From NCBI GenBank assembly GCA_041650835.1, contig JBAZKL010000002.1, forward strand, positions 14,477 through 78,476: a stretch of DNA of 64,000 bases. Reading direction: 5' to 3'. Made by a program: the position numbers and the translations under genes. The stretch comes from Candidatus Omnitrophota bacterium. GTDB lineage: Bacteria; Omnitrophota; Gorgyraeia; Gygaellales; Profunditerraquicolaceae. The notes below the pieces were generated by a model that saw only the letters and a program-made list of their open reading frames with translations, was not told where the DNA came from and made no database searches. Below are positions 1 through 64,000 of this stretch, in pieces (positions within the stretch are counted from its first letter, which is position 1; every line of letters begins with the position of its first letter).

Positions 1-41
1 ATAAGGCGATACCATTATATGAAACATTTATTTCGGAGTCA

Positions 42-1979
42 TTGTTTGATGATGTGTTGCGGGATTATTTAATTTGTCTCTACAAATCAAAAGAGCACAG
101 AAGCAAGAACCTCGAGAAATGTCTAACTATTTGCCAAAATCTTAGGAAATTAGGAAAATTTGTTCCTTTTACGTTCGAGTTGGAAGCGGCCATTTATGAG
201 GAAATGGATCGACTAGATGAAGCCATGTCTTTATACCTCGAACTGTCGAAGCGTGAGCCAAAGAATATTCGTCATAAACTAAATTATGCCAAAGTTATGA
301 TTGATATAGGAAGGGAAAAGGACGCGGGAATAAGACTGCTATATGAGGTTAAGGATGAGGTTGAAGACAAGGATTCCTTCCTTATTTTGGCGAGAGCATT
401 CTTAAAGATTCAAAACCATGACGAATCCATAAAGCAATTATTTAAAGCGTTGGAAATCGATTTCAATAATCCGGAGATCCAGCTGTTTTATATTTACACG
501 TTTACGAGCCGAAAAGATAAAAAGAGCGAAATGCTAGATTCCGAAACTGTGCGTGAAGATTTCTTTGTGAAGATTAAAAAGAATGGACACGATCAAGAAT
601 ACTTAGTTACTGCGAATCCTAAATCGTCGATTGCCAAATTCGAGTTATATAAGGAATCCGGTTTGGGTAAGGCACTTTACGGGAAAAGGGTTGCGGAAGA
701 AATAATAGTTAAAAATGAATACAGTGCAGATGATGTTATCAAAATAGTTGAGATTAAAAGTAAATACGTGAAGGCCTTCCAGAATATTTTAGATAATTTT
801 AATATTTCTTTTCCGGACAATAAGGCAATTTGGAAAGTTGAAGCGAGTCCGGAAAGGCTGAAAGATATGCTGAACAAATCGTCGGATAGATCAACCAAGA
901 TAATGGAGATGTATTTATCAAAGAATATTACTATCGGGGCGCTTTCTGCTTTTTCTGGAAGAAGTCTATTCGTTTGTTGGGGCGCGCTTATTGGACAGGG
1001 GTCTAAATTGTACTGTGCTACTGGCAGTGCTGTGGAGCAAAGAAAAGAACAGGAGATTATTCTTAATTCAAACAGGGTTATTATCGAGCCGATCGCTTTA
1101 TTTACTCTTGGTTTTTTAAATTTAGTGGATTTGCCATCAAAGATATTTTCGGAGGTCTATGTTCTTAAGGCTACCTTGGATGAGCTAGATATGGAAATCG
1201 TAGAGTTAAGCAAAAGCGAAGATGCGGGACTTACAACGCTTTTTTCTAAAGAAGGCAAAGCATTTCGACAAGAGATCTCTGCTGAAAATATTAAGATGAA
1301 AATAGATTTTCTTAAAAAGATGCGAGATTCGCAAGGGTTGATAACAACGGGATTAGAACACCCACTGGATGATAGTTTTAATGGCAAAGAAAAGATACTA
1401 GGTTTGCCATATATATATTCGATTCAAGCTTGTGTTGAAAAGCAAGCGCCGCTGTTTTGTGACGATGTTTTTTTTAGAGAATTAATTCGCAATGAGCATA
1501 AGATAGATTCTTTCGGTGTTCAAAATTTTCTTGTAGTTGCTCTTCAAAAGGGAATCATAGCCGAAAACGATTATTGCGATAAGATATTAGAATTAATAAA
1601 GATTGGATACTTCTATCTTTCTGTATCCGCAAAAATGCTTTTTTATTATGCGGAGAAAGACAGTTTTCAAATACAGCCGGGAAATGCGTTTGACATAGCC
1701 ACCGCAATTCTTGATTCAAGAGAAACATCTATTGAATCGCTGCTTGCAGTATTAACAGATTTTATGAAGCTAATGCTTATTGAATCCCTGCCCGATGAAA
1801 TCAAAGATAAATATTTACATTTAATCATAAGTCTTTTAGCAAAACGCGGATCGCCCCATAAAATGATTAAGATTTTCAGTCAAGTTCTCGCTAAGAAGCT
1901 TGGGTTAGCTGAGCATCTTATGGTACAGGTTAATAAGAAAATAGATCAGTGGATTAAAATTAATTACCCAATCGTGTGA
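42..1979 (+). CDS. Hypothetical TPR-like protein, AT-rich; possibly 5'-truncated by the window edge
   Basis: 645-aa ORF called from a TTG. The reading frame stays open upstream to position 1, so the true start may lie outside the window. Codon usage is strongly A/T-biased compared with every downstream gene. The N-terminus has TPR-like helical repeats. I recognise no catalytic motif with confidence. Confidence 0.6.
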   Translation: MFDDVLRDYLICLYKSKEHRSKNLEKCLTICQNLRKLGKFVPFTFELEAAIYEEMDRLDEAMSLYLELSKREPKNIRHKLNYAKVMIDIGREKDAGIRLLYEVKDEVEDKDSFLILARAFLKIQNHDESIKQLFKALEIDFNNPEIQLFYIYTFTSRKDKKSEMLDSETVREDFFVKIKKNGHDQEYLVTANPKSSIAKFELYKESGLGKALYGKRVAEEIIVKNEYSADDVIKIVEIKSKYVKAFQNILDNFNISFPDNKAIWKVEASPERLKDMLNKSSDRSTKIMEMYLSKNITIGALSAFSGRSLFVCWGALIGQGSKLYCATGSAVEQRKEQEIILNSNRVIIEPIALFTLGFLNLVDLPSKIFSEVYVLKATLDELDMEIVELSKSEDAGLTTLFSKEGKAFRQEISAENIKMKIDFLKKMRDSQGLITTGLEHPLDDSFNGKEKILGLPYIYSIQACVEKQAPLFCDDVFFRELIRNEHKIDSFGVQNFLVVALQKGIIAENDYCDKILELIKIGYFYLSVSAKMLFYYAEKDSFQIQPGNAFDIATAILDSRETSIESLLAVLTDFMKLMLIESLPDEIKDKYLHLIISLLAKRGSPHKMIKIFSQVLAKKLGLAEHLMVQVNKKIDQWIKINYPIV

Positions 1980-2201
1980 AAATAAATGCGAGAATAGTTT
2001 TCCGATATCAACCGCGCGGCGGTGATTGTGAATATTAGCAAGGCATTCGTTGATTGGCAGTAAATCTTTCAAAACCCCTGCATAAGCATCCCCCGAATTA
2101 TTACCAATTTGCGGTAACGACCCCATTGTCAAAATAATCCGTTGTTGTAAGATCAAGACAGACTCGCGGGACAGCTGATCACTGTTGCCGTTTTGCAGAA
2201 A

Positions 2202-2242
2202 GCCATTTCCAGTCGACTGGCCGGAGATGGCTTTTTCTTTTT
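2202..2242 (+). terminator. Rho-independent terminator
   Basis: GCCATTTCC...GGAGATGGC 9-bp stem with one T-G wobble. It encloses the perfect 12-nt palindrome CCAGTCGACTGG and is followed by TTTTTCTTTTT. Confidence 0.6.
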
Positions 2243-2244
2243 AG

Positions 2245-2650
2245 GGTTCGACACTTTGAAAAATATTGCGTGTTCATAGATGAGGGGGACATTTGAGCGA
2301 AAAAATCTGTATATACGCAGTAGGGTGCAACACTTTGGCAAAAAAGGGCGTATATACGCGGTAGGGGGTGTTACACTTTTCGATTTTTTGCGTGTTCATA
2401 GGTGAGGGGTGCGAAACTTTGAGCCTAAAAACGCAATAACTACTCTGAGGGGCAAAAAAGTTCCGACACTTTTCGGAAAAATCCGGAATATACGCTTAGG
2501 GAGTGAAACTGGTGAAGAAAGTGAAAATATTTCCGGCAGGTTTACCAAAAACATCGTATGTAGCTAGTAGAGGGGCTTGTGAAGTGAAAATAAATAAAAT
2601 ATTTCCGTCAGTTTTCCAGTTCTTTGCGTATGTAGCTAGTAGGAGGCAGT
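2245..2650. repeat. Iteron-like direct-repeat array (putative replication origin or regulatory region)
   Basis: Three families of direct repeats. (a) TTGCGTGTTCATAGRTGAGGGG at about 2266 and 2388. (b) ATATACGC-N-TAGGGRGTG at about 2310, 2352 and 2487, each followed by ACACTTT(T/G)-N-AAAAA; the ACACTTT motif occurs 4 times. (c) A ~50-bp unit ATATTTCCGnCAGnTTTnCCA...GTATGTAGCTAGTAGnAGG, present twice at about 2528 and 2601. Confidence 0.7.
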
Positions 2651-2656
2651 GAAACT

Positions 2657-2887
2657 ATGAAAGACAAGTGCTTTGAAGCGGGAAATCTCTATCTGGCTAC
2701 GTATTTGCTCTCTTGCGGGTTTGCTATGAGGGGCATTGAGGGATCGGGACGGCTCAAGAGGATCCTGTTTGACGACATCCCGGCCGTTCATAAGGCATGC
2801 GAAGAGTTTTTCGCCGATTCGGAGGCACGCAAGCTGTTTGACTGTTACCGGAGGGTTAAGGATTATTTATTTCAAAATGGAGTTTAA
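2657..2887 (+). CDS. Small hypothetical protein, translationally coupled to the primase
   Basis: 76-aa ORF with an AGGAGG Shine-Dalgarno 8 nt upstream. Its TAA stop lies 2 nt before the primase ATG. The overlapping ORF 2736..2954 is out of frame and rejected. Confidence 0.55.
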   Translation: MKDKCFEAGNLYLATYLLSCGFAMRGIEGSGRLKRILFDDIPAVHKACEEFFADSEARKLFDCYRRVKDYLFQNGV

Positions 2888-2889
2888 AA

Positions 2890-5256
2890 ATGGAAGACGA
2901 GAGAAGAAAAGAGAAGAGAAAAATGGAAGAGATCATACCGCAGGAATTGCTTAAGCTACCGAGCTGGGTTGGGTATCAGCTCAGGCGTAACAAAGGCCGC
3001 ATTGATAAAGTTCCCATGAACGTCCTGACCGGACGTCCTGCCAAAAGTAACGATCCCAGCACATGGACAGATTTCGAGACTGCAGTTGATTTGGTGAGCC
3101 AGCGCGGATATGCGGGTGTTGGTTTTATGTTTAGTCCGCCTTATGTGGGCGTGGATATAGACCATTGCGTCAAAGACGGAGCTATCGCGCCGTATGCGGT
3201 GGAAATCTTAAAGGCGCTCAATTCATATTCGGAATATTCGCCCAGCGGCACCGGCATTCATATTCTTTGTAAAGGCGAGATCGCCCGGGCATGCAAGATT
3301 TCAAAGATCGGGCTTGAGATTTATACCAAGGGCAGATTTTTTACCGTTACCGGCAATCGCCTTGAAAATTATCCGGCTGATCTTAACGAGTGCACTGATG
3401 CGCTAACCGCCATATTCAGCCGGGTTGTAGATAAAAGGCCCGCGGACGACATTTTTGCTTTAATCTCTAAAAGTAAAGACGCGGAGAGGTTTCAGCGGCT
3501 CTATTCCGGCCAGTGGCAAAACGATTATCCATCTCAGAGCGAAGCGGATTTGGCGTTAGGCAACAAGCTGGCCTTTTGGACTGGTAAAGACGCCGGGCGT
3601 ATGGATTCGCTTTTTCGCCAGTCCGGACTCATGCGGCCCAAGTGGGATGAGAAACATTTTGGTGACGGCCGGACCTATGGCCAATCGGTCATTGAAAAGG
3701 CAATCAGCGGGTGTAGTGAGGTTTATGGAGGAAACGGGGCTTCGGGGCCGGTTGCTAAGGCTAAGCTCACGCAGGGCGAGATCATTACCCGCGATTGCGA
3801 GGAGAGCATTAAGGACTTCTTTCGCGATCAGCATGGCAATGCTTTTGTGGTGCTTCCGGTGGAAAGCCATTTTGAGGTATGCCCGACAACGGGCGTGCGC
3901 TTTAGGAATTGGAAGGCGACTCGATTCCGTGATCGCTTTGGCGTACCGCCTAAGATTGAGGCACTTAATCAGGCACGGATTCAGGTTGAGGCGCGCTGTG
4001 GAAGTTCCCGGCAGGTTGAGCTCTTTAATCGAGTAGGCTGGCATAACGGGAAAGTTTATTACGACCTGACAACGCCGGACTATCGAGGTGTAGTTATCGA
4101 TGAAACCGGCTGGGACGTTGTGCCGTTGCCGCCGATATTCAGGCGTTATCAGCATCAAGCCGAGCAGGTGATTCCGGTTAAGGGCGGCGACCCTAAGGCG
4201 ATATTACGTTTCTGCAATGTTAATCCGGACGATCATTGTCTTTTCATGGTCGCCATCGCATCATTCTTCATTCCCAATATTCCGCATGTCATTTTAAGTC
4301 AGACCGGCGAGCAGGGCTCCGGTAAATCGAATAATTCCCGCAAGATTAAAGGCTTGGGCGATCCGTCCAAGGTCATGCTGATCTCAACTCCCAAAGAATT
4401 GGAGCAGGCGCAGATGACCGCGGAGAAGCACTGGATCAGCACCTTCGATAATATCTCCAAAATTTACGAGTGGTTTAGCGATTTCCTCTGCCGAGGCGTT
4501 ACCGGCGAAGGCGACATGAAACGCAGTCTTTATACCAATGACGACGAGTTCATTCGTTCATACAAACGGTGCTTTGTATTGAATGGTATTGGCACGTCTT
4601 TGTGGCGGGCGGATTTGCTCGACCGGGCCATTATCTTTGATATTCCGGTTTTAAAGAGGAGCCGAGCAGAAAAAACTATGGAAGACGAATGGCAACGGGA
4701 GCTTCCCGGGATTCTGGGTGGATTCTTTACTGCCATTTCAAAAGCAATGAATACTTTCTCGCAAGTTACCGGACATGAAAAGTTTCGCATGTCTGATTTT
4801 GCTCAATGGGGAGGCGCGCTGGCGGGGGCATTGGGTTATTCGCAGGATGAGTTTTTCAAAAAGTATCAGGAGTCAGTGGATCGTAAATGGCAGGACACCG
4901 CGGATGACAGCTCGTTTGCCAAGAGACTGATCGAACTCATGGATAAGCACGCAGGCTATTGGGAAGGCTCGGCCGCGGAGCTTTTGCACGAGGTAACCCA
5001 CGATGACGACGATGAGAAAGGCATGCCCAAGACCGCCAAGTGGCTTTCAACAGAGCTACTGCGTATTGCGCCGGTCATGCGTAATGTCGGAGTGGATATC
5101 GTAAAGAAAGACAAGCGCGAGCCAGGTACCGGCCGCAGGCTTTTTGTTCTTAGGCGAACCGAGTCAAAGTCGTGTGAGTACGGGTGTGAGGAAGGTGTGA
5201 GCAGAGGCGTGCTTTGTGAGGATCGTGCGGAGGTGGACAGTGACCGGCCGTTCTAA
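2890..5256 (+). CDS. Primase-polymerase (AEP prim-pol) / SF3 helicase fusion replication protein
   Basis: The N-terminus carries prim-pol motifs: VGVDIDH (hhDhD) and SPSGTGIHILCKG (SxSGxGxH). The middle region carries a Walker A motif, GEQGSGKS, typical of D5/P4-type helicases. The last ~30 codons are encoded by GTGTGAGG heptamer repeats. An alternative start at M12 (position 2923) is possible. Confidence 0.85.
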   Translation: MEDERRKEKRKMEEIIPQELLKLPSWVGYQLRRNKGRIDKVPMNVLTGRPAKSNDPSTWTDFETAVDLVSQRGYAGVGFMFSPPYVGVDIDHCVKDGAIAPYAVEILKALNSYSEYSPSGTGIHILCKGEIARACKISKIGLEIYTKGRFFTVTGNRLENYPADLNECTDALTAIFSRVVDKRPADDIFALISKSKDAERFQRLYSGQWQNDYPSQSEADLALGNKLAFWTGKDAGRMDSLFRQSGLMRPKWDEKHFGDGRTYGQSVIEKAISGCSEVYGGNGASGPVAKAKLTQGEIITRDCEESIKDFFRDQHGNAFVVLPVESHFEVCPTTGVRFRNWKATRFRDRFGVPPKIEALNQARIQVEARCGSSRQVELFNRVGWHNGKVYYDLTTPDYRGVVIDETGWDVVPLPPIFRRYQHQAEQVIPVKGGDPKAILRFCNVNPDDHCLFMVAIASFFIPNIPHVILSQTGEQGSGKSNNSRKIKGLGDPSKVMLISTPKELEQAQMTAEKHWISTFDNISKIYEWFSDFLCRGVTGEGDMKRSLYTNDDEFIRSYKRCFVLNGIGTSLWRADLLDRAIIFDIPVLKRSRAEKTMEDEWQRELPGILGGFFTAISKAMNTFSQVTGHEKFRMSDFAQWGGALAGALGYSQDEFFKKYQESVDRKWQDTADDSSFAKRLIELMDKHAGYWEGSAAELLHEVTHDDDDEKGMPKTAKWLSTELLRIAPVMRNVGVDIVKKDKREPGTGRRLFVLRRTESKSCEYGCEEGVSRGVLCEDRAEVDSDRPF

Positions 5257-5470
5257 ATGTGTGAGTTTGCTCACGTGTGCTCACGCTTGCTCACAGGCGT
5301 GCTCACAAGGTCAAGGCTACAGCCATCAAGGGGTTATGTATTGTTGTGAGGTTTGTGAGGCTAAATTCCTTCTCTTTTTAGAAATCAATAAATATATAGG
5401 AAGAGGCGTATACATCGCCTATGGATGGGCAGGTGTGAGGATAGCGATTTTAGCCTCACATTGCTCACAC
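5165..5470. repeat. Dense cluster of GTGAG(G/C) / (G)CTCAC heptamers (putative second iteron set or origin)
   Basis: At least 12 copies of GTGTGAGG, TGCTCAC or CCTCACA in both orientations within ~300 bp. One stretch has four tandem TGCTCAC copies at about 5267-5310. The cluster spans the primase stop codon. ORF 5216..5536 from the track is most likely an artefact of this repeat. Confidence 0.7.
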
Positions 5471-5663
5471 ATATGCTTACGGGTCCTTCGGAGGGGGTGT
5501 GGGCCGCGGGTCGGGCGAGGCGAAGTCTGTGAGTGATGTCGGATTTTCAAAATGTCGTGTCGTGGTCGTATGGGCGTATTTCGGGGTGTCCGGTTGACAA
5601 GGGATAAAAAAGGCGTTTTCCGTCGTGAAACCGGCTTAAATTTGGCTCAAAATCGCCTCAAAA

Positions 5664-5714
5664 GCGATGTCCTAAAATACGACAAAACCGGACATTTGCG
5701 ATGTCCGAATGTCC
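5664..5714. promoter_or_regulatory. Operator-like repeats: GCGATGTCC x2 including the palindrome GGACAT-N5-ATGTCC
   Basis: GCGATGTCC occurs at 5664-5672 and 5697-5705. GGACATTTGCGATGTCC (5690-5706) is an inverted repeat, and a third ATGTCC follows at 5709-5714. The site lies just upstream of the small ORF and the HTH gene. Confidence 0.4.
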
Positions 5715-5731
5715 TACTGTAGAAGAGAATT

Positions 5732-5929
5732 ATGATCAGGGAAGCGAGCACAATTAATGTGAAGGCGGTAACGCCGCGAGGCTGGGACGCTTTAGAGATA
5801 AAGCTAAAAGGAAGGGGTCTGTCCAGCGTGGAAATTCAAGAAGCTCGTAAATCATTCTTTGAGGGGATTGAGACATTATCAAAGATGTTTTTGGCAATGT
5901 ATTCGGCAGAGAAGAAACCGCTTGTATAA
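5732..5929 (+). CDS. Small hypothetical protein
   Basis: 65-aa ORF between the repeat region and the HTH gene. It has only a weak RBS and no recognisable motif. Confidence 0.3.
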   Translation: MIREASTINVKAVTPRGWDALEIKLKGRGLSSVEIQEARKSFFEGIETLSKMFLAMYSAEKKPLV

Positions 5930-5962
5930 GGTTGTATATTACGGTATACTGGGCACCATTAG

Positions 5963-6154
5963 ATGAGGGTGTCAAATATGAAAACATACTCCATGACAGA
6001 GACGGCAAAATTACTGGGCGTGCACCGGCAGACCATGATCAATTGGATCCGCAGGGGATGGGTTAAGCCCAAGCGTGATTATAAGGATTGGCCGGTGTTT
6101 ACGGACGAGTGTATCGCCAAGATTAAGGCATGGCGAGAGACGTTAAAAGGATAA
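5963..6154 (+). CDS. Excisionase-family / AlpA-like helix-turn-helix DNA-binding protein
   Basis: 63-aa protein containing TETAKLLGVHRQTMINWIRRGWV, the classic excisionase-family HTH signature. It sits immediately upstream of the recombinase; its stop is 1 nt before the recombinase ATG. Confidence 0.7.
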   Translation: MRVSNMKTYSMTETAKLLGVHRQTMINWIRRGWVKPKRDYKDWPVFTDECIAKIKAWRETLKG

Positions 6155-6155
6155 G

Positions 6156-7835
6156 ATGAGAGTAGCGTTATATACAAGGGTAAGTACAGAAGATCAGGCG
6201 CGCGAAGGTTTTTCGCTGGAGGTGCAGAGGACATATCTTTTGCAATACGCGAAAAATTTCGGCTGGGATGTTTTTTGCAGTATGTCGGGCCGGGATATTT
6301 ATATGGATGATGGTTATTCCGGCGGCAATATGGACAGACCGGCGTTGCAGAGACTTTTGTTTGACGCGCGCAATAAGCAGTTTGATCTGATCATGGTGTA
6401 TAAGCAAGATCGCCTAAGCCGTCGGCTTAAGGACCTGTTAGGACTACTTGAGGAGATTGATTCGCTGGGCATCGGGTACAAATCAGCGACCGAGCCATTC
6501 GATACCACGTCCAGCGCCGGGAAGATGGCGATTCAGATGTTAGGCAGTTGCGCGGAGTTTGAACGCAATCGCTTAGTCGAGAGGGTATTCCCGGGCATGG
6601 TGGTTGGTGTTAAAAGAGGTCACTGGCAGGGAGCGCGCTACGCGCCGTATGGTTACCGTTACAATAAAGAAGTCAAGAAACTCGAAGTCCATCCGGAAGA
6701 GGCAAAGATCGTTAAAGAGATTTACGCGATGTACATAAGCGGCACGAGCACTTCGCGGATCGCAGGACATTATTACAATCTTGGGATCCCTTCAAGACAA
6801 GGCGGACGATTTTATAATAAATTCATTTCCAATATTCTGCAGAGCAAGGTCTATTTAGGGATGCTGGTGTGGAATAGACGTCGCTATAACACAAAAGAAA
6901 AGACAAAGAACGGCGAAGGCAAAGGTTACAAGTATGTGAATAATGATCCGTCCAAGATTATTGAAGTACCGAATACTCACGAGCCGATAATTACGCAAAG
7001 AGATTTTGATGAGGCCAGAACGCTTCTCAAACGTAACCGCACCAATGGTGTGGTTAGATTCAGGAATAATGTTTATCAGCTTTCCGGTATTCTGAAATGC
7101 AATGAGTGCGGAGGCAATTACCGCGGAATCACCGCGACAGTTAATCATCGCACCAAAATGCGGCGGCCATGGTATCGTTGTTCTTCCAAAGGCATACCTC
7201 ATATTAAGTGTAGCAATAAATCTGTTACGGCTGACGCGATCAATAAGCAGGTTTGGGATATTGTAGAAGTCATCCGTCAGAATCTTCATGTGCTTGAGGA
7301 ACTGGGTGACATGATCAAACTTAACGCATCCGAGCCGGAGCAGTTGTATGTCGAGCAATTAGAGGATAAGGACGCGCTTCTTAAGAAGAATATCGAGAAG
7401 CAAAAGGGGATCTACGAGTTGTTTTCAGAGGATAAAATTAATCTCGCGCTCTATAAGGATAGGGCCGAGCTTTTGAGTAATGAGGAGAAAAAACTAAAGC
7501 AGGATATCAAGGCGATTCAGCTTAAGATTCTGGATAAGCGTAATTCCGTTAACCTTGTAAAGGCGACGCAGGATTTCCTTTTGAGGTTACGGAGCACGCC
7601 GGATGACCGCCAGTTGGATTATCTGGTCAAAACCTTTATGCGGATCATCTTTAAATCGATCCACATCCAGAATCAGGAGATCGTGAAGTTCGATCTAAAC
7701 GAGCCTTGGAAGACTTGCTATGAAGAGGGGATGAAATGGTTGAAAACGAGCGAAAAGACGACAATACAGGCGATTCCGGAGGCAAAAGCCCGAAGAAGTT
7801 ACGTGTGCTTTTGCGCACCTTCGGATGTCAAATGA
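6156..7835 (+). CDS. Large serine recombinase (integrase)
   Basis: N-terminal resolvase catalytic motif RVALYTRVSTEDQ. It also has a recombinase domain and a zinc ribbon (CNECGGNYRG...WYRCSS), followed by a long coiled-coil C-terminus. Total length is 559 aa. Confidence 0.85.
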   Translation: MRVALYTRVSTEDQAREGFSLEVQRTYLLQYAKNFGWDVFCSMSGRDIYMDDGYSGGNMDRPALQRLLFDARNKQFDLIMVYKQDRLSRRLKDLLGLLEEIDSLGIGYKSATEPFDTTSSAGKMAIQMLGSCAEFERNRLVERVFPGMVVGVKRGHWQGARYAPYGYRYNKEVKKLEVHPEEAKIVKEIYAMYISGTSTSRIAGHYYNLGIPSRQGGRFYNKFISNILQSKVYLGMLVWNRRRYNTKEKTKNGEGKGYKYVNNDPSKIIEVPNTHEPIITQRDFDEARTLLKRNRTNGVVRFRNNVYQLSGILKCNECGGNYRGITATVNHRTKMRRPWYRCSSKGIPHIKCSNKSVTADAINKQVWDIVEVIRQNLHVLEELGDMIKLNASEPEQLYVEQLEDKDALLKKNIEKQKGIYELFSEDKINLALYKDRAELLSNEEKKLKQDIKAIQLKILDKRNSVNLVKATQDFLLRLRSTPDDRQLDYLVKTFMRIIFKSIHIQNQEIVKFDLNEPWKTCYEEGMKWLKTSEKTTIQAIPEAKARRSYVCFCAPSDVK

Positions 7836-8983
7836 ACGTGCGGGATTCGGAGGTGATCTGCGGACTTTTAAAGAATGCCGGTTTCCAGATCGTCCAGGAA
7901 GAAGATGAAGCAGATGTAGTTATCTTTAATACCTGTTCTGTCCGTCAGCATGCCGAAGATAAGGTTTGGAGCGAAATAGGAAGAATAGCTAAATCGAGAA
8001 AAAAAGATTGCTTCGGCGCAAAAAACGCGCCTCGCAATGACACTCGTTGCGGTTATCCGATTATTGGATTGGTTGGATGCATGGCGCAGAATTATAAAGA
8101 AGCAGCCTTTGACCGCTCTGAATACCTCAATTTTGTCGTGGGGCCGTCAGATATAGATAAGATTCCCGGAATTGTTGCTAAAGTCGCCAGTCGCCAGCCG
8201 TCTGTCACCAGTTCAAATTTATTTGAAACGAAAATCTGGGAGACAGATGGAACTATCAGGCCGGAAGATGTATATCATAGCGGTTTTTATGAAGAAAAAG
8301 ACCACGCCTTTGTCGTTATATCCGAAGGCTGTTCCAATTATTGTTCTTATTGCGTGGTCCCTTTTGTGCGGGGAGAAATACACCATCGTCCGCATAAAGA
8401 GATCATGAATGAAATAAAACAGGCCCTCGATAGGGGGATCAGCCGTATTACGCTCCTGGGGCAGAATGTGAATGCGTATGGATATGAAGATGTTAGTTTC
8501 GTTAAGCTTGTTGAGTTCGTTAATGCCGTGAAAGGATTAAAAGAGTTCAGTTTTATTACGTCGCACCCGAAGGATACTTCGCTTGAGTTATTCAAAGCGA
8601 TGGCTGACCTGGAAAAACTGAAAAAATACCTGCATTTGCCTGTTCAGGCCGGCTCAGACAGGATCCTGAAATTAATGAATCGCGGGTATACTCAGAAATT
8701 TTATCTGGACTTGGCGGATAATTATCGTAGAATTGTAAAGGGTGGCGTATTGACATCTGATATCATTGTCGGCTTCCCTACGGAAACCCGGGAAGAGTTC
8801 CAGGATACCTATGACCTGGTTAAACGCGTAGAATTTAACGCGGCTTATATTTTTAAGTATTCTCCCCGTCCGCATACGCATGCGCAGCACCTGGTTGATG
8901 ATGTCGATAAACAGGAAAAGGCGCGCCGGCATAAGCTGGTTTTAGAGCTGCAGAAGGCGATCTCTAAGAAGGTCAAAAAGTAA
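7736..8983 (+). CDS. miaB: tRNA-i6A37 methylthiotransferase MiaB
   Basis: N-terminal KKLRVLLRTFGCQMN motif, comparable to E. coli KKLHIKTWGCQMN. Radical-SAM motif CSNYCSYC and a TRAM C-terminus are present. The first 100 nt overlap the recombinase 3' end in another frame, so the start codon is uncertain (ATG 7736 or GTG 7805). Confidence 0.85.
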   Translation: MVENERKDDNTGDSGGKSPKKLRVLLRTFGCQMNVRDSEVICGLLKNAGFQIVQEEDEADVVIFNTCSVRQHAEDKVWSEIGRIAKSRKKDCFGAKNAPRNDTRCGYPIIGLVGCMAQNYKEAAFDRSEYLNFVVGPSDIDKIPGIVAKVASRQPSVTSSNLFETKIWETDGTIRPEDVYHSGFYEEKDHAFVVISEGCSNYCSYCVVPFVRGEIHHRPHKEIMNEIKQALDRGISRITLLGQNVNAYGYEDVSFVKLVEFVNAVKGLKEFSFITSHPKDTSLELFKAMADLEKLKKYLHLPVQAGSDRILKLMNRGYTQKFYLDLADNYRRIVKGGVLTSDIIVGFPTETREEFQDTYDLVKRVEFNAAYIFKYSPRPHTHAQHLVDDVDKQEKARRHKLVLELQKAISKKVKK

Positions 8984-8997
8984 GGAGCAGGCTTAAC

Positions 8998-9810
8998 GTG
9001 AATAATGTTTTTTTCAATATGCGCGTAAATTTTATGAGTAATTCAAAAACAGCCTTGTTTGTTTTATTCTTTCTGCTTTTGACAAGGGATCTTTCTTTCG
9101 CGCTCAATCTTGAAAAGGTCAAGGTTGATTTTCTAAGCGGGGATTATAAAGCTGCCATTAAAGAGGGTGAAAAGATCCTTGCTGCCGCGGGACACGCCCC
9201 TGATATCGACCAGCTTTATTGCCTGCTTGGGCTTTCTTATTTAAAAGACGGCAATTATCTGCGTTCATCGGATATCTTTGAGATAATCTTAAAGGAATTC
9301 AAGAATAGCCCAACGAGGGAAGAGGCCGGCCTCGGCTTGGGGGATGCTTATTTCTTACAGAAAAATTTCGAAAAAGCGGATGCCTGTTATAGGGATATGC
9401 TCACCATAAAGCCGCAGACCAAGTATAAGGCGGCACTTTTCAGCCGTTTGAGTGAGACAGCATATAAACGCGGCGATGTCGAGAGCGGAAAAAAATTTGC
9501 CGATAAATTAAAGGAAGAATTTCCCCTTAACCTGGAATCGAGCATTGAAAAAGATATTTGCTCATTAGGGGAATTCTCCAGCGGCGCTTTTTACACGGTG
9601 CAGGTCGGCTGTTTTAGCAGCCTGACCAACGCCAATAACCTGCGTAATAAATTAAGCAAAAGCGGCTATGATGCTTTTTCAGAGGTGTCGAGCGTAAAGG
9701 GAAAGCCGCTCTATCGCGTGCGTGTCGGCAAGTTCAGCAAGCGTGATGACGCTGCCGCGTTAGAAAACAAATTGTCTCAAGAAGGATATCCCACTAAGAT
9801 TTCCCCCTAA
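8998..9810 (+). CDS. TPR / SPOR-domain protein (peptidoglycan-binding)
   Basis: Contains a signal-peptide-like hydrophobic segment, TPR-like repeats and a C-terminal SPOR repeat (YTVQVGCFSS...YRVRVGKF). An alternative start at M13 (position 9034) is possible. Confidence 0.6.
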   Translation: MNNVFFNMRVNFMSNSKTALFVLFFLLLTRDLSFALNLEKVKVDFLSGDYKAAIKEGEKILAAAGHAPDIDQLYCLLGLSYLKDGNYLRSSDIFEIILKEFKNSPTREEAGLGLGDAYFLQKNFEKADACYRDMLTIKPQTKYKAALFSRLSETAYKRGDVESGKKFADKLKEEFPLNLESSIEKDICSLGEFSSGAFYTVQVGCFSSLTNANNLRNKLSKSGYDAFSEVSSVKGKPLYRVRVGKFSKRDDAAALENKLSQEGYPTKISP

Positions 9811-9818
9811 AAACATAC

Positions 9819-10766
9819 ATGCCTCATTCGGATCAGCGGCTTCTTATGAAACAAAAGGTGATTTTTATAGTCGGGCCGACCGCTGTTGGGAAGACCGACG
9901 TGGCAGCGCGCATCGCGCTGAAGCTCGGCGGAGAAATAATATCCTGCGATTCAATGCAGGTTTATAAGGGTATGGATATTATTTCTTCCAAGGCAAGTAG
10001 CGTTCTGCGTAAAAAGGTCCCTCATCATCTGCTTGATGTTGTTTCACCGGAAAAAGAATACAACGTTTCTGAATACCGGACAGCCGCGCTCAAGGCGCTC
10101 AGGAGCATCCTTAAGCGTGATAAGGTCCCGATATTCGCCGGAGGGACGGGGCTGTATATGACAATATTGATCGATGGTATTTTTAAGGAGAAGGCGCAAG
10201 ATCAGGGGATCCGTTCCCGCTTATATGCCGACGCTTTGAAACTGGGAAGCGCGGCTTTACACGAAAGGTTAGCGCTCGTTGATCCGGAGGCGGCGGGCAG
10301 GATCCATCCGAATGATACCAAGAGGGTCGTCCGCGCGTTGGAAGTGTTCGAGTCAACGGGTAAGCCGATCTCATTGCTGCAGAAAAAACGCCGCGGGCTC
10401 TGCGATACCTATGATGTAAGGATCTTTTGCCTGAATATGGGGCGCAAGGAGCTATATCGAAGGATCGATGAACGGGTAGAGAGAATGTTTAAAAAAGGGT
10501 TGATGGACGAAGTCATCTCGCTTTTGCGATTAAAATTGAGTAAGACCGCAGTTTACGCTATCGGGATAAATGAGCTGAAAGATCATCTCGCGGGCTTGTC
10601 TTCATTAGATGAGGCAGTAGCCTTGATGCAGAAAAACAGCCGTAATTACGCCAAAAGGCAGTTGACCTGGTTTCGTAAGGACAGGCGTATCCGGTGGGTT
10701 GAGGTTGGAGATGAAGAACGACCGGAGCGGGTAGCTCAGAGGATATTGAAGGAGTTGAAGAGTTAA
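9819..10766 (+). CDS. miaA: tRNA dimethylallyltransferase MiaA
   Basis: P-loop motif GPTAVGKT and SCDSMQVYKGMDI. A start at M10 (position 9846) is also possible. Confidence 0.85.
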   Translation: MPHSDQRLLMKQKVIFIVGPTAVGKTDVAARIALKLGGEIISCDSMQVYKGMDIISSKASSVLRKKVPHHLLDVVSPEKEYNVSEYRTAALKALRSILKRDKVPIFAGGTGLYMTILIDGIFKEKAQDQGIRSRLYADALKLGSAALHERLALVDPEAAGRIHPNDTKRVVRALEVFESTGKPISLLQKKRRGLCDTYDVRIFCLNMGRKELYRRIDERVERMFKKGLMDEVISLLRLKLSKTAVYAIGINELKDHLAGLSSLDEAVALMQKNSRNYAKRQLTWFRKDRRIRWVEVGDEERPERVAQRILKELKS

Positions 10767-10819
10767 ACAGGTTATCCGGTTTTCGGGTATCCGAGAGTGT
10801 TGATAACGAAAGAGAGACT

Positions 10820-12079
10820 ATGGAAAAAGTATTGCTGGTGACCATAAAGTTGAAATCGGATAGAAGCAATTGGGGCGTTGACGATATTATCGAGGAAATG
10901 GAAGAGTTGACCTTGACCTGCGGCGCTGAAATAATCGATAATGTGACCGCGGTCATTGAAAAGCCGACGCCTAATCTTTTTGTCGGCAAGGGTAAGACGG
11001 ATGAAATTGCCATGCTTTGCGCTGAATTAGGGATAGACACCGTGGTTTTCAGCTGCGACCTCTCGGGAACGCAGCAGCGTAACCTGGAAGAGGTGCTGGG
11101 CAGGAAAACAATCGACCGCACGCAGCTGATCCTGCATATATTTGCCAAGCACGCGCACAGCCCTGAAGGGAAGATGCAGGTCGAGCTGGCTCAACTGCAG
11201 TATATGCTTCCCCGGCTCATCGGTAAAGGCATTATCCTTTCCCGTATGGGCGGCGGTATCGGCACAAGCGGGCCCGGCGAACAGAAGCTTGAGGTCGACC
11301 GCAGGCGTATCAGGAAGAAGATCGATAAACTCAAGAATGATTTGAGCGGCTTTTCTCAGCACCGCCAGACGATCAGAAAAAAAAGAAAAGATAATGCTGT
11401 CCCGACAATCGCGCTGGTCGGATACACCAACGCCGGGAAATCCACGCTTTTAAACGCGCTGACCGGCGCGAGCCAGGTTGTCGCCAACAGCTTGTTCACG
11501 ACCCTGGATACATTGTCGAAAAAACTGGTTTTGCCCAATGGCGAGCAGGTTATTCTTTCCGATACGGTCGGATTCCTGCAGCATCTGCCGCATCATCTTA
11601 TTGAAGCTTTTAAGGCAACGCTTGAAGAAGTTGTCGACGCCGACCTGTTGATCCATGTTCTGGATGTAAGCCATCCGCGCGTTTATGAACACCATGAGTC
11701 CGTGGTCGAAGTTTTAAAGGAGTTGAAAGCCGATAGCAGGCCACTGATAACCGCTTTAAATAAAATTGACCTGCTTGACGATAAGGCGTGGCTGGAAAAA
11801 CTCAAAAATGATTTTGTTAACGCGATCGCGATATCCGCGACTTCCAAGGCAAACTTTGAGCTTTTATTCCTTGAGATCGAGAAGAATTTTGCTTCCAAGA
11901 TGGTTTGTGCCGATTTAAAGATCCCGAATAGCAGGATGGACCTGGTCAATCTTTTTTATAAGGAAGCGCGAGTTGAAAAGATCAAATATTCAGCTGATTC
12001 TATTTTGGTATCGTTAACAATATCAAAGATCCTTTATCATAAACTGCTTCAAGATAATGATGTTACGTTAATCAGTTAG
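10820..12079 (+). CDS. hflX: GTPase HflX
   Basis: HflX N-domain plus G-domain motifs LVGYTNAGKSTLLNALTG and DTVGF. Confidence 0.85.
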   Translation: MEKVLLVTIKLKSDRSNWGVDDIIEEMEELTLTCGAEIIDNVTAVIEKPTPNLFVGKGKTDEIAMLCAELGIDTVVFSCDLSGTQQRNLEEVLGRKTIDRTQLILHIFAKHAHSPEGKMQVELAQLQYMLPRLIGKGIILSRMGGGIGTSGPGEQKLEVDRRRIRKKIDKLKNDLSGFSQHRQTIRKKRKDNAVPTIALVGYTNAGKSTLLNALTGASQVVANSLFTTLDTLSKKLVLPNGEQVILSDTVGFLQHLPHHLIEAFKATLEEVVDADLLIHVLDVSHPRVYEHHESVVEVLKELKADSRPLITALNKIDLLDDKAWLEKLKNDFVNAIAISATSKANFELLFLEIEKNFASKMVCADLKIPNSRMDLVNLFYKEARVEKIKYSADSILVSLTISKILYHKLLQDNDVTLIS

Positions 12080-12140
12080 AATATCTAATTATTTCTATTA
12101 AAAATGCTTGACAAGATATTAGTTTTATGTTAGATATATA

Positions 12141-12431
12141 TTGAGGATAGAAAAGAGGAGGGTCACGATGGGAACCTTTGATATTTACATCAGCCCTGAT
12201 GAACCGGTATATGTGATCAGCGTGGTGAGCAAACTGGTGAGCTTACCGGTGTGGACACTGCGCCAGCTTGATAAGGTGGGAGTGGTGAGGCCGCATCGTA
12301 TCGGCAAGAAAAGCCGGCTTTATTCATTGAAAGATGTTAAGAGGCTTGAATATATACATTATCTAATGGAAGAAAAACACGTGAATATAAGCGGGATCAA
12401 GTTGATACTTGAATTGGAAATAAAAGAATAG
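12141..12431 (+). CDS. MerR-family heat-shock regulator, HspR-like
   Basis: 96-aa MerR-type HTH (VYVISVVSKLVSLPVWTLRQLDKVGVVRP). It lies directly upstream of clpB, the usual HspR context. A possible TTGACA promoter sits at about 12108. Confidence 0.55.
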   Translation: MRIEKRRVTMGTFDIYISPDEPVYVISVVSKLVSLPVWTLRQLDKVGVVRPHRIGKKSRLYSLKDVKRLEYIHYLMEEKHVNISGIKLILELEIKE

Positions 12432-12448
12432 ATTTTTTTTGTTTTGTT

Positions 12449-12475
12449 ATTAGCACTCATGCATGTTGAGTGCTA
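12449..12475. promoter_or_regulatory. CIRCE operator (HrcA binding site), perfect consensus
   Basis: TTAGCACTC-atgcatgtt-GAGTGCTAA, with an exact 9-bp inverted repeat and a 9-nt spacer. It lies between hspR-like and clpB. Confidence 0.85.
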
Positions 12476-12523
12476 ATTAACGGATGAATTTAAAGGGGCG
12501 CTTTATAAAAAGAGAGGCAATAC

Positions 12524-15139
12524 ATGAGATCAGATAAGTTTACTGCTAAGTTACAGGAAGCGTTTCAGGACGCGGTAAGCCTGGCTACGGAATCGAACCA
12601 TCAACAGGTGGAGCCGGAGCATTTGTTCCTGATCCTATTGAAACAGGAGGACAGTATTATCGCCTCTGTTTTGAACGCGTTGGGCATACAGGCAGGCTCT
12701 TTTGTTAAATTGATCGAGGAGGAGCTGCAAAAGAAGCCTACGGTCAGCGGCGGGAACGCGCAGATCTATTTTTCTCCCCGGACTAACAAGTTGTTTAACG
12801 CGGCGAACAAGGAAGCGAATTTCCTGAAGGATGAATACATTTCCGCGGAGCATTTATTGCTGGCGGTTTTATCCGACCAGGAGGCGGTAGTGGCCAGGGA
12901 ACTTAAAAAAGCAGGCATTAATAAAGAAAAGATATTGGCCGCGTTGACGGATATACGCGGAAGCCATCGTATTACCGATGACACTCCGGAAGAGAAGTTT
13001 AAGGCCCTGGAAAAGTACGGGCAGGACCTTACCCTGCTTGCCGAGCAGATGAAGCTTGACCCGGTGATCGGCAGGGACAAAGAGATCAGGCGTTTGATGC
13101 AGGTTTTATCCCGGCGCACCAAGAATAACCCGGTTTTGATAGGGGATGCCGGAGTGGGGAAGACCGCTATTGTTGAAGGTTTGGCGCAGCGTATTACTTC
13201 TAAAGATGTTCCGGAGGGATTGAAGAATAAGCGCATTGTAGCCCTCGATCTCGGAAGCCTTGTCGCCGGCACTAAATTCAGAGGCGAGTTTGAGAACCGG
13301 CTTAAGGCTGTGTTGCGCGAGATACAAAGCAAGAACGGCCAGATAATCCTTTTTATTGACGAGATCCATACCATTGTCGGCGCGGGCGCCGCGGAAGGGG
13401 CTATTGATGCTTCGAATATGCTCAAGCCGCTCCTGGCGCGCGGACAGCTGCGTTGCATAGGCGCGACAACGCTTGATGAATACAGGAAATATGTTGAAAA
13501 AGACAAGGCTTTGGAGAGAAGGTTCCAGAGTATTTTTGTAGGTGAGCCCTCTGTCCAGGATACGGTGGCGATCCTGCGCGGTTTGAAAGAAAAGTACGAG
13601 GTGCATCACGGGGTGCGGATACTGGATTCCGCGTTGATCGCGGCGGCAACGCTTTCCGACCGCTATATTACCGACAGGAACCTTCCCGATAAGGCGGTGG
13701 ACCTGATTGATGAGGCTGCTTCCCGGCTGCGTATTGAAATAGACAGTATGCCGGTAGAGATCGATGTGGTCCAGAGAAAGATCATTCAGCTTGAGATCGA
13801 ACGCCAGGCTTTAAAAAAGGAAAAAGATAAACTGTCCCTGGCGCGTTTGAAGAAGATCGAACAGGAACTGGATGATCTGAATAAGGAGATAAATATTAAG
13901 AAGCAGCATTGGGAAAAAGAAAAAGCGATCATACTTAAGATCAAGGATGTCCAGTCTAAAACAGAAGAGCTTAAGAATGAAGCCGCCGCCGCGGAGAAGG
14001 TCGGCGATCTGGATAAGGTCGCTGAGATCAAATACGGCAGGCTGGTGGCGCTGGATAATGAATTGAAGAGGCATAATGAACAGCTTAAGGAGACGCAGAA
14101 AACCGTCAGCATGCTGCGCCAGGAGATAGGCGATGATGATATCGCTGAAGTGGTCGCGGAATGGACCGGTATCCCTTTGACCAGGCTTAAGGAAGCCGAG
14201 ACCGCGAAATTAGTGAAAATGGAAGAGCGCTTAAAGACAAAGGTTATCGGACAGGACCAGGCGATCGAGTCTATCGCTCATTGCGTCAGGCGGTCCCGTT
14301 CGGGTTTGTCCGACGAATCGCATCCTATGGGGTCATTTATTTTTATGGGCCCGACCGGTGTCGGCAAGACAAAGCTGGCAAAGACGCTTGCCTGGTTCTT
14401 GTTTGACGACGAAGAGGCGATGGTGCGCATCGACATGTCGGAATATATGGAGAAATTCAGTGTTTCCCGGCTGGTGGGAGCGCCTCCCGGCTATGTCGGT
14501 TACGAGGAAGGAGGGCAGTTAACGGAAAAAGTAAGGAGAAGGCCCTATTCGGTCGTGCTTTTTGATGAGATCGAAAAGGCGCATCCGGAAGTCTTTAATC
14601 TTATGCTTCAGATATTGGACGAAGGTAAGATCACTGACAGCCAGGGCAGGGTGGTTAATTTCCGCAATACCGTTATTATTATGACGTCGAATATCGGAGC
14701 GGAGATCATCCATCAGCATAATTTGATCGGGTTCAACGGCAAGAAGCAGGCATTGAATTTTGAAGATATGAAGTCCGGCCTTCTTGCCGAAGTCAAGAAA
14801 TTCTTCCGTCCTGAATTCCTGAACCGGATAGATGAGATAATCGTTTTTAATCCGTTAAGGAAAGAGGAAATGGGGAAAATCGTCGATATCGAATTGGAAC
14901 CGGTGATCAGGCGTTTAGCGAACCAGGGGATACGTTTGGAAGTGACTTCCAAGGCAAAGGAATTTCTGGTGCAGAATGGTTTTGATATCAATTTCGGCGC
15001 CAGGCCTTTGAAACGCACGATCCAGAAGTACATCCAGAACCCTCTTTCGCTTAAAATACTTGATGGAACGCTCAAGGAGGGAGAGGTAGTAATAGCTGAT
15101 TTTGACACGGCTAAAACCATCATTTTCCGAAAGGGTTAG
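12524..15139 (+). CDS. clpB: Chaperone ClpB (AAA+ disaggregase)
   Basis: 871 aa. Clp N-domain, two AAA modules (GDAGVGKT and GPTGVGKT) and a long middle coiled coil. Confidence 0.9.
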
Positions 15140-15166
15140 TGGGTAAGAAATAATTGCGTGTAAGAG

Positions 15167-15227
15167 TTGACATATAAATAAAATATGTTAAAATTATGGT
15201 TTAGCATTCTAGGGTAGAGAGTGCTAA
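15167..15227 (+). promoter_or_regulatory. Sigma-70-type promoter (TTGACA-16-TAAAAT) followed by a CIRCE operator upstream of hrcA
   Basis: TTGACA at 15167-15172 and TAAAAT at 15189-15194. CIRCE TTAGCATTC-tagggtaga-GAGTGCTAA lies at 15201-15227, with one mismatch to consensus. Confidence 0.7.
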
Positions 15228-15240
15228 AACGAGGTGAAAA

Positions 15241-15978
15241 ATGGTAAAAGTCGTTGATTATGAATCACGCAGAAGGGCGATCTTATCGGCAACGATAAAC
15301 AAGTATATCAGCGCGGGTATTCCCGTTGCCTCTGATGAGATTGCCTGTGATTTTGACTTGAGTTCGGCTACGGTCCGCAATATTTTCGGCGAATTGGAGA
15401 AAGCCGGCTACCTGACTCATCCGCATACTTCGGGAGGAAGGGTTCCGACCAATAAAGGGTATCGGTATTACGTGGATTTCCTGGTCTCTCAGATAGACCT
15501 GCTTGATGAGGAAAAAGAACGCGTTATCAAAGGGTATAAAATAGAGGTCAGGCAGTTAGCGGATGTTTTAGAGAAGACCTCTGAAGTGATATCCGTGATC
15601 ACGCATCATGCCGGTATCGTATCGTTCCTTGAATGGCAGGATAAGCTCTTCTATAAAGGAATAAGCTATGTTTTAAGCCAGCCGGAATTCCAGAATCTCG
15701 AGCGGATACGCTTTTTGATCAAGATCATAGAAGATAAACAGCGGTTACTGGATATCATCAACCAGAGCTTCAGCGATAAGGTCAAGATATATATAGGAGA
15801 AGAGCTTGGGTGCGAGGAGATCGACGGCTGTTCGTTAGTCGTCGCTACCTACCAGGTGCGCAGGAAACCAGTGGGAAGGCTCGCGGTCCTCGGGCCCAAA
15901 CGGATGGAATATAACCATATAATTCCCGCGCTGGAATATATAGCGGGAGTTTTAACCGATGTTTTAGATGATTTTTAG
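15241..15978 (+). CDS. hrcA: Heat-inducible transcription repressor HrcA
   Basis: Standard position ahead of grpE-dnaK-dnaJ; protein 245 aa; a CIRCE operator lies upstream. Confidence 0.8.
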   Translation: MVKVVDYESRRRAILSATINKYISAGIPVASDEIACDFDLSSATVRNIFGELEKAGYLTHPHTSGGRVPTNKGYRYYVDFLVSQIDLLDEEKERVIKGYKIEVRQLADVLEKTSEVISVITHHAGIVSFLEWQDKLFYKGISYVLSQPEFQNLERIRFLIKIIEDKQRLLDIINQSFSDKVKIYIGEELGCEEIDGCSLVVATYQVRRKPVGRLAVLGPKRMEYNHIIPALEYIAGVLTDVLDDF

Positions 15979-16597
15979 AAAGAAAGATATGGATAATAAC
16001 AAGCATAGTCATAAAGAAGCCGATAAGGCGCCTGAAAAACCGAAAGAAGATCATGATGGCGGAAAAGAAAGGTCCGTCATTATTCCCGAAGCAGAGTACG
16101 CCTTGCTTAAGGAGGATGCCGCTAAAGGACAGGAGGCCTGGGATAAGATGGTCAGGGTGCAGGCGGATTTTGATAATGTCCGTAAGCGCCTGGAACGTGA
16201 AAAACAGGAGTTCGTTAAATTCGCCAATGAAGGCATCATCGCCGAGTTATTAAATACCCTTGATGACCTTGAACGGGCGGTAGATCTCGCGGAATCCAAG
16301 CATCAGGATATGCCCGCGTTCTTAAAAGGCATTGAGATGGTTTTGGCGCATTTGTACGAGTTGTTGAAAAAACACGGAATTAAGCCGATGGATGCTTTAG
16401 GCAAGGCCTTCGACCCGAATTGTCATGAAGCATTGATGCAGGTCGAAGATAAAAATATGCCGGAGCATACCGTTGTGGAAGAATTGCAAAAAGGGTATTA
16501 TTTGAACGAACGGGTCATACGAACGGCTAAAGTGAAGGTCAGTAAGCAGAAAGCGGAAGAAAAGACCGAAGATAAAGAGGAAAAGAAAGAAAAATAG
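15968..16597 (+). CDS. grpE: Nucleotide exchange factor GrpE
   Basis: 209 aa with a GrpE coiled-coil and C-terminal domain. Overlaps the hrcA stop. Confidence 0.8.
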
Positions 16598-16640
16598 GGT
16601 TTCTCTAAACAAAGATTTAAGGAGCTCAAGGAGGTGTGTC

Positions 16641-18527
16641 ATGGCTAAAGTAATAGGAATAGACTTAGGGACTTCAAATTCAGCCGCGGCTGTCATGGAA
16701 GGCGGCAGGCCGGTGATTATACCGTCTGCTGAAGGAGCCGGTGTTGCTTCCGGTAAAGCGTTCCCTTCATATGTCGCTTTTACCAAGGATAACCAGCGGT
16801 TAGTCGGTGAGCCGGCGCGGCGCCAGGCGGCAATTAATGCCGAAGGCACCATTCAGGCCGCCAAGCGCAAAATGGGCAGTGATTATAAATTCAAGGTATA
16901 TGGAAAAGAGTATACCCCCCAGCAGATCTCCGCGTTTATTTTGCAGAAGATCAAACAGGACGCGGAAAACTATCTGGGAGATAAAGTTGAAGAAGTTGTT
17001 ATTACCTGTCCTGCTTATTTTGACGATAACCAGCGGACCGCGACAAAAGACGCCGGAGAGATAGCCGGCCTTAAAGTACTGCGTATCATTAACGAGCCGA
17101 CCGCGGCTTGTTTGGCCTATGGCTTGGAAAAATCGCAGAAAGAGCAGAAGATCATGGTCTTTGACTTAGGCGGCGGGACCCTGGATGTTACGGTCATGGA
17201 AATGGCGCAGGGAGTTTTTGAAGTGAAGACCACGCACGGCGATACCCAGTTGGGCGGTACCGATATGGATAATACCATGATCGAATATATCACCGGCCAA
17301 TTCAAAAAGGAAACAGGCATCGATTTAAAGAACGATAAAATGGCGGTACAGCGCGTGCGTGAAGCAGCCGAGAAGGCAAAGATCGAATTGTCTTCCACGG
17401 TGACAACGGACCTTAATTTGCCGTTTATCACCGCGGATGCTACCGGCCCGAAGCATCTGACCATGTCTATTACCCGCGCGAAGCTGGAAGAATTGGTCAG
17501 CCCGATTATCGACCGTTGCCGTAAGCCCATGGAAGAAGCGTTGAAAGACGCTAAACTTACCGCCCGCGATATCGACAGGATCATTATGGTCGGCGGACCG
17601 ACCAGAATGCCGGTCGTCCAGAAGTTTGTGGAAGAATATGTCGGTAAAAAGATCGAACGCGGCGTAGACCCTATGGAATGCGTCGCATTAGGGGCTGCTA
17701 TACAGGCGGCGATCATTAAAGGCGATATGAAAGACGTGCTTTTGCTTGATGTTACGCCGTTATCGCTGGGTATTGAGACTTTAGGCGGGGTCAGCACGAA
17801 GCTTATTGAAAGAAATACGACCATTCCGACCAAAAAGAGCCAGGTTTTCTCGACGGCCGCCGATAACCAGACCGCGGTGACTATCCGCGTGCTGCAGGGC
17901 GAGCGCCAGATGGCTAACGATAACGTGGAGCTGGGAAGCTTCGACCTGGTCGGTATTCCCGCGGCGCCGCGCGGCATTCCGCAGATCGAAGTCGGCTTCG
18001 ATATCGACGCCAACGGTATCGTCCATGTTTCGGCAAAGGACCGGGGCACCGGGAAAGAGCAGTCGATACGGATAACCGCCCCGAAAAAGCTTTCGAAAGA
18101 AGAGATCGATAAGATGGTCAAAGACGCTGAGAAATTCGCCGCGGAAGATACCAAGAAGAAAGAAGAGATCGAAATCGTCAATCAGGCGGATACCATGGTT
18201 TATTCCACTGAAAAATCCCTGAAGGAATACGGGGATAAGGTAAGCCAGGCGGAGCGCGTTGAAATTGAAGCAAAGCTTAATGACCTGAAAACGGCCATTA
18301 AAGATAAACATGTTGAACGGATCAAAAAGTCAATGGAGGATCTGACAAAATCAGCTCATAAATTGGCTGAAGAGATATATAAACAGGCTGCGGCCAAGCA
18401 ACAGCAGTCCCAGCAGGAACAGCCCGGGAAAGCGGATCCTCAAGCCGGCCCTTCGGAAGAAGAACCTAAAAAGAAGGAAGAGGATATAATCGACGCTGAT
18501 TTTAAAGAGGAAGACGATAAGAAATAA
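16641..18527 (+). CDS. dnaK: Chaperone DnaK (Hsp70)
   Basis: Motifs [18 protein letters not shown] and the Hsp70 signature sequences; 628 aa. Confidence 0.95.
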
Positions 18528-18622
18528 TTTTGGAGGACAACGGGCCGGTGGTCTATAGTCGATAGTCTATGAGCAGAGCTTTAGACTATTGACCATCGAC
18601 TATTGACCCGGAGTCATTTAAC

Positions 18623-19783
18623 GTGTCTACTAAACGCGATTACTATGAAATATTAGGGGTTAAGAAAAGCGCTACCCTTGATGAGATCAAAAAAGCCTAT
18701 CGGGAGCTGGCGCTTCGCTTCCATCCGGACCGTGTTGCTCATGAGCAAAAAAAAGAAGCCGAAGAGAAATTCAAGGAGATCTCGGAGGCGTACGCTGTTT
18801 TATCCGATTCTCAAAAGCGCGCGCTCTACGACCAATACGGCCATTCGGGTATTGACCAGAAATATGCTTATGAAGATATCTTTAAAGGCGCTGATTTCGG
18901 AAGCATTTTTAAGGATATGGGCGATTACGGGTTCGGGGGAGGATTATTTGACGAGATATTCGGGGACATGGGATTTGATGTCTTCGGGTCCAGGGGAGGC
19001 AGGCAGCGGGGAGCCCGCGGCCGTAAGGGCAGAGACCTGGAGATCGCCATCGATTTGACCCTGGAAGAAGTTTCCGAGGGAGTTGAAAAGACTATTACGG
19101 TGCCGCGCTATGAAGTATGCGCTACCTGCTCCGGAAGCGGGGCTAAACCGGGCTCTAAGAAAGTCACCTGCGCGCAATGTAAAGGCTCGGGCCGAATGGT
19201 CGTCTCTAACGGGTTTTTCCAAATGGCGCAGACCTGTAACCGCTGCCATGGGGAAGGCGCGTTAGTGCAAACTCCCTGTTCCGATTGTACCGGCGAAGGC
19301 CGCGTTAAGGTCACGCGTAATATAAAGGTAAAGATCCCCGCGGGTGTGGATACCGGCTCGCATTTACGGGTCAGGGGAGAAGGAGAATCCGGTACAGCCG
19401 GAAGAGGGGACCTCTATGTTGTTATTGAGGTCAGGCAGCATCCTGTTTTTGAACGGCACAATAATGATATCCTGACCGAAGTTACCGTAAGTATAACCAA
19501 GGCGATCCTGGGTGCCGAAGTCGAAATACCCACCCTGAACGGCAAGGTCATGATGAAAATACCTCCCGGGACTCAAAGCGGCAGGATATTCCGATTGAAA
19601 GAAAAAGGCGTGCCTGATGTCCATGACAGAGGAGTGGGTGATGAATTAGTTAAGGTTAATGTGCAGATACCGGTTAATATTTCTTCGGAACAACGCAGAT
19701 TGATCGAAGAATTTTCCCGGTTATCAGGTGAGAACTCAGGTAAAGAAAGCCTTTCCGAGAAGATAAAGAAGGCTTTTAAATAA
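18623..19783 (+). CDS. dnaJ: Chaperone DnaJ
   Basis: J-domain (YYEILGV...HPD), G/F-rich region and four CxxCxGxG zinc-finger repeats. GTG start. Confidence 0.9.
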
Positions 19784-19815
19784 ATTAGTAACTAGTAACG
19801 AGTAAGGGGGAAGTT

Positions 19816-20067
19816 ATGCCGACATACGAATATGAGTGTGCTCAGTGCGGGAAGTTTGACCAATTCCAAACTATGAGCGCTGAAGCGTTAAAGAAATGCC
19901 CGAAATGCGGCAAAAAAGTCAAGAAACTCATCAGCAGCGGCGCGGGAATAATATTCAAAGGCAGCGGGTTTTATGCCACTGATTACCGTAAGCCTGCGAA
20001 ATCAAGCAGCGCTCCATCGGGCGGCTGCCCTAACGCTTCCAAAGGATGCAATGGCTGCAGCCATTAA
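19816..20067 (+). CDS. FmdB-family zinc-ribbon protein
   Basis: N-terminal MPTYEYECAQCG...CPKCG, a CxxC...CxxC zinc ribbon. Confidence 0.6.
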   Translation: MPTYEYECAQCGKFDQFQTMSAEALKKCPKCGKKVKKLISSGAGIIFKGSGFYATDYRKPAKSSSAPSGGCPNASKGCNGCSH

Positions 20068-20476
20068 GCCGGACCAACTGATGCGCTTCATTAAATACTG
20101 GATACCGGTAATAATTTATGCTATAATCATTTTTCAAGTTTCAGCGACCCCCGGGGAAGAGATCCTGACCCTGTTCCCGAAACAGGATATTGTAGCGCAT
20201 GTGCTGGAATATTTTATCTTCGCGTTGCTGATAAACCGCGCGTTAAAAGCGTATTTCCCCGGGATCTCTTTCGGCGCGAGGTTCCTCGCGGTGAGTTTAA
20301 TAGGTATCGTATACGGCGCAAGCGATGAGTTCCATCAGATGTTTGTGCCGAACCGGTATTGTTCTTCGGCCGACCTGTGGTGCGATTCGCTGGGGGTTTT
20401 TGCCGCCAATATCGTGTATGGGTTGGATGTGAGAAGATTTTCCTTGAAACATCTTCCTGTCCTTAAGAATAATTAA
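20051..20476 (+). CDS. VanZ-like membrane protein
   Basis: Multi-TM protein with GASDEFHQMF and SSADLWCDSLG, matching VanZ-family conserved residues. The start is probably ATG 20051 or 20081; the track's 19973 start overlaps the fmdB-like gene and is unlikely. Confidence 0.55.
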   Translation: MAAAIKPDQLMRFIKYWIPVIIYAIIIFQVSATPGEEILTLFPKQDIVAHVLEYFIFALLINRALKAYFPGISFGARFLAVSLIGIVYGASDEFHQMFVPNRYCSSADLWCDSLGVFAANIVYGLDVRRFSLKHLPVLKNN

Positions 20477-20480
20477 AATT

Positions 20481-21773
20481 ATGATGACTAAGATTAAACC
20501 CTTTAAAGCATTGATCTACAACCAGGAAAAGTTCCCTGATCTTTCCAAGGTGGTTTGCCCTCCTTATGATATTATTTCTCCCGCTCAACAGCAGTATTAT
20601 CATGATCTGGACGAACATAATCTTTTACACGTACTGCTTTCGAAAGACTCCCCTGATAAAGATAAGTATCAGGTTGCCGGGTCTTATTTCAGGGATTGGT
20701 TAAAAAATAAGATATTGGTCCAGGATAAGGGCCCCGCGGTGTATTTTTACAGCCATCAATATAACATCAAAGGAGAAAAGCGCATCCGTCACGGCTTTTT
20801 GGCATTGATGCGCTTAGGCGATTCAAGCGCGCCCGTATTCGCCCATGAACATACCCGGCTTGAAGCAAAAGAGGACCGCGCGCGGCTTATCCGCCAGGTT
20901 AAGGCGAATTTAAGCCCTATCTTCGTGCTTTTTCCCGATAAGAAGCGAGTGGTAGCGTATTTACACCAACAATACCTTAAAGATAAGAAACCGTTCATGG
21001 ATATCACGGATGATGAGAGGAATAATCATAAGGTCTGGAGGATAGATGCACCTGAGGTATTAGAGGCGATCCAGCAGAAGATGCAGGATGAGAATTTTTT
21101 TATAGCTGACGGGCATCACCGTTATGAAGTTGCCTGCGGGTACCGGGACGAAGTGAAAAGAAAGCAGGGGAATTTAAGCGAAGAGGATGAGTGTAATTAT
21201 ATCCTGACTTATTTTACCAATACGGATTCTTTAGGCTTGACCATATTGCCGATACACCGCCTGGTTAAGCTTGAGAAGAATTTTGATATTGAAGGCTTCA
21301 TAACAAGCCTTAAAGAATTTTTCTACGTGGAAGAGGTAAAAGATAAAGTTAAATTCTTCTTCCTGCTTGAAAAAGCCGGCAGGACCGAGCACATCATCGG
21401 AATGTATAAGAATAAAAAATATTGGCTGGTGCGTTTACGTAACATCAAGATCGTTGATAAGATGATCACCGATAGGCCGCCTGAATACCGCAGATTAGAC
21501 GTTTCTATCCTGAATTATATCATTTTGCAGCATATCCTGCGCCTGGATGTCGATAATAAGGATGTGGTGACGTTTAATCCGGAAGCTGAAGAATTGATCG
21601 ATCAGGTGGATGCGGATCCGGCGTATATTTCCTTTTTCTTGAATCCCACCAAAGTGGGGCAGATCATGTCGGTAGCCATAAACGGAAATAAAATGCCTCC
21701 TAAATCGACCTATTTTTATCCAAAAGTCCTTTCCGGCCTGGTAATAAATAAATTCAACGAGGATAAAGTATAA
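20481..21773 (+). CDS. DUF1015-family protein
   Basis: 430 aa with an N-terminus MTKIKPFKALIYN... typical of the DUF1015 family. Confidence 0.55.
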   Translation: MMTKIKPFKALIYNQEKFPDLSKVVCPPYDIISPAQQQYYHDLDEHNLLHVLLSKDSPDKDKYQVAGSYFRDWLKNKILVQDKGPAVYFYSHQYNIKGEKRIRHGFLALMRLGDSSAPVFAHEHTRLEAKEDRARLIRQVKANLSPIFVLFPDKKRVVAYLHQQYLKDKKPFMDITDDERNNHKVWRIDAPEVLEAIQQKMQDENFFIADGHHRYEVACGYRDEVKRKQGNLSEEDECNYILTYFTNTDSLGLTILPIHRLVKLEKNFDIEGFITSLKEFFYVEEVKDKVKFFFLLEKAGRTEHIIGMYKNKKYWLVRLRNIKIVDKMITDRPPEYRRLDVSILNYIILQHILRLDVDNKDVVTFNPEAEELIDQVDADPAYISFFLNPTKVGQIMSVAINGNKMPPKSTYFYPKVLSGLVINKFNEDKV

Positions 21774-21777
21774 TCCT

Positions 21778-22617
21778 ATGCCGCTTTTCGGAAAACCAAA
21801 ATATACCATTGTCCGCATCAAGAAAAAAGAGATGCCTGACGGGCTTTGGACCAAATGCGAAGAGTGCGGCGAAGTCTTGTATAATAAGACCCTGGAAGAG
21901 AATTTCCGGGTGTGCCCGAAATGCAATTATCATTTTGTTTTGGGGGCGCATGAGCGGGTGAATGTGCTTATTGACGCGGGCACCTTTGAAGAATTCGACA
22001 CCGAACTAAAGACCGCGGACCCGCTTGATTTCAAAGGCCCGAAAACATATAAAGATAAGCTCGCGGCTGACCAGGCCGCCACAGGGCTCAAAGAAGCGGT
22101 AGTGACGGGTTCAGGGCTCTTAGACGGCAAAAAGGTCGTTGTCGCGGTCACCGATTCGCGTTTTATCATGGGGTCGATGGGGTCGGTCGTGGGGGAGAAG
22201 ATCACGCATGCTATCGAGACGGCGACAAAAAATAAGCTTCCCGTTATCATCGTTTCCGGCTCCGGCGGAGGTGCCCGCATGTATGAAGGGATGTTCAGCC
22301 TGATGCAGATGGCAAAGACCTGCGCGGCGCTCTCGTATCATCACCGGGAAAAATTGCCGTACCTGTCTATTTTGACGAATCCGACTATGGCGGGGATCAT
22401 GGCGTCATTCGCCGGTATCGGGGACTTGATAATCGCGGAACCGAAAGCCTTGATCGGGTTTACCGGCCCGCGTGTTATCGAACAGACGATCCGCCAGAAA
22501 TTGCCGCCGGGTTTTCAGCGCTCCGAGTTCCTGCTGGAGCACGGGCTTATAGATATGATCGTGCATCGTAAGGATATGAAGCCGACGTTGCGCCAGATAC
22601 TGGAATATCTCGATTGA
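21778..22617 (+). CDS. accD: Acetyl-CoA carboxylase carboxyltransferase beta subunit AccD
   Basis: N-terminal zinc finger CEECG...CPKCNYH and the carboxyltransferase domain. Confidence 0.85.
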   Translation: MPLFGKPKYTIVRIKKKEMPDGLWTKCEECGEVLYNKTLEENFRVCPKCNYHFVLGAHERVNVLIDAGTFEEFDTELKTADPLDFKGPKTYKDKLAADQAATGLKEAVVTGSGLLDGKKVVVAVTDSRFIMGSMGSVVGEKITHAIETATKNKLPVIIVSGSGGGARMYEGMFSLMQMAKTCAALSYHHREKLPYLSILTNPTMAGIMASFAGIGDLIIAEPKALIGFTGPRVIEQTIRQKLPPGFQRSEFLLEHGLIDMIVHRKDMKPTLRQILEYLD

Positions 22618-22627
22618 TGAGAAAAAG

Positions 22628-22656
22628 TTGATTTTTTCCGGAATTATTGCTATACT
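22628..22656 (+). promoter_or_regulatory. Sigma-70-type promoter TTGATT-17-TATACT
   Basis: Hexamers at 22628-22633 and 22651-22656, about 95 nt upstream of the ABC ATPase start. Confidence 0.5.
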
Positions 22657-22751
22657 TGATGTCTTGTTGTTGCGGTAAAAAGATTACAGAGATCCATGAG
22701 AACTACAAGCGTATTGATTCTTAAGCCAGACCAAGAGTGTGGAGGCATGAT

Positions 22752-23855
22752 ATGGCTCAGGTAAGTTTAAAGAATGTTTCAAAAGTATATCCGAACGGAG
22801 TAAAAGTCGTCAATAATCTGAATCTTGGCGTCGAGAATAAGGAATTCCTTGTTTTGGTCGGGCCTTCCGGCTGCGGTAAATCGACAACCTTGAGAATGAT
22901 CGCCGGGCTGGAAGAGATAACAGAAGGCGAGATCTTTATCGGTAATAAGAAGGTCAATGACGTCCCCGCGAAAGACCGCGATATCGCGATGGTCTTTCAG
23001 AATTACGCGTTATATCCTCATATGACCGTTTTTGAGAATATGGCGTTCGGCTTGAAGCTGCGCCATTATCCCAAGCATGAGATCGTTCAGCGCGTCAGCG
23101 AGGCGGCAGAGATCCTGGGTATCAAGCATTTACTTAACCGCAAACCAAAGGAATTATCGGGCGGGGAGCGCCAGCGCGTAGCGGTAGGCAGGGCGATCGT
23201 CCGGAAGCCGTTGGTATTCTTGTTCGACGAGCCTTTAAGCAATCTCGACGCGAAGCTGCGCGTGCAGATGCGCACTGAGATCCATAAACTGCATATCAGG
23301 CTCCAGACCACGATCATTTACGTTACGCATGACCAGATAGAAGCTATGACGATGGGAGACCGTATCGTGGTCATGAAAGGGGGGGTCATTCAACAGGTCG
23401 CCGACCCTATCTCCATCTATGACCATCCTAAGAATAAATTTGTCGCCGGCTTTATCGGATCGCCGCCGATGAACTTTATGAACGGCAAGATCATAAAGAA
23501 AAGCTCCAAGATCTATTTCACCGAAGGTAAGATCTCGGTCAAGGTCGTCGAGGATATGTATAGTAAAATGACCCCCTATATCGGCAGGGACATCATTATG
23601 GGGGTGCGTTCGGAAGATATTTATGATAAATTATTCGTGTCAGAGGCTCCTCCGGAGAATGTGGTCCGGGTCAATTGTGAAGTTGTTGAACCGATGGGCT
23701 CGGAAGTGTATTTGTATTTGAATACGGGCAAGCATACCTTTATCGCCCGAGTAGGCGCTCATAATAAGCCGCAGGTGAATCAGGATATGGACTTGGTTTT
23801 TGATATGAGCAAAGTCCATTTTTTTGATAAAGAAACCGAAGAAACAATAGTATAG
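22752..23855 (+). CDS. ABC transporter ATP-binding protein, MalK/UgpC-like, with a C-terminal TOBE domain
   Basis: Walker A GPSGCGKST, LSGGERQRVAVGRA signature and Walker B LFDEPLSNLD. GGAGG Shine-Dalgarno 6 nt before ATG 22752. No permease gene is adjacent. Confidence 0.8.
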   Translation: MAQVSLKNVSKVYPNGVKVVNNLNLGVENKEFLVLVGPSGCGKSTTLRMIAGLEEITEGEIFIGNKKVNDVPAKDRDIAMVFQNYALYPHMTVFENMAFGLKLRHYPKHEIVQRVSEAAEILGIKHLLNRKPKELSGGERQRVAVGRAIVRKPLVFLFDEPLSNLDAKLRVQMRTEIHKLHIRLQTTIIYVTHDQIEAMTMGDRIVVMKGGVIQQVADPISIYDHPKNKFVAGFIGSPPMNFMNGKIIKKSSKIYFTEGKISVKVVEDMYSKMTPYIGRDIIMGVRSEDIYDKLFVSEAPPENVVRVNCEVVEPMGSEVYLYLNTGKHTFIARVGAHNKPQVNQDMDLVFDMSKVHFFDKETEETIV

Positions 23856-23876
23856 CCTTTCTAAGCCATTACACGA

Positions 23877-25145
23877 GTGGCAAAAAAACCTTCGCATATT
23901 ATTTATTTTCTTGTTTTGTGCTTGTGCCTTCCTCTTTTTCTCTCGTTTTTCACGAAATTCTTTTCTTTCCTTTCTCTTTTCCTGTTTTATTGCGCGAACG
24001 GTTTACTGACGCTGGTGCTTTTTAAACAAAATTCAAAACGCCTCAATCTTTGCGGCCACTTCAAGGAAGACCTCCAGGAAAAAGTCAATATCGTTAAGAA
24101 TGAACACGCGCGGGAGCAAGAAAGTAAGATCTCCCTGCAAGAGAAGATCAAACGGTATAACAGCCTGAAAGAGATCATCGAGGATATTAATCGTAATCTT
24201 TCTTTGGTCTCAATAGCCGATAACCTGGCGGCGATCGCCTTTTCAATAATCGCGGACAATAAGGGGGCTTGTATCCTGTACCTTATCGATCCCCAGACCC
24301 AGAAATTAAGCCTCTTCAAGACTAAAAAAGAAGACCGAAAGCTTGTTGTCAAAGAAAAGCAGGGAGACCTCTTTGATTGGTGGGTCCTGCGCCATTCCAG
24401 CCCCTTGCTGGTTGAGGATATGCATAATGATTTCCGCTTCGATCTTGAAAAGGTCAAGATGAAAGACGCGCGCGAAGTTTCCTCCCTGGTCAGCGCTCCG
24501 TTTGTCAGCGAGCATAAATTCCTCGGGATCTTGCGGTTGGATAATTCCCGGAGCAATTATTATTCCCAGGATGACCTGCGGTTTTTGGTAGCGATCTGCG
24601 ATTTAGGCGCGGTCGCCCTGGAAAACGGCGAGCTGTATCTCAAGACCGAAGACCTGGCTATCCATGACGGTTTGACCGGTTTGTACCGCAAAGGATATTT
24701 TATGGAGCGGCTCAATGAGGAAGTCAAGCGCTGCCTGCGCCAGAACAGCACTTTTTCACTGCTGATGCTCGATGTCGATTATTTCAAGCAGTATAATGAT
24801 ACCTTCGGGCATGCCTCCGGAGACCTGGTATTAACAAAGATGAGCGAGGTGATGAAGGATTTCTTTAAAGAAAAGAGCTCGGTGGCGGGCCGTTTTGGCG
24901 GGGAAGAATTCTGCGTCATCATATCGGGAGCCGATAAGCAGAAGGCTTTCTCGCTCGCGGAAGAATTACGAAAGAAAATTGAAAGCACGCAGGTTGATCT
25001 GCGCCAGCAAAAGACCAGCGTTACGGTTTCCGTGGGAGTGGCGAATTTTCCCAATGACGCGCGTGACGAGACCGAGCTGGTCCTTAAAGTGGACAAGGCC
25101 CTGTACGAGGCAAAGCGGCTGGGAAGGAACCGGGTGAACGGATAA
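23877..25145 (+). CDS. Membrane-anchored diguanylate cyclase (GAF-like region plus GGDEF domain)
   Basis: N-terminal TM helices. GGDEF domain with RFGGEEF active site and the upstream RxxD-type region. Confidence 0.75.
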   Translation: MAKKPSHIIYFLVLCLCLPLFLSFFTKFFSFLSLFLFYCANGLLTLVLFKQNSKRLNLCGHFKEDLQEKVNIVKNEHAREQESKISLQEKIKRYNSLKEIIEDINRNLSLVSIADNLAAIAFSIIADNKGACILYLIDPQTQKLSLFKTKKEDRKLVVKEKQGDLFDWWVLRHSSPLLVEDMHNDFRFDLEKVKMKDAREVSSLVSAPFVSEHKFLGILRLDNSRSNYYSQDDLRFLVAICDLGAVALENGELYLKTEDLAIHDGLTGLYRKGYFMERLNEEVKRCLRQNSTFSLLMLDVDYFKQYNDTFGHASGDLVLTKMSEVMKDFFKEKSSVAGRFGGEEFCVIISGADKQKAFSLAEELRKKIESTQVDLRQQKTSVTVSVGVANFPNDARDETELVLKVDKALYEAKRLGRNRVNG

Positions 25146-25146
25146 T

Positions 25147-26148
25147 ATGTGGGCGAATATCTTTTTAATGGTTATGACGGTGCTGGCGTATTTTTTGCTT
25201 AATAAGCTTTTCAGCCGTTATTATTCCGGCGCCCGGAATGAATGCGAAAACGTGCAGGCGCAATACGCACAGCTATGCGCGGAACTTGAGCGGGTCAAGA
25301 GTGAGAACGCGGGCTTGAAAAAGAGCCTTGAGAATACGCTGGTCCTTTATGAGATCACCCGTGATATCTGTAAATCGATCGATGAAGAAGCGGTTTTTAA
25401 TAATTTTCTCGCCCAGATCAATAAATTCATGGAGTTGAAAGATTGTAAATTCTTAAAAGGCCAGGAGGATATTTCGGGGTATAAGGATTATACGGTTTTA
25501 CCGCTCTACCTGCACCGCAGCTTAGCGGGTTATCTGGTAGCTGACGGTGTCCCGGATGCCGATAAAGAGAAATTCCATATTCTTGCCCAGCAGTTCCTCC
25601 TGGGTATGAAGCGGGCGATCCTTTACAAGCGGGTCCAGGACCTGGCTATTACTGACACGCTCACTAACGTTTTTACGCGCCGGCATTATTTGGAAAGGCT
25701 CCAGGGAGAGATCGATTATTCGTCGAAATTAAACTATTTGTTCGCGTTCCTGATGCTTGATGTCGACCATTTTAAGGGGTTTAATGACCATTACGGCCAT
25801 TTGGTGGGGGACGCGATCCTCAAAGAAGTCGCAAAGGTGATCAAAGACAACCTGCGCCAGATCGATATGGTGGGCCGTTACGGAGGAGAAGAGTTTTCCG
25901 TTATTTTGACGCAGACCGACCGTGAAGGTGCGATCCTCGCGGCTGAACGTATCAGGCAGTCTTTAGAGGCGTCATCCACCATGATCTATGACGAAGAGAT
26001 CAAGGTTACCATCAGTATCGGGATATCGGTTTTTCCCGATGATTCCCGCGATATGGAATCATTGATAGAAAAAGCCGATGCCGCTTTGTATAAAGCCAAA
26101 GAGGCGGGGCGTAACTGCGTGCGTGTATGGAGTGCGAACAGCGATTAG
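25147..26148 (+). CDS. Diguanylate cyclase (GGDEF)
   Basis: N-terminal TM helix, coiled coil, and GGDEF domain with RYGGEEF. Confidence 0.75.
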   Translation: MWANIFLMVMTVLAYFLLNKLFSRYYSGARNECENVQAQYAQLCAELERVKSENAGLKKSLENTLVLYEITRDICKSIDEEAVFNNFLAQINKFMELKDCKFLKGQEDISGYKDYTVLPLYLHRSLAGYLVADGVPDADKEKFHILAQQFLLGMKRAILYKRVQDLAITDTLTNVFTRRHYLERLQGEIDYSSKLNYLFAFLMLDVDHFKGFNDHYGHLVGDAILKEVAKVIKDNLRQIDMVGRYGGEEFSVILTQTDREGAILAAERIRQSLEASSTMIYDEEIKVTISIGISVFPDDSRDMESLIEKADAALYKAKEAGRNCVRVWSANSD

Positions 26149-26334
26149 GAGCCGAGAAACGATACACCCGGCGCTAATCGCACCCCGCCTTATTGGAATG
26201 GCGGGGTATGCCGCCTTCTGCGGCAGAATTGCGCCGGTGCGCGCTTTCTGCGCAGCCGATAACCGAGAACCGAACACCGAAAACCCTGTAATATTCCTTG
26301 CAATTAAAACCACTTTAATATAGAATACTTACAC

Positions 26335-27270
26335 ATGAAAAGTAAATACATCATTGGGATTGATCTCGGGGGGACCAACCTGAAGATCGCGTTATTCAAC
26401 GGGCGCTGCCGGTTACAGAGTAAAGAGATCATAAGTACCCGTCAATTCAGGGAAAAAGAAGAATTGATCTCAGGGATCGTAGATTCGATCGGTTTTCTGA
26501 CCGGTAAGAACAATATCGTGAAGTCTCAGGTGCTCGGCTTGGGCCTCGGGCTGCCCGGCCCGATCGACGTGGATAAGGGGATGGTGCATTTTTTCCCGAA
26601 TATCCCCGGATGGAAAGAAGTCCATCTGAGCAGCATACTTAAAAAGCGTTTAGGCGTTCCCGTTTTTATCGATAATGATGCTAATCTTATGGCATTAGCC
26701 GAGTATCGATTAGGCGCGGCAGTAGGATATAAGAACGTCGTTTGCCTTACGTTAGGGACCGGGGTCGGCGGTGGGCTTATCCTTGAAGGAAAGCTCTATC
26801 ATGGCTCGACCTACGCGGCAGGCGAGATCGGGCATATGCCTCTTAATGAAAGCGGCCCGAAATGCAATTGCGGGGGGAAAGCCTGCCTGGAGGCGTATAT
26901 CGGCAATAACAGGATCGCCGCGGAAGTAAAAAGGTTATTCAAAAAAGATATTTCTTTGGAAAAGGTAAGTTTACTCGCGAGATCGGGGAACCGCACGGCA
27001 TTGCGGGTATGGGTGAATATGGGAAAGCGTTTGGGCCTGGCGCTTTCGAGCATCGTTAATCTTCTGAATCCCGATTGTATTGTTATCGGCGGCGGGGTCG
27101 CCGGCGCCGGGAAAGTACTTTTTGACACGGTGCGGGAAACTATCCGCGAACGCGCGATGTGCGTGCAGGCGAAAAATGTGAAAATAGTTAAGGCTTCCCT
27201 GGGATATGACGCGGGCATGATCGGTGCCGCGCTTTTTGTCCGGGAGCACTTGTCGCAGAGGCTACGATAA
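26335..27270 (+). CDS. ROK-family glucokinase
   Basis: [16 protein letters not shown]-terminus and ROK cysteine motif CNCGGKAC. Confidence 0.75.
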
Positions 27271-27274
27271 TATA

Positions 27275-27922
27275 ATGAAGATATTTCTCGATACGGCTAA
27301 TGTTAAAGAAATTAAGGAAGTGGCTGCTTTGGGGTTGGTGGACGGGGTGACAACTAACCCGTCGCTGCTGGCGAAGGAAAAACGTCCCGCCAAAGATGTC
27401 CTTAAGGAGATCTGTTCGGCGGTGGATGTTCCGGTAAGCGCTGAAGTGATCAGTTTAAATGCAGACGGCATGCTGGATGAGGCCTTTGAGCTTTCCAAGA
27501 TCGCTAAAAATATCGTGATCAAGATCCCGTTGATCAAAGAAGGATTGAAAGCGGTCAAGGTTTTGTCGGAGAAAAAGATCCCGACGAACGTAACGTTGTG
27601 TTTTTCTCCGACTCAGGCGCTCTTGGTCGCTAAGCTGGGCGCTGATTATGTTTCGCCATTTATCGGCAGGTTCGACGATATCAGCCAGGCGGGGATCGAG
27701 CTGGTAGGCCAGATAAAACAAATATATGAGAATTATGGGTTCCAGACGCAGATCATTGTCGCCTCCGTGCGTAATCCGCTTCATGTGGTCGACGCGGCTT
27801 TGATCGGCGCGGATATCGTTACCGCGCCCTTTTCCGTTATAGAACAGCTGATCAAGCATCCTTTGACCGATATAGGAATACAGAGGTTTTTAGAGGACTA
27901 TAAGAAAATCCCGAAAAATTAA
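27275..27922 (+). CDS. Transaldolase / fructose-6-phosphate aldolase family (short form)
   Basis: [15 protein letters not shown]...GVTTNPSL and the catalytic Lys region IKIP. About 215 aa. Confidence 0.75.
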
Positions 27923-30090
27923 TGATACGCGCGCCTAAATTCATAATTATTGCCTTGTCTTTATGTTCATGGGGGCTTTCGGGGGCTGTCTCACCCCGCG
28001 CTCTTTACGCGCAAACGAGCGAGGATAAAAACGTTCTCGAACAGCCGATCATCGTCAATGGCGATACGGTGGAATATTCGACCGATAATAAGGAGATCTC
28101 CGCGAGCGGCAATGTCCTTATTATGTATAAAGGCACGAAGCTTACCTGCGATAAGATCACCGTTAACACCCAGACTAAAGACGCGAAAGCCGCGGGGGGT
28201 GTGCGTATCGAAGATGATAAAGGCGTGATCGAAGGCCAGGAGATCGCCTATAATTTTAATACCAAGACCGGGGTTATCCTTGACGGGCAATTCAGGTCCG
28301 CCCCTTATTTCGGCAGCGCTTCGAGTATCGAACGCCTGAATGATTCCGCTTTTGAAGCGATCGACGGGTATGCCTCTACCTGCAGCTTCAGTAAACCGCA
28401 TTACCGCTTCCAGGCAAAGAAAATAAAAGTTTATCCCGGTGATAAACTCCAGAGTAAATCAGATATGTTCTATGTGGGGAAATTGCCGTTTTTGTACCTG
28501 CCGTTCTATTCCCACAGCCTCAAAGACCCTATTTATCATGTTGAATTCTCTCCCGGCAAGAGCGGCGCGTGGGGGCCGTACCTTTTAAGCGCCTGGAGAG
28601 CTGATGTGACTGATTCTATTAAGGGAAGGGTTTACCTGGATTACCGCAATAAACTGGGGACAGCTACCGGTTTCGGAGCTAATTATAAAACCGCTCAGTT
28701 CGGTAAGGGCGATTTCAAGTTTTATTATACGGATGAGAAGCCAAAAAACCTTTCAACAGAGCCGAATGAATTCCAACGTTACCTGGTGCGCTTGAGGCAT
28801 AAATGGGACATTGACCCGCGTACTAAAGCTACGCTGGAGTATTATAAGATACGGGACGCTAAACGTTCCATTGACCCGGGCGCGAATTTTCTTAAAGATT
28901 ATTTTTTCCGGGAATATGAACAGGATGCCCAGCCGTTGACGTACGCTTTAGTCACGCACGCTTTTGATTATTCAAACCTTAACCTTCTGGTCCAGAAGCG
29001 GACTAACCGCTGGTTTAATCAGATCGATAAACTTCCGGAGTTGACCTATAATCTGCCTGATTACCAGATAGGGGAAAGCCCGTTTTATTTCAGGAATATT
29101 TCTTCATTCTCCAACCTGGAAAAAAAGAGCGAGGCATTGTCCGATCTGGACGACCTTGTTAGCCGATTCGACACCTATAATCAATTCTCTTTGCCTTTTA
29201 AGGCTTCGGTTTTCGCGCTGACGCCTTTTGTGGGGCTGCGTGAAACCTATTATTCTCAAAATAAGGAAGGTAATACCGTTGACCCGCGGACTGTTTTTTA
29301 CAGCGGGTTGGATATGAGTACTAAATTCTACCGTGTCTTTGATGTTAATTCCGATTTTTTAGGCATGGATCTTAACGGCCTCAGGCATATTGTCACTCCG
29401 AGCGTTAAGTACGCGTTTAACCATGAACCTACGGTTGCCGCGTCTAAATTACAGGCTTTTGACGAAATAGATACCATAACCAGAAGCAATAGGGTGACCT
29501 TGGAATTGGTCAACAAGTTCCAGACGAAGCGCCCGGATTCGCAAAAAAGGCTGCAAAACGTTGATCTGGCCACATTAACGGCCTCAACCGCCTATGATTT
29601 TAAACCAAAGGGGATCGGGGGTTCCCGTTTTTCCGATTACTTGTTTGATATAGAGTTACTTCCTTATTCGTGGCTGCGTATTGATTCCGATTCAATCCTT
29701 GATTCAAGAGAAAATTATTTTAAGCAGATCAATGTGGACTTGAACACGAGTTTAGGCAAAGAACGCTCTTTCGGCATCGGGCATCGTTATGAAAGAAAAG
29801 GCGGAAAAGAATTAACTTCTCAATTCAGCTGGCGCCTGTCGCCGAAATGGAGGTTTAGGATCTACGAGCGTTATCAATTCGCGGAAGCCCGCGATAAAGG
29901 CTTTAAAGAACAGGAATACACCTTTTCCCGCGACCTTCACTGCTGGGAATCAGACTTCACTTACAATAGAAGCAAGGAGAACGGCCACACCTTTTGGCTG
30001 GTTTTCAGGCTTAAGGCATTTCCTGAAACGGAATTTAAACTCGATCAGACATATCATCCTCCCCGCCCCGGTTCCCAGTCAAATAATTAA
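27922..30090 (+). CDS. lptD: LPS-assembly outer-membrane protein LptD (OstA)
   Basis: Signal peptide, OstA-like N-domain and a large C-terminal beta-barrel rich in aromatic residues. 722 aa. Confidence 0.75.
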   Translation: MIRAPKFIIIALSLCSWGLSGAVSPRALYAQTSEDKNVLEQPIIVNGDTVEYSTDNKEISASGNVLIMYKGTKLTCDKITVNTQTKDAKAAGGVRIEDDKGVIEGQEIAYNFNTKTGVILDGQFRSAPYFGSASSIERLNDSAFEAIDGYASTCSFSKPHYRFQAKKIKVYPGDKLQSKSDMFYVGKLPFLYLPFYSHSLKDPIYHVEFSPGKSGAWGPYLLSAWRADVTDSIKGRVYLDYRNKLGTATGFGANYKTAQFGKGDFKFYYTDEKPKNLSTEPNEFQRYLVRLRHKWDIDPRTKATLEYYKIRDAKRSIDPGANFLKDYFFREYEQDAQPLTYALVTHAFDYSNLNLLVQKRTNRWFNQIDKLPELTYNLPDYQIGESPFYFRNISSFSNLEKKSEALSDLDDLVSRFDTYNQFSLPFKASVFALTPFVGLRETYYSQNKEGNTVDPRTVFYSGLDMSTKFYRVFDVNSDFLGMDLNGLRHIVTPSVKYAFNHEPTVAASKLQAFDEIDTITRSNRVTLELVNKFQTKRPDSQKRLQNVDLATLTASTAYDFKPKGIGGSRFSDYLFDIELLPYSWLRIDSDSILDSRENYFKQINVDLNTSLGKERSFGIGHRYERKGGKELTSQFSWRLSPKWRFRIYERYQFAEARDKGFKEQEYTFSRDLHCWESDFTYNRSKENGHTFWLVFRLKAFPETEFKLDQTYHPPRPGSQSNN

Positions 30091-30333
30091 TTATTTTGAG
30101 TCAAGGTTAATTTGACGCTTCTTCCTTTTAGTCTTTATCCTTTAACCGTGATCTTCGAATTAGGTTCAATTAAGTGGAAATATTACCGCTTGTGTGGCAT
30201 ACTTATAATAAGAAACATATGGAAAACAGGGGGAAGGGATAGGAAGTACAAAACGTTTTTATTAATTATTTTATAAAATATTAAATAACAGCCTTTAATC
30301 CGCCTATTCCAACACCCTGCTGCGCAAGGAAAT

Positions 30334-30362
30334 GCAAGCGTTTGTTACTGCTTGCTTTTTTA
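30334..30362 (+). terminator. Rho-independent terminator
   Basis: GCAAGC-gtttgttact-GCTTGC hairpin followed by TTTTTT. Confidence 0.5.
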
Positions 30363-30404
30363 CAGGGAAAAAGAATAGGTTTTTTTATGCCTTTTAAATT
30401 TATC

Positions 30405-30433
30405 TTGACAAATAAGGGAGGAGGTGATATAAA
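30405..30433 (+). promoter_or_regulatory. Sigma-70-type promoter TTGACA-17-TATAAA upstream of pilA
   Basis: Consensus -35 hexamer at 30405-30410, a 17-nt spacer and TATAAA at 30428-30433. Lies 145 nt upstream of the pilA ATG. Confidence 0.55.
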
Positions 30434-30575
30434 GAAAAATAGTTAAATCAGGTGACGGGATGTTGTTGTGGGCCTTTAAGTAAGACTAGTAGCAGTTCTC
30501 TTAATTAAGTAGTAAGGATAAAAAGGCAACAAGAGCATCCAAGTGTCAATCATACCTAAGAGAGGAGGGTTTGAC

Positions 30576-31007
30576 ATGAATAAGAAAGGGTTCACGTTAG
30601 TCGAAATCATGATCGTAGTTGCTATCGTAGCGTTACTTGCAGCTATCGCAATTCCTGGCCTTTTACGTGCTCGTGTTAATGCCAACGAATCAGCGGCACA
30701 AGCGACTTTAAAGACAATCGCTACTGCTTGCGAATCGTACGCATCTGCTAACAATGGTAATTATCCTACTGATTTCGCGGTTGATTTAGTCGCGGCAGTT
30801 CCTCCGTTTGCAAGCGAGGATTATATTGCAGCCGGCGCCAACACTAGACAAGGGTATACTTTTGCCTGCGGAACATTCGCGGCAACCGGTTATTCTTGTA
30901 CCGCGACTCCTATCGGTTGTATCGCAGGAGCTGTTACATCAGGTACAGGTACCAGAACGTTTACGATCACGACAGGCGGATTATTGTCCGCGGCTGCTTG
31001 CACCTAA
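30576..31007 (+). CDS. pilA: Type IV major pilin (PilA-like)
   Basis: Class III signal MNKKGFTLVEIMIVVAIVALLAAIAIPGL, with G|F cleavage site and Glu5. C-terminal Cys pair. GAGGAGGG Shine-Dalgarno. Confidence 0.85.
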   Translation: MNKKGFTLVEIMIVVAIVALLAAIAIPGLLRARVNANESAAQATLKTIATACESYASANNGNYPTDFAVDLVAAVPPFASEDYIAAGANTRQGYTFACGTFAATGYSCTATPIGCIAGAVTSGTGTRTFTITTGGLLSAAACT

Positions 31008-31038
31008 GCAAGTAGTACCGTTTTGATCGTTTTTTTTC

Positions 31039-31075
31039 AGAAGCCCGGCTTTCGAAAGAAGGCCGGGCTTCTTAG
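31039..31075 (+). terminator. Putative terminator after pilA
   Basis: 11-bp stem AGAAGCCCGGC / GCCGGGCTTCT with a 12-nt loop. The downstream U-tract is weak. Confidence 0.4.
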
Positions 31076-31216
31076 TTCCAGTCCGCCAAGATCCTCTTTT
31101 TGTATATTTTCTTAAACATGTTTAATTTTTCCCTCGGATTTTCAAATATCTCTTGCAGAAAAACATTTTTATGTTAAAATAATTTTGTACCTTAACCGAT
31201 TGGAATAAATATAATA

Positions 31217-31639
31217 ATGAATAATACGAAGGCGAGAAGTTTTGTAACTATAACGATTACAATTGCAATTGTCGCGCTTTTGTTGCGGTTTGGTATAGAG
31301 AATCTTATCAAGTTCAATATTATCCAGAATGAGGAGAACGCTTTAGATACTTTAAAGTCTGTTTCAACGGCTTTGGAAAATTATGCCAAGAATAATGTGG
31401 GTATCTACCCTGTATCTTTGGCTATCCTGACCCAAACGAATCCTCAGTATCTTACAGTCGATTACACCGCTCAACCCCCCGTTAAAGGATATCAATATAC
31501 TTTTTCACGGCTTGATCCCTATGGCTATAGCTGCCGGGCTACCCCGGTGAGCTGCAGTTTAACGGGAAAATCTATCTTTACGATCACGACAGGCGGGATC
31601 ATAATGACGGAAAGCTGCGTTAAGAAAGAGGAGAGTTGA
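31217..31639 (+). CDS. Pilin-like protein lacking the canonical prepilin cleavage motif
   Basis: C-terminal region is similar to PilA (YxYSCxATP...FTITTGG...C). The N-terminus is MNNTKARSFVTITITIAIVALLL, with no Gly at position -1 and no Glu at +5. Confidence 0.55.
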   Translation: MNNTKARSFVTITITIAIVALLLRFGIENLIKFNIIQNEENALDTLKSVSTALENYAKNNVGIYPVSLAILTQTNPQYLTVDYTAQPPVKGYQYTFSRLDPYGYSCRATPVSCSLTGKSIFTITTGGIIMTESCVKKEES

Positions 31640-31646
31640 TCTTTTT

Positions 31647-32147
31647 TTGCCTAAAGGAAATACGATGCGTATCCATATGTTTTGCCGAAGAGAAAAAAGT
31701 TTAAGGCCGGCTCGCGGGTTTACTTTAATAGAGCTCCTGGTGACTGTCGGGATATTGGCGTTTGGCCTCTGCGGCCTGCTCTTGACCTATGTCAATATGC
31801 TCGTGCTTTCAGATTTGTCGCGCAGTTATACCATGGCGACCAGCGCTCTCCAGGATAAAATGGAGGATATTAAGAAAGTAGCTTTTGACAGCCTGTCTGC
31901 GCTTCATGATACGGCTTTTGATGTCGATGGGTTTGCTGCGGGCGCCGCTAAAGGGCGTATTGAAGTATATGATACCGGTTACGCGGATTTAAAACGGGTG
32001 AGGCTGGTCGTTTGCCTTACGAGCCGCCGGAGGGTGATCGGAGAGGACAGTAATTTCAGCGGAACCCTTGATGCCGGCGAAGATACGATGATCGCTAATA
32101 CCCGTCTTGATTCACCGATAGAACTTATTACGTTGATAGTGAGATAG
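31647..32147 (+). CDS. Type IV minor pilin / pseudopilin (prepilin-type N-terminal domain)
   Basis: RGFTLIELLVTVGILAFG class III signal. The start is likely at an internal Met around 31677. Confidence 0.7.
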   Translation: MPKGNTMRIHMFCRREKSLRPARGFTLIELLVTVGILAFGLCGLLLTYVNMLVLSDLSRSYTMATSALQDKMEDIKKVAFDSLSALHDTAFDVDGFAAGAAKGRIEVYDTGYADLKRVRLVVCLTSRRRVIGEDSNFSGTLDAGEDTMIANTRLDSPIELITLIVR

Positions 32148-32153
32148 GAGAGT

Positions 32154-32780
32154 ATGGCTCGTTTTCAGGAAAACAATATTTTTAAGAATAAAGGCGTTAC
32201 TCTTCTCGAGATGATGGTGGTATTGGGTATTTTTGTCGGTTTATTTGCCGCTATCGTAACAATATTGACGAGCTCCGACCGCAGTTGGCGCATCGGGCAG
32301 AGTAAACTCCAAGAGCAGCGTTCCGCCCGGCTTGCCCTGGATACGATCAGCCGTTATCTTCGGCAATCAAATCCCGATTGGGTCATCTCGGGCAATCATT
32401 ATCCCGTAACGATAACATCGTCTTCGAGGATCGACTTCTATCAACCCGTCTTTGATACCAACGGGAATATCACGACATTGCAGAAAGTAACTTTTAAGCT
32501 CAATACCTTGGACGCGACCCAGTTGTTGATGAAAGTAGGTACGTCCGCTTCGGTTTTAGTAGCCGACCATATTCAATCGATCAGTTTTAGCGGCGGCTGC
32601 GTCGCTTGCGCGGCGTATAATTGTACTTCTGTGGCTGCTGATTGTCCTATTGTTTTAGTTTCGATCACGACCAGGCAGGATAATGATTTTACTTTGACAT
32701 CAAAGATACATATTAGGAATTATGCTGTCCCGCTAGATAGTACAACGGAAATCGAGGAGCCTGTTGCGGGTGAGTTTTAG
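32154..32780 (+). CDS. PilW-like minor pilin
   Basis: KGVTLLEMMVVLGIF prepilin signal and a PilW/GspJ-like helix (QEQRSARLALDTISRYLRQ). Confidence 0.65.
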   Translation: MARFQENNIFKNKGVTLLEMMVVLGIFVGLFAAIVTILTSSDRSWRIGQSKLQEQRSARLALDTISRYLRQSNPDWVISGNHYPVTITSSSRIDFYQPVFDTNGNITTLQKVTFKLNTLDATQLLMKVGTSASVLVADHIQSISFSGGCVACAAYNCTSVAADCPIVLVSITTRQDNDFTLTSKIHIRNYAVPLDSTTEIEEPVAGEF

Positions 32781-32817
32781 GGGAAGAAACAGCGTAAGAA
32801 AACGGGGGGTTATCGTT

Positions 32818-34509
32818 ATGAATAAAAAAGGGGTAGTTTTGATCATATCCATGGTGGTCATGGCGGTGTTATTAGTTTTGACCGGCGTTTATTTTACCGG
32901 GCTTATGACCGAAAAAAGAGCTACTGACCGGCAGGAATTTGTTTTGCAGGCTTTAAATCTCGCTGAAGCGGGCGCAAACCACGCGCTCGCGGAATTACGC
33001 GAAAGGATCAGGACGGATTTAAGGGATAAAGTCTCGGAAGTCCACCTGTCGAGCGTGTTCACCGGATATGTCGGAGCGGCTGATTCTTTAGGGTTATTGC
33101 GTGATTACGCGTACGCAAGCGGTGATACGCAGTTCGCTGTTTCCGGCGGCAAGGCTACGTTGACGCTCAATTCTCCTGTCTTAGATACCGCGATCCAGGG
33201 TAGTTATACGGCGACGATCACTATTGAAGCTAACGGCTCACCGACTAATCCGTCAGGAGAAGTCTATGTGTTCCCTTATAAATTCAGTATTGAGTCGAGC
33301 GGCCTGGTTTCCCGGACAACCCCTAATACGAGTAAGACAACGCGTTTAGTTCAGGGGACATTTTCGATCACTACCCGGCGGGATACTTTTGCCAAATTCG
33401 CGCTTTTTACCTCGCATCATTCTACGCCTTCGGGCACAACAGTCTGGTTTACCGCCAATACGAATTTTACCGGCCCGGTGCATACCAATGAACGCTTCAG
33501 CTTCGCCAATAATCCTTCCGCTCATTTCACTGAAGATGTGGCGCAGCACCAGAATTCAGCCCGTTATTATAACAACGGATGGTCAACGTTGATAAATGAC
33601 GACCATAACGGGACTATCGATGTCCCTGTTTTCGAAAAAACATTTGAAAGAGGATACGATATTATCACTCTTACGTCCTCAATCACGCAAACGGACCTTA
33701 AGACCCAGGCGTTGGGCGGGACCGCGGAGCCCGGGTCGAACGGGATCTATGTTCCTAATGACGGGACGAGTGTAACCGGCGGTATTTATATACGGGGTAA
33801 TCAGGGTAACCATGCGGATGATCCGCAAATTACCATGGGAACCGCCGCTGCCGGGCCGGTCTATACTATCGAGAGAAGCGGCGTTACAAAGATCGTTACC
33901 GTGAATTATACCTCGAACCAAACCACGGTTGAGACCGTAGCCGGGAGCACTGTTACCTACCAGGGGATCCCCGATGGTATGGGGAATGAAGGTATTCTTA
34001 TTTATACGAATGACGATGTGGGCGGCCTCGAAGGCGTTGTTCAGCAGGCTTCCACTGTTACTGTTTCAGCGGAACGCGATATTGTCGTTGACGGTAATTT
34101 GACGTATGAGCAGTATAATGCCAGCCCTTTGAATGCCGACGGCTTTACCAATGTGCTGGGCATCTTATCCTGGGGAGGGGATGTTCGTATCGGTACTTCA
34201 GCTCCGGATGATGTCCAGATCCATGGTGTTGTTATGGCGCCTCACGGAGTGTTCCGCGTGGATGATTATAATGAAGATGCGCCGCGCGGTGTGGCTACGC
34301 TCTTGGGCGGGGCAATTACCGATTTCTACGGGGCTTTCGGGACTTTCTCCGGCTCAACGCCGACTCATGGATACGGCAGGAATTTTGTGTACGATGACAG
34401 GATGTTACAAGGGACAACGCCCCCGTATTTTCCTTACTTGTCAAATTTTGTGGCTTTTGACGACGGGAAACTTGACCAGAAATTAGTGTGGCAGGATAAA
34501 GGAGTTTAA
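32818..34509 (+). CDS. PilX N-terminal-domain protein with a large C-terminal extension (putative pilus-associated adhesin or tip protein)
   Basis: TM segment followed by the PilX-like motif QALNLAEAGANHALAELRE. The rest is about 500 aa of beta-rich sequence. Confidence 0.55.
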   Translation: MNKKGVVLIISMVVMAVLLVLTGVYFTGLMTEKRATDRQEFVLQALNLAEAGANHALAELRERIRTDLRDKVSEVHLSSVFTGYVGAADSLGLLRDYAYASGDTQFAVSGGKATLTLNSPVLDTAIQGSYTATITIEANGSPTNPSGEVYVFPYKFSIESSGLVSRTTPNTSKTTRLVQGTFSITTRRDTFAKFALFTSHHSTPSGTTVWFTANTNFTGPVHTNERFSFANNPSAHFTEDVAQHQNSARYYNNGWSTLINDDHNGTIDVPVFEKTFERGYDIITLTSSITQTDLKTQALGGTAEPGSNGIYVPNDGTSVTGGIYIRGNQGNHADDPQITMGTAAAGPVYTIERSGVTKIVTVNYTSNQTTVETVAGSTVTYQGIPDGMGNEGILIYTNDDVGGLEGVVQQASTVTVSAERDIVVDGNLTYEQYNASPLNADGFTNVLGILSWGGDVRIGTSAPDDVQIHGVVMAPHGVFRVDDYNEDAPRGVATLLGGAITDFYGAFGTFSGSTPTHGYGRNFVYDDRMLQGTTPPYFPYLSNFVAFDDGKLDQKLVWQDKGV

Positions 34510-34511
34510 CG

Positions 34512-34760
34512 ATGGATAAGAAGATCGGCATTTTGGTCGGTATCGCGATCGTCGTGTTCTTGGCGGCGATCACGGCGATTAATATCGCCATTAAGCAATT
34601 TGAGTCCGCACCAATGGTCGCTCAGCAGCAGATCCTTATAAAGAAGCAAGCGGTAGCCGAGAATAAAATCGTCCCGGTTCAAAAAGAGCAAAAACGCCTT
34701 GAGGAGTCCCGGCCTGAGATCGAAGCACCACTGCCTCCCGGAGAGCAGCTTTTACAATAA
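34512..34760 (+). CDS. Small single-pass membrane protein
   Basis: 82 aa with an N-terminal TM helix. Sits between the PilX-like gene and pilM. Confidence 0.4.
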   Translation: MDKKIGILVGIAIVVFLAAITAINIAIKQFESAPMVAQQQILIKKQAVAENKIVPVQKEQKRLEESRPEIEAPLPPGEQLLQ

Positions 34761-34775
34761 TGGTATGGAGCCGTC

Positions 34776-35798
34776 ATGAATTTTCTTGAGCAGATCAAAG
34801 AACGATTAGTGAAAGAAAAGGTTTCTGTGGGGTTGGATATCGGGACGTCTTTCGTAAAGATCGCCAAGGTCAAGATGCTCAAAGACACTGTCGAGCTTGC
34901 CGGTTTCCATATTGAGCCGATGCAGCTTGACCTGGAAGGCCTGCTTAAGAACATGGCAAAGGCGCAGGATACTCCTCGGGTCAATATTGCGTTTTCCGGG
35001 CCTTCGACGATCATCCGGTACGCCCAGTTCATGAAAATGAATGTGTCTGAGCTTAAACAAGCTTTGAAATTCGAGGCGCAGAAACATATCCCGTTTTCTG
35101 TGGCGGAGGTCAATGTCGACGGATTTATCGTGAAGCCTGATTTGCCGGATAACAAGATGCTGGTGTTATTAGCCGCGGTAAAAAAAGAATATTTGAATCA
35201 GCGGTTAAAGATCATCGAGTCGGCCGGGTTTCGCGGCCAATGCATTGACCTGGATTCGATAGCTTTAATAAACGCGTTTAATTTTAATTACACTGAAAAG
35301 AATCACTCGCCTGATAAGGCTGCCGCGCTTTTAAATATAGGCGCGGCGCAAAGCAACCTGAGCATTATAGAGGACGGTATCCCCCGCTTGAGCCGCGATA
35401 TTCCTATAGCGGGAAATAGTTTTAATCAGAAGATCAGGGAAGCCATGAGCCTGGAGCTTAAAGCCGCTGAAGAGCAGAAATGTTCTCAGGATCCTGTGAA
35501 ATCGGCGAAAGTGATCTCGGTCATTGAGCCGGTTGTCTCAAATCTTGCCGCGGAGGTCAGGATATCTTTTGATTATTTTGAAAGCCAGAGCGCTTCTTCT
35601 GTCGAGAAGATCTACTTGAGCGGCGGCAGCAGCTTGTTGAAAGGTTTAAAGGACCTGCTTCATACTTTGGTCGGCATTGAGGTTGAATATTGGGACCCTT
35701 TCAAGAAGGTGACCCTGGCTACAAATATTGATTCGGGAAAGTTAAACGCCGTAAAAAGCCAGCTGGCAGTTGCCTTGGGCCTGGCGCTGCGCGGATAA
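34776..35798 (+). CDS. pilM: Type IV pilus assembly ATPase-like protein PilM
   Basis: Actin-like fold (VGLDIGTSFVKIAK); first gene of a pilMNOPQ-like run. Confidence 0.8.
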   Translation: MNFLEQIKERLVKEKVSVGLDIGTSFVKIAKVKMLKDTVELAGFHIEPMQLDLEGLLKNMAKAQDTPRVNIAFSGPSTIIRYAQFMKMNVSELKQALKFEAQKHIPFSVAEVNVDGFIVKPDLPDNKMLVLLAAVKKEYLNQRLKIIESAGFRGQCIDLDSIALINAFNFNYTEKNHSPDKAAALLNIGAAQSNLSIIEDGIPRLSRDIPIAGNSFNQKIREAMSLELKAAEEQKCSQDPVKSAKVISVIEPVVSNLAAEVRISFDYFESQSASSVEKIYLSGGSSLLKGLKDLLHTLVGIEVEYWDPFKKVTLATNIDSGKLNAVKSQLAVALGLALRG

Positions 35799-35809
35799 TA
35801 CACGCTATT

Positions 35810-36412
35810 ATGATCGAAATAAACCTGTTACCGGAAGAATTAAAGCAAAAAGCGAAATCCACGGGTTCAACGTTCGAGTTGAAATATCTGTTGCTTTTGA
35901 TCCCGCTTTTCGTTGTTATCCTGGTCCTGCTCCATTTGTATCTGGGGATCACCATGCTGGTTAAGGCGGGCCAGGTCAATGCCCTGACGGCTAAATTTAA
36001 GCAGTTCCAGCCGCAGCTGCAGGAATTGGAGAAATTTAATAAAGGCTCTGCAGCGAAATCGAGCGATGACCAGATGGTACAGCAGTACCTCACCCAGCGC
36101 ATATACTGGTCGTTGAAATTAAATAAATTAAGCGAGCATGTACCCGACGGAATTTGGTTCCATAATCTTTCGATAGCTTCAAAGGAGTTCTTGTTGGCTG
36201 CTTCTGTCGTCTCCCTGCAAAAAGAAGAGATGAGCTTGATCAATAAGTTTATCAGTAACCTGAACGCGGATAAGGATTTCATGAAAGATTTCAGCGCCTT
36301 AGAATTGAGTTCCGTGCAGAAGAGAACTAAGGGCAGTTACGAGATCACTGATTTTGTCTTACGCGGCCTGGCGCGCGTCCAGCCGAAGGCCCAGCAAGGG
36401 AAGAAAAAATGA
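35810..36412 (+). CDS. pilN: PilN
   Basis: N-terminus MIEINLLPEELK, a single TM helix and a coiled coil. Confidence 0.75.
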   Translation: MIEINLLPEELKQKAKSTGSTFELKYLLLLIPLFVVILVLLHLYLGITMLVKAGQVNALTAKFKQFQPQLQELEKFNKGSAAKSSDDQMVQQYLTQRIYWSLKLNKLSEHVPDGIWFHNLSIASKEFLLAASVVSLQKEEMSLINKFISNLNADKDFMKDFSALELSSVQKRTKGSYEITDFVLRGLARVQPKAQQGKKK

Positions 36413-36984
36413 AGCTACTGACTTTTTTTGATAATCTCGTGATCGATATCCAGAAATTGATCCTGATCGGGATAATATTTGTTACCGTTATTTTTATCGA
36501 TTGTTCTTTTATTATGAAAGCGCAGCTTTTAGGTATCAAAAAATCAGCGGAAACTGCCGTTAAATTGAAAAAAGATATCGCGGCGATATCTGCCGGCCTG
36601 GTTAAAATGAAGGCTTCGCCCGTTAAGCCTGTTTCAGCGGTAAAAAAGAAGCGGCTTTTGACGGACGCGGAAGTGCCTTCTTTGTTGCAGGAAATTTATT
36701 CTCTTGCCGGTAAGAACAAGGTCAATATCATTCAAGTAAAGCCGGTTAAAGAGCTCTCGACGCAGGCTCTTGACCCTAAAAAAGCGGCTCAGGCGCCTAA
36801 GGCTGTGCCGGTGAATATCAGCCTTGACATTGCCGGAAATTATCATTATTTCGGGGCTTTCATCAATGACCTCGAGAATAGCGAATCGTTTATATCGGTA
36901 GAAGAGGTAAAGCTAACGCAATCCACCGATAATTATTTACTGCAAAAGGCTTCACTGATATTAAGGACATATGTTAAATTGTAA
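36409..36984 (+). CDS. pilO: PilO
   Basis: Bitopic membrane protein in the expected position. Its start overlaps the pilN stop. Confidence 0.65.
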   Translation: MKLLTFFDNLVIDIQKLILIGIIFVTVIFIDCSFIMKAQLLGIKKSAETAVKLKKDIAAISAGLVKMKASPVKPVSAVKKKRLLTDAEVPSLLQEIYSLAGKNKVNIIQVKPVKELSTQALDPKKAAQAPKAVPVNISLDIAGNYHYFGAFINDLENSESFISVEEVKLTQSTDNYLLQKASLILRTYVKL

Positions 36985-37384
36985 GAAGACTATTTATCCG
37001 GGGAAAAGAATAAGTAAAAGATCCTGGGCGCTTGTTATCGCCGTCGCCGGCTCCTGCGTGCTTACCCTCGGCAGGAATATGCTGTTTTGCCAGGCGCAGG
37101 GGGAGTTCATCTACGATGCCGCAGGCAGGCGCAACCCTTTTGTGGCATTGGTTACTCCTGACGGCAGGTACGTCCAGCTTGAGAAAAAAGAGATCAGCGG
37201 CGATATTAAATTAGAAGGTATTATTTATGATAATTACGGGGTGTCTTATGCTATTGTAAACGGTTTAGTAGTTAAGATCGGAGATTTTATCGGCGATAAA
37301 CAGGTCCTAAAAATAGAAAAAAACAGGGTATTTTTTGTTAAAGAGGGTCAGGTCTCTGAAACAAGATTAAAGAAGGAGGAATGA
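36971..37384 (+). CDS. pilP: PilP-like lipoprotein
   Basis: Small protein with a lipobox-like AGSC. Overlaps pilO and the pilQ start. Confidence 0.5.
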   Translation: MLNCKKTIYPGKRISKRSWALVIAVAGSCVLTLGRNMLFCQAQGEFIYDAAGRRNPFVALVTPDGRYVQLEKKEISGDIKLEGIIYDNYGVSYAIVNGLVVKIGDFIGDKQVLKIEKNRVFFVKEGQVSETRLKKEE

Positions 37385-39156
37385 TGAAGTATTTCATGCG
37401 GGGCGCCTATGTTTCTGGTTTTTTTCTGTTGGTTTTAACTTGTTTTCTTTTTGTCCGGTGCGCGCACGCGCAAACTAATAGCGAACAGGCGGTGAAATCA
37501 TCGGAAACCATGCTGGCCGCGATCGAGCAGCCGGCTGCCGCCGCTCCCGAAGCTGAGGAAGCCCCTGAAGCGAAGATGAGTGAGCCGATCACCGACAGCT
37601 TGAACGCTTCAGAAAATGTAACGCTTGATTTTAAAGAAGCGGATATTAATAATGTTTTAAAGATCATTTCATATAAGGCCGGCGTTAATATCGTCGCGAC
37701 CCCTGATGTCCTCGGCAATGTAACTATTAAATTGGTTGATGTCCCCTGGGAACAGGCTTTGGACATTATCCTGAAAACGTACGGGTTTGGCTATCAGAAG
37801 CAGGGCAATGTGATCCTGGTCACGAAACTTGAGAATATGGCTAAGATCCAGGCGGAAGAAGCGTTGAAGACGGAAATTGTCACGCTTAAATTCCTTGATG
37901 CCCAGGATGCCCAAAGGATACTTATTCCGATGCTGTCTCAACGGGGTAAGATCTCTGTTTTGTATACTAAGGGGCAAAAAGGGTGGAAGTTCGGGTCTTT
38001 TAAGATCGGAAAAGAAGAAGTGGCGGCCCGTGAATTGACCAGGGAGGCAGAAACCGAGAAAACAATTGAGACGATCGCGATAGAAAGGACTGCTACCGGC
38101 TTATCCGCGATAAAGGCAGAGTTTGAGCCGTCGGTCAAATCCAAAACCCTCGTTATAACCGATACTTCATCGACATTGGACAGGATCAAGAACGTTATAC
38201 TGCCCCAGGTTGACAGGAAGCCAAAGCAGGTGCTGATTGAAACGAAGATGATGGAAGTGACCCTGGATAAACTTAAAGACGTCGGCTTTGATTGGGGGAC
38301 CGGCTCCACAGGCGCCGAATCAAGCGCTCTTACGTCCATAGACCTTAATAAAACCGGCGCCGGGACATTGGGCGCTCACGCGCTCGGGTCGGAGGTTTTA
38401 CCTTCGATATTCTCACCCAAGTCTAACAGCGCTACGCAGGGCATCGTCGGTGTTGAGCCGTATAACGCGGGTTTAGAGATCTTGTTCAAGAAGCTGACCG
38501 GTACTCAATTTGAAGCGATCCTGCACGCGCTGCAGGAGGATGTTGATACCAATACACTTTCTTCTCCTCGAATTTTAACTATTGACAATCAGGAAGCATC
38601 TATTTTGGTTGGCTTTCATACTCCGATCCTGGTTTCTGAAGTGACCGCGGGCAGTACCTCCGGCGAAGGAGCTACCGTTACTCAGACGTTGGATTATTAC
38701 CAGGAGATCGGTATCCGGCTCAATGTTGTGCCGCAGGTCAATGAAGATAATTATATTAATATGATCCTGCATCCGAGTGTGACTTCATCATCCTCAAACG
38801 TGACCGCTACATCGACGGCAGGCACGACAACGACCAATACGAATTATCCTATAATCGACGTGCGGGAGGCTCAGACTCAGGTTTTAATGAAAGACGGCGA
38901 GACGGTTGTTATCGGCGGGCTTCTCAAAGACGTAAAAAGTAAAAGTGTGATCGGTATCCCTATAATCAGTAAGATCCCGTATATCGGTACCTTCTTCAGA
39001 AGGGAAACAATTAAGACGGCAAAAGTAGACCTGCTCATATTCATTACGGCGCGCGTCGTTAACGATGATGAAACATCGGCTGAAGATATCGCGAAACTCG
39101 AAGAGCGCTTAAGCGGGTTATCGTCAAAGGCGCCGGCAAAAAAAAAGAAGCAATAA
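37381..39156 (+). CDS. pilQ: Type IV pilus secretin PilQ
   Basis: Signal peptide, N0/secretin-N domains and the C-terminal secretin motif VIGGLLKD...GIPIISKIPYIGTFF. Confidence 0.85.
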   Translation: MMKYFMRGAYVSGFFLLVLTCFLFVRCAHAQTNSEQAVKSSETMLAAIEQPAAAAPEAEEAPEAKMSEPITDSLNASENVTLDFKEADINNVLKIISYKAGVNIVATPDVLGNVTIKLVDVPWEQALDIILKTYGFGYQKQGNVILVTKLENMAKIQAEEALKTEIVTLKFLDAQDAQRILIPMLSQRGKISVLYTKGQKGWKFGSFKIGKEEVAARELTREAETEKTIETIAIERTATGLSAIKAEFEPSVKSKTLVITDTSSTLDRIKNVILPQVDRKPKQVLIETKMMEVTLDKLKDVGFDWGTGSTGAESSALTSIDLNKTGAGTLGAHALGSEVLPSIFSPKSNSATQGIVGVEPYNAGLEILFKKLTGTQFEAILHALQEDVDTNTLSSPRILTIDNQEASILVGFHTPILVSEVTAGSTSGEGATVTQTLDYYQEIGIRLNVVPQVNEDNYINMILHPSVTSSSSNVTATSTAGTTTTNTNYPIIDVREAQTQVLMKDGETVVIGGLLKDVKSKSVIGIPIISKIPYIGTFFRRETIKTAKVDLLIFITARVVNDDETSAEDIAKLEERLSGLSSKAPAKKKKQ

Positions 39157-39356
39157 AATAACAGGCATGCTTGGGTGAGCACGCACAGAAGGCGGCTTGT
39201 CCCAATCTGGATTTTAAAAATACGTTAAAAAATGCGAGTACGTAAAAGCGCAAAAAGATATAATTTTTTAAAGGATTCAGGGCTTATTTTTAAGTTAAAA
39301 CAGCCAGGCGCCCCTTGTCTTTTTGCGGTATAACGCATTCTTTTTTAAAATCAGAT

Positions 39357-39400
39357 GGGACACCCCAAAGTGCCTTAAACGCGGGTGTCCTTTTATTTTT
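39357..39400 (+). terminator. Rho-independent terminator after the pilMNOPQ run
   Basis: GGGACACCC / GGGTGTCC 8-bp stem with a 17-nt loop, followed by TTTTATTTTT. Confidence 0.55.
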
Positions 39401-39411
39401 AAAAAGAAAAC

Positions 39412-39732
39412 ATGGTTAAATTCAACTTCAGTTTTTCCAAAACAGGGTACATGAAGTATATTTCACATTTGGACCTGATGCGTTTGTTTACCCGCGCGTT
39501 TCGCCGCGCCGGATTCGCGATAAAGATGACCCAGGGGTTTAGTCCGCATCCCAAATTCAGCATCAATCGCGCGTTAAAATTAGGATTAGAGAGCCAGGAT
39601 GAACTTGCCGCTGTCAGTTTACGGGAGAGCCTGGATACACAGGATTTTCAGGAACGTTTGCAAAAGCAAATGCCTGAAGGCATAACTATTAAACAGGTAT
39701 ATGAGGAGGAAAAGTCAAAGCCCAGAGATTGA
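39412..39732 (+). CDS. TIGR03936 (DUF2344)-like radical-SAM-linked protein, short form
   Basis: N-terminus MVKFNFSFSKTGYMKYISHLDLMRLFTRAFRRAG...GFSPHPK matches the family's conserved N-terminal region. It is adjacent to an RNase E/G gene, the usual context. Confidence 0.5.
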   Translation: MVKFNFSFSKTGYMKYISHLDLMRLFTRAFRRAGFAIKMTQGFSPHPKFSINRALKLGLESQDELAAVSLRESLDTQDFQERLQKQMPEGITIKQVYEEEKSKPRD

Positions 39733-39816
39733 TCCGTTGATCCGCTTTTGGCGGTTATGAGCGTCGGGGAGATTGCCGGCGGCAATGGATAACACTGGTT
39801 TTGACCGAAAAAGAAA

Positions 39817-41307
39817 ATGGCTAAAGAAATTTTAGTTAATGTTGAACCGCAGGAAAAGAGGGTGGCTATCCTTAAGGACGGCCAGTTGGAAGAATTTTAT
39901 ATTGAACGGTCTCAGGATAAGACGATAGTAGGGAATATCTATAAAGGCAAGATCGAAGCGGTGATACCTTCTATCGCGGGAGCTTTTGTCGATATAGGGT
40001 TGGTTAAAAAAGGATTTCTTTATTTGTCGGAAATAGAAGAAACATTTGAACCCTTTTCCCGTGAGCCTGAGACGACGGCGCAGGGAGGCAGTGAGTCGCG
40101 CGCCAGCGTTGTTAAGAAAGAGATCAAGAAAGAGATCAAAAAGGGGCATGAGGTCCTGGTACAGGTCGTTAAGGAATCTTTCGGCACGAAAGGCCCCCGG
40201 CTTTCTTGTCAGCTTGGTTTGGCAGGAAGATATTTAGTGCTTATGCCGATGGATAATCAGCTGGGCGTTTCTAAACGGATCGAAGATGATGTCGAGCGCA
40301 GGCGCCTGCGTACCATACTCGCTGAATTGAAGCTCCCTAAAGATCTCGGTTACATTGTCAGGACCGCGGCCTGCGGAAAATCAAAGCAGGACCTTTCTCG
40401 CGACGCGCGTTTCCTGTTTAAATTATGGAAGCGGCTTGAGAAGATCGGCAGTAAGAAGCAATCTCCGGCTTTGATCTATGAAGAGTACGACCTGGTCCTG
40501 CGTATTATCAGAGACTCGTTTTCAGAGGATGTTTCCAAGCTTATCGTTGATTCCAAACCTGAATTTTACCGCCTGCAGCGCTTTATGCGCGCTTTCCTGG
40601 GTAACGCAGCCAGAAAGCTTGAGTTTTTCCGCGGCGACGATTTGTTCGGGGAAAAGAACATCGAAAAACAGATCAACGAAATATTTGAAAGTAAGGTTTA
40701 TTTGAGATCAAAGGCGTATTTGATCATTGAGCCGACTGAAGGATTGGTTGTGATCGACGTTAACAGCGGCGGTTTCAGGGAGAGGATCAGGCAAGAAGAA
40801 GCGGCGTTCAAGATCAACTGTGAAGCCGCTATCGAAGTGGCGCATCAGCTGCGGTTGCGGGACCTCGGCGGCATTATTGTCGTCGATTTTATCGATATGG
40901 AGAAGGAATTTCACCGGCGCGAGCTTTTAAACGTATTGAAGAAGGCGCTCTCAACAGATAAGGCAAAATACGATATCATCGGGATCTCGAAGTTCGGCTT
41001 GGTTGAAATAACCCGCGAGCGTATACATAACACCGTTCAGACGATCTCTTTTCAGACCTGCCCGTACTGCAGCGGCAAAGGAAAGATCCGTTCTGCGGTC
41101 ACCATGGCAATTTACGCGTTTAAAGAATTAAAGAAATTTATGAAGGGAAAAGAGCTAAAACAGGTTGATATCTCTTTAAATCCGATGGTCATAGATGAAA
41201 TCCAGAGGGATAAGACGAATTTACTCTTTTTTGAGCGGAAATACAAGATGAGGATCAATTTGATCCCCAATCCTACCCTTCATATAGAAGAAGTAAGGAT
41301 CGCGTGA
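39817..41307 (+). CDS. rng: Ribonuclease G (RNase E/G family)
   Basis: S1 domain (VGNIYKGKIEAVIPSIAGAFVDIG), a DNase-I-like catalytic region and a zinc link CPYCSGKG. Confidence 0.85.
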   Translation: MAKEILVNVEPQEKRVAILKDGQLEEFYIERSQDKTIVGNIYKGKIEAVIPSIAGAFVDIGLVKKGFLYLSEIEETFEPFSREPETTAQGGSESRASVVKKEIKKEIKKGHEVLVQVVKESFGTKGPRLSCQLGLAGRYLVLMPMDNQLGVSKRIEDDVERRRLRTILAELKLPKDLGYIVRTAACGKSKQDLSRDARFLFKLWKRLEKIGSKKQSPALIYEEYDLVLRIIRDSFSEDVSKLIVDSKPEFYRLQRFMRAFLGNAARKLEFFRGDDLFGEKNIEKQINEIFESKVYLRSKAYLIIEPTEGLVVIDVNSGGFRERIRQEEAAFKINCEAAIEVAHQLRLRDLGGIIVVDFIDMEKEFHRRELLNVLKKALSTDKAKYDIIGISKFGLVEITRERIHNTVQTISFQTCPYCSGKGKIRSAVTMAIYAFKELKKFMKGKELKQVDISLNPMVIDEIQRDKTNLLFFERKYKMRINLIPNPTLHIEEVRIA

Positions 41308-41405
41308 TCTGTCCGTAATTTTCTTCCTGGGCTTTTGCATTGCTAACTTGTTGGAGACAGGTCGTTTATGGCCCTGCCGGAAGCTTTCATTTTTTTAATT
41401 ATTAC

Positions 41406-41433
41406 TTGATTTTTCTGATTTTTAAGGTATACT
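41406..41433 (+). promoter_or_regulatory. Sigma-70-type promoter TTGATT-16-TATACT upstream of rplU
   Basis: Hexamers at 41406-41411 and 41428-41433. A second TATAAT follows immediately. Confidence 0.5.
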
Positions 41434-41604
41434 ATAATTTTACTAATTATGCCTTAAAGAGTTATTCTTTAGACTGCAAAGAGCGATTCTCACCGAGCAG
41501 AATTTTGCAGATAATTTGTTTTATCCCAGGCTTTAGCTTAATAACAATGCCGGGATCAATGTGTCCGGTATTAAGGCGCACGGACGTATTACAGGAGGCA
41601 CTAC

Positions 41605-41919
41605 ATGTATGCAGTAGTTGAAGTTGGAGGCAAACAGTACAAAGTTGAAAAAGGGGATGTTATTCGCGTTGAAAAATTAATTGCCGAAGAAGGCGCTGAA
41701 ATCGCGTTGGATAAGGTGCTTTTGACCGTCAAAGACGATGATATTTCAGTCGGCACTCCGTACCTCAAGGGCGCCCAGGTCACCGCGGTGTTGTTAAAGC
41801 ATGTTAAAGGTGAAAAAGTTATTTCATATAAATATCGCCGCAGAAAGTCTTCTCATTGGAAAAAGGGCCACCGCCAGAAGTTATGCGAATTGGAGATCAA
41901 ATCCATAAAAGCCGGTTAA
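41605..41919 (+). CDS. rplU: 50S ribosomal protein L21
   Basis: MYAVVEVGGKQYKVEKGDVIRVEKL. Confidence 0.9.
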   Translation: MYAVVEVGGKQYKVEKGDVIRVEKLIAEEGAEIALDKVLLTVKDDDISVGTPYLKGAQVTAVLLKHVKGEKVISYKYRRRKSSHWKKGHRQKLCELEIKSIKAG

Positions 41920-41949
41920 CTATAGTATAGCTTCAGTTTTCGTTAATAT

Positions 41950-42050
41950 CGTTTAGTTGTTTATTATCGTTAATGCCGTTTGAAGATCTAATCGGAACGA
42001 ACGATAATAACGGCATTAACGAAACTAACGAAACTAACGATAATAACGAT
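41950..42050. repeat. Tandem AACGAWAMT 9-mer repeats and an inverted repeat in the rplU-obg spacer
   Basis: aacgaaact aacgaaact aacgataat aacgataat, plus inverted copies ttattatcgttaatgccgtt / aacggcattaacg. Confidence 0.6.
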
Positions 42051-42051
42051 A

Positions 42052-43005
42052 ATGTTCATTGATAACGCTAAAATATTAGTCAAAGGCGGCAATGGCGGTA
42101 AAGGGTGTTTCAGCTTTTACCGCGATAAATATGAACGTAGAGGTGTCCCCGACGGAGGCAGGGGTGGCAGCGGGGCTGATATCATATTGCGCGCTGACCG
42201 TAACCTTCGGACACTGCTTGATTTTTCCTATAACAGGCATTTTTACGGGCACAAGGGCGGCAATGGCTCCAGCAAGAATTTGAAAGGCAAGAACGCTGCG
42301 TCTATGATAATTCGCGTTCCCTGCGGAGTTATTGTCAAAGAAATCGCGACAGATTGCGTGTTAGGGACGCTTGATGCCGACCAGGAAGAGCTCGTTGTTG
42401 CCCGGGGTGGTGAAGGCGGCCACGGCAACAAGCTTCATGATGAGGCCACCGAAGGGTTTCCCGGCGAAGAACGCGAGTTGATGCTTGATCTAAAGCTCAT
42501 CGCCGATGCCGGGCTTATCGGATTTCCGAACGCGGGAAAATCCACGCTTATTACCGATATATCTCACGCTCAATCCAAGATAGCCGCGTATCCGTTTACC
42601 ACAAAATACCCGGTGTTAGGCGTTGTCGGGGAAGATGACGAGTCTTTTGTTATCGCTGATATTCCCGGTTTGATCGAAGGTTCTCATCAAGGACGCGGCC
42701 TGGGGGACAGGTTTTTGCGGCATGTAGAACGCACAAAGATACTTATTCATATTATTGATATGGCGGGCACTGAGGGGAGAGACCCGCTTGACGATTACCG
42801 CACGATCAATGAAGAGTTAAAGGGCTATAGCCCTGAAGTTTATAAAAAACCGCAGATTTTAGTGGCAAATAAGATGGACCTGGATAACAGCCGGGAAAAT
42901 TTCCTGCGTTTTAAACAGGCCGTAAGAAAGAAGATCTATCCGATCTCCGCCTTGAAACAGGAAGGTTTGGATGAGCTCATTAAAGCCATACGAAAAAAGC
43001 TGTAA
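42052..43005 (+). CDS. obg: GTPase Obg
   Basis: Obg fold (MFIDNAKILVKGGNGGKGCFSF...) and G motifs GFPNAGKST and DIPGLIEGS. Confidence 0.9.
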   Translation: MFIDNAKILVKGGNGGKGCFSFYRDKYERRGVPDGGRGGSGADIILRADRNLRTLLDFSYNRHFYGHKGGNGSSKNLKGKNAASMIIRVPCGVIVKEIATDCVLGTLDADQEELVVARGGEGGHGNKLHDEATEGFPGEERELMLDLKLIADAGLIGFPNAGKSTLITDISHAQSKIAAYPFTTKYPVLGVVGEDDESFVIADIPGLIEGSHQGRGLGDRFLRHVERTKILIHIIDMAGTEGRDPLDDYRTINEELKGYSPEVYKKPQILVANKMDLDNSRENFLRFKQAVRKKIYPISALKQEGLDELIKAIRKKL

Positions 43006-44095
43006 AAGAATTGTTATCAAGATCGGCAGCAGCCTTTTTTGCTCCGCTCTGCAGGCGCTGGATCTGCGTATTTTTGACCGTATTGCCCGGCAATTGATCC
43101 AGTTGGTTGAAGGCGGCGCTGAGGTTGTTGTTGTTTCTTCGGGAGCGATCGCCCTGGGAATGAGTATCCTGGGGTTAAAACAACGCCCAAAAGCTTTAAG
43201 TTTGCTTCAGGCCGCCGCCGCTTTAGGGCAGAACGAATTGATGAATGCCTATAGCAAGTTTTTACGGAAAAGAGGCTTTCATGCCGCCCAAATACTTTTG
43301 ACATGGGAAGATTTTACCGAGCGCACGCGTTATTTAAACGCGAAAAATACGCTTCAAGCTCTTTTGGAATATCATAAGCATAGCGGCAGTCGACAGCCGG
43401 GTATCCCGGGTGAGCGCGTCCATAGGATCGTCCCGGTAATTAATGAAAATGATACGGTTTCTACCGATGAGATCAAGTTCGGCGATAACGACCGGCTTTC
43501 GGCGTTAGTGGCAAGCTTGATCTCCGCCGATCAATTGATAATCCTTTCTGATGTTGACGGCCTGCTTGATCGGGATAAGGCGGTCATCCCTGTCGTTGAA
43601 GAGATCACCGCTAAAATAAAAGGGCTTGCCTGCCCGACGCAAAAGAAGACCTGTGTCGGCGGCATGGTCACCAAGATAGATGCGGCAAAGATCGCGGTTG
43701 AATCGGGGATCCCCTGTGTTATTGCCAACGGGCGCAGGAAGAATATAATTGAATTAGCGGTAAAGGACCCCGGTGCCTACGGAACACTTTTTTTGCCTAA
43801 AAAAGGATTGGCTGCCCGGCAGCGCTGGATCGCTTTCGGCAGTAAGCCAAAGGGGAGCATCATGGTCGACCCCGGCGCCCAGAAAGCGTTATTGAACAAT
43901 AAAAGCCTGTTGTCTGTCGGCATTACCGGGATCGAGGGTGATTTTCAGGCGGGGGAGATCGTGCGTATCCTCGGTATCGGGGGTGAAGAATTTGCCCGCG
44001 GAAAAACCTGTATGTCAAGCAGCACCCTGGAAAAGATCAAGGGCGGCCGTTTTCATAAAGAGATCATTCATTGCGATGATATTGTTGTTATATAA
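42971..44095 (+). CDS. proB: Glutamate 5-kinase ProB (with PUA domain)
   Basis: Amino-acid kinase fold (RIVIKIGSS) and a C-terminal PUA domain. Confidence 0.85.
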   Translation: MSSLKPYEKSCKRIVIKIGSSLFCSALQALDLRIFDRIARQLIQLVEGGAEVVVVSSGAIALGMSILGLKQRPKALSLLQAAAALGQNELMNAYSKFLRKRGFHAAQILLTWEDFTERTRYLNAKNTLQALLEYHKHSGSRQPGIPGERVHRIVPVINENDTVSTDEIKFGDNDRLSALVASLISADQLIILSDVDGLLDRDKAVIPVVEEITAKIKGLACPTQKKTCVGGMVTKIDAAKIAVESGIPCVIANGRRKNIIELAVKDPGAYGTLFLPKKGLAARQRWIAFGSKPKGSIMVDPGAQKALLNNKSLLSVGITGIEGDFQAGEIVRILGIGGEEFARGKTCMSSSTLEKIKGGRFHKEIIHCDDIVVI

Positions 44096-44117
44096 TTTAG
44101 CTGTTTAGGAGCCGGTT

Positions 44118-45374
44118 ATGAAGCTTAAAGAAGAATTATTGAGGGCCGCGCGGGGAGCCAAGGATGCGTATCGCCATAGCTGTAGTATTTCTTCCGGTGT
44201 AAAGGACCAGGCGCTTAAAGATATGGCTGCGGCGTTACTGGTAAATCAAGACCGCCTTATAAATGCGAATCGATTGGACCTTAAGGCCGCAGCGGAGAAG
44301 GGGGTCCGGGGAGCGCTCATTGACCGCCTTACGCTTACCGGGCAGCGTATAAAACAGATGTCCGATTCTCTCCTTGAGATCGCCGCGCTGGCAGACCCGG
44401 TCGGAGAGGTCATTAAAGCCTGGCGCAGGCCGAACGGTCTGTGGATACATAAAGTAAGGGTTGCCATCGGGGTGATCGCTATCATTTATGAATCCCGCCC
44501 AAATGTTACCTCTGATTGTATCGGATTGTGTTTTAAATCGGGAAATAGCGTGATCTTGCGGGGTGGAAGCGAAGCCCTTCATTCTAATATTTGTATTTTT
44601 AACCTGTTGCGCGATTGCCTGCTCAAGCACGGCGTTGACGCCGGCATGATCAATATGGTTACGACCGCCAATAGGCGCGCGGTCACGGAATTACTCCAGC
44701 TTGACCGATATATCGACCTGGTGATGCCCCGGGGAGGAGAGGCTTTGATCAGGAAAGTTGCGGAAGTTTCCCGTATTCCGGTGATCAAGCATTATAAGGG
44801 GATATGCCATGTTTTCGTCGACGAGCACGCGGACAGGCAGATGGCTGAAAAGATAAGCTTTAACGCCAAGGTCCAAAGGCCCGGCGTTTGTAACGCGATG
44901 GAGTGCCTTTTAGTCCATAAGAATATCGCGGCGAAATTCCTCCCGTCAATGATCAGGAAGTTTATTGATGCGGGAGTTGAAATCCGCGGATGCCCGCTCA
45001 CAGCGAAGCTGGTTAAAGGCGTTGTTCCCGCGAAAGAAAAAGATTATTATACCGAATACCTTGATTTGAAGCTTTCGGTCAAGGTCGTCTCGAGCCTGGC
45101 GGAAGCTATAGAACATATTAACCGCTACGGTTCAGGGCACTCCGACTCCATTGTTACCGAGCGGTATGAGAACGCGATGGATTTTTTGCGGCAGGTTGAT
45201 TCCGCGTGCGTATACGTTAACGCGTCAACGCGTTTTACCGACGGACACCAGTTCGGCATGGGCGCGGAGATAGGGATCTCTACCGATAAATTGCACGCGC
45301 GCGGCCCCATGGGGCTTGAAGAATTAACTACGTATAAGTACCTTGTTTTCGGGAATGGCCAGGTCAGGAAATAA
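44118..45374 (+). CDS. proA: Gamma-glutamyl phosphate reductase ProA
   Basis: Aldehyde dehydrogenase fold with active-site Cys (GICHVFVDE...CNAMEC). Confidence 0.85.
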   Translation: MKLKEELLRAARGAKDAYRHSCSISSGVKDQALKDMAAALLVNQDRLINANRLDLKAAAEKGVRGALIDRLTLTGQRIKQMSDSLLEIAALADPVGEVIKAWRRPNGLWIHKVRVAIGVIAIIYESRPNVTSDCIGLCFKSGNSVILRGGSEALHSNICIFNLLRDCLLKHGVDAGMINMVTTANRRAVTELLQLDRYIDLVMPRGGEALIRKVAEVSRIPVIKHYKGICHVFVDEHADRQMAEKISFNAKVQRPGVCNAMECLLVHKNIAAKFLPSMIRKFIDAGVEIRGCPLTAKLVKGVVPAKEKDYYTEYLDLKLSVKVVSSLAEAIEHINRYGSGHSDSIVTERYENAMDFLRQVDSACVYVNASTRFTDGHQFGMGAEIGISTDKLHARGPMGLEELTTYKYLVFGNGQVRK

Positions 45375-45383
45375 AGGAGCCTT

Positions 45384-45950
45384 GTGAAGATCGGGATACT
45401 CGGCGGGACGTTCAATCCTATTCATGTGGGGCATTTGATCCTGGCTGAAGAGGTGCGGGAAAAGCTGTTCCTGGATAAGATCATTTTCATGCCGGCGTAT
45501 TTGCCGCCGCATAAGAATAATTCTCATATCATTGAAGCCCGGTACCGTTTTGAGATGATCCAGGCGGCGATCAGGGAAAATCCGTATTTGAGCGTTTCCG
45601 ATATCGAGATCAACCGGCAGGGCCGCTCGTATACGATCGATACGATCGTCGAGTTAAAAAAGCTTTACCCCGCCGATGAGCTTTATTTTATTACCGGCTC
45701 CGACCTGCTGAAGTACCTTGATGACTGGAAAGACTTAAGCCAGATCATCAGTATGGTGAAGTTTGTGGTGGCAACCAGGCCCGGTTACGCGCTGGAAAAA
45801 ATACCCGCGTATATCGCGACGGTGGCGATACGCGCGGTTGACATCTCGGCTTTCGAGGTCAGGGACGCGATCAAGGACAATAAATCGTTTAGGTACCTGG
45901 TGCCGGAATCGGTTTATAAATACATTACCAAGAACAATTTGTACCGATGA
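45384..45950 (+). CDS. nadD: Nicotinate-nucleotide adenylyltransferase NadD
   Basis: GILGGTFNPIHVGHL (HxGH motif). Confidence 0.85.
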   Translation: MKIGILGGTFNPIHVGHLILAEEVREKLFLDKIIFMPAYLPPHKNNSHIIEARYRFEMIQAAIRENPYLSVSDIEINRQGRSYTIDTIVELKKLYPADELYFITGSDLLKYLDDWKDLSQIISMVKFVVATRPGYALEKIPAYIATVAIRAVDISAFEVRDAIKDNKSFRYLVPESVYKYITKNNLYR

Positions 45951-46591
45951 GAATAAAGGTTTCACCTTCAATATTGTCGGCTGATTTCAGCTGTTTGGCG
46001 CAGGAAATAAAGAGAGTTGAGCGAGCCGGCGCCGATATGCTCCATGTCGATGTAATGGACGGCCATTTTGTCCCGAATATTACCATCGGGCCGGCCGTGG
46101 TGAAAGATATCCGTAAGGTCACGTCTCTTCCTTTGGATGTGCATTTGATGATCGAGCATCCCGAGGATTACGTGGAAAGTTTCTTGAAAGCCGGAAGCGA
46201 TATGATCACGTTTCATATTGAGACGATCACGAGCGGTGAATTGCGTAAACAATCTTTAGCGCTTAAGGCAAAAGGCATTCAGGTGGGTGTATCGTTAAAT
46301 CCGAAGACTCCGCTTGAGCGGATCGCCGGGGTCCTTGACTGCGTTGATTTTGTGCTGGTGATGACGGTCAATCCCGGCTTTGGCGGGCAGGAATTCATGC
46401 CGGAAGTCCTCGCCAAGATTAAAGAGCTAAAGGGTATCTTCGGCGGAGATATCGCGGTTGACGGCGGGATAAACGAGTTAACGGCTCAAGATGCGGTGCG
46501 TGCGGGGGCAAATGTTTTAGCCGCGGGCTCTTACATTTTTTCGGCAAAAGATACTTTACAGGCAATCGAAAGGATCAGAAATGCACGGTAA
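45947..46591 (+). CDS. rpe: Ribulose-phosphate 3-epimerase
   Basis: SILSADF...HVDVMDGHFVPN. Confidence 0.9.
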   Translation: MRIKVSPSILSADFSCLAQEIKRVERAGADMLHVDVMDGHFVPNITIGPAVVKDIRKVTSLPLDVHLMIEHPEDYVESFLKAGSDMITFHIETITSGELRKQSLALKAKGIQVGVSLNPKTPLERIAGVLDCVDFVLVMTVNPGFGGQEFMPEVLAKIKELKGIFGGDIAVDGGINELTAQDAVRAGANVLAAGSYIFSAKDTLQAIERIRNAR

Positions 46592-47963
46592 TGGTGAAAT
46601 AAAGTTCGGGACTGACGGTTGGAGAGGGGTGATCGCGGAAACGTATACGTTTAAGAACGTGAAAATCGTCTCGCAGGCGGTCGCGGATTATTTGGGTAAA
46701 GGAAAGAAAGTAGTCGTCGGTTACGATACCCGCTTCATGTCCGGCCGCTTCGCGCGCACTGCAGCGGAGGTCTTGAACAATAACGGTATCTCGGTGGTCC
46801 TTTCTGATAAGGCCGTCCCGACGCCGACATTGAGCTTTGCGGTAAAAGCAAGAAAATTCGACCTGGGAGTTATGATCACGGCATCACATAATCCCGCGGA
46901 GTATAACGGCTTTAAGATAAAAAACGCTTCAGGAGGCGCGGCGGGCCCTGAAGTAACTCAAGCGGTAGAAAAGCTATTAGGGAAAACTCACCCAAAGACC
47001 GCAGGTGGCCCTTCGAGGATCGTTGTCGATGATATTATGTCCGAACAAGTCGCATTTATACGCTCCTATGTCGATTTTAATAAGATAAAGAACAAGAAGT
47101 TCAAAGTTTTAGTCGACGCGATGTATGGTTCAGGCTATGAATTTCTCGCCTACGTCCTTAAGGGCACGAACATTAAACTTGAATTTATGCGTAATACGGT
47201 CAACCCGTCTTTTGGCGGCAGGCATCCTGAGCCGCTTGAAGAGCTTGTTGAGGAATTAAAATCAAGGGTAAAGAAAGAAAAATTCGACCTGGGGATCGCC
47301 CTCGACGGCGATGCCGACCGGATCGCGGCTGTTGCCGCGGGCGGTGTCTATATTAATCCGCAGAAGATCCTGGGATTGCTCGCGCTCCATTTGAACCAGG
47401 ATAAAAAATACAGCGGCGGCATAGTCAAGACGATCGCCGGTTCGACCATGATCGATAAGATCGCCGGCTTCCTGGGGGTTGAATTGTTTGAGACTCCCGT
47501 TGGCTTTAAATATATTTCTAATCTTATGGAGACCGAGAATATCCTTACCGGCGGCGAGGAAGCAGGCGGTATGGGGGTCAAAGGTTACATCCCTGAGCGC
47601 GACGGTTCGGTAGCGGGCCTATTACTTTTGGAAATGATGGTATACCGGAATAAGGATATCCTGAAGATCTTAAATGAGGCGGAGAAGCAATTTGGAAGGT
47701 ATTATTACCTGCGTGACGACCTGAAAATAAAGAACCCCGTCGTGTTAAAAAAAGAGACGCTCCCGGGAAAATTACTGGGTAAAAAAGTAGTGGAAGTTAA
47801 GGATTATGACGGGATAAAAATGATCTGTGAGGACGAAAGCTGGCTCATGTTCCGCGCCTCAGGCACCGAGCCTATCGTGCGTATTTATACTGAATCGAAA
47901 AGTTTAGAGAGGTCCCGGCTGTTGATAGCCCTGGGCCGAAAGCTTATCGGGGGTAATCCGTAA
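46581..47963 (+). CDS. Phosphoglucomutase/phosphomannomutase family protein
   Basis: Active-site TASHNPAEYNGFK and GGEEAGG. Confidence 0.85.
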   Translation: MHGNGEIKFGTDGWRGVIAETYTFKNVKIVSQAVADYLGKGKKVVVGYDTRFMSGRFARTAAEVLNNNGISVVLSDKAVPTPTLSFAVKARKFDLGVMITASHNPAEYNGFKIKNASGGAAGPEVTQAVEKLLGKTHPKTAGGPSRIVVDDIMSEQVAFIRSYVDFNKIKNKKFKVLVDAMYGSGYEFLAYVLKGTNIKLEFMRNTVNPSFGGRHPEPLEELVEELKSRVKKEKFDLGIALDGDADRIAAVAAGGVYINPQKILGLLALHLNQDKKYSGGIVKTIAGSTMIDKIAGFLGVELFETPVGFKYISNLMETENILTGGEEAGGMGVKGYIPERDGSVAGLLLLEMMVYRNKDILKILNEAEKQFGRYYYLRDDLKIKNPVVLKKETLPGKLLGKKVVEVKDYDGIKMICEDESWLMFRASGTEPIVRIYTESKSLERSRLLIALGRKLIGGNP

Positions 47964-48562
47964 TGATATATGCGTGCTTACGCTTTCTTTCCTTCCTGGT
48001 CTTAAGGGTGTTTTTCGGGCTGCGGGTGACCGGAGTTGAGAATATACCGAAAACCGGCGGGTTTATTGTGGCGGGCAACCACGTGAGTTATTTTGACCCG
48101 GTTACTTTCGGCGTCGCTTGTTCCCGCATGAAGCTTAATTATATGGCCAAAGAGGAGCTTTTTACCAGGCCGCTTTTAGGCTGGCTCCTGCCGAGACTGC
48201 ATGTTTTTTCCGTGAGAAGGAATTCCGCCGATTTAGGCGCGATAAAAGAATCTATGCGAAGAGTAAAAAAAGGAGAAGGATTATTGTTGTTTCCTGAAGG
48301 CAGGCGTGTCAGTGAAGGTACTCCGGGTGAGCCTCTCCCCGGAGTCGGCTTCCTGGCTTCTAAACTCGGGGTCCCGGTTGTCCCTGCTTTTATTGAAGGT
48401 TCCGATAAAGTTTTACCCGTACACGCAAAGCGCATACATTTTGCGCGTATCCAGGTACGGTTTGGCAAGCAAATTTCCGTGGAAAGGAGGTTGCCGTATC
48501 AAGATGCTGCGCGAAATATCATGGATCAGATCAGGCAACTTTCATGTCAATTCCCCTGTTAG
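47963..48562 (+). CDS. plsC: 1-acyl-sn-glycerol-3-phosphate acyltransferase
   Basis: HxxxxD motif NHVSYFD and FPEGRR. Confidence 0.8.
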   Translation: MIYACLRFLSFLVLRVFFGLRVTGVENIPKTGGFIVAGNHVSYFDPVTFGVACSRMKLNYMAKEELFTRPLLGWLLPRLHVFSVRRNSADLGAIKESMRRVKKGEGLLLFPEGRRVSEGTPGEPLPGVGFLASKLGVPVVPAFIEGSDKVLPVHAKRIHFARIQVRFGKQISVERRLPYQDAARNIMDQIRQLSCQFPC

Positions 48563-48941
48563 CTCTCTTGTCGCCGCTTATTCCGCGTTGTTTTTTCTTT
48601 ACAGGGCTTTTAGCCGGAGTATCAGTTTTTTTGTCCCGGTATACCTCGAGAAAAAACTTCCGGTTTCGCAGACTCTTTAGACGGCAAACGCTTCAATTGT
48701 TTTTGTTCGAAGTATATTGTAGAAATGTTGTTTTTCATGAGTGTTTTGGCTTTAACTCATGAACTTTGCGTTAAAATCTCTCGTGAAGGAGGTGTTGTGA
48801 GCGGTAGTGAATATTCATAAAAGTATCGATCGCTTATTATACGGATAAGCTTTATATTTGCTTTTAATTACACAAATTAAAAAGCCGGGGGCGATTAGAG
48901 AAGCAAAGCTTCGTTGCGAACCGGTCAATAGGGAGGAACCA

Positions 48942-50486
48942 ATGTTGTCAGAAAAAGAAACACTTGATCAGTTATATAATGAAAGTATTAAGATAGTCCG
49001 GGAAGGCCAGATCGTAAAAGGTAAGGTCGTTTCCGTTAAGCCTAAGGGAGTTTTAATCGATGTCGGTTTTAAGTCCGAGGGCGTAGTCCCGCTTCTTGAA
49101 TTCAGCAAAGAGGAGCTGGAGATCGGCAACGAACTTGATTTCTTCGTTGAGTCCATTGAAGATGAATCGGGGATGATCGTCCTGTCGCGTGAAAAATCCC
49201 GGCGTATCCAGGGTTGGGACCGCGTCGTCAAATATTCCCAGGATGGAACGCTGGTCGAAGGCTATATCAGTAAAAAAGTGAAAGGCGGCTTTTTGGTCGA
49301 TGTTATGGGTATCGAAGGCTTCTTGCCGGCTTCACTTTCCGCGTTTAAAGGGCAGACTGACAAAGAGATCCTGAACAAAACCTTTAAATTCAAGATCATT
49401 AAGATCAATAAGCTGCGTTACAGCATCATTTTGTCCAGACGGGAAGCAGTGCAAAAAGAACGCGATGAGATGAAAGATAAGCTGTGGCGTGAATTAAAGC
49501 CGAAGTCGATTTACACGGGCACCGTTAAAGCTATTACCGATTTCGGGGCTTTTATCGATTTAGGCGGGGTTGACGGCCTGCTGCATATAACCGATATGTC
49601 ATGGTCGAAAGTCGCGCATCCGTCAGAGATCGTTGCCGTGGGAGACAGGATCGAGGTCATGGTCTTAGGGCTCGATCAGGCGGCAAACAAGATATCTCTT
49701 GGTTTAAAACAGCGCCTGCCGGATCCCTGGCAGGATATTGAAACTAAATACAGCATTGGCACCCAGGTAAAAGGTAAAATAGTCAATATTCTCCCCTACG
49801 GTGTCTTTGTCGAACTTGAAAAAGGCATTGAAGGCCTGGTCCATATTTCCGAGATCTCATGGACGAAAAAAGTCAATAATCCTAACGAAGTTTTTGCTAT
49901 CGGCGATACGGTCGAAGCGCAAGTCTTGAGTTTGGATAAAGATTCGCGCAAGATCGCTTTGAGCTTAAAGCAGCTTGAGCAAAACCCCTGGATCGACGCG
50001 GAATCGAAATTCCCCCAGGGCACTAAAGTTCAGGGTAAAGTTAAAGGATTTACCAAGTATGGCGTGTTTATCGAACTGGACAGTAATTTGGAAGGCATGG
50101 TCCATATATCCGATATGTCCTGGACGAAGCGCATCTCTCATCCGCAGGATGTCCTGAAAAAAGGCCAAAAGATAGAAGCGATCGTGCTTTCTATCGACAG
50201 CCAGAATCAAAGGATCGCCCTGGGATTAAAACAGCTGCAGCCTAATCCTTGGTCGGAAATAGCTTTAAAATACCCGCTTGAATCGTACCTGGAAGAAGTG
50301 GAAGTCGCCAGCATCACCGACTTTGGCGTATTTGTAAAGATCGAAGAGGATTTAGAGGGCTTGATCTATGCCAGCGAGATCGATAAAGATGTCGTCTCCG
50401 GCCTTAAAGTCGGCGATAAAATCAGAGTTAAAGTCATTAAGATCGATATCGAGCAGGGAAAGATCGGGTTGTCTGCTAAAATCTAA
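48942..50486 (+). CDS. rpsA: 30S ribosomal protein S1
   Basis: Six S1 domains. GGGAGG Shine-Dalgarno before ATG 48942; the track start 48858 is less likely. Confidence 0.85.
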
Positions 50487-50503
50487 GAAGGATATCCCTA
50501 TTC

Positions 50504-50535
50504 AAAGTACGGGCTCCTTTTCGGGCCCGTACTTT
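50504..50535. other. 11-bp-stem hairpin between rpsA and tyrS (no U-tract)
   Basis: AAAGTACGGGC-tccttttcgg-GCCCGTACTTT. Confidence 0.4.
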
Positions 50536-50557
50536 GACCACGGGTTGTTTATTCGAA

Positions 50558-51739
50558 ATGACCGAGATAAAAAAGCAATTAGAGATAATCAAACGCGGCG
50601 CCGTAAATATCATTTCTGAAGAGGAATTGATCAAGAAACTCCAGGTATCCGCGAGTGAGAACCGGCCGCTCATTATTAAAGCCGGGTTTGATCCTACTGC
50701 CCCCGATATCCACCTCGGGCATACCGTACTTTTGAGAAAGCTGCGCCAGTTTCAGGATTTGGGGCATTTGGTTTATTTTCTCATCGGAGATTTTACGGCC
50801 CGTATCGGGGATCCTACCGGAAGGTCAGTGACGCGTAAAACCCTCAATAAGACAGAAGTGCTGGAAAACGCCCAAACCTATAAACAACAGGTGAGTAAGA
50901 TCCTGGATATGGAAAGGGCAAAAATAGTCTTTAACAGTTCATGGTTTGACGCTATGACCGTCGTTGAGCTGCTGCAATTGACCATGCACGCGACGGTAAG
51001 CCAGATGCTCGCCCGTGCTGACTTTAAAAAGCGCCTTGAACAGAAGCAGGACGTTTGCCTCCTTGAATTTATGTATCCTATCCTCCAGGGGTATGATTCC
51101 GTCATGCTTAAAAGCGATGTCGAGATCGGGGGGACCGACCAGATATTCAACCTGCTTATGGGGCGCGACCTTCAAAGAGACTATAACCAGGAGCAGCAAG
51201 TCGTCATTACCATGCCGCTTTTGGAAGGTACCGACGGCGTGCAGAAGATGAGTAAGTCATTTGATAATTATATCGGTATCAATGAAACCCCAAAAAACAA
51301 GTTCGGAAAGATCATGTCGATCTCAGATGAGCTCATGTATAAATATTTTACCCTGTTGACCGATGAAGACCTCGACGCGGTTAAAAACATGCATCCGAAA
51401 GCGGCGAAAGAAAGGCTGGCAGAGCTGATCATCAGTTGTTATGATTCAACTGAAGCCGCGCAAGCGGCACTGGGAGAGTTTAAACGCGTTTTTAGCGATA
51501 AAGAATTGCCTGAGGATATTCCGGTTTTAGAGCTCACTGCGGCCCGCGGAGTCCTGGATATTATCATCTGCGCAGGCATCGCCAAAAGCCGCAATGAAGT
51601 TAGGCGACTGGTCCAGCAGGGCGCGGTAACCTTTGACGGCGCCAAGGTAAGCGACGAAAATCTTCAAGTCATTAAAACAGGTATTTTAAAAGTCGGCAGC
51701 CGCCGTTTCCTTAAAATAATCGTATCTCCATCGCGTTAG
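50558..51739 (+). CDS. tyrS: Tyrosyl-tRNA synthetase
   Basis: HIGH motif (PDIHLGH), KMSKS and a C-terminal S4 domain. ATG 50558 is preferred over the TTG at 50534. Confidence 0.9.
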
Positions 51740-51752
51740 AGGAGGCTTTCCT

Positions 51753-53048
51753 ATGCAGAAGGTCGCGGTAATCGGGGCAGGGTATGTAGGGCTAGTGACG
51801 GCGGTATGTTTTGCCGAATTAGGCAACCGTGTCGTCTGCGTCGATAATGACCCGGGCAAGATCGCTCTTTTGAAAAAAGGCCATGTTCCGATATATGAAC
51901 CGGGACTGGAAGCGCTGCTTAAGAAAAACGTTGCTTCGAAGCGGTTGGTTTTTTCCGGAAGCATAAAAGACGCGACCCTGCAATCGCAGGTGATCTTTAT
52001 CTGCGTTGGTACTCCGCCGCGCGATGACGGGAGCGCCGACCTGTCGGCTATTGAGAAAGTCGCCGAAACCATCGCCCGCGCGATGACCGAATATAAGGTC
52101 ATTATTGAAAAAAGCACGGTGCCGGCTGAAACGGGAGAGAAGATCAAGCGTACCATAGCAATGAACCGTGCCGGCGGTGTCGGCTTTGATGTTGTTTCAA
52201 ATCCCGAATTCCTGCGGGAAGGCCAGGCAATAGAAGATACGATGCACCCGGAGCGTATTGTGATCGGCTTGGAAAGCAAAAAAGCTGAAAAGATCATGCG
52301 CGATCTGTTTAAGCCGATCAAAGCGCCGATAATCGTGACTGATATTGAAAGCGCGGAGATCATAAAGCACGCTTCGAATTCATTCCTGGCAACAAAGATA
52401 TCGTTTATAAACGCGGTGGCCTGCGTCTGCGAGAAGGTCGGAGCCGATGTTGAAAAGGTCGCCCTCGGCATGGGGTATGATAAGCGTATAGGCAAGGCGT
52501 TTTTGCGGGCGGGCGCCGGATTCGGCGGTTTTTGTTTCCCTAAAGACCTGGACGCGTTCATTCATCTGGCCCATCATAAAGGATACGAGTTTGAGCTGCT
52601 CAAACTCGTGCGTAAAATAAACGACGGGCAGAAAAAACTGCTGATTAAGAAGATCGAAGACGCGCTTTGGATAATCAAAGATAAGACTATCGCTGTTTTA
52701 GGCTTAAGCTTTAAGCCTGATACCGATGATACGCGCTGTTCGGTAGCCATCGATGTGATCAGGATGCTTCAGGCCGCAGGCGCGGTGATCCGCGCGTACG
52801 ACCCCCAGGCTATGGCGAAAGCGCGCCTCCTCCTGGAAAACGTTACTTTCTGCAAGAGCCCTTATGAAGCGGTAAAAATGAGCAATTGCCTTTTGATCAT
52901 GACAGAGTGGGATGAGTTCCGCGCCCTGGATTTTGCCCGTATCAAGAAGCTCCTGCGACAGCCGGTCATTGTCGACGGACGCAATATGTTCGAGTGCGCA
53001 GAGATGAAAAGGCGGGGGTTTGTCTATAAATCTTTCGGGCGCGAGTAA
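51753..53048 (+). CDS. ugd: UDP-glucose 6-dehydrogenase
   Basis: GAGYVGLVTAVCFAELG Rossmann fold and catalytic Cys (GGFCFPKD). Confidence 0.85.
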   Translation: MQKVAVIGAGYVGLVTAVCFAELGNRVVCVDNDPGKIALLKKGHVPIYEPGLEALLKKNVASKRLVFSGSIKDATLQSQVIFICVGTPPRDDGSADLSAIEKVAETIARAMTEYKVIIEKSTVPAETGEKIKRTIAMNRAGGVGFDVVSNPEFLREGQAIEDTMHPERIVIGLESKKAEKIMRDLFKPIKAPIIVTDIESAEIIKHASNSFLATKISFINAVACVCEKVGADVEKVALGMGYDKRIGKAFLRAGAGFGGFCFPKDLDAFIHLAHHKGYEFELLKLVRKINDGQKKLLIKKIEDALWIIKDKTIAVLGLSFKPDTDDTRCSVAIDVIRMLQAAGAVIRAYDPQAMAKARLLLENVTFCKSPYEAVKMSNCLLIMTEWDEFRALDFARIKKLLRQPVIVDGRNMFECAEMKRRGFVYKSFGRE

Positions 53049-53084
53049 GTCAACGGTTTACAACCTAAACGTAAAGGCTAAAAA

Positions 53085-54026
53085 ATGAACATACTTGTTA
53101 CCGGCGGCGCCGGATTCATCGGGTCTCACTTATGTTCGCGGCTCTTGTCAAAAGGCTGCCGCGTTATCTGCGTCGATAATTTTATCACCAGTTCCCCGGA
53201 TAATATCCGCAAGCTGCGTAAGGACAAAAAATTCCAATTCATCCGCCATGATATTTCACAGCCGCTTAAGGTCTCCTGTTCATTGGACTGGGTGATGCAT
53301 TTTGCTTCTCTCGCTTCTCCGAAAGACTACCTGCGGTATCCGATCAAGACTTTAAAAGCCGGGACATTAGGCACGTATAACTGTTTAGGGATAGCGAAAG
53401 CTAAATCTGCAAGATTCTTCCTGGCTTCAACTTCAGAGGTTTACGGCGACCCCCAGATTTCCCCGCAGCCGGAGAAATACTGGGGCAATGTTAATCCCGT
53501 GGGGGTGCGCTCATGCTATGACGAATCCAAGCGTGCCGCTGAAGCTTTGAGCTTTGCTTATATGCGAGAACACGCGCTTTCGATCAAAGTGATCAGGATC
53601 TTTAATACGTACGGTCCGCTCATGCGTATTGATGATGGCAGGGTAGTTTCTAATTTTATTCATCAGGCTTTGACGGGGGAACCCTTGACGGTCTACGGCA
53701 AAGGCGATCAGACGCGCTCGTTCTGTTATGTGGATGACTTGATCGACGGGATCACTGCCTTTATGAAAGTCGCCGATCCGGGACCTTTAAACCTGGGGAC
53801 GCCGTTTGAATTTACTGTCCTGGAACTGGCGAAAAAGGTTTTGTCGCTGACTCACTCGAAATCAAAGGTGCGTTTCCTTCGCCTGCCTGAGGATGACCCG
53901 AAGCAGCGCAAGCCCGAGCTGACGAAAGCAAAAAAACTTATTGCCTGGAAGCCTCGCGTTACTTTGGATGAAGGACTGGCACGCACCATAGCCTATTTTC
54001 AATCGCAAATAAAAAAGAAACGATGA
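53085..54026 (+). CDS. UDP-glucuronate decarboxylase (UDP-xylose synthase-like SDR)
   Basis: [15 protein letters not shown] and YDESKR catalytic motif. It is short (313 aa), typical of UXS, and lies directly after ugd. Confidence 0.7.
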   Translation: MNILVTGGAGFIGSHLCSRLLSKGCRVICVDNFITSSPDNIRKLRKDKKFQFIRHDISQPLKVSCSLDWVMHFASLASPKDYLRYPIKTLKAGTLGTYNCLGIAKAKSARFFLASTSEVYGDPQISPQPEKYWGNVNPVGVRSCYDESKRAAEALSFAYMREHALSIKVIRIFNTYGPLMRIDDGRVVSNFIHQALTGEPLTVYGKGDQTRSFCYVDDLIDGITAFMKVADPGPLNLGTPFEFTVLELAKKVLSLTHSKSKVRFLRLPEDDPKQRKPELTKAKKLIAWKPRVTLDEGLARTIAYFQSQIKKKR

Positions 54027-55048
54027 CGCTCTCTTTAACGGAGAAAGCGCGGTTTAGTATCGACCGGAATAACCGCTTGCGCATTACCGACGGCAGTAAC
54101 AGTATCGCTCCTGCCGGCAGCTTCTCAATCGGTGCCGCGCAACGCCTTATCTATACGCTGCACGAAAGCCCCTCCTGGAGAAAAGCTAACGGCGCAATTC
54201 CCTCAAAATTAACCTTTGACGGCGCATGGCGACTGACCCCTGATTACAACCTGGAATTGATCCGTACCCCTTTCGGCGGCTCCGCGCGGAAAGAACTGCT
54301 TGTTTTGAGATGCAATTCATTGATCAATAAATCCGATTCACTTGTCTTTGAGCTTATCGGTTCTCACGGTCAACAGCGGGATTCCCTTCAATCAATATCG
54401 TTAAAAGGAAAATGGCAGGCTGACGAGCAAAACAGGCTCGTCTTTTATGCAACGGGTAAGCCGGCTGCCTCCAAGATTGTATTGGGGGGCGCCTGGGAAC
54501 TTAACAAAAACCAGCAGGTAGTATATAGTTTTGAGAAGGCCGACCTTAAGACTAAAACAAAAAAGACGCATGAGCTTTTATTCGAAGGCTTCTGGAAGAT
54601 AGATTCCCGTAACCGCTTAAGCTATAGCCTCTCAGGGAGCACTCGCTCGAGCTTTTCCTTTCGCGCGCAGCTTGAAAGTCCAAACTTGTATCCTGCCGAC
54701 AATATGATAAAATACCGTATAGGCATCGGTTTAGCGCGGCAGGCGGGTGAAAAACAAAAGACCATTTCTCTCTACGGGGTATGGAAGATCGGCCGCAGGT
54801 ATTCACCTGTCTTTGAAATGCAATACGCTCACGGCCGTATCCGGAGAATGGAGTTCGGCTCAAGGGTATCGGTCAACAGAAATAATGAAGTCATGCTGGC
54901 GCTTGTTAGCCGCGAGCATGAGCCGCTCGGTATTACCTTAACCTATACGCGTAATTTTTCCAAGAAGCTTGATGCCCGGGCTTTTGTGCGCTTGCGCAAG
55001 TCTTCGCGTGAAAATGCCGTGGAAGCGGGGATCAGTTTCCCGTTTTAA
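54023..55048 (+). CDS. Internally repetitive hypothetical protein
   Basis: 341 aa with at least 5 degenerate repeats of a G-x-W-[+/E]...L.[FY] strand motif (GAWRLTPDYNLELI, GKWQADEQNRLVFYAT, GAWELNKNQQVVYSF, GFWKIDSRNRLSYSL, GVWKIGRRYSPVFEM). No signal peptide. Its start overlaps the UXS stop by 4 nt. Confidence 0.5.
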   Translation: MTLSLTEKARFSIDRNNRLRITDGSNSIAPAGSFSIGAAQRLIYTLHESPSWRKANGAIPSKLTFDGAWRLTPDYNLELIRTPFGGSARKELLVLRCNSLINKSDSLVFELIGSHGQQRDSLQSISLKGKWQADEQNRLVFYATGKPAASKIVLGGAWELNKNQQVVYSFEKADLKTKTKKTHELLFEGFWKIDSRNRLSYSLSGSTRSSFSFRAQLESPNLYPADNMIKYRIGIGLARQAGEKQKTISLYGVWKIGRRYSPVFEMQYAHGRIRRMEFGSRVSVNRNNEVMLALVSREHEPLGITLTYTRNFSKKLDARAFVRLRKSSRENAVEAGISFPF

Positions 55049-55083
55049 CGCCTTCGCGGTGATTTTAAAATAAGGGGTGAGTT

Positions 55084-55956
55084 ATGAAAGGGATCATTTT
55101 AGCAGGAGGCAGGGCGACGAGGCTCTATCCGGTCACGCGCGCGGTATGTAAACAATTACTGCCCGTCTATGATAAACCGATGATTTATTACCCATTGTCG
55201 ACATTGTTGATGACGGGTAAGATCAGGGATATTCTTATTATTTCGACTTCTGAGGCCCTTCCCGCGTTTAAGGACCTTCTGGGTAACGGATTTTCCTTAG
55301 GTATAAATATTTCGTACGCCGTCCAGGAGGAGCCCACCGGTATTGCTTCCAGTTTTCTGATCGGCGAGAAATTTATCGGAAGGGACAGGGTCTGTTTGAT
55401 CCTGGGAGATAATATTTTTTACGGGGACCATTTTTCACGGATCCTCAAATCAGGTTCTGATAAGCGGGGAGGGACGGTCATTTTCGGCTACCAGGTCAAA
55501 GATCCCGGGCGTTACGGAGTGATCAAATTCAATAAAGATTACAAAGTGCTTTCCATTCAAGAAAAGCCCAAGAAGCCGGAGTCCCACTGGGTGGTAACGG
55601 GCCTCTATTTCTATGATAATGATGTTGTGCGTATCGCTAAAAATCTTAAGCCTTCTTTGAGGGGGGAGCTTGAGATCACCGATGTTAATAACGAATATTT
55701 GAGGAAGGGCCGGTTGAAAGTACAGCTGCTCAACAGAGGGTGCGCCTGGCTTGATACCGGGACGCATGATTCCCTGATCAGCGCTTCCAGCTTTGTCCAG
55801 ACGATCGAAGACCGGCAGGGCTTAAAGATAGGCTGTATCGAAGAAGTGGCATACCGGATGGGTTATATTAATGCTGAACAGCTTTTGCGGCTGGCAAATT
55901 CAAGTTTAACCGGATATGGTGATTATCTTAAGGGGATCGTGAAAGATGAAAAATAA
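55084..55956 (+). CDS. rfbA: Glucose-1-phosphate thymidylyltransferase RmlA
   Basis: MKGIILAGGRATRLYPVT...KQLLPVYDKPMIYYPL. Confidence 0.9.
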   Translation: MKGIILAGGRATRLYPVTRAVCKQLLPVYDKPMIYYPLSTLLMTGKIRDILIISTSEALPAFKDLLGNGFSLGINISYAVQEEPTGIASSFLIGEKFIGRDRVCLILGDNIFYGDHFSRILKSGSDKRGGTVIFGYQVKDPGRYGVIKFNKDYKVLSIQEKPKKPESHWVVTGLYFYDNDVVRIAKNLKPSLRGELEITDVNNEYLRKGRLKVQLLNRGCAWLDTGTHDSLISASSFVQTIEDRQGLKIGCIEEVAYRMGYINAEQLLRLANSSLTGYGDYLKGIVKDEK

Positions 55957-56800
55957 AATCCTTGTCCTGGGAGAAGGTTTTATCGGCACCCGTATCAAAG
56001 AAGCATTGTCGGCTGAGAGCTCCGGCAGCAGGATCTCGAGCTTTGACGACGCGCGGAAGCTCGTGCGCAGGCATAAGCCTGAGATCATCATTAATTGCAT
56101 CGGCCATATAGGCGAAAATGTCGACCAATGCGAGATGGATAAAGATAAAACATTGCTTGCCAATACGTTTGTGCCGTTCATGCTCGCGGAGATAGCGCTG
56201 CGTAATAACATAAAGCTGGTGCATATTTCCAGCGGTTGTATTTATCATTACGATTACGCGGGCGACCGGCCTTTGACGGAGGAAGCCCGGCCCGATTTCT
56301 TCGACCTTTTCTACAGCCGCACTAAGATCTATTCTGAAGAGGGCCTGCGTGTTTTGTCAGCCGCGTACCCGGTTTTGATCTTGCGCATACGCATTCCGCT
56401 CGATAACCGCCCGTATAAGAGGAATTTATTGACCAAGCTGATCGGTTTTCCCGGTGTCATCGACGTGCCGAATTCAATCACCTACGTCCCTGATTTTCTC
56501 CTCGCGCTCAAACACCTGCTTTTCTCCGGTGCCAGAGGCATATATAATGTCGTTAATAAGGGAGGGTTACGTTACCCCGAGCTCCTGGATGTGTATAAAA
56601 AATATGTCCCTGATTTTTCCTACCGGGTGATCGATTACAAGAAATTAAAACTCATCAGGACTAACCTGCTTTTGTCTGTCCGTAAACTGGAAAAAAGCGG
56701 CTTTACCGTGCGTTCTATCCGCGACTGCCTTGATGAATGCGTCAGTCAGTATTGCGGGGGAGCCCTCGCTTCCGCGCGCCGTAAAGGAGGAATCGTATGA
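55946..56800 (+). CDS. rfbD: dTDP-4-dehydrorhamnose reductase RmlD
   Basis: KILVLGEGFIGTRI Rossmann fold. RmlD-like length (284 aa) and context. Confidence 0.75.
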   Translation: MKNKILVLGEGFIGTRIKEALSAESSGSRISSFDDARKLVRRHKPEIIINCIGHIGENVDQCEMDKDKTLLANTFVPFMLAEIALRNNIKLVHISSGCIYHYDYAGDRPLTEEARPDFFDLFYSRTKIYSEEGLRVLSAAYPVLILRIRIPLDNRPYKRNLLTKLIGFPGVIDVPNSITYVPDFLLALKHLLFSGARGIYNVVNKGGLRYPELLDVYKKYVPDFSYRVIDYKKLKLIRTNLLLSVRKLEKSGFTVRSIRDCLDECVSQYCGGALASARRKGGIV

Positions 56801-57777
56801 AGCTTTTAGTTACCGGAGGAGCCGGGTTTATCGGGAGTGAATTTGTCAGGCAGTCGCTCGGGAAGAAGCATAAGGTCATTGTCCTTGACGCATTGACCTA
56901 TGCCGGCGACCTGAAGCGCTTGGATGAGGTAAAGGGGAGATTCGCCTTATATAAAGCGGATATTTGCGACCGCAGGGCGCTGGCAGGGATATTCAAGAAA
57001 GAAAAACCCGACATGGTGGTCAATTTTGCCGCGGAGTCGCATGTGGACCGTAGTATCCGGGACGCGGCTCCTTTTATTAAAACGAATGTTTCCGGAACAG
57101 AGGCCCTTTTAGCTGTTTCGCGGCTTTATGGAATAAAGCGTTTCGTGCATATTTCGACGGATGAAGTTTACGGCGATATTAAACGAGGTAGGTTCGTAGA
57201 AGGCGACCCGCTCAATCCGAGCAGCCCCTACGCGGCCTCCAAGGCGGCCGCCGACCTGTTGATAAAGTCTTATGTGCGCACGTATTCGTTGCCCGCGGTC
57301 ATCATCCGCCCCAGTAATAATTACGGGCCGTGGCAGTATCCTGAAAAATTTATCCCCCTTTCGATCATGAAGCTGTTACACGGAGAAAAGATCCCGCTTT
57401 ACGCAGACGGAAGAAATGTCCGCGAATGGCTTTTTGTCGAAGACTGCGCCAGGGGTATCCTTAAAATAATGAGCAGCGCAAAAAACGGTGAGATCTATAA
57501 CCTCGGCAGTGATATTGAAAAACAAAATATAGACGTGGCAAAAATGATCTTGTCGGCTTTAAAGCTTTCTGCCGGAAGGATAGAATTCGTCAAAGACAGG
57601 CCCGGCCACGATATCCGTTACCGCCTTGATTCATCGAAATTAAAGCGCCAGGCCTCCTGGAAGGCGCAGGTAAGCCTGCCTGCCGGATTGCTTAAGACTA
57701 TAACCTGGTGCCGCCGCAACGAAGCGTGGTTATCGAGCAAACGCAAGGACATTTCAGATTTTTATAAGAGCCGTTGA
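56797..57777 (+). CDS. rfbB: dTDP-glucose 4,6-dehydratase RmlB
   Basis: [24 protein letters not shown] (YxxxK) and STDEVYG. Confidence 0.85.
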   Translation: MKLLVTGGAGFIGSEFVRQSLGKKHKVIVLDALTYAGDLKRLDEVKGRFALYKADICDRRALAGIFKKEKPDMVVNFAAESHVDRSIRDAAPFIKTNVSGTEALLAVSRLYGIKRFVHISTDEVYGDIKRGRFVEGDPLNPSSPYAASKAAADLLIKSYVRTYSLPAVIIRPSNNYGPWQYPEKFIPLSIMKLLHGEKIPLYADGRNVREWLFVEDCARGILKIMSSAKNGEIYNLGSDIEKQNIDVAKMILSALKLSAGRIEFVKDRPGHDIRYRLDSSKLKRQASWKAQVSLPAGLLKTITWCRRNEAWLSSKRKDISDFYKSR

Positions 57778-57796
57778 AGTTCAGTCCCATCAAATA

Positions 57797-58888
57797 GTGA
57801 GGAGTTTTGAAGCCGTGTCAATCGTGATCGTTACCGGTTCTTGCGGGCTTATCGGTTCTCAGACAGCGGGTTTTTTTTGCGAAAAAGGCTTTGATGTCGT
57901 CGGGATCGATAATAATATGCGACAGGCTTTTTTCGGCAGGGACGCTAGTATCCTCAAGAACAGATATATGCTCCAGAAAGCCCATCCCCGGTACCGCCAC
58001 CTTTGGATCGATGTCCGCGACCAGGAAAAGACCGAGTCAGCCTTTAAGAAATTCAGGAATTCTATACGGTTAGTCGTGCATACGGCAGCTCAACCATCCC
58101 ATGATTGGGCTTCCTCGGCGCCGCTGGTTGATTTCGACATAAATGCCCGCTCGACTATCGCCATACTGGAAGCGTTGAGAAAGAATTGCCCTCGCGCCGT
58201 ATTTATCCTTACCTCTACCAATAAAGTTTACGGCGACAGGCCGAACCAGCTGCCTCTCGTCGAAAGAGCGACACGCTACGATCTGCCGAAAACCCATGCC
58301 TGTTATAAGGGGATCAATGAAACAATGCCTGTTGATCAATGCACGCATAGTTTAATGGGGGCTTCTAAGCTTTCAGCCGATATTATCACCCAGGAATACG
58401 GCAAATACTTCGGCTTTAAAACCGGGATTTTCAGGCTTGGGTGCGTGAGCGGGCCTGCGCATACGGGAGTTAAGATCCACGGATTCCTGTCATATTTAAT
58501 CCAATGTTGTGTCCTGAAGCGCCCCTACGTGATCTATGGTTACCGGGGAAAACAGCTGCGTGACGTGATCCATTCCTATGATGTATCCAGCGCCTTTTAC
58601 CGGTTTTACAAAAAACCGTCATCCGGTGAAGTTTATAATCTGGGAGGAGGGCGCCGGGCTTGTCTTTCAGTGCTTGAGGCAATTTCCCTCTGTGAGAAGA
58701 TTTCAGGTGAAAAAATGATTTGCCGCTACGATCCTTTGCCTCGCCGGGGGGACCATAAGTGGTGGATCAGTGATACCTCTAAATTTCAAGCGCAGTATCC
58801 TGAATGGAAATATAAGTATGTTTTGGAAGAAGCGGTGCGGCAGATCTTCGCCGCGCGAAGAGGCTGTATGAAAATAAGATCATCTTGA
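57797..58888 (+). CDS. NAD-dependent sugar epimerase, CDP-paratose/tyvelose 2-epimerase-like
   Basis: VTGSCGLIGSQ Rossmann fold, STNKVYGD and YGASKLSAD. The start may be GTG 57815 after the GAGGAG Shine-Dalgarno. Confidence 0.6.
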   Translation: MRSFEAVSIVIVTGSCGLIGSQTAGFFCEKGFDVVGIDNNMRQAFFGRDASILKNRYMLQKAHPRYRHLWIDVRDQEKTESAFKKFRNSIRLVVHTAAQPSHDWASSAPLVDFDINARSTIAILEALRKNCPRAVFILTSTNKVYGDRPNQLPLVERATRYDLPKTHACYKGINETMPVDQCTHSLMGASKLSADIITQEYGKYFGFKTGIFRLGCVSGPAHTGVKIHGFLSYLIQCCVLKRPYVIYGYRGKQLRDVIHSYDVSSAFYRFYKKPSSGEVYNLGGGRRACLSVLEAISLCEKISGEKMICRYDPLPRRGDHKWWISDTSKFQAQYPEWKYKYVLEEAVRQIFAARRGCMKIRSS

Positions 58889-59109
58889 CGTTGGATCCTT
58901 GAGCATATCCTCCCGTAATTACTCCGAATAATTATATCTTTTTCTTTTAAAAAACCTTGATTTGTATTATAATATAGTACCGTTTGAAGGAAAAAATAAA
59001 CCGGTACTGAATAAAATAAGCTTTTGTCCTTCAGGATAAATTAAGTTGTATTAAATATATCTTTTAGTCTTGACTGATGGATGTTTTATTCTTAATCTTA
59101 TATAACACA

Positions 59110-59141
59110 GAGAGTTGTATTTAATGATCTAAACAACTCTC
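59110..59141. promoter_or_regulatory. Inverted repeat GAGAGTTGT-N14-ACAACTCTC in the AT-rich leader of the ddhA operon
   Basis: Perfect 9-bp arms in the 300-bp AT-rich gap that starts a new transcription unit. Confidence 0.4.
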
Positions 59142-59188
59142 GCTCTTACGGTAAGTTTTTACGGGCGGGTTTTCATAAGGAGAACAAA

Positions 59189-59962
59189 ATGAAAGTGGTC
59201 ATTTTAGCCGGAGGGATCGGCTCACGCTTAAGCGAAGAAACTGATCTAAAGCCCAAGCCTATGGTAGAGATCGGCGAGAAGCCTATCCTCTGGCATATTA
59301 TGAAGATCTTTTCAAGCTATGGCTATAACGATTTTATTATATGCCTTGGATATAAGGGGTATATGATAAAAGAATATTTCGCGAATATATTCCTGCATTC
59401 CAGCGACGTGACTATCGATTTAGAGAAAAATAAGATCACCTACCTGGCGTCAAAGGCAGAGCCCTGGAAAGTCACGCTTATCGATACCGGATTAAACACG
59501 ATGACCGGGGGAAGGATCCATCGTATCCGGAAGTATATCGAAGGTACTTTCATGCTGACGTACGGTGACGGCGTCAGCGACGTTAATATAAAGGACCTTG
59601 TTGAGTTCCATAAAAAGAAGGGTAAACTCGCTACGGTTACCGCCGTTCAGCCGTATGCCCGTTTTGGGGCGTTGGCATTGGATGATCTGCATAATGTCCT
59701 TTCGTTTCGTGAAAAGCCGCAAGGAGAGGGAAATTGGGTCAACGGTGGATTTTTTGTTCTGGAGCCGGGCGTATTTGATTGTGTTTTGGACGATCGCAGC
59801 ATTTGGGAAAAAGATTCTTTGGAACAATTATCGGCGCGCAAGCAGCTCAGTGCTTATAAACACGCGGGGTTCTGGAAATGCATGGATACCTTGCGTGATA
59901 AGGTTGAGCTTGACAGGCTCTGGAGGTCGGATGAGGCGCCTTGGAAGATCTGGAAACAATAA
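59189..59962 (+). CDS. Glucose-1-phosphate cytidylyltransferase (DdhA/RfbF)
   Basis: MKVVILAGGIGSRLSEETDLKPKPMVEIGEKPILWHIM. Confidence 0.85.
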   Translation: MKVVILAGGIGSRLSEETDLKPKPMVEIGEKPILWHIMKIFSSYGYNDFIICLGYKGYMIKEYFANIFLHSSDVTIDLEKNKITYLASKAEPWKVTLIDTGLNTMTGGRIHRIRKYIEGTFMLTYGDGVSDVNIKDLVEFHKKKGKLATVTAVQPYARFGALALDDLHNVLSFREKPQGEGNWVNGGFFVLEPGVFDCVLDDRSIWEKDSLEQLSARKQLSAYKHAGFWKCMDTLRDKVELDRLWRSDEAPWKIWKQ

Positions 59963-59980
59963 TTTAAACTATATATACCT

Positions 59981-61228
59981 ATGCAGTGCAGGTTTTGTAA
60001 CAGCAGATTAGAAGACCTTTTTGTGTCTCTGGGAGAGTCTCCTTTATCAAATGCCTATTTGCGTAAGGCAGATCTACGGCGTACAGAGCATCGTTTCCCG
60101 TTGGATGTTTATGTCTGCAAGGATTGCTTTCTGGTGCAACTGCCTGAATATGAAAGCCCCGAGAATATCTTCAGCGATTACGCTTATTTTTCATCTTATT
60201 CCGATACCTGGTTGAAACATGTTCTGGCTTACGCTTTAGAAATGGCAAAAAAGTTTTCCCTCGGCGGCAGCTCGAAAGTCGTTGAAATTGCCAGCAATGA
60301 CGGATGCCTGCTGAAAAATTTTATCGCTCAAGGCATACCCGTCCTGGGGATCGAGCCTGCGCTCAATGTCGCGGAAGTTGCTGTCCGTAACGGCGTCCCC
60401 ACGCAAGCGGTATTTTTCAGCGAAGCCACAGCCAAGCGCTTACGTGATGAAGGAAACGCCGCCGACCTTTTGGTAGGCAATAATGTCCTGGCGCACGTCC
60501 CTGATATTAATGATTTCGTGCGGGGCCTTAAGATACTCCTGAAGCCTTCAGGGGTTATTACCCTGGAATTCCCTCATTTAAAGCGCCTGATCGAAGAAAA
60601 TCAATTTGACACTATCTACCATGAGCATTTTTCTTACTTTTCTTTTTTAACCGTGGAAAAAATATTTTTAAAGCATGGTTTAACGATATTTGATGTTGAG
60701 GAGCTCAAGACTCACGGAGGGTCGCTGCGGATCTACGGCAAACATTCAACGGACAAGACAAAAACAACTTCTCCCCGCGTGCTTGAGATGAGGGAAAACG
60801 AAGCGCTCGCCGGTTTCGGCAGTATCATGGCGTACACGGCATTCCAAAATAACGTGCGAAGGATCAAGGAGGATACCCGGGATCTTCTCGCGCGGCTTAA
60901 ACGCCGGGGAAAGACTATTGCCGGATACGGAGCGCCCGCGAAAGGAAATACCTTCCTGAATTATTGCGGTATCACTGTCGCCGATATCCCTTACACGGTC
61001 GATAGAAATCCGCATAAACAGGGCCGTTTCCTGCCCGGCAGCCATATCCGAATAGAAAATCCCGATAAAATAAAAGAAACCAGGCCTGATTACGTCTTGA
61101 TCTTGCCCTGGAACATTAAAGAAGAGGTCATGGAGCAAATTTCATTTATCCGCGACTGGGGCGGAGAATTTATCACCGCTATCCCTAAATTGGAGATCCA
61201 TTCAAATAAACTGATGGAGTATGTATGA
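59981..61228 (+). CDS. NDP-sugar C-methyltransferase (N-terminal zinc-binding domain plus SAM MTase)
   Basis: CRFCNS...CKDCFLVQL zinc ribbon, a class I SAM-binding region ([12 protein letters not shown]) and a C-terminal domain typical of TylC3/EryBIII-type sugar C-methyltransferases. Confidence 0.65.
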
Positions 61229-62223
61229 AAAATGCTCTTGTTACCGGCGGCGCCGGCTTTATCGGCAGCCATGTGACGGAATCATTGCTCGCAGAAGGGT
61301 ACCGGGTTTGTGTGATCGATAACTTCTCGACGGGCAGGCCTGATAACCTCGATTTCTTAAAGGGAAATCCGGCATTGTCCGTTGTGGAGTCGGATGTGTG
61401 TGATACCCGGAAAATCAAGCCGTACTTTAAAAATGTTTCTTTTGTTTTTCATTTAGCCGCTTTGGCGGATATTGTGCCTTCGATAGTGAATCCGCTCGCG
61501 TATCATCGCGCTAATGTAGACGGGACGGTAAGCGTGCTGGAGGCTGTCCGTGAAGTATGCCCCGGCCTTACAAAATTCGTATATACGGCTTCTTCGTCGT
61601 GCTACGGCATCCCCGACACATTCCCGACCCCTGAAAGCTCGGAAATCCTTCCTCAGTATCCCTACGCGCTTACGAAGTATTTGGGAGAATCTATCGCGTT
61701 GCATTGGGGGCAGGTGTATAAATTACCGGTCGTATCTTTACGATTATTTAATGTCTATGGCCCGCGATCACGCACCTCAGGCACCTATGGCGCGGTCTTC
61801 GGCGTATTTCTCGCGCAGAAGTTAGCGGGTGAGCCTTTTACCGTTGTCGGGGATGGTTCGCAAACCCGCGATTTTACTTATGTTTCCGATGTGGCGGCCG
61901 CGTTCCTTGCCGCGGCTCATTCGGAATGCAGAAATGAAATATTCAATGTGGGCAGCGGCAATACCTATAGCGTAAACCGGCTCGTCGAGTTGTTGGACGG
62001 CCCGGTCACGTATATCCCTAAGAGGCCGGGCGAGCCTGACTGCACATTCGCGGATACCGCCAGGATCAGGGCAAAGCTTAAATGGAAGCCCGGGGTTTCT
62101 TTGGAAAAAGGAGTCGGGATCTTACTGAAAAATATCGATTATTGGAAAAAAGCGCCGGTATGGACGCCTGAATCCATTAATGAAGCCACAAAAGAATGGT
62201 TTCAATTCTTAGCTAAGGAATAA
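61225..62223 (+). CDS. NAD-dependent epimerase/dehydratase (UDP-sugar 4-epimerase-like)
   Basis: [13 protein letters not shown] and YALTKYLGE (YxxxK). Confidence 0.7.
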
Positions 62224-62227
62224 GGGG

Positions 62228-63754
62228 ATGGAAAAGATCTACAAGAAGATCAAGAAGTTACACGAACTCAAAGGCATTATTGCCGATTTAAAGAAACAAA
62301 ATAAGACGGTTGTCCATTGCCACGGCGTTTTTGACCTGATACATCCGGGCCATATCCGTCATCTTGCTTCCGCTAAAAAGGAAGGCGATGTTTTGATCGT
62401 TACCGTTACCTCTGACCCGTTTGTCAGAAAAGGGCCGGGAAGGCCTATTTTTAATGAGAACCTGCGAGCCGAGACGCTGGCGGCGTTCAGTACTGTCGAC
62501 TATGTCGCGATCAATCCCGCTGCGACCGCGACGGAATGCATTAAGTTGCTTAAACCCCATGTCTATGTCAAAGGCCAGGATTATATCAATAAGAGCAAGG
62601 ATGTTACCGGTAAGATCTCCGAAGAGGAAGAGGCGATCCATTCTGTCGGAGGCAGGATCGCTTTTACCCATGATATAACATTCAGTTCATCCAAACTGAT
62701 CAATGAGCATATGCAGGTCTTCCCTGAAGCAACCCGGGAATATTTAAAGGGCATATCGGTAAAATATCCGCTTGATTATATATTTGAAGCGTTGGAAAAG
62801 ATCAAGAAATTGAAGGTGCTGGTTATAGGCGAGGCTATTATCGACCAATATCATTATTGCGACGGCCTTGATAAGTCGCGTAAGAGCAATGTCGTCGTTT
62901 ATAAGTACGTTTCGGAAGAGTCGTTCGCGGGCGGATCATTGGCTGTTTCCAACCATATCGCGGGACTGGCAAAAGACGTAACGCTTGTTACTCTCTCAGG
63001 TAACGATTATAAAATGTTTTCCGGGTTTTTGTGCGAGAAGATGAGGCCGGGCGTTAAACTGGTCAATTTTGAGCGTCCGGACAGCAGGACTATTATCAAA
63101 CGCCGCTTCGTTAACTCCAACAATAAGCTTTTTGAAATATGCTATTTAAATGATTCTCCGCTTCCTGAAGGCGTTGAGAAAAAGATCCAGGTGAAATTAA
63201 AGCAAATGGTTTCTGATTACGATCTGGTTGTTGTTTCCGATTTCGGGCACGGCTTTTTATCCGACAACCTGGCGAGGACGATCTGTAAACAGGCAAAATT
63301 CCTGGCGGTTAACACTCAGACAAACGGCGCCAATATGGGCTTTAATTTCATTACCCGTTATTCAAATGTCGATTACGCGGCGCTCGATGAACTTGAGATC
63401 CGTTACGCCGCCCATGACAAAGCAAGTGAACTCGACGGGATCATGAAAAAGGTCACCCGTAAGATCCATTGCGATAATTTGATCATTACCAGGGGCAGTT
63501 TCGGCGCTTTAAGCCTGAATAATAAAAAAGAGTTGTTAAGCGCCCCGGCCCTGGCTACCAGCGTTGTAGACCCGGTAGGGGCGGGGGACGCGTTTTTTGC
63601 TTTTACCGCGCCACTGGTAGCGTTGGGGGTGCCCCAGGACCTCGTCGTCTTTATCGGCAACGCGGTGGGGGCGCTTGCGGTGCAGATCATCTGTAACCGT
63701 GACCCGGTTGACCCGGTAGATCTAAAAAAATTCATCACAACCATTTTAAAGTAA
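62228..63754 (+). CDS. Bifunctional heptose-activating enzyme with reversed domain order (N-terminal nucleotidyltransferase, C-terminal PfkB kinase)
   Basis: N-terminus HCHGVFDLIHPGHIRHL (HxGH nucleotidyltransferase, RfaE domain II-like). C-terminus LVIGEAIIDQY...DPVGAGDAF (PfkB sugar kinase). Confidence 0.7.
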   Translation: MEKIYKKIKKLHELKGIIADLKKQNKTVVHCHGVFDLIHPGHIRHLASAKKEGDVLIVTVTSDPFVRKGPGRPIFNENLRAETLAAFSTVDYVAINPAATATECIKLLKPHVYVKGQDYINKSKDVTGKISEEEEAIHSVGGRIAFTHDITFSSSKLINEHMQVFPEATREYLKGISVKYPLDYIFEALEKIKKLKVLVIGEAIIDQYHYCDGLDKSRKSNVVVYKYVSEESFAGGSLAVSNHIAGLAKDVTLVTLSGNDYKMFSGFLCEKMRPGVKLVNFERPDSRTIIKRRFVNSNNKLFEICYLNDSPLPEGVEKKIQVKLKQMVSDYDLVVVSDFGHGFLSDNLARTICKQAKFLAVNTQTNGANMGFNFITRYSNVDYAALDELEIRYAAHDKASELDGIMKKVTRKIHCDNLIITRGSFGALSLNNKKELLSAPALATSVVDPVGAGDAFFAFTAPLVALGVPQDLVVFIGNAVGALAVQIICNRDPVDPVDLKKFITTILK

Positions 63755-63759
63755 ATCAT

Positions 63760-64000
63760 ATGAATAAGAAAATCGAGTCTTACTATGAAGTCTTGCGTGA
63801 AATGACGCAAAGGATCTCTGTTACGGACAGGTCCGGTAAGAAGTTTCCGCTCCAAAAAGGGTTTGAGAAGATATGTTCTTTGTTCATGGATTGCGCCAAA
63901 AAGAATAAGAAGCTTATCTTTATCGGCAACGGGGCCAGCGCGGCTATCTCCAGCCATATGGCGGTTGATTTTTCCAAGCACGCTGGTATCCGCGGCATTG
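63760..64000 (+). CDS. gmhA: Phosphoheptose isomerase GmhA (SIS domain), 3'-truncated by the window edge
   Basis: MNKKIESYYEVL...LIFIGNGASAAISSHMAVDFSKHAGIRGI. The frame is open to the end of the window. Confidence 0.7.
   Translation, partial: MNKKIESYYEVLREMTQRISVTDRSGKKFPLQKGFEKICSLFMDCAKKNKKLIFIGNGASAAISSHMAVDFSKHAGIRGI

What the first reader, a model, noticed from the sequence alone, without database searches (positions are those of the whole stretch)
1..1979. AT-rich 645-aa TPR-like gene of unknown function immediately upstream of the mobile module, open at the window edge
Its base composition is conspicuously different from the rest of the window: A/T-rich codons dominate. It is followed by its own strong terminator. 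It abuts the iteron/primase module on the side distal to the integrase, where satellites and islands typically carry accessory cargo such as anti-phage genes. The protein has N-terminal TPR-like repeats and a C-terminal region I cannot assign. It contains a weak R-x6-H pattern (RELIRNEH) but nothing diagnostic. It may be one part of a multi-gene system continuing upstream of the window.
Basis: inference. Interest (0 to 1): 0.6.

Follow-up and report, generated by a model that had tools for sequence, protein, structure and literature searches.

The report
Split TPR-GreA/B-C-PIN defence gene, truncated
The AT-rich gene at the window edge is the last two-thirds of a TPR-GreA/B-C-PIN ("TGP") protein, a predicted anti-phage family with one tested member, here in a two-gene form sitting in restriction-modification islands; it is an interesting but not new kind of system.

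Summary
An uninterrupted reading frame runs from the window edge (nt 3) to a stop at 1977-1979. GC is 0.36 against 0.47 +/- 0.02 elsewhere. A conserved terminator hairpin lies at 2198-2243.

The gene can be assigned. Full-length relatives are about 951 aa, so about 293 N-terminal residues lie outside the window. The window part contains TPR repeats, a GreA/GreB C-terminal-like domain, a PIN domain matching Pfam PF20698 above its cut-off, and a helical tail. This is the TGP conflict-system architecture predicted by Kaur et al. 2021. One member, E. coli Bab/Agp, has been shown to stop phage T5.

In all 10 distinct contexts of split-form relatives, a roughly 325-340 aa gene abuts or overlaps the TGP start. 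That partner has a variable N-terminal domain followed by four TPRs, and in other relatives it is fused to the TGP. Eight of 11 distinct contexts (10 split, one fused) contain restriction-modification or abortive-infection genes.

The two-gene cassette also occurs without the primase/recombinase module, so it is a portable defence cassette rather than obligate cargo of that element.

Mechanism is inferred only: the protein docks on RNA polymerase, the PIN domain cuts RNA, and the partner acts as effector. I rate this a new member of a known kind (a split variant), with moderate interest.

The parts
3..1979 (+). 3' two-thirds (codons about 294-951 plus stop) of a TPR-GreA/B-C-PIN (TGP) gene, open at the window edge
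   Evidence: No stop in 658 codons. The protein is 90% identical to the 951-aa P0001. PF20698 scores 39.7 bits against a cut-off of 27.8. dN/dS is 0.04-0.10. GC is 0.362.
51..509 (+). TPR repeats (window residues 17-169), the distal part of a longer TPR array
   Evidence: Pfam TPR_14 and TPR_19 hits. AF2 helices H17-169 have pLDDT 76-93. Foldseek hits are to TPR proteins.
546..761 (+). GreA/GreB C-terminal-like domain (residues 182-253)
   Evidence: Direct hits are weak: PF01272 E 0.2 and TIGR01462 E 0.0027 at residues 187-251. P0039 aligns end to end (E 9e-99) and has PF01272 at 36.8 bits, above its cut-off, at the matching position. hhalign against E. coli GreA gives E 4.5e-4 and aligns SGLGKALYGK with SPIARGLIGK. 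AF2 predicts a beta-rich domain, E187-253.
1029..1622 (+). PIN nuclease domain (residues 343-540; Pfam match 361-496) with acidic residues E362, D393, D487, D488
   Evidence: PF20698 E 7.3e-10, above the cut-off. AF2 gives an alpha/beta fold with pLDDT mostly 85-96. Across 151 relatives, position 362 is D in 125 and E in 23, D393 occurs in 138, D487 in 142 and D488 in 148.
1629..1964 (+). C-terminal helical region (residues 543-654), conserved in the family, no named domain
   Evidence: AF2 helices have pLDDT 83-95. The region aligns across P0039 and the other relatives.
1986..2058 (+). Remnant of a 126-aa third gene present in L001, L010 and L012 (cut off at 109 aa in L008). In the window it has a stop at codon 4 and about 310 nt are deleted.
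   Evidence: blastn shows window 1-2058 matching L001 9899-11953, then window 2068 matching L001 12264. Alignment, gene lists, sequence.
2198..2243 (+). Intrinsic terminator of the operon
   Evidence: dG -23.7 kcal/mol, z -4.0. Found by the terminator scan. Conserved in L001 and L012.

Best explanation
The gene encodes the large subunit of a two-gene TGP conflict (anti-phage) system.

Shown here:
- The domain order is TPR array, GreA/B-C domain, PIN domain with its acidic residues intact, then a helical tail.
- The gene is under purifying selection.
- It has foreign base composition.
- Relatives carry a translationally coupled upstream partner: a variable N-terminal domain, a disordered linker and four TPRs.
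- In other relatives the partner forms the N-terminus of a single protein of about 1270 aa.
- The cassette sits in restriction-modification and abortive-infection islands.

Inferred, following Kaur et al. 2021 and the Bab/Agp work:
- The GreA/B-C domain docks on the rim of the RNA polymerase secondary channel and reports polymerase that a phage has taken over.
- The PIN domain cuts RNA at or near the polymerase.
- The TPR array holds the partner.
- The partner's N-terminal domain is the backup effector that stops or kills the cell. It is a helical domain of about 125 aa in this clade and a DUF4365 nuclease-like domain in a sister clade.

In the window, the cassette lies beside an iteron/primase/serine-recombinase element upstream of miaB. 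The cassette itself is an independently portable unit.
For: Family membership:
- PF20698 scores above its cut-off.
- There are 1578 family representatives at E<=1e-3.
- GreA/B-C is assigned through the end-to-end homologue P0039 and by hhalign.
- The PIN acidic residues are conserved.
- The AF2 model has mean pLDDT 80.9.

Partner gene:
- It is present upstream in L001-L010 and L012-L014, overlapping by 4 nt in L001, L002-L004, L007, L008, L010 and L012.
- Partner and TGP hits share contigs.

Split versus fused forms:
- P0033 is a continuous 1282-aa ORF on two independent contigs.
- In L005 the two ORFs are in the same frame, separated by TAG-AAA.
- The partner's helical N-domain is found at the N-terminus of 41 of the 148 nearest relatives.
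- The L013 partner carries DUF4365 instead, and P0061 carries a PNP_UDP_1 phosphorylase domain. This matches the 'variable effector plus constant core' pattern described in PMC8195603.

Defence context: type I R-M with YgjP, GmrSD, AbiEii, MNT/HEPN, an SNF2/methyltransferase/ResIII set, an MmeI-type methyltransferase and Fic.

Composition: GC is lower than the flanks in all 7 loci measured.

Experimental precedent: Bab/Agp blocks T5, and mutants in the GreA/B-C domain or the PIN domain lose protection.
Against: - No experiment exists on this clade.
- The upstream partner and the first 293 residues or so are outside the window. They are inferred from relatives that are 86-96% identical at the DNA level.
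- PADLOC (2023) has no model that matches.
- Direct sequence evidence for GreA/B-C in the window protein itself is weak (E 0.2 to 0.003). Profile searches of the PDB with the GreA/B-C and PIN sub-alignments found nothing significant.
- Whole-model Foldseek returned only TPR proteins.
- The first PIN acidic residue is Glu rather than the usual Asp.
- In Bab/Agp the PIN mutant was also unstable, so a catalytic role for PIN is unproven even there.
- The partner's helical N-domain has no assigned fold or function.
- Two contexts (L005/L006 and L013) show no obvious defence neighbours.
Confidence: 0.6

Rival explanations
1. Sensor-only TGP. The large protein detects infection through its GreA/B-C and TPR parts, and its only output is activation of the partner's N-terminal effector, as proposed for Agp activating Bab. 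The PIN domain would be structural or regulatory, not the working nuclease.
For: In Bab/Agp, cell death is executed by Bab. The Agp PIN D762N mutant lost protection but also lost protein stability. The window protein has Glu instead of Asp at the first PIN acidic position. Partner N-domains vary like effectors.
Against: All four acidic positions are kept as Asp or Glu in at least 143 of 151 relatives. The gene is under strong purifying selection. This degree of conservation is expected for a working active site.
Confidence: 0.2
2. Toxin-antitoxin or addiction module. The PIN protein is a VapC-like toxin, the upstream gene encodes its antitoxin, and the pair stabilises the island or the neighbouring primase/recombinase element.
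For: It is a PIN nuclease in a two-gene operon with overlapping stop and start codons. It lies next to a mobile module and has MNT/HEPN and AbiEii toxin-antitoxin modules as neighbours in relatives.
Against: The sizes and architectures are wrong: 951 aa plus about 325 aa, and the partner has no DNA-binding antitoxin domain. In at least 41 of the 148 nearest relatives the partner's N-terminal domain sits at the N-terminus of the TGP as one polypeptide, which does not fit a labile antitoxin. The partner's N-domain is swapped for a nuclease-like domain in a sister clade.
Confidence: 0.1
3. Housekeeping transcription or RNA-surveillance factor of the host, unrelated to conflict.
For: The GreA/B-C domain comes from general transcription factors. 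L005/L006 place the pair between pyrimidine-biosynthesis/cstA genes and ordinary genes.
Against: Distribution is patchy: one hit among 185,579 species genomes for this clade, although that search was pattern-based. GC is 5 sd below the window background and below the flanks in every locus measured. The TGP protein is 89.5% identical to that of L012 while MiaB is only 59% identical. The cassette has precise boundaries and moves between islands.
Confidence: 0.05

Closest known systems
TPR-GreA/B-C-PIN ('TGP') conflict systems (Kaur, Iyer, Burroughs, Aravind, eLife 2021, PMC8195603; Pfam PF20698 PIN-TPR-GreABC)
   Same: It has the same constant core in the same order (TPR, GreA/B-C, PIN of the PF20698 type). 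The N-terminal module varies in the same way (helical domain, DUF4365, PNP_UDP_1 phosphorylase) across relatives.
   Different: The paper describes mostly stand-alone single genes with the effector fused. In this clade the effector-bearing N-terminal part, with four TPRs, is a separate and translationally coupled gene. The helical N-domain matches no Pfam model, and I could not test identity with EAD10.
E. coli ECOR25 Bab/Agp abortive-infection system (Ibarlosa et al., bioRxiv 10.1101/2024.11.07.622273)
   Same: It is a two-gene system in which a TGP protein (Agp, 1094 aa) works with a separately encoded effector, and it sits in a defence island. The GreA-like S...L motif mutated in Agp appears conserved here as S219/L225. 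That correspondence is my inference from the GreA alignment.
   Different: The partner here is about 325 aa (helical domain, linker, TPRs), not a 109-aa Bell-domain protein. The N-terminus of the full-length relative P0001 is a TPR from about residue 13 with no room for a BASS11 amyloid motif. Any coupling would therefore be through TPR contacts, not amyloid templating.
GreA/GreB/Gfh1 transcript-cleavage factors
   Same: There is a homologous C-terminal globular domain. In Gre factors this domain binds the beta-prime rim helices at the secondary channel (established knowledge, summarised in PMC8195603).
   Different: It lacks the N-terminal coiled coil that reaches the polymerase active site, and the domain is embedded in a 951-aa multidomain protein.
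VapC-type PIN toxins
   Same: It has a PIN fold with conserved acidic metal-binding residues.
   Different: It is not a small stand-alone toxin and has no DNA-binding antitoxin. The PIN domain has a roughly 40-residue insert and a first acidic residue of Glu.

Membership tests
TGP (TPR-GreA/B-C-PIN) conflict system | PIN domain of the PF20698 type at the C-terminal side | tested here: met
   PF20698 gives E 7.3e-10 and 39.7 bits against a cut-off of 27.8, at residues 361-496. The same hit is found in all full-length relatives.
TGP (TPR-GreA/B-C-PIN) conflict system | GreA/GreB C-terminal domain between the TPR array and the PIN domain | tested here: met
   Direct hits are weak (PF01272 E 0.2; TIGR01462 E 0.0027). 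The end-to-end homologue P0039 has PF01272 at 36.8 bits, above the 26.9 cut-off, at the aligned position. AF2 predicts a beta-rich domain at residues 187-253.
TGP (TPR-GreA/B-C-PIN) conflict system | TPR array N-terminal to GreA/B-C | tested here: met
   Pfam TPR hits, AF2 helical repeats and Foldseek TPR matches.
TGP (TPR-GreA/B-C-PIN) conflict system | Variable N-terminal effector or effector-associated domain on the same polypeptide | tested here: not met
   The full-length relative P0001 starts directly with a TPR. The variable domain is on a separate upstream gene in this clade. It is fused in P0033 and in 41 of the 148 nearest relatives. The feature is therefore met only in split form.
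TGP (TPR-GreA/B-C-PIN) conflict system | Conserved PIN acidic active-site residues | tested here: met
   The window protein has E362, D393, D487 and D488. The family profile is D125/E23, D138, D142 and D148 out of 151.
TGP (TPR-GreA/B-C-PIN) conflict system | Binding to RNA polymerase and protection against phage | not testable with these tools
   This needs pull-down and plaque assays. It has been shown only for Agp, through mutants.
Bab/Agp amyloid-signalling Abi system | Adjacent small Bell-domain executioner (about 109 aa) | tested here: not met
   The partner is 325-340 aa with TPRs. There is no HeLo- or Bell-type Pfam hit even at E<=10.
Bab/Agp amyloid-signalling Abi system | Shared BASS11 amyloid motif at the TGP N-terminus and the partner C-terminus | tested here: not met
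   By inspection, P0001 residues 13-43 are already a TPR (TPR_2 hit). The partner ends in a TPR plus a short tail. No motif search model was available.
VapBC toxin-antitoxin | Small PIN toxin with an upstream DNA-binding antitoxin | tested here: not met
   The protein is 951 aa and multidomain. The partner has no HTH, AbrB or RHH hit. The partner is fused to the TGP in homologues.
HEPN RNase | Conserved R-x4-6-H motif | tested here: not met
   R492 and H499 are not among the invariant or nearly invariant columns of 15 relatives, and H is Y in most. The motif lies inside the PIN domain. There is no HEPN Pfam hit.

The most novel reading that the evidence does not exclude
The split TGP pair is a genuine two-subunit immune complex. 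The partner's uncharacterised helical N-domain of about 125 aa has an amphipathic first helix, is found on about a quarter of the nearest TGP relatives and is absent from Pfam. Under this reading it is a new cell-killing effector, possibly membrane-targeting. The TGP TPR array holds it inactive and releases it when the GreA/B-C domain senses phage-modified RNA polymerase. That would be a non-amyloid coupling mode, different from Bab/Agp.
Probability: 0.25. Interest if true: 0.55.

Novelty: new member of a known kind. Interest (0 to 1): 0.35.

Why it matters
TGP systems are widespread. This search found 1578 clusters at 50% identity. Yet they are almost unstudied: there is one preprint on one E. 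coli member, and no PADLOC 2023 model matched the window protein, its full-length relative or the partners. They are proposed to guard the RNA polymerase secondary channel, an unusual sensing point for bacterial immunity.

This locus adds three things:
- A clean example from the candidate phylum Omnitrophota.
- Evidence that the effector-bearing N-terminal part can be a separate gene with interchangeable effector domains. That gives a natural way to dissect sensor from effector.
- Evidence that the cassette travels as a unit with precise boundaries between restriction-modification islands and next to a small integrative element.

None of this changes the known picture of the family, so the value is incremental.

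Tried and rejected
- **PADLOC:** no hit for the window protein, the full-length relative or three partners.
- **PDB profile searches:** the whole alignment returned only TPR proteins. The GreA/B-C and PIN sub-alignments returned nothing significant.
- **Partner N-domain:** there was no Pfam hit at E<=10 for ten diverse copies. A profile search of the 5.8-billion-protein set found only one fragment. It therefore remains unknown whether this domain is EAD10 or occurs on other immune cores.
- **HEPN reading of RELIRNEH:** rejected, because the motif is not conserved and lies inside the PIN domain.
- **Phage origin:** no relatives in 50,697 phage records or in IMG/VR. Only 12 distant plasmid hits were found.
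- **Structured RNA:** no Rfam family in window 1-9000.
- **Obligate cargo of the primase/recombinase element:** rejected, because L007, L002-L004, L005/L006 and L013-L016 carry the cassette without that module.
- **Literature false lead:** the 'GreA' term in the DefensePredictor paper only matched the word 'greater'.
Full report
**1. The observation**

The ORF list gives 42..1979 (+), 645 aa, starting at the first TTG. Translating from nt 3 shows the same frame open for 658 codons back to the window edge.

GC is 0.362, against a sliding-window mean of 0.473 (sd 0.022, minimum 0.411) for the rest of the window. GC3 is 0.36, against 0.47-0.57 for the neighbouring primase, recombinase and miaB genes.

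A hairpin at 2198-2235 followed by a T-run folds at -23.7 kcal/mol (z -4.0; none of 200 shuffles folds as well). It is conserved in two related loci. All parts of the observation are confirmed.

**2. What the protein is**

- *PIN domain.* Pfam places residues 361-496 in PF20698, 'PIN domain associated with the TPR-GreAB-C-PIN system' (39.7 bits, cut-off 27.8). TPR hits cover residues 60-175, and there is a weak GreA_GreB C-terminal hit at 189-252.
- *Independent GreA hit.* NCBIfam independently gives a weak greA hit at 187-251.
- *Full length.* Homologues in the 5.8-billion-protein set are 951-959 aa, the closest at 90% identity. L009 overlaps window 1-444 at 96.4% identity and places the window's first codon at about residue 294.
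- *Family size.* An exhaustive HMMER search finds 1578 representatives at E<=1e-3 and 913 at E<=1e-10. Most are 1240-1310 aa long.
- *GreA/B-C domain.* P0039 aligns with the window protein end to end (32% identity, E 9e-99). It carries a significant GreA_GreB domain (36.8 bits, cut-off 26.9) exactly where window residues 182-251 align. A profile of that region aligns with E. coli GreA residues 99-147 (hhalign E 4.5e-4). SGLGKALYGK falls on SPIARGLIGK.
- *Structure model.* The AlphaFold2 model has mean pLDDT 80.9. It shows TPR helices at 17-169, a beta-rich domain at 187-253, a low-confidence linker, an alpha/beta domain at 343-540 and a helical tail at 543-654.
- *PIN active site.* Across 151 relatives the expected acidic positions are conserved. 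Position 362 is D in 125 and E in 23 (the window has E). D393 occurs in 138, D487 in 142 and D488 in 148.
- *Selection.* dN/dS against five relatives is 0.04-0.10.

**3. What is known about this architecture**

Kaur et al. (PMC8195603) defined a conflict system with a constant TPR / GreA/B-C / PIN region preceded by EAD10 or one of 13 effector domains. They found it mostly as stand-alone genes. They proposed that GreA/B-C engages the RNA polymerase secondary channel, PIN cleaves the transcript, and the N-terminal effector is a fallback suicide arm.

Ibarlosa et al. (bioRxiv 10.1101/2024.11.07.622273) showed that E. coli ECOR25 Agp, a 1094-aa TGP, works with the 109-aa Bell-domain protein Bab to abort T5 infection through a shared amyloid motif. 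Mutations in the GreA/B-C domain and a PIN mutation abolished protection, but the PIN mutant was also unstable.

PADLOC 2023 has no model that matches.

**4. The upstream partner**

I looked at 10 distinct contexts of split-form relatives: L001, L002-L004, L005/L006, L007, L008, L009, L010, L012, L013 and L014. In each, a 325-340 aa gene ends at or overlaps the TGP start. The overlap is ATGA or GTGA in the close relatives. The partner's own homologues sit on the same contigs as the TGP hits.

Its AF2 model (pLDDT 76) has a helical N-domain at 1-123, a disordered linker at 125-176 and four TPRs at 177-320.

Several lines show that split and fused forms interconvert and that the partner is the effector-bearing arm:

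- P0033 (1282 aa, 48% identical to the window protein) is the two proteins fused in one continuous ORF on two independent contigs.
- In L005 the two ORFs are in the same frame, separated only by TAG-AAA.
- A jackhmmer search finds the partner's N-domain at the N-terminus of 41 of the 148 nearest TGP representatives.
- In L013 and in P0032 the partner keeps the TPR part (E 1e-63 for L013 against the partner profile), but its N-domain is replaced by a DUF4365 nuclease-like domain.
- P0061 carries a PNP_UDP_1 phosphorylase domain at its N-terminus.

So the partner corresponds to the 'variable effector' arm of TGP proteins, split off as a separate gene in this clade. The helical N-domain has no Pfam match. 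Its fold could not be assigned.

**5. Context and mobility**

The leftward proxy L009 and the relatives L001, L007, L008 and L010 read HsdM-HsdS-HsdR-YgjP-partner-TGP (L007 has a DUF6119 gene between HsdS and HsdR). RadC lies upstream in L007 and L008, and AbiEii in L008. Other contexts are:

| Locus | Neighbouring genes |
|---|---|
| L012 (Candidatus Omnitrophota MAG, 492-kb contig) | A different type I R-M system and two metallo-beta-lactamase-fold genes upstream |
| L002-L004 | SNF2/methyltransferase/ResIII upstream; UvrD, GIY-YIG and AbiEii downstream |
| L014 | DUF1016/SNase and Fic |
| L015/L016 (fused form) | PLD-SNF2, an MmeI-type methyltransferase and another methyltransferase |
| L005/L006 and L013 | No obvious defence neighbours |

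Homology between L007 and L012 (95%) starts 12 nt before the partner's ATG and ends at the TGP stop. The pair is therefore a discrete cassette. It is GC-poor relative to both flanks in all seven loci measured.

The window and L012 share the order TGP, iterons, primase, serine recombinase, miaB. Protein identities are 89.5% for TGP, 78% for the N-terminal part of primase, 75% for the recombinase and 59% for MiaB. The cassette and the element are thus both more recently shared than the core gene.

L001 keeps the iteron-like repeats and a 60-aa ORF but has MNT/HEPN where the primase and recombinase would be. L007 has GmrSD directly after TGP. The association with the primase/recombinase module is therefore local, not obligatory. 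Whether the R-M and TGP genes lie inside that element could not be decided.

There are no relatives in phage genomes or IMG/VR, and 12 distant ones on plasmids, 9 of them predicted conjugative.

**6. Third gene and terminator**

In L001, L010 and L012 a 126-aa gene with no Pfam match follows TGP. In L008 it is cut off by the contig end at 109 aa. In the window only its first 75 nt or so survive (1986-2058). They carry a stop at codon 4, and about 310 nt are deleted. This explains the 219-nt gap between the TGP stop and the conserved terminator.

**7. Mechanism**

Shown here: the domain composition, intact acidic residues, purifying selection, the coupled partner with interchangeable N-domains, the defence-island context and the foreign composition.

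Inferred from the literature: the protein docks on RNA polymerase through GreA/B-C, PIN cuts RNA, and the partner's effector is activated as an abortive-infection arm.

My estimates are as follows:

| Claim | Confidence |
|---|---|
| The protein is a TGP family member | about 0.95 |
| The pair is an anti-phage system | about 0.7 |
| The specific mechanism is correct | about 0.4 |

The reported confidence of 0.6 blends these.

Rivals are a sensor-only TGP with a non-catalytic PIN (0.2), a toxin-antitoxin or addiction module (0.1) and a housekeeping factor (0.05).

**8. Novelty and score**

The family and its predicted role are published, and one member has been validated. This is a new member from Omnitrophota. 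It has a split-gene organisation that I did not find described in the main text of the two papers I read; their supplementary neighbourhood tables were not checked. Interest is 0.35.

Noticed in passing
window 1986-2058: Decayed remnant of a 126-aa gene that follows TGP intact in L001, L010 and L012 (cut off at 109 aa in L008). It has a stop at codon 4 and about 310 nt are deleted. The intact protein has no Pfam match, and its role (a third component?) is unknown.
   Followed up: partly
window 7590-7835; L001 13957-14138: The last 146 nt or so of the serine-recombinase ORF, before the miaB start at 7736, are conserved (76%) upstream of miaB in L001. L001 has no recombinase. Either L001 keeps a remnant of the recombinase gene, or the recombinase ORF reads across the element/host junction. 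The recombinase ORF also overlaps the miaB ORF by 100 nt.
   Followed up: partly
window 2244-2431 and 5732-5929; L001 12264-12801: The iteron-like repeats and a 60-65 aa ORF of the mobile module are also present in L001, where the primase and recombinase are replaced by an MNT/HEPN pair. This looks like a reduced or reshuffled version of the same element.
   Followed up: partly
window 2890-5256; L012 13480-15609: The primase (with an NrS-1 polymerase helix-bundle domain, PF22763) is homologous to the L012 primase only over its first 328 aa (78%). The C-terminal halves differ (788 vs 709 aa), suggesting domain replacement within the element.
   Followed up: no
L005 9995-10003; L015 6001-9849: In L005 the partner and TGP are in the same reading frame, separated by TAG-AAA. 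P0033 (L015/L016) is the continuous fused form. This is a clean gene fission or fusion, or possibly stop-codon read-through.
   Followed up: partly
L013 4985-6001; protein P0032: A sister clade of partner proteins keeps the C-terminal TPR part but carries a DUF4365 (PF14280) nuclease-like N-domain instead of the helical domain.
   Followed up: partly
L001, L007-L010 (gene directly upstream of the partner): A YgjP-like (PF01863) metallopeptidase gene always sits between hsdR and the partner gene in the closest relatives. It overlaps hsdR, so it probably belongs to the type I R-M unit rather than to the TGP pair.
   Followed up: no

Follow-up and report, generated by a model that had tools for sequence, protein, structure and literature searches.

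The stretch of DNA analyzed here (64,000 nt; the window) comes from a Candidatus Omnitrophota chromosome and, at positions 1 to 7824, most probably carries the right-hand 7.8 kb of an integrative defence island that replicates itself and is 22,177 bp long. The 5.6 kb flagged in an earlier note is the conserved replication and integration backbone of this island. That note had listed a repeat array, a small ORF, a prim-pol/helicase gene, a heptamer cluster, and a helix-turn-helix (HTH) gene with a 559-aa large serine recombinase (LSR), and all five features are found at the coordinates it gave. We also support its view that a mobile element is integrated at the 5' end of miaB and that this element combines an LSR and a prim-pol/helicase replicon with two repeat clusters. 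A self-contained module of about 5.6 kb it is not: the element measures 22,177 bp from attL to attR and takes in both the TPR-PIN gene (1-1979) and another 14 kb of defence genes, and the shared backbone starts at about 2094-2131 rather than at 2202. All genes discussed with window coordinates lie on the + strand.

The att sites, which the earlier note had left undefined, could be placed at both ends. The attR core, ACCTTCGG, occupies 7817-7824, with the crossover dinucleotide GG at 7823-7824; the codon it falls in specifies the Gly of TFGCQMN, a motif conserved in MiaB. Following the target-restoration logic of dusA and target-regenerating tDNA islands, we found attL at L109 1162-1169 (contig k141_2267425), 14.35 kb upstream of the window start on the same public contig. 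The junctions read ACCTTTGG followed by C at attL versus ACCTTCGG followed by A at attR. The base after GG is likewise C in L110, whose LSR is 99% identical, and in empty-site relatives; in the L036 copies, divergence starts directly after CGG, and similarity ends at 7836 against L108 and at 7851 against L107. Provided that neither junction has mutated since integration, strand exchange is predicted to be confined to GG, a mapping that is comparative rather than biochemical and draws on attL, attR, the reconstructed attB and attP, and relatives.

When rejoined in silico, attB reads ...KVFVKTFGCQMNVRDSEV... and restores a continuous miaB that, over 264 nt, matches the L004 empty site at 88% DNA identity, while the rejoined attP yields an LSR of 578 aa, extended by ...AGRCPPYRRLMASLAEALVGAD up to its stop. 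The rebuilt LSR 3' end matches LSR forms that are not joined to miaB (e.g., L122), which are 575-603 aa long. Both reconstructions keep open reading frames, and the LSR tail at attL has neither a frameshift nor a stop. A second, independent case is the 9,980-bp element of L064, whose LSR is just 40% identical and for which both reconstructions are equally clean. Empty sites, which the earlier note had proposed to look for, exist in L004 (MiaB about 80% identical) and L005 (72%), where no LSR is present at miaB.

The integrated, shortened LSR (6156..7835, 559 aa; N terminus YTRVSTEDQ) has all three domains of its family, namely a resolvase catalytic domain with the Ser nucleophile (PF00239, residues 3-157, E = 4.6e-33), the Recombinase domain (PF07508, residues 180-294, E = 3e-21), and the zinc ribbon (PF13408, residues 309-368, E = 1.3e-11), and it matches the integrase family phrog_95 (E = 4e-111). 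Its final codons (part of Asp, Val, and Lys) and its stop are supplied by host DNA. Sequence comparison places attP within the 3' end of the LSR's own gene and attB in the Gly codon of MiaB TFGCQMN. The segment that serves as the replacement miaB start, MVENERKDDNTGDSGGKSPKKLRVLLRTFG (7736..7824), is encoded by the element in another frame over the LSR 3' end and is preceded by a GAGGGG ribosome-binding site at 7724-7729; the LSR ORF and the miaB frame overlap by 100 nt. From the Cys codon of TFGCQMN onward, the rest of miaB (7825..8983, with UPF0004 and Radical_SAM domains) is derived from the host, and similarity to the miaB of empty-site relatives starts at the att core. Although the host miaB differs, L035 has the very same replacement segment, and L067, L011, and L031 have conserved versions of it.

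The sequences thus show that attR fuses the ribosome-binding site, start codon, and 29-codon N terminus of the element to the body of host miaB, so that miaB stays intact. In the corresponding fusion at attL, the native miaB start, displaced there, runs into the 22 codons severed from the end of the LSR gene, hence an integrated LSR of 559 residues versus 578. The lost 22-aa tail is conserved across this LSR family, although across tail variants the conservation comes down to a short motif, and the tail may be dispensable.

To the left of the backbone lies a variable cargo slot, which ends within 2094..2249. Similarity to relatives starts at window position 2094 (L107), 2131 (L108), or 2086 (L085), and the genes to the left differ. 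The cargo comprises an AbiE-like pair, a TPR-PIN pair, and a type I restriction-modification (R-M) system in which genes for a PIN protein and a protease are embedded. The window itself begins within the TPR-PIN gene (1..1979, the last 645 of 951 codons; PF20698, PIN-TPR-GreABC, E = 7e-10), which is complete on contig k141_2267425, with a 327-aa TPR partner upstream of the window. A terminator-like hairpin with a T-run is present at 2203-2241, in the left edge of the backbone.

The replication protein (2890..5256, 788 aa) combines a primase-polymerase with a helicase. Its AEP prim-pol part spans residues about 14-279, shows the DID motif in YVGVDIDH, and is of the NrS-1 type, in which the AEP core is followed by an NrS-1 helix-bundle domain (PF22763, residues 216-279, E = 5.7e-30; PDB 6A9W and 7RR3, E = 2e-35 over residues 26-279). 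Profile searches thus recovered both the serine-recombinase and the primase domains expected by the earlier note. The helicase part (residues about 300-760; Walker A GEQGSGKS) is a divergent D5/SaPI-Rep-like SF3 helicase. Residues 300-788 have no sequence match in Pfam, NCBIfam, or PDB and do not classify as D5_N, DUF5906, or Pox_D5, all three of which are matched by the helicase variant of L067. The SF3 AAA+ fold is present with Walker A, Walker B, and motif C, and the closest solved fold is that of SaPI5 Rep, at a sequence identity of about 9-10%.

Directly 3' of this gene lies a candidate replication origin (5257..5480). Four TGCTCAC repeats at 5268-5306 are spaced by ~10 nt, in helical phase, and an A+T-rich spacer of 77 nt lies between inverted TGTGAGG/CCTCACA arms (5345-5368 and 5446-5469). 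The heptamers are far denser here than in the rest of the 64-kb window, which has nine TGCTCAC copies in all, six of them in 5197-5468. All elements with a prim-pol at least 75% identical carry CTCACA/TGTGAG repeats (6-10 copies; TGCTCAC 4-5 copies, 1 in L135). At 59-68% prim-pol identity, such repeats are missing from 8 of 10 elements, L139 and L153 having 5-8. The heptamer cluster largely tracks the helicase variant, and with phased repeats beside an A+T-rich stretch and co-variation with the initiator, the region has the features of a predicted iteron-type origin.

Upstream of the replication gene is a second repeat region. A unit of about 41 nt, GACACTTT-N-GTATATACGC-N-TAGGGG, is directly repeated six times at 2250..2505 and forms a regulatory or iteron-like array ahead of the DUF5659/prim-pol operon; several of the units contain the palindrome CGTATATACG. 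The array is kept in close relatives with varying copy number, and its right part (from about 2443) is retained along with DUF5659 and the prim-pol N terminus even in combination with another helicase type (L067). A 72-nt unit that ends in GTATGTAGCTAGTAG-GAGG follows as two direct repeats at 2506..2650; relatives have 1, 2, or 3 copies of this unit, and in the window the last copy includes the ribosome-binding site of the DUF5659 gene. That gene (2657..2887) encodes the 76-aa protein for which the earlier note had suggested a profile search, and it matches PF18903 barely at threshold (23.7 bits versus a cut-off of 23.6). Its stop lies 2 nt ahead of the prim-pol ATG, and the two genes are translationally coupled. 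The identical 76-aa protein is found on at least 13 contigs from many samples, with the prim-pol next wherever the contig continues.

Between the candidate origin and the LSR are two small genes. Operator-like ATGTCC/GGACAT repeats (5660..5731) directly precede the orf65-HTH-LSR set and are also seen upstream of orf65 in L161 and L067. A 220- to 290-nt segment related to this operator region occurs ~150 nt inside attL (L109 1317-1545), with further GGACAT/ATGTCC repeats near the left end at L109 1641-1700, and the related left-end segment is present in L190, L120, L129, and L171 as well. orf65 (5732..5929, 65 aa) has no match in Pfam, PHROG, or NCBIfam. Homologues lie shortly upstream of the LSR in most related loci, including L101 and L102 (L064 has none), separated from it by just the HTH gene or its replacement. 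orf65 partners the LSR both in island-type loci and on contigs with phage virion genes. By position it is a candidate directionality or regulatory factor, and the HTH protein is likewise a candidate for the directionality role. The HTH gene (5963..6154), which stops 1 nt before the LSR start codon, encodes a predicted 63-aa MerR/HTH_17-like DNA-binding protein with marginal family matches: MerR_1, 23.1 bits (cut-off 21.6); HTH_17, 25.7 (27); TIGR01764, 19.6 (28.8); and excisionase-type PHROGs at E = 4e-5 to 1e-4. With HTH_17 and TIGR01764 below their cut-offs, the excisionase label that the earlier note gave this protein is putative. On the contigs with phage virion genes, a 190-aa ORF takes the place of the HTH gene.

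The miaB-sited backbone is found in dozens of contigs from very different hosts. The order LSR then miaB is seen at 45 of 80 metagenome LSR loci and in 13 of 80 GTDB species representatives, and backbones with 84-96% DNA identity occupy miaB in hosts that have only 35-79% MiaB identity with the window. Near-identical backbones carry different left ends, indicating that the family recombines: the window's island has a class-2 left end, while L111, with backbone proteins 91-98% identical, has a class-1 tail. Many genomes have attL-like relics without an integrase upstream of miaB, which implies that decay at this site is common, and some P-P' junctions may be tandem arrays instead of free attP sites.

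The relatives also bear on whether this is one element and whether it still moves. A compact 5.6-kb element beside an unrelated chromosomal defence island would account for the stretch from about 2094 to 7824 being the sole part common to all relatives and for the varying genes to its left, but it is hardly credible. No att-like junction was seen at 2090-2250 or across the 14 kb from there to attL, the sole attL lies 22 kb from attR, and the cargo is conserved with the backbone across differing hosts. The TPR-PIN pair is 88.6% DNA-identical in L067, whose MiaB is just 59% identical at the protein level, and the window's contig and L108 have 83.7% DNA identity in HsdR of the type I R-M genes and likewise in the backbone; between the same two, miaB has no DNA-level similarity save one 111-nt stretch at 69%. 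These observations contradict the compact version. There is also a small chance that the island is immobile, as a decayed prophage or a chromosomally fixed island with a phage-derived integrase. Modules closely related to its integrase module (84-86% LSR identity) occur on virion-gene contigs, and the integrase-less relics point to common decay upstream of miaB, but every backbone ORF is intact, both att reconstructions run in open frame without damage to the LSR tail at attL, and unrelated hosts have this architecture at 84-96% DNA identity.

For a mobile 22-kb island, the question becomes that of its carrier. The earlier note had seen no capsid, packaging, or conjugation genes, and this holds for the whole 22 kb, in which we found no capsid, packaging, relaxase, coupling-protein, or type IV secretion system genes. 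Lacking transfer genes of its own, the island would have to hitch-hike; an ICE was rejected, as no relaxase, coupling protein, or mating-pair-formation genes lie between attL and attR. It is possible, if rather unlikely, that it is a phage satellite that depends on an L101/L129-type helper phage for induction, replication, and packaging, in the manner of PICIs and PLEs. Its layout of integrase, small regulators, primase-helicase, and origin 3' of rep, its defence cargo without transfer genes, a helicase fold nearest to SaPI5 Rep, and the PLEs as a precedent for LSR-bearing satellites (PMC9410903) are all consistent with this. Moreover, an LSR 84-86% identical and an orf65 homologue occur on contigs that encode a small terminase subunit and an internal virion protein like T7 gp14. 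L129 has the orf65/190-aa/LSR set of those contigs together with the LSR tail of class 2 and, at its left end, a regulatory segment of 220 nt with 76% identity to that of the island. Yet the virion-gene contigs are fragments without host assignment, a shared integrase module may reflect mere modular exchange, and the 22 kb contain no terS, capsid-size, or packaging-redirection gene and no recognizable pac or cos, so that by gene content the island does not qualify as a PICI/SaPI satellite. Movement as an integrative mobilizable element by conjugative relatives of the same family is distinctly unlikely. In L161 and L142, the LSR gene leads via a P-P' junction into TraG_N, Replic_Relax, coupling-protein, and VirB2- and VirB3-like genes; these are the only class-1 tails with readable flanking DNA, and L111 shares that tail class. 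L156 and L166, in turn, have a Replic_Relax homologue in the place that the prim-pol takes in other elements, directly upstream of orf65. The window's class-2 island, however, has no relaxase, coupling protein, or recognizable oriT, and even L161 and L142 show no visible VirB4 ATPase, making their self-transfer putative.

For the integrative island as reconstructed here, the following cycle can be proposed. The comparison shows that the LSR recombined attP, in its own gene's 3' end, with the miaB attB at GG; excision, probably via orf65 and/or the HTH protein, would restore both genes and free a circle. The prim-pol/SF3 helicase would, judging from the architecture, copy this circle like SaPI Rep, starting at the heptamer repeats that lie directly 3' of its gene as an origin. 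The 41- and 72-nt repeats upstream would act as control sites, and so would the ATGTCC operators, which are present at either end. Defence cargo in the variable slot may be how the island pays its way, with phage-virion contigs bearing the same integrase module, or the conjugation-gene relatives, as possible carriers. More tentatively, and with the chances somewhat against it, the 3' coding end may, throughout this LSR family, be attP, a possible switch through tail loss, and an accretion platform at the miaB start all at once. If so, one 100-nt stretch encodes both the LSR C-terminal linker and the replacement MiaB N terminus, and a single exchange at GG cuts the LSR tail and puts miaB translation under element control; tail loss could then be a built-in activity or direction switch set by integration state. 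Because attR still mimics attB, related islands, phage- or conjugation-gene relatives, and single-gene inserts could stack at miaB and decay there, which would explain the P-P' junctions, attL relic arrays, and frequent contig breaks at this site across Omnitrophota.

PLEs have their own replication initiator, of the RepA_N type, and origin and lack virion genes. The island is likened to them by architecture alone, as an LSR island, and differs in using a prim-pol/SF3 helicase; a helper phage is proven for PLEs and would be putative for the island. We know of no report of a PLE attP inside the integrase gene. The earlier note had regarded the serine recombinase as exceptional, but LSRs also integrate PLEs, islands of about 17-18 kb of which some target a protein-coding gene (PMC9410903), and are the integrases of 27 among 937 tycheposons and cryptic elements (bioRxiv 10.1101/2020.12.28.424599). 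Its comparison with PICIs stands for the architecture and fails for packaging or capsid-remodelling genes, which are absent from the whole element. SaPI origins consist of short repeats around an A+T-rich spacer just 3' of rep, an arrangement that the island shares. SaPIs and PICIs differ in their tyrosine integrases, Stl repressor, and terS or capsid-remodelling genes, none of which the island has, and in helicase sequence (identity about 9-10%).

SCC elements target an RNA-modification gene and lack transfer genes; they insert at the 3' end of rlmH, and their recombinase gene is unsplit. The island resembles SCC (SCCmec) in LSR integration, and CcrB is the best NCBIfam match of its LSR (E = 3e-57), but the host phylum differs, and assignment as an SCC cassette recombinase (CcrA/B/C) was rejected, with scores of 194.6 bits for CcrB and 147 for CcrC far under the cut-off of 900. 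dusA-specific and tDNA islands use tyrosine integrases rather than an LSR, and in the dusA-island literature the MiaB-like gene rimO is just a rare target, in Polaromonas; the island further differs in that the coding sequence of its recombinase itself carries the replacement 5' end as an overprint. An attP within the integrase ORF has parallels in Mx8 IntP, where integration alters the int 3' end (PMC6070905), and in SSV-type elements, where it splits the gene (PMC7253208), but these are tyrosine recombinases. A literature search found no report of a serine integrase with attP in its own gene, which is not proof of absence. Compared by description, tycheposons and pipolins differ in hosts, replication proteins, and targets (mostly tRNA genes) and are similarly modular islands with a site-specific integrase, a primase/helicase or polymerase, and a variable cargo or defence slot (PMC11551731).

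The stop codon of the large serine recombinase (LSR) gene, at 7833-7835, falls inside CAAATGAAC, the Q-M-N of the conserved MiaB motif TFGCQMN, and the 559-aa LSR open reading frame (ORF; 6156-7835) overlaps the miaB reading frame, with its ATG at 7736, by 100 nt. The earlier note had called for comparison with relatives lacking the insert, and in two of these, L004 and L005, likeness to the window starts only at ACCTTCGG (7817) and runs rightward. On the element side, DNA of the relative L035 is identical to the window through 7847 despite a host miaB just 64% identical, and similarity ends at 7836 in L108 and at 7851 in L107. Two element-arm copies in L036 are identical through ...TTCGG and differ from the very next base. 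The base after GG is C in L110 (LSR 99% identical) and in the empty-site relatives, and A in the window attR.

In eight metagenome loci and in the IMG/VR contig L101, no miaB follows the LSR gene. These unjoined genes continue past ...TTCGG(A/C)TG for a further 16-44 codons, yielding proteins of 575-603 aa. Their tails are of class 1 (DEWxDAYR...FLKELF) or class 2 (GR(C/W)xxYxxxMxxLAEA), with further variants in L101 and some others, and all share the pattern (D/G)(R/E)W..Y...hydrophobic. Loss of this tail on integration may have a functional consequence, possibly as a directionality switch, which is open to direct in vitro test.

The left junction was located on L109 (contig k141_2267425, the same public contig as the window's left part), where a class-2-tail-like segment occupies 1162-1230. 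The displaced miaB start there, MSREMNDKNTPNPKRPSISRLKRSSKSLGQDSELQPKVFVKTFG, is nearly the same as the native L004 N-terminus; at attL it runs to ACCTTTGG and then CTGGCCGTTGTCCACCCTATAGACGC.... When the host arms of the two sites, B and B', are joined, a continuous MiaB results, whose DNA matches that of L004 at 88% identity across the junction. When the element arms, P and P', are joined, the LSR lengthens to 578 aa, its end, ...CAPSAGRCPPYRRLMASLAEALVGAD before the stop, being close to that of L122, which is not joined to miaB. The sixth core position is T in attL and C in attR, and the base following GG differs too, C in attL against A in attR; because attL and attR differ on both sides, the exchange is confined to GG (7823-7824), assuming no later mutation. 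With attL and attR both located, the island measures 22,177 bp and the element of ~5.6 kb proposed in the earlier note gives way to a far larger one; the Shedu gene at L109 1-839 falls beyond its limits. In an unrelated case, the 9,980-bp element of L064, the LSR is only 40% identical and the cargo is CBASS plus restriction-modification (R-M); it gives two clean reconstructions of the same kind. Comparison at the sequence level establishes the site, crossover, extent and both rebuilt genes, as well as domain content and horizontal spread, and the island is a real, well-bounded mobile element.

Several other approaches to the left end were set aside. A search with the attR 20-mer ACNTTYGGNTGYCARATGAA, allowing up to 4 mismatches, found no match in the window, in the related loci L003/L084 or in L109, because attL carries P' and not B'. 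The P' arm of L101 found no match either; the tail class of the island differs. A conjugation module at the left end, suggested by L111 (backbone proteins 91-98% identical, class-1 tail), is ruled out by the real attL, the class-2 tail and the lack of T4SS genes. Loci without an LSR were rejected as clean empty sites, as many carry attL-like relics, and the clean comparator for this host is L004. No dyad symmetry was obvious by eye in attP or attB.

ORF listing and sequence reading recover every item named in the earlier note, and profile searches find both the serine-recombinase and the primase domains it expected. The LSR has the full set of Resolvase, Recombinase and Zn_ribbon_recom. The 76-aa ORF (2657-2887), for which the note had proposed a profile search, matches DUF5659 at threshold and stops 2 nt before the 788-aa primase-polymerase (prim-pol)/helicase ORF (2890-5256), which has an NrS-1 polymerase helix-bundle domain. 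A 475-nt non-coding stretch then leads to a 65-aa ORF (orf65, 5732-5929). The predicted excisionase-family HTH gene is there as a 63-aa ORF (5963-6154), but its family assignment has only weak MerR/HTH_17 profile matches behind it, and an exact-sequence look-up of the protein returned no record. An Rfam scan of window 1-9000 gave no match, a tRNA scan found no tRNA, and a promoter/terminator consensus scan gave a site number not above that of shuffled sequence.

From attL rightward, the island begins with a non-coding region bearing ATGTCC/GGACAT repeats, followed by an AbiEi_2/NTP_transf_8 pair, a NinI-like phosphatase gene and a 148-aa ORF. Next come a type I R-M block (HsdM, PIN_12, HsdS, Trypsin_2, a 174-aa ORF and HsdR, in that order), a 327-aa TPR protein and a 951-aa TPR-PIN protein, whose C-terminal portion (PF20698) is the 645-aa ORF at 42-1979, and then the backbone that ends in the LSR. 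The Trypsin_2 protein is the PADLOC candidate PDC-S45 (E 2e-94), the sole PADLOC match among the cargo. The earlier note saw no capsid, packaging or conjugation genes in the window, which holds for the whole 22 kb: no island gene matched capsid, terminase, portal, relaxase, coupling-protein or T4SS families. Cargo varies in a slot from HsdR to about 2094-2131, which holds AGS_C and DUF4238 genes in L107, a DEAD helicase and a DprA-like gene in L108, and a TPR-PIN pair as in the window in L067 and L141. The R-M operon, upstream of the window at L109 4840-13588, is interrupted by the PIN_12, Trypsin_2 and 174-aa ORF genes; its HsdR has a weak Peptidase_S24-like match, and the HsdS-protease-HsdR order recurs in L108. 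An 83-aa minus-strand ORF (1905-2156) has no family match; the backbone's left edge in L085 and others retains its 5' part (MGSLPQIGNNS...).

Over residues 14-279, the protein can be aligned to NrS-1 prim-pol structures at E 2e-35 and to the SaPI5 primase-helicase at E 6e-28. Helicase residues 300-788 have no family or PDB sequence match and no Pfam model; the family that they define comprises at least 180 protein clusters, mostly from Omnitrophota among the few source names given, and its members are fused to several types of primase N-terminus. Plasmids of Methylobacterium, Methanothrix, Stanieria and Streptomyces, among others, carry homologues of the helicase domain (3790-5256) that are ~30% identical. 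L067 and similar relatives carry a canonical D5_N/DUF5906/Pox_D5 helicase at the same position; where a prim-pol gene is visible, the window type is found in 21 loci and the D5 type in 18.

Directly 3' of the prim-pol/helicase gene is a candidate origin, a TGCTCAC/CTCACA cluster in which four copies keep helical phase and a 77-nt A+T-rich spacer lies between inverted arms. TGCTCAC occurs nine times in the 64-kb window, six of them within 5197-5468. CTCACA/TGTGAG repeats, at 6-10 copies, are present in every element with a prim-pol at least 75% identical, and 8 of the 10 elements with a prim-pol 59-68% identical lack them, L139 and L153 having 5-8. Such co-variation is, for the most part, what would be expected of a cognate origin. 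The right-hand part of the 41/72-nt array is kept with DUF5659 and the prim-pol N-terminus regardless of helicase type; its copy number varies, it contains palindromes and it overlaps a ribosome-binding site, and we infer a control or incompatibility array rather than an origin. In the mechanism that we propose, the island would excise as a circle, which the prim-pol/helicase would replicate from 5257-5480 under control exerted via the repeats.

Homologues of orf65 lie shortly upstream of the LSR in most relatives, though not in L064; they include the contigs with phage virion genes, which have a 190-aa ORF in place of the HTH protein. In the window, L161 and L067, orf65 has ATGTCC/GGACAT repeats ahead of it. 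A related segment of 220-290 nt, located ~150 nt inward of attL, is present in L190, L120, L129 and L171 as well, and more GGACAT/ATGTCC repeats stand just ahead of the island's first gene (L109 1641-1700). It is plausible that one regulator acts at both island ends, and orf65 and the HTH protein may each have a role in controlling integration. In three loci without an LSR, a 129-160-aa ORF directly upstream of miaB (L019 6962-7444, L041 9499-9891, L066 1068-1457) has a region 44-54% identical to the island HTH protein and could be either a host regulator or a relic.

Use of the miaB site is widespread. An LSR lies directly upstream of miaB in 13 of 80 GTDB species representatives, and 45 of 80 metagenome LSR loci have LSR then miaB, with host MiaB 35 to 79% identical to the window's. 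Contigs start no more than 250 nt upstream of miaB in 19 of the 80 species-representative contigs, several at the same codon (L007, L021, L023, L026, L027, L032, L035, L050, L052 and 10 more), which fits assembly breaks from mixed site occupancy. Upstream of miaB, many loci without an LSR have between one and three attL-like relics, in each of which a short miaB-like start is followed by TTYGG and then by what is left of an LSR tail (L005 4438, 7496 and 8641; L017 542 and 1612; L022 1591 and 2493; L051 9121; L076 7430; and others), which suggests repeated integration and decay. Elsewhere a single gene without an integrase separates such a relic from the current miaB start (L017 1590-2560, L051 9121-10001, L038 8025-10035), of ~250 aa and SAM-methyltransferase-like by eye in L017 and L051 and of 588 aa in L038; these inserts are either deletion remnants or cassettes moved in trans. 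As LSR loci, relics and single-gene inserts recur there, the miaB start is a heavily used, insertion-accumulating site. A reading of the genes after the L159 LSR as a single bounded 17.5-kb tandem element is ambiguous: the same genes lie upstream of the L190 element, and loci without an LSR have an NhaP-like gene near miaB. In L036 (1-5171), the two element-arm copies are inverted, ~85 nt long and 99% identical; they lead into two different miaB 5' regions, 73% identical overall, and an LSR on the minus strand precedes one of them, an arrangement that is either an inversion or an assembly chimera. Host genes after miaB in the window (12141-15139 and downstream) form an ordinary housekeeping/heat-shock block: an SPOR/TPR protein, miaA, hflX, a MerR-family gene, clpB, hrcA, grpE, dnaK and dnaJ.

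Judged by its miaB relatives, the host belongs to Candidatus Omnitrophota. Omnitrophota are known almost solely through metagenomes, and to our knowledge their mobile elements are essentially undescribed. The island resembles in kind the site-specific, self-replicating cargo islands already known as PLE, SaPI/PICI, SCC, tycheposons and pipolins (PMC9410903; bioRxiv 10.1101/2020.12.28.424599; PMC11551731). Islands that rebuild the target gene they split are classic (PMC4383910), and the dusA 5' end is a known island target (PMC4482086). Whereas attP lies within a tyrosine-recombinase gene in Mx8 and SSV-type elements (PMC6070905; PMC7253208), here it lies within a serine-recombinase gene. In open-access text, where absence is weak evidence, we found no description of a serine integrase whose own gene contains attP, of a target-gene N-terminus overprinted on an integrase C-terminus, of miaB as a phylum-wide integration target or of such an element in Omnitrophota, and no paper there pairs Omnitrophota with integrative and conjugative elements. 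A 2026 complete-genome preprint reports variable loci rich in recombinases and R-M, with no mention of miaB, serine recombinases or attB.

We see the main interest of the island in its integration logic and its phylum, above its gene list. At this locus the att sites are defined exactly and a crossover dinucleotide is identified, the active form of the integrase can be rebuilt, and the repeats, DUF5659, prim-pol/helicase and origin make up a candidate minimal replicon; genetic tools for an uncultivated phylum could draw on these parts. Its target is a radical-SAM motif kept across hosts with MiaB only 35-79% identical to the window's, and an LSR with so conserved a target could interest broad-host or programmable integration. 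As one integrase module is found both in replicating defence islands and on contigs that carry phage virion genes, and as conjugation genes adjoin two relatives, the miaB site offers a natural system in which to study the circulation of defence genes.

These same relatives bear on how the island travels. The IMG/VR contigs L101 (IMGVR_UViG_3300029286_003022) and L102, with LSRs 84-86% identical and attP intact, encode a T7 gp14-like internal virion protein, with two large ORFs next to it, and a small terminase subunit, and helper-phage packaging of the island is a tentative possibility; tblastn of all L101 ORFs against the loci gathered by then matched L102 only. Mobilisation by conjugative relatives appears unlikely. 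In L161 (11677-17354) and L142 (2390-7959), an intact class-1 long tail is followed by TraG_N, Replic_Relax, a 779-aa coupling protein and VirB2-like and VirB3-like genes, with RelE/HTH or RadC genes next, and no VirB4 was seen in these regions; the layout represents either attP in a free form or a neighbour in tandem. Junctions of P with P' also occur in L111, L159 and L171, and they may likewise be free circles or tandem arrays. That the island has stopped moving altogether we consider quite improbable. L101 also carries a 192-aa tyrosine recombinase and an MBL-fold nuclease.

In ENA assembly ERZ27247363, contigs k141_2267425 and k141_1683600 share exactly 141 nt inside the HTH gene (window 6007-6147). 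The overlap marks a branch in the assembly graph that probably stems from a second, related element in that sample, where k141_2050039 represents a further variant.

Follow-up and report, generated by a model that had tools for sequence, protein, structure and literature searches.

The non-coding DNA in front of the primase operon in this Candidatus Omnitrophota sequence is filled with short direct repeats, and the question that it raises is what an array of this kind does there. In the initial annotation of the 64,000-nt stretch analysed here (the window), three interleaved repeat families at 2245-2650 were recognised, and they were thought most likely to mark a replication origin or a binding array for a Rep protein or regulator. 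The repeats themselves are real. A direct-repeat search revealed five families within 2244-2656, and comparison of the region with itself gave 43 shared 8-mer pairs, as against 2.6 ± 2.5 (maximum 24) in 500 dinucleotide shuffles. No other 412-nt stretch in the window is as self-repetitive as the array region, in which autocorrelation is strongest at a lag of 41 nt and next at 177, 72, 163, 175, and 122 nt. Division into separate families was not upheld, as the repeats are better read as one composite family of eight co-oriented, head-to-tail units occupying 2249-2646 (Table 1). Six of these are ~41-52 nt long and two ~72 nt. The last two, units 7 and 8, bear an A/T-rich upstream extension of 20-30 nt, which explains the '50-bp' family distinguished earlier. 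The array was not detected by Tandem Repeats Finder because its copies are too divergent. A CRISPR array was considered and rejected, in agreement with the initial annotation, as the units abut, with 20-40% divergence among them and no unique spacers in between.

The general pattern of a unit is CGACACTTT, 12 nt, CGTATATAC, ~5 nt (3-7), and a G-run. Block 1 has the form (C/T)(G/T)(A/G)CA(C/G)TTT, the spacer of 12 ± 1 nt often includes an A5-6 or T5-6 tract, and block 2 occurs as CGTATATACGC, CGTGTTCATAG, CGCAATAACTAC or CGTATGTAGCTAG. A two-block weight matrix (CGACACTTT, 10-14 nt, CGTATATACG; cut-off ≥14 bits) gave six matches in the 64 kb, with ~0.4 expected from shuffled sequence; each of the six is on the + strand and within 2249-2650. 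Hence, six of the eight units recognised by eye are also found by the matrix, and at this cut-off none was found elsewhere in the window. The array is bounded by a terminator at 2199-2242 and by the ATG at 2657, for which the G-run of unit 8 is the ribosome-binding site. No canonical promoter was found within the units by a sigma-70 scan. Small-peptide genes were also considered for the units and rejected, since neither start codons nor reading frames are conserved.

Table 1. Coordinates of the integrated element, its genes and the units of the repeat array, numbered from the first nucleotide of the window.
Feature	Coordinates	Strand	Core start	Sequence or basis
Integrated element, ~5.75 kb	2093..7838	+		Limits of blastn homology to ~10 related loci
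Sigma-70-like promoter of small RNA	2126..2153	+		TTGTCA, 16 nt, TAAGAT; consensus scan
Candidate two-hairpin small RNA	2158..2242	+		Fold z = -3.4; terminator scan
Unit 1, class B	2249..2287	+	2249	CGACACTTT, GAAAAATATTG, CGTGTTCATAG, ATGAGGGG
Unit 2, class A	2287..2325	+	2287	GGACATTTG ... CTGTATATACGC, AGTAGGG
Unit 3, class A	2328..2368	+	2328	CAACACTTT, GGCAAAAAAGGG, CGTATATACGC, GGTAGGGGG
Unit 4, class B	2371..2409	+	2371	TTACACTTT, TCGATTTTTTG, CGTGTTCATAG, GTGAGGGG
Unit 5, class D	2412..2452	+	2412	CGAAACTTT, GAGCCTAAAAA, CGCAATAACTAC, TCTGAGGGG; then A-rich linker 2453-2463
Unit 6, class A	2464..2503	+	2464	CGACACTTT, TCGGAAAAATCCG, GAATATACGC, TTAGGGAG
Unit 7, class C	2512..2575	+	2534	A/T-rich extension 2512-2533; core 2534-2575 CGGCAGGTTT ... 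CGTATGTAGCTAG, TAGAGGGG
Unit 8, class C	2584..2646	+	2606	Extension 2584-2605; core 2606-2646 CGTCAGTTTT ... CGTATGTAGCTAG, TAGGAGG
DUF5659 protein, 76 aa, first gene behind the array	2657..2887	+		Pfam PF18903
Primase-polymerase, 788 aa	2890..5256	+		NrS-1-type helix-bundle domain; phage DNA primase families
Probable replication origin	5258..5480			Iterons and AT-rich stretch directly after the primase stop codon
Tentative solitary weak unit	5690..5731	+		CCGGACATTTG ... GTCCTAC, TGTAGAAGAG; low confidence, by eye
Small HTH protein, MerR/HTH_17-like, excisionase-type	5963..6154	+		Immediately before the integrase
Large serine recombinase (integrase)	6156..7835	+		

The array belongs to an integrated element inserted at the 5' end of miaB. 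Related loci are homologous to it by blastn from 2093-2096 to 7836-7851, and from 7736 onward the window holds housekeeping genes of the host (miaB, a SPOR protein gene, miaA, hflX, and clpB). Every gene in the window lies on the + strand, and the element reads, in order, small RNA, array, DUF5659, primase-polymerase (prim-pol), probable origin, small ORFs, HTH protein, and serine integrase. Thus, the array does lie directly in front of the primase operon (the DUF5659 and prim-pol genes), as initially described. No tRNA was found in a tRNA scan and, hence, no tRNA attachment site. The promoter block of the candidate small RNA is conserved in 10 loci. The RNA itself ends in an intrinsic terminator (stem 2199-2234 plus a T-run), and its stems are conserved across 10 loci, with one-sided changes and one compensatory change. 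Three small ORFs, one of which encodes the HTH protein, lie between the probable origin and the integrase gene. The tentative weak unit in this segment, missed by the weight matrix, precedes an ORF at 5732-5929 and the HTH-integrase genes and is similar to the final unit in two related loci, L007 and L010.

A search of a phage collection with 1-8000 gave no megablast match. The remaining small ORFs of the element matched no phage structural family, and no PHROG or Pfam match to genes for capsid redirection or packaging hijack was found among its ORFs. The element resembles a phage satellite in being small and integrative, with an integrase, an HTH protein, a prim-pol, and a probable origin, and having no virion genes. 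Relatives of its primase were found at 30 loci among 185,579 species genomes, mostly Candidatus Omnitrophota genome bins. The DUF5659 protein has 47 homologues, all of them close. Its AlphaFold model (pLDDT 86) has a beta-alpha-beta-beta-alpha-alpha topology with no significant fold match, including no Foldseek match in the PDB below E = 0.3; no PDB sequence match and no PHROG or NCBIfam family were found for it either. No description of DUF5659, of such elements or of such arrays was found in the literature searched, which covered Omnitrophota elements, satellites with sigma factors, and tandem ECF promoters.

Most of the DUF5659-primase relatives bear an array of this kind, with 1 to ~13 units; two loci with the same primase family (L004 and L005) have no array units. 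Comparison of the units defines a bipartite motif with constrained spacing. In block 1, C4, A5, and T7-T9, and in block 2, G23, T24, A25, and A29, are nearly invariant, and in an 83-unit profile CA and TTT of block 1 and GTA of block 2 do not vary. Of 95 units, 86 have a gap of 12 ± 1 nt between the blocks, and a CGTA core is kept in all single units of those relatives that carry a sigma factor gene (sigma-plus loci, see below).

The units are positioned as promoters would be. Every array unit points toward the DUF5659-primase genes, and the orientation of a unit always matches the direction of the gene downstream. Reversed units precede reverse-strand HTH-integrase operons in L006, L026, L015, L016, L031, and L032, where block 2 lies as far from the ribosome-binding site and start codon as it does on the forward side. 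In sigma-plus loci, 0-25 nt separate the end of a single unit from the ribosome-binding site and start codon. In L003, L007, L010, L015, and L016, a separate ribosome-binding site follows the G-run; hence, the G-run is not simply a ribosome-binding site, and we infer that it marks the place, ~7 nt after CGTATA, where transcription would start. Units also adjoin replication genes unrelated to the DUF5659-primase pair, namely those for a DnaG-type primase, PDDEXK/AAA_24/DUF669 proteins, and SNF2 plus Prim-Pol/D5_N proteins. With a CGT-type -10 core, constrained spacing, and placement upstream of genes, co-oriented and at promoter distance, the units have the defining sequence-level features of promoters for ECF sigma factors; linkage to a group-4 sigma gene with an autoregulatory copy is found in relatives of the element and not in the window.

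Two other promoter types were considered and rejected. The motif does not occur in the other 60 kb of the window, so the units are not a housekeeping promoter of the host, of the Bacteroidetes type or otherwise. The neighbouring small RNA, by contrast, has an ordinary TTGTCA/TAAGAT promoter. A promoter for a T7-like single-subunit polymerase was suggested by the resemblance of TCACCTATGGGAGG to TCACTATAGGGAGA; however, another conserved block is present 20 nt upstream of this sequence, and the protein linked to the units is a sigma factor.

This protein, of 190 aa, is encoded in L006 and L026 just upstream of the single unit. It has Sigma70_r2 and r4_2 domains and passes the curated cut-off of TIGR02937 (sigma70-ECF superfamily). 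In more than 20 related elements, one unit begins 3-12 nt past the stop codon of the sigma gene. The same layout is found with sigma homologues that are 41-50% identical (L032-L035, L037, L038, and L061), in elements whose replication genes are unrelated. Databases hold 56 sigma homologues, some on long contigs. Eight of these, representing seven distinct loci, were looked up, and all are in a mobile element or prophage. At the seven loci, the sigma gene heads, or lies within, an early operon, a serine or tyrosine integrase gene is beside it in most, and one unit follows its stop codon by 3-12 nt in six. The replication genes of the sigma elements encode a DnaG-type primase; PDDEXK/AAA_24/DUF669/Mom proteins; an SNF2 helicase plus Prim-Pol/D5_N; or ParA. 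The sigma operon begins with a small gene in L035, L037, and the viral contig L061, and in each of these an additional unit is located before that gene, an arrangement that reads as the autoregulation typical of ECF sigma factors. In L037, a reversed unit also faces the integrase gene. With a profile built from 52 homologues, neither the 64-kb window nor any locus with an array gave a match to this sigma family.

The number of units differs between loci with and without the sigma gene. Among non-redundant DUF5659-primase loci with enough upstream sequence, exactly one unit precedes the DUF5659-primase genes in all nine sigma-plus loci, and 2-11 matrix-detectable units do so in all 24 sigma-less loci, the window included (Mann-Whitney p = 1e-5; matrix false-positive rate 0.009 per kb). 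This dichotomy is partly phylogenetic. Eight of the sigma-plus loci group together in a neighbour-joining tree of DUF5659, with the ninth as an outlier, and this clade is flanked on either side by sigma-less arrays, which belong to at least two deep clades. The association thus reflects more than one evolutionary event, though the loci are not independent of one another.

Metagenome contigs were further scanned blind with the DNA motif alone (CGACACTTT, N11-13, GTATATAYG), which returned 88 loci. At 17 of these, a gene of the sigma family lies immediately upstream of the match (classification of the 17 was by sigma, primase, and DUF5659 only). About ten others are sigma-less tandem arrays, nine of them before DUF5659-primase genes and one, L101, running to the end of its contig. 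The remainder are mostly isolated single matches, possibly due to chance or to truncated contigs, together with a few loci that have 2-4 matches and no linked gene detected. One metagenome sample holds both a sigma-plus locus (L092) and the sigma-less array L101, and prophage-like sigma-plus loci exist as well (L034, L035, and L037). Scans of viral contigs for class-B units (GTAATCACC, GCGTGTWCATA) gave coincidental matches only, mostly in a conserved stretch common to many of these contigs, and were discarded.

Taken together, the array is probably a set of tandem promoters specific for a sigma factor and not an origin. Each unit would be read by RNA polymerase carrying a mobile-element sigma factor of the ECF type (group 4), with CGACAC(TTT) as the -35-like element, the CGTA block located 15 nt after CGACAC (12 nt after CGACACTTT) as the -10-like element, and the G-run ~7 nt further on. 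All eight promoters would fire into the DUF5659-primase operon, and the terminator upstream would keep read-through out of the array. The replication operon is then predicted to be silent until the matching sigma factor is supplied in trans. Supply by the host would be less likely than supply by a mobile element or phage that encodes the factor, whether already resident in the cell or newly arrived, since every family member examined lies on a sigma-encoding element or prophage. We consider the chances of such a trans-acting helper to be even at best. Multiplication of the promoters would raise the capture of a scarce foreign sigma-RNA polymerase and so offset the absence of a sigma gene in cis, and the primase, once made, would act at the probable origin behind its own gene. 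More tentatively, the sigma-less elements may be satellites (hyperparasites) of sigma-encoding elements or temperate phages, with the array as an antenna for the early sigma factor of the helper.

The conservation of the array bears on how its units would work. In collinear arrays, the last 195 nt are 80-93% identical, as compared with 61-81% at third-codon positions of the adjacent genes, a pattern indicative of purifying selection on the array. The classes of units keep their order between elements (e.g. B B B F A D B B A C C), which, with this conservation, shows that units are maintained individually and are not just redundant copies. None of the single promoters seen in sigma-plus loci belongs to class B or D/F. 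With a period of 41 nt, neighbouring units fall within one RNA polymerase footprint; adjacent units cannot all hold RNA polymerase together and, hence, simple additivity of the units is not guaranteed.

The spacers are conserved beyond the needs of a promoter. Tracts of A5 or T5 occur in the spacers of 55% of array units versus 9% of single units, and the 41-nt period places them in helical phase, which suggests DNA curvature or binding of an extra factor. These features, with the conservation of whole units above synonymous sites and the fixed order of their classes, would also be explained if the promoters had been multiplied so that a repressor or activator could bind the spacers or the perfect palindrome CGTATATACG, making the array a platform for cooperative silencing or activation and not an antenna for the sigma factor. 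Candidate binders are the DUF5659 protein, whose gene always follows arrays, the small HTH protein, and a nucleoid protein of the host. However, the palindrome is missing from classes B, C, and D, units occur in single copy without DUF5659 in L032, L034, L035, and L037, the DUF5659 model matches no DNA-binding fold, and no candidate binder is common to all array loci. An operator array of this kind is therefore considered unlikely.

As ECF sigma factors are typically stress regulators of the host, the same promoters might instead be read by a host-encoded stress sigma, so that replication of the element would answer a stress signal of its host. Against this, the eight sigma genes looked up at seven distinct loci are in mobile elements or prophages with an integrase beside most of them, and the 64-kb window includes no member of the sigma family. 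This reading appears improbable.

The tandem-promoter reading leaves the replication origin to be placed elsewhere, and its probable site is directly behind the primase gene. There, within 5258-5480, four direct GCTCAC iterons with 10-12 nt spacing are followed by two copies of TGTGAGG, an AT-rich stretch at 5362-5401 (40 nt, 20% GC) that is flanked by inverted iterons, and inverted CCTCACA/GCTCACA; Tandem Repeats Finder flagged these iterons. The same layout is present 3' of the primase gene in 15 of 15 loci examined, including the array-less L004 and L005, and the heptamer in it follows the lineage of the primase (GCTCAC, CCTCAC/ACTCAC, CTTCAC, and GTTCAC/GGTCAC). This stretch is probably the true replication origin.

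An origin within the array, where the primase-polymerase or another initiator would bind the repeats and open the DNA, would agree with the dense repeats adjoining the primase operon, with a period of about four helical turns, and with an A/T-rich patch at 2576-2615 inside the unit 8 extension, where the lowest 40-nt GC content of the array (25%) is reached. However, the presence of a complete iteron, AT-rich, and inverted-iteron structure 3' of the primase gene makes such a reading of 2245-2650 unnecessary. Furthermore, the array units do not covary with the initiator: they accompany unrelated replication proteins and are missing in L004 and L005, where the primase is of the same family. They also precede integrase operons, with their orientation tied to gene direction, and nine sigma-plus relatives with the same primase family carry one unit only. 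The idea of an initiator-bound array is largely refuted and now very improbable. Thus, the origin proposed in the initial annotation was not sustained, and the regulator-binding array proposed with it stands in spirit, in that the units resemble sites for RNA polymerase with an ECF-type sigma factor, i.e. promoters.

The targets of an immunity RNA in phage P4 are leader sequences repeated in front of the primase operon, and a small RNA gene lies immediately upstream of the array in the window; the array might thus be a structured leader RNA, an array of small RNAs or a set of such targets. However, as RNA the array is unstructured (fold z = -0.1), and an Rfam search of 1-9000 at E up to 1 gave no relevant match, only a chance microRNA match in the origin region. 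Complementarity between the small RNA and the units is 5 nt or less by eye, with nothing past a UCGA palindrome, and units are present where another RNA or the sigma gene replaces the small RNA. A function at the RNA level is therefore highly improbable. A centromere-like partition site, as sopC of plasmid F (12 x 43 bp), which the unit length and the internal palindrome of some units recall, is scarcely credible, since the element has no ParA/ParB-type genes, no gene for a unit-binding partition protein was found in more than 20 elements, and units occur singly before genes in an orientation set by gene direction.

If the array does consist of sigma-specific promoters awaiting a helper, it would be an antenna that times replication of the element by eavesdropping on the early sigma factor of that helper. 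This would be a simple and purely cis-acting form of dependence on another element, in which the sigma gene is lost and the promoter multiplied. Were the elements satellites, the array on a replicating multicopy element could also serve as a sponge that withholds the sigma factor from the helper, and the conserved classes of units could be tuned to sigma variants of different helpers. The contrast of one unit (9/9 loci) versus many (24/24) makes a dosage or competition hypothesis testable, and the motif of the units can be used to find regulons and helpers in metagenomes. The sequence comparisons would further define a family of mobile-element sigma factors with its promoter motif (CGACACTTT, N12, CGTATATAC, N5, GGG) and a family of ~6-kb elements with prim-pol and serine integrase genes in uncultivated Omnitrophota and their neighbours. 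The annotation of the locus would be corrected as well, with the origin placed behind the primase gene and not before it.

Several known systems share parts of this organisation. In staphylococcal pathogenicity islands, iteron origins are placed 3' of the initiator gene. The probable origin of the element is similar to these in having short iterons in two orientations around an AT-rich stretch after the primase gene; the likeness does not extend to the array at 2245-2650.

The late promoters of phage P4 are activated by the Ogr protein of phage P2. As in this form of piracy, a small integrative replicon without virion genes would need the transcription factor of another element for its key operon. 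Unlike P4, the element has no capsid-hijack or packaging genes in its 5.75 kb. RinA, an activator of staphylococcal phages, is described as controlling the late packaging operon of the phage and hence the transfer of virulence genes (PMC3152322). In the element, the factor would be a sigma and the sensing device a multiplied promoter; a multiplied sigma promoter is not the mechanism described in either the P4/P2 or the RinA case.

Tandem promoters are known from the A1, A2, and A3 promoters of T7, the early promoters of SPO1, and the P1 and P2 promoters of rRNA operons, where two or three promoters that are ~100 bp or more apart are used by the main sigma factor of the host. The array is like these clusters in that co-oriented promoters would lead into one operon at the start of an early or replication region. 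It differs in that eight units (up to 13 in relatives) abut with a 41-nt period, under one polymerase footprint, and that it appears to use an alternative sigma factor absent from the element.

The closest likeness is to the promoters of ECF sigma factors. In Bacillus subtilis, a promoter of the sigma-W type consists of TGAAAC, N16, and CGTA. The units are similar in their fixed-spacing blocks, the CGT(A) core at -10, the AC followed by a T-rich segment at -35, and a predicted start ~7 nt after the -10 block (CGACAC, N15, CGTA, N7-8, purine). As in ECF systems, the sigma gene in related elements adjoins its target promoter and, in L035, L037, and L061, is preceded by one. The units differ in that CGACAC at -35 lacks the canonical GAAC/AAC and that their spacing of 15 nt is 1-2 nt shorter than the 16-17 nt of the sigma-W type. 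The linked sigma gene, unlike those of the usual ECF sigma factors, is on mobile elements and not in the core genome of the host, and no anti-sigma gene was noticed with it. Finally, the promoters are multiplied 2-13 fold in the sigma-less elements.

The iteron structure located behind the primase gene of the element (coordinates in the table below) was kept in each of the 15 relatives examined, with a heptamer that varies in step with the primase lineage. This region is probably the real origin of the element.

Coordinates of features in the window and of the conserved ~90-aa protein in four sigma-plus loci
Feature	Locus	Coordinates	Strand	Composition or position
TPR plus PIN protein, 645 aa	window	42-1979		PF20698, from TPR-GreAB-C-PIN system; just left of the element
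Small ORF	window	1905-2075	reverse	overlaps 3′ end of the TPR plus PIN gene
Small RNA block	window	2126-2242		sigma-70-like promoter, then ~85-nt two-hairpin RNA with strong terminator at its end
Probable origin	window	5258-5480		iterons, AT-rich stretch and inverted iterons; directly 3′ of the primase stop codon
Possible solitary weak unit	window	5690-5731		CCGGACATTTG ... GTCCTAC, TGTAGAAGAG; precedes ORF 5732-5929 and the HTH-integrase genes
Tandem repeat	window	41996-42053		six copies of AACGATAAT; just before ORF starting at 42052
~90-aa protein	L032	6665-6940		N-terminus M..VC(K/R)FKF
~90-aa protein	L034	6640-6909		as above
~90-aa protein	L035	4024-4314		as above
~90-aa protein	L037	6044-6316		as above

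Spacers of the promoter-like units differ between the two types of loci. A5/T5 tracts are present in 61 of the 111 distinct array-unit spacers of sigma-less loci versus only 3 of the 32 single-unit spacers of sigma-plus loci, and the array tracts are phased with the 41-nt period. The weight matrix gave no match at the possible solitary unit upstream of the HTH-integrase genes. Elsewhere, the tandem repeat preceding the ORF at 42052 can be read with a period of 18 or 27 as well; in repetitiveness it ranks third among the spots of the window.

The promoter and two-hairpin RNA block upstream of the array is conserved in 10 loci. In the related loci L007 and L024, a different RNA of ~130 nt is found in place of the two-hairpin RNA, and in other relatives its place is taken by a sigma gene. 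Several loci have a duplication of the upstream block GTAGTAACGACC...TTG.

In sigma-plus elements, the sigma gene is preceded by repeats of other kinds. These are five AGACACC, N13-15, GGTGTCT inverted repeats spaced by ~120 nt in L006 (4545-5050), and CCTCCGTGATT motifs in tandem or inverted orientation in L032 (5880-5925) and L034 (5915-5940). They probably control the sigma gene. The sigma gene is followed in 14 of the 22 sigma-plus loci by the conserved ~90-aa protein, which is assigned to no family and is located where the primase elements have DUF5659. Metagenome sample Ga0163200 contains a sigma-encoding locus together with a sigma-less array of 9 units (L092 and L101), a co-occurrence that is compatible with a helper-dependent relationship, short of demonstrating one.

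To the left of the element, the DNA around the TPR plus PIN gene has a low GC content (0.35-0.37), and the same gene is found to the left of the element in the related locus L022. A defence island is one possible reading of this region, a conserved flank another. At the right end, the integrase gene terminates at 7835, which places its end in the initial ~100 nt of the miaB ORF (7736-8983), and homology with related elements ends at 7836-7851; from these positions, the 5′ end of miaB seems to be supplied by the element. Several relatives (L004, L005, L018, L021 and L022) also abut miaB.

Follow-up and report, generated by a model that had tools for sequence, protein, structure and literature searches.

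The repeat array that spans the stop codon of a primase-helicase gene in this Omnitrophota contig is, judging from the sequence and its comparison with related loci, probably the vegetative replication origin of an integrative element of ~5.7 kb, with the primase-helicase as a self-loading initiator. The features on which this reading is built are as follows, with positions counted within the window (the whole 64-kb stretch of DNA that was analyzed).

~2091-7850, plus strand: integrated element of roughly 5.7 kb; homology with related loci starts at 2091-2096 and ends at 7836-7851
2890-5256, plus strand: primase-helicase gene ('PriRep', 788 aa), stop codon TAA at 5254-5256
aa ~12-280 of the primase-helicase: AEP primase-polymerase and NrS-1 helix-bundle domain
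aa 473-480 of the primase-helicase: Walker A motif (GEQGSGKS) of the SF3 helicase
aa 675-756 (4912-5157, plus strand): C-terminal alpha-beta-alpha-alpha-beta-beta domain, putative iteron-reading domain
aa 759-788 of the primase-helicase: disordered tail
5173-5220, plus strand: cluster I, left arm; four direct iterons (TGTGAG at 5173, 5185, 5196, and 5215) in the last primase-helicase codons
5221-5256, plus strand: gap in the array; encodes the acidic tip ..DRAEVDSDRPF, then TAA at 5254-5256
5260-5307, both strands: cluster I, right arm; a direct iteron (5260-5265), then four inverted CTCAC copies (5270, 5280, 5290, and 5302)
5345-5359, plus strand: cluster II (presumed core origin), left arm; pair of direct iterons spaced by 9 bp, TGTGAGGTTTGTGAGG
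5365-5400, no strand: AT-rich spacer, candidate DNA-unwinding element; 17% GC at 5370-5399
5434-5439, plus strand: extra single iteron in the spacer; position and orientation differ among relatives
5455-5469, minus strand: cluster II, right arm; pair of inverted iterons spaced by 9 bp, CCTCACATTGCTCACA
5174, 5186, 5197, 5216, 5261, 5346, 5355, 5435, and 5529, plus strand: GTGAG cores
5270, 5280, 5290, 5302, 5455, and 5464, minus strand: GTGAG cores (read as CTCAC)

The preliminary description of this DNA had claimed twelve or more copies of a short repeat in ~300 bp and had named shuffled sequence as the yardstick; the counts bear the claim out. Positions 5165 to 5470 hold 14 GTGAG/CTCAC cores where about one is expected, and the local motif enrichment is ~50-fold. 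In local, dinucleotide-preserving shuffles of the same interval, GTGAG averaged 1.0 copies (maximum, 6) and TGTGAG, observed 12 times, averaged 0.3; none of 5,000 shuffles reached either observed count. Counts of the most frequent 5-, 6-, or 7-mer, whatever its sequence, were likewise above those in all of 2,000 shuffles, so that the enrichment is independent of the post hoc choice of motif. On the scale of the window, 13 of the 18 TGTGAG copies on both strands fall within 5173-5533, six of nine TGCTCAC copies within 5197-5468, and 15 of 72 GTGAG/CTCAC cores between 5174 and 5529. These repeats form the top local 6-mer cluster of the entire window, and the cluster at 5173-5469 is the sole GTGAG cluster in either the element or the window. 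The repeats described as a 7-8-mer are real, but the exact 8-mer GTGTGAGG occurs just twice, and the unit is better written as (T/G)TGTGAG(G/C). Four tandem TGCTCAC units were located at 5268, 5278, 5288, and 5300, as previously noted. The proposed bounds of ~5165-5470 also stand: the copy at 5529 lies within a separate conserved module in which GTGAG is not kept among relatives, which places the end of the array near 5470.

Four of the 14 cores precede the stop codon and ten lie 3' of it, the first one 4 nt past it. Cluster I comprises nine sites without an AT-rich center. Its two arms form a long imperfect palindrome centered on the gene end, with spacings of 10, 10, and 12 bp between the inverted iterons, and the gap at 5221-5256 contains a 30-bp block of 70% GC. 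The arms of cluster II coincide with those of an inverted repeat (I1), which are 24 nt long, 83% complementary, and separated by 77 nt. Single-strand folding gave z = -3.8 for 5165-5310 and z = -4.2 for 5340-5475. An Rfam scan of 1900-8100 returned a single match, on the cluster II hairpin at E = 0.6; we attribute it to chance and thus regard known RNAs as absent from this interval. An RNA structure was also considered for the conserved block at 5476-5545 and rejected, with a consensus energy of -3.6 kcal/mol and almost no co-variation. Scans for consensus promoters and terminators across 1950-6200 gave counts no higher than those in shuffles and were hence uninformative.

The element lies in the 5' end of miaB on an Omnitrophota chromosome, and all loci with the integrase downstream abut miaB at ..LLRTFGCQMN. 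It consists, in order, of an upstream repeat region, the genes for DUF5659 and the primase-helicase, the iteron array, a non-coding module that is conserved, an ORF of 65 aa, and the genes for a 63-aa HTH (excisionase-like) protein and a large serine recombinase. Searches of the element ORFs against Pfam, PHROGs, and NCBIfam identified DUF5659, the primase-helicase, the HTH/excisionase-like protein, and the serine recombinase alone; the 63-aa protein gave a weak, below-threshold match to HTH_8 (Fis family). The search for att sites found a single 7-nt sequence, TGTCAAA, common to both ends (2127 and 7826), and the search of the left end for a displaced 5' piece of miaB was negative. With att sites undefined, the element borders are approximate. 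No terminal overlaps of the kind expected from excised circles were present in the short contigs L003, L011, L012, L013, L019, L020, L025, L029, L030, and L038-L040; L038 and L040, considered as circular permutations, instead differ in gene order, the integrase lying upstream in divergent orientation. Among viral contigs and phage and plasmid records, matches were confined to the primase domain (~30-43% identity), and none covered ≥80% of the primase-helicase, i.e., there was no close relative. Dehalococcoides IME1 was rejected as an element of the same type, being ~23 kb long with a tyrosine recombinase (bioRxiv 10.64898/2026.09.15.751708).

Domain scans of the primase-helicase gave Pfam PF22763 and phrog_1829, and sequence matches of its N-terminal part in PDB were to the NrS-1 primase-polymerase and the SaPI5 PriRep (7OLA; E = 6e-28). 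The helicase and C-terminal half fall outside any Pfam family. This helicase/origin-binding module is widespread and occurs in fusions with primase N-termini of at least four kinds. An AlphaFold2 model of aa 297-788 had a pLDDT of 86, and Foldseek searches with the C-terminal half returned the ASFV PrimPol, the NrS-1 C-terminal region, poxvirus D5/E5, and 7OLA, with the best TM-scores (0.49 and 0.54) for 7OLA_C. The order of secondary structures in aa 675-756 had a winged-helix-like topology in two independent models, and fold searches with this region gave weak matches (E ≥ 0.08), which included winged-helix domains from replication initiators. It is a possible winged-helix domain, with a candidate recognition helix AKWLSTELLRIAPVMRN (aa 716-732) and a basic wing, KREPGTGRR. 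The tail that follows is predicted to be disordered (pLDDT near 30 in the AlphaFold2 model).

The array recurred with this layout, its distances from the stop codon unchanged, in more than 18 related elements, one of them from Dehalococcoidales. Offsets were shared by 15 full-length relatives (58-93% identity) and three more metagenome contigs, and the Dehalococcoidales element carries the array at these offsets with a different primase domain and the motif TGTGAAT. In cluster I, the left-arm offsets -83, -71, -60, and -41 recur and the right-arm offsets +4 to +46 are conserved. In cluster II, the left-arm offsets +89 and +98 occur in nearly all class-1 relatives, the right-arm offsets near +200 and +209 are conserved, and an AT-rich stretch lies at the equivalent place in all relatives. 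The extra plus-strand iteron at +178 is restricted to the window, L001, L002, and L008; other relatives have an inverted copy near +160. In the non-coding part, conservation was 0.87 for iteron cores versus 0.65 for spacers (Mann-Whitney P = 7e-11), and the array is kept whether cargo, an integrase, or a phage-like module lies downstream.

A single part of the element's coding content tracked iteron type, namely the C-terminal half of the replication protein. Locus L018 is nearly identical to the window in DUF5659 (96%), the HTH protein (97%), and the integrase (99%), and resembles it in the N-terminal primase (81%), whereas its C-terminal half is unrelated and carries D5_N, DUF5906, and Pox_D5 domains; its origin has three TGAC(A/G) copies, about 85 nt, and two TGTCA copies. 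Conversely, loci that share the C-terminal half alone retain a GTGAG or GTGAA array. In L042 (49% identical), three ATGACGC copies are followed by an AT-rich stretch and three inverted copies. The class-2 origin is the TGAC(A/G)/TGTCA set directly 3' of the stop codon; TGTCAG repeats at +195 to +400 were rejected as class-2 iterons since the alignment assigns them to the downstream module and they occur with any replication-protein class. Within class 1, N732 changes to H or S (VMR[N/H/S]) in step with GTGAG, GTGAAG, and GTGAAC, a correlation that is confounded by phylogeny. Since the iterons and the C-terminal half are adjacent, co-inheritance could also account for part of the co-variation.

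The preliminary description had further stated that the last primase codons are made of the repeats, and indeed four copies fall in codons 762-777 (..SCEYGCEEGVSRGVLCED..). Copies 1, 2, and 4 are read as Cys-Glu and copy 3, in another frame, as Val-Ser. The Cys codon of the tail Cys-Glu pairs is TGT in 30 of 30 cases, compared to 39% TGT in the rest of the gene, and the out-of-frame copy 3 encodes GVS, GVR, GVK, or GVN, tracking the local motif variant. These two patterns indicate that selection at the DNA level maintains the in-gene copies. Given the overlap of cluster I with the gene, such selection dictates the peptide ..CE.GCE.GVS...CED.., which is presumably tolerated because the tail is disordered. 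The number of CE units varies among relatives, with one iteron fewer meaning one CE unit fewer, and the acidic C-terminal tip is kept in both replication-protein classes (EVDSDRPF and EVDYSERPF). That the repeats are instead a by-product of a repetitive peptide, e.g., a Cys-rich metal-binding tail, or of recent slippage duplication draws on the superficial resemblance of CE.GCE.G....CED to a Cys motif; we find this barely credible. Most copies (10 of 14) are non-coding, the fixed synonymous sites and the retention of the array across phyla while spacers diverge both contradict it, and neither the frame of copy 3 nor a disordered tail with a variable number of CE units is what such a peptide would lead one to expect.

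Under the origin reading, the element would be excised as a circle by the serine recombinase with the small HTH protein. The primase-helicase would read the (T)GTGAG(G/C) iterons through aa ~675-756, as co-variation and SaPI precedent suggest, and two helicase rings assembled on the opposed iteron pairs at 5345-5359 and 5455-5469 may melt the 17% GC stretch between them. The primase-polymerase domain, by analogy with its family, would then prime the opened strands. Cluster I (5173-5307) could serve as an accessory platform that raises local occupancy, or in copy-number or autoregulatory control, although this part is speculative.

The array could alternatively be an operator or roadblock, controlling rep expression or read-through into the excision and integration genes, rather than an origin. 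Its binder would be the replication protein or another DNA-binding protein acting at the 3' end of rep and in the intergenic region beyond it, and with either binder we consider this quite unlikely. Cluster I does straddle the gene end without an AT-rich center, and no terminator-like site was found after the gene, so that transcription probably passes through the array. An equivalent of cluster I is also absent from class-2 and L042 origins, which makes it inessential to such origins and separable from the core. Yet cluster II has the canonical layout of an origin around its AT-rich center, and the array persists with different downstream modules. Co-variation with the motif is missing for the HTH protein, DUF5659, the 65-aa ORF, and the integrase, leaving the replication protein as the sole candidate binder. 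An operator role could nevertheless hold for cluster I alongside origin function. It is tentative, and to our minds rather doubtful, that cluster I is a functional site apart from the core origin, at which the replication protein binds the end of its own gene and couples initiation to its own expression or copy-number control, in an element of the first described miaB-targeting family of Omnitrophota. The palindrome over the stop codon (5173-5307) is conserved from Omnitrophota to Dehalococcoidales. If this held, the site might, e.g., block transcription or pair two origins; regulatory DNA would have dictated the sequence of a disordered tail over long evolutionary distances, and these would be minimal self-replicating integrative elements that target miaB and supply its replacement 5' end.

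The preliminary description had paired the array with a second one upstream of the gene, suggesting two sites of which one might serve partition or packaging, and this idea found no support. The upstream array (2244-2655) is built of other, longer units and is without a GTGAG cluster. Regardless of iteron type, it accompanies the N-terminal primase module and the DUF5659 gene; it is unrelated to the iterons and probably regulatory, i.e., a promoter- or operator-like region. That the stop-codon array itself is a pac/cos site or a partition centromere, read by a helper-phage small terminase or a ParB-like protein, is very improbable. Repeat arrays are typical of centromeres and some pac sites, small primase-bearing integrative elements may be phage satellites, e.g., PICMIs (PMC10803314), and in L041 a distant relative of the gene adjoins a terminase gene. 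Against this, genes for ParA, ParB, small terminase, and capsid-related proteins are missing from the element, with no cognate ParB/ParR or small terminase gene in 2091-7850, and close relatives are lacking in viral contigs. A binder encoded outside the element would also leave the joint change of the motif and the replication protein's C-terminal half unexplained, and an AT-rich stretch flanked by inverted pairs is the signature of an origin.

An iteron origin beside a primase-helicase gene is otherwise a well-known kind of site; it is unusual only in that part of the origin encodes the floppy tail of its presumed binder. The pair would provide a concrete origin together with its initiator for the uncultivated phylum Omnitrophota, in which neither replicons nor genetic tools are known to us, and the 2.7-kb gene-plus-origin cassette is a candidate minimal replicon. 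It also places in context a helicase/origin-binding module without a Pfam family, which swaps between elements along with its iterons, and offers a clean case of DNA constraining protein, in which a binding-site array appears to fix the codons of a disordered tail. The natural variants GTGAG, GTGAAG, GTGAAC, and TGTGAAT, together with a single candidate specificity residue, make the proposal directly testable.

Compared with known systems, the array is far from classical RepA/pi iteron origins, which have direct repeats of ~17-22 bp, a WH1-WH2 Rep, usually DnaA boxes, and host helicase loading; the unit here is 5-7 bp, occurs in inverted sets, and adjoins a gene for a primase-helicase initiator. 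The alpha protein of satellite phage P4 unites in one polypeptide a primase, an SF3-type helicase, and a C-terminal ori-binding domain that reads short iterons. This is the domain combination proposed here, and the D5_N, DUF5906, and Pox_D5 domains that characterize the P4 alpha type are present in class-2 relatives. The protein in the window, in contrast, lacks all three domains, and there is no distant iteron site equivalent to crr, setting it apart from P4 alpha-type replicons. In lambda and Stx phages, the iterons of the O initiator lie within the O gene, and their number alters the number of residues (PMC7466680), much as four iterons here encode part of the initiator's own tail. The lambda origin, however, lies mid-gene and includes the AT-rich tract, its direct iterons are ~19 bp, and O is not a helicase. 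Here the initiator bears a helicase, just four of 14 iterons are coding, and the overlap is limited to the accessory cluster and the last ~30 codons, with the core iterons and AT-rich stretch intergenic. PICMIs are similar in size (~6 kb) and in combining an integrase, a small HTH regulator/excisionase, and a primase-type gene without capsid-remodeling genes (PMC10803314). They are defined by AlpA, a DUF3987/DUF5906-type primase, and Fis, and their induction and packaging by helper phage were shown experimentally (PMC10803314), whereas the element described here is known from sequence alone, has neither DUF3987/DUF5906 on its primase nor a Fis family protein, and is without close relatives among viral contigs.

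A close counterpart is the origin of the SaPIs (SaPI5 PriRep, 7OLA, and the SaPIbov1/SaPI1 ori), and the earlier suggestion that iterons beside a rep gene follow a PICI or satellite organization is upheld by the primase-helicase gene, the SaPI-like cluster II, its conserved position, and the co-variation with the C-terminal half. Sequence similarity to the SaPI5 PriRep is confined to the primase domain (aa 14-279). The array here begins within the coding region and includes a second, symmetric nine-site cluster, and the element, at ~5.7 kb, has a large serine recombinase, an Omnitrophota host, and no packaging or interference genes. Pfam, PHROGs, and NCBIfam searches found no small terminase, capsid redirection, interference, or master repressor gene, so that the likeness to SaPIs holds for the origin and does not extend to PICI identity. 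As in SaPIs, the initiator combines a self-loading SF3 helicase (evident here from sequence, fold, and the Walker A motif) with an optional AEP primase, fused as in SaPI5. SaPI origins have 5-6 nt iterons directly 3' of rep and an AT-rich center flanked by two or more iterons per side, the two sides pointing in opposite directions (PMC9371898). Here, ten iterons follow the stop codon, within the six to twelve of such origins, and the opposed pairs 5346/5355 and 5455/5464 enclose the AT-rich center at 5370-5399, an arrangement conserved in relatives. SaPI iterons are read by a winged-helix domain at the C-terminus of the replication protein, for which aa 675-756 are a candidate here. Iteron specificity in SaPIs is tied to the C-terminal part of the replication protein (PMC9371898), and the comparative evidence points to the same cognate pairing of protein and origin in this element.

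The strongest 6-mer cluster within the 64-kb window lies across the stop codon (5254-5256) of the primase-helicase gene (2890-5256, + strand). Thirteen of the 18 TGTGAG matches in the window (both strands) fall within 5173-5533 and six of the nine TGCTCAC matches within 5197-5468, four of the latter in tandem at 5268, 5278, 5288, and 5300. The core common to the copies is GTGAG/CTCAC, with 15 of its 72 window occurrences between 5174 and 5529. The preliminary description had reported a heptamer excess at 5165-5470 and named a shuffle test as its refutation; the excess was borne out, with 14 cores versus a mean of 1.0 in dinucleotide-preserving shuffles of 5165-5470 itself (0/5000 as high). The top k-mer count for any sequence (k = 5, 6, and 7) was also higher there than in 2000/2000 shuffles. 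The reported encoding of the end of the primase gene by these repeats likewise held, four copies being contained in its final ~30 codons. Two further local k-mer clusters in the window are of TTAAAA (11 copies/400 bp) and TAACGA (6 copies/400 bp) (~39000-39600 and 41700-42100).

Features of the repeat array
5174-5220, direct: cluster I, left arm; in-gene copies at 5174, 5186, 5197, and 5216
5221-5256: gap in the array, 70% GC; codes for the conserved tip ..DRAEVDSDRPF and the stop codon
5261-5306: cluster I, right arm; direct copy at 5261, then inverted copies at 5270, 5280, 5290, and 5302 (spacing 10, 10, 12)
5346-5359, direct: cluster II, left arm; two copies, 9 bp apart
5365-5400: AT-rich spacer, 17% GC at 5370-5399
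5435, direct: single extra copy, varying among relatives
5455-5468, inverted: cluster II, right arm; two copies, 9 bp apart

Clusters I and II each form one long imperfect palindrome (inverted repeats I1, I5, and I6), and single-strand folding gave z = -3.8 for cluster I (5165-5310) and z = -4.2 for cluster II (5340-5475).

Comparative evidence argues that the array is functional. Across 15 full-length relatives (58-93% protein identity), copy offsets from the stop codon are nearly identical (-83, -71, -60, -41, +4, (+14, +24), +34, +46, +89, +98, ~+200, and ~+209), and three more metagenome contigs share this layout, two of them with the integrase upstream and divergent. Within the non-coding part of 18 elements, conservation was 0.87 at the cores versus 0.65 in the spacers (Mann-Whitney p = 7e-11). 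A Dehalococcoidales element (L041), whose C-terminal half is 57% identical and whose primase N-terminus is different, keeps this plan, its motif being TGTGAAT. Four copies lie in the gene and encode GVNVGVNVCECPVNV; past the stop codon come a single direct copy and three inverted ones, then a direct pair, an AT-rich stretch, and an inverted pair.

Within the final 32 codons of 15 genes, Cys-Glu is written TGT-GAG or TGT-GAA in 30/30 pairs; TGT makes up 39% of Cys codons in the remainder of the gene, and Cys-Glu pairs outside the tail use TGC in 15/25 cases. Copy 3 is read in a different frame, as Val-Ser (GTGAGC), Val-Arg (GTGAGG), Val-Lys (GTGAAG), or Val-Asn (GTGAAC), amino acids that track the local iteron variant exactly. 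These codon patterns indicate that the DNA drives the peptide sequence, not vice versa, and that the in-gene DNA is under selection. An initiator gene containing its own iterons is known from lambda and Stx phages, where added iterons lengthen the O protein (PMC7466680).

SaPI origins carry 6-12 iterons of 5-6 nt directly 3' of rep, with an AT-rich centre flanked on each side by at least two iterons in opposed orientations (PMC9371898). Because cluster II fits this published rule, we read 5345-5469 as the putative core origin, in which 5365-5400 would be the unwinding element. Class-2 origins (those of loci with an unrelated C-terminal half) lack cluster I, as does that of the relative L042, yet cluster I is kept in class 1 (loci with the window-type half) from Omnitrophota through Dehalococcoidales; it is therefore interpreted as a candidate accessory site, which could be a landing platform, an autoregulation site, or a copy-number control.

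The array belongs to an integrated element (2091-7850) in an Omnitrophota-like chromosome, and its close relatives all come from Candidatus Omnitrophota MAGs. Homology to related loci starts at 2091-2096 and ends at 7836-7851.

Features of the element
2244-2655: upstream region with longer repeats
2657-2887: DUF5659 gene
2890-5256, + strand: primase-helicase gene (788 aa), between the DUF5659 gene and the array
5475-5730: conserved non-coding module, 3' of the array
After this module: 65-aa ORF
Between the 65-aa ORF and the serine recombinase: 63-aa protein, HTH or excisionase-like
6156-7835: large serine recombinase, last gene of the element

Related elements whose integrase lies downstream all share one insertion site; since all of these abut miaB at ..LLRTFGCQMN, the element targets the miaB 5' end and appears to supply a replacement N-terminus. 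Within the integrase gene's 3' end, a miaB-like ORF begins in a different frame (7736-7850); its N-terminus as far as the conserved FGCQMN motif (MVENERKDDNTGDSGGKSPKKLRVLLRT) is new and appears to come from the element. The left end of the element yielded no displaced 5' fragment of the original miaB. The left neighbour (42-1979) encodes a 645-aa TPR + PIN protein (PF20698, PIN domain of TPR-GreAB-C-PIN system), and a related locus (L022) has this neighbour too (86% nucleotide identity).

A second site for partition or packaging, as earlier suggested from the presence of two repeat sets, was not recovered: the element has no partition or packaging genes, and the upstream array (2244-2655) holds one isolated GTGAG and different, longer units. 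These are ~40 nt (GGGT..ACACTTT..N..TATATACGC or TTGCGTGTTCATAG.TGAGGGG), with two tandem 72-bp units ending CGTATGTAGCTAGTAG directly before the DUF5659 start codon. They co-travel with DUF5659 and the N-terminal primase module irrespective of iteron class, and are probably a regulatory promoter or operator region unrelated to the GTGAG iterons.

As to the candidate iteron binder, the comparison of module sequences was decisive among the element's own proteins.

Modules and iterons of related loci compared with the window
L018 (class 2): DUF5659 96%, primase N-terminal part 81%, C-terminal half unrelated, HTH 97%, integrase 99%; iteron TGAC(A/G)
L003, L009, and L039: DUF5659 divergent or absent, primase N-terminal part 48-71%, C-terminal half 69-81%, HTH and integrase absent; iteron GTGAG or GTGAAG

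The L018 C-terminal half carries D5_N, DUF5906, and Pox_D5 domains, and its putative origin has three direct TGAC(A/G) copies 9 bp apart, ~85 nt, and two inverted TGTCA. L042 (49% identical) has three ATGACGC, an AT-rich stretch, and three inverted copies. Among class-1 loci, the candidate recognition helix ends in VMR plus one residue that varies with the motif: N accompanies GTGAG, H accompanies GTGAAG, and S accompanies GTGAAC. This correlation is confounded with phylogeny and provides a lead.

Sequence searches with residues 14-279 of the primase-helicase hit both the NrS-1 primase-polymerase (E = 2e-35; 6A9W and others) and 7OLA, the primase-helicase of SaPI5 (E = 6e-28). The C-terminal half matched no Pfam family; its AlphaFold2 model (aa 297-788; pLDDT 86, pTM 0.81) resembles SF3 helicases of primase-helicase fusions, namely ASFV PrimPol (E = 3e-10), the NrS-1 C-terminal region, and poxvirus D5/E5, with the best TM-scores (0.49 and 0.54) for SaPI5 7OLA_C. 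In the model, the secondary structure of residues 675-756 runs alpha-beta-alpha-alpha-beta-beta, as is usual for a winged helix; searched alone, this candidate domain gave only weak fold matches (E >= 0.08), among them winged-helix domains of initiators, including Cdt1, pi on iteron DNA, Cdc6/ORC, and RctB. The iteron-encoded tail (aa 759-788) is predicted to be disordered (pLDDT near 30). Its extreme end, ..DSDRPF (aa 782-788, window 5233-5253), is kept in both otherwise unrelated C-terminal halves, with the variants EVDSDRPF, EVDYSERPF, and DDTRPY. This tip resembles the acidic SSB C-terminal tip (DDDIPF), and by that likeness it may be a short motif recruiting host replisome proteins.

In a protein search, the C-terminal half was joined to N-termini of at least four kinds (PF22763, PF09250, PF01807, and PF00772). 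More distant relatives of this half adjoin large terminase genes in phage-like contexts (L041, 1455-8670; L043, 1190-7218), beside a serine recombinase (L041) or tyrosine recombinases (L043). Given these N-termini and contexts, the half is a mobile module common to small elements and probable prophages.

Downstream of the array lies the element family's best-conserved non-coding block, GGGTCCTTCGGAGGGGGTGTGGGCCGCGGGTCGGGCGAGGCG (5478-5530). It occurs at 23 loci, which include both classes of replication protein, and is kept even with ~1 kb of cargo between it and the iterons; RNAalifold gave no convincing RNA structure for the block. Such cargo ORFs, without a Pfam match, occur in L004-L007, L015, L016, and L026, inserted exactly between the array end (~5470) and the block start (~5477), a junction that marks a module boundary and cargo insertion hotspot. 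A separate module 5' of the 65-aa ORF (5535-5725) has its own TGTCG/TGTCC repeats, some in inverted pairs, e.g., CCGGACAT..ATGTCCG; it includes the GTGAG at 5529, which is not conserved. At other loci it bears TGTCAG inverted repeats instead, with either replication-protein class, and it may serve as operator or promoter for the excision/integration operon.

A literature search found no description of these Omnitrophota elements; its one match, Dehalococcoides IME1, is another type of element. The element's gene content rules out a PICI, and a RepA-type iteron plasmid origin was rejected for the array. A P4-type replicon was also rejected, there being no crr-like second site and no D5_N/DUF5906/Pox_D5 in the window protein. 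In its working, the array is like a SaPI or P4-type origin with a primase-helicase. The kind of origin is thus already known, with two modest twists: an accessory palindrome that spans the stop codon and doubles as code for a predicted disordered tail, and a Pfam-less helicase and putative origin-binding module that is exchanged between elements along with its iterons.
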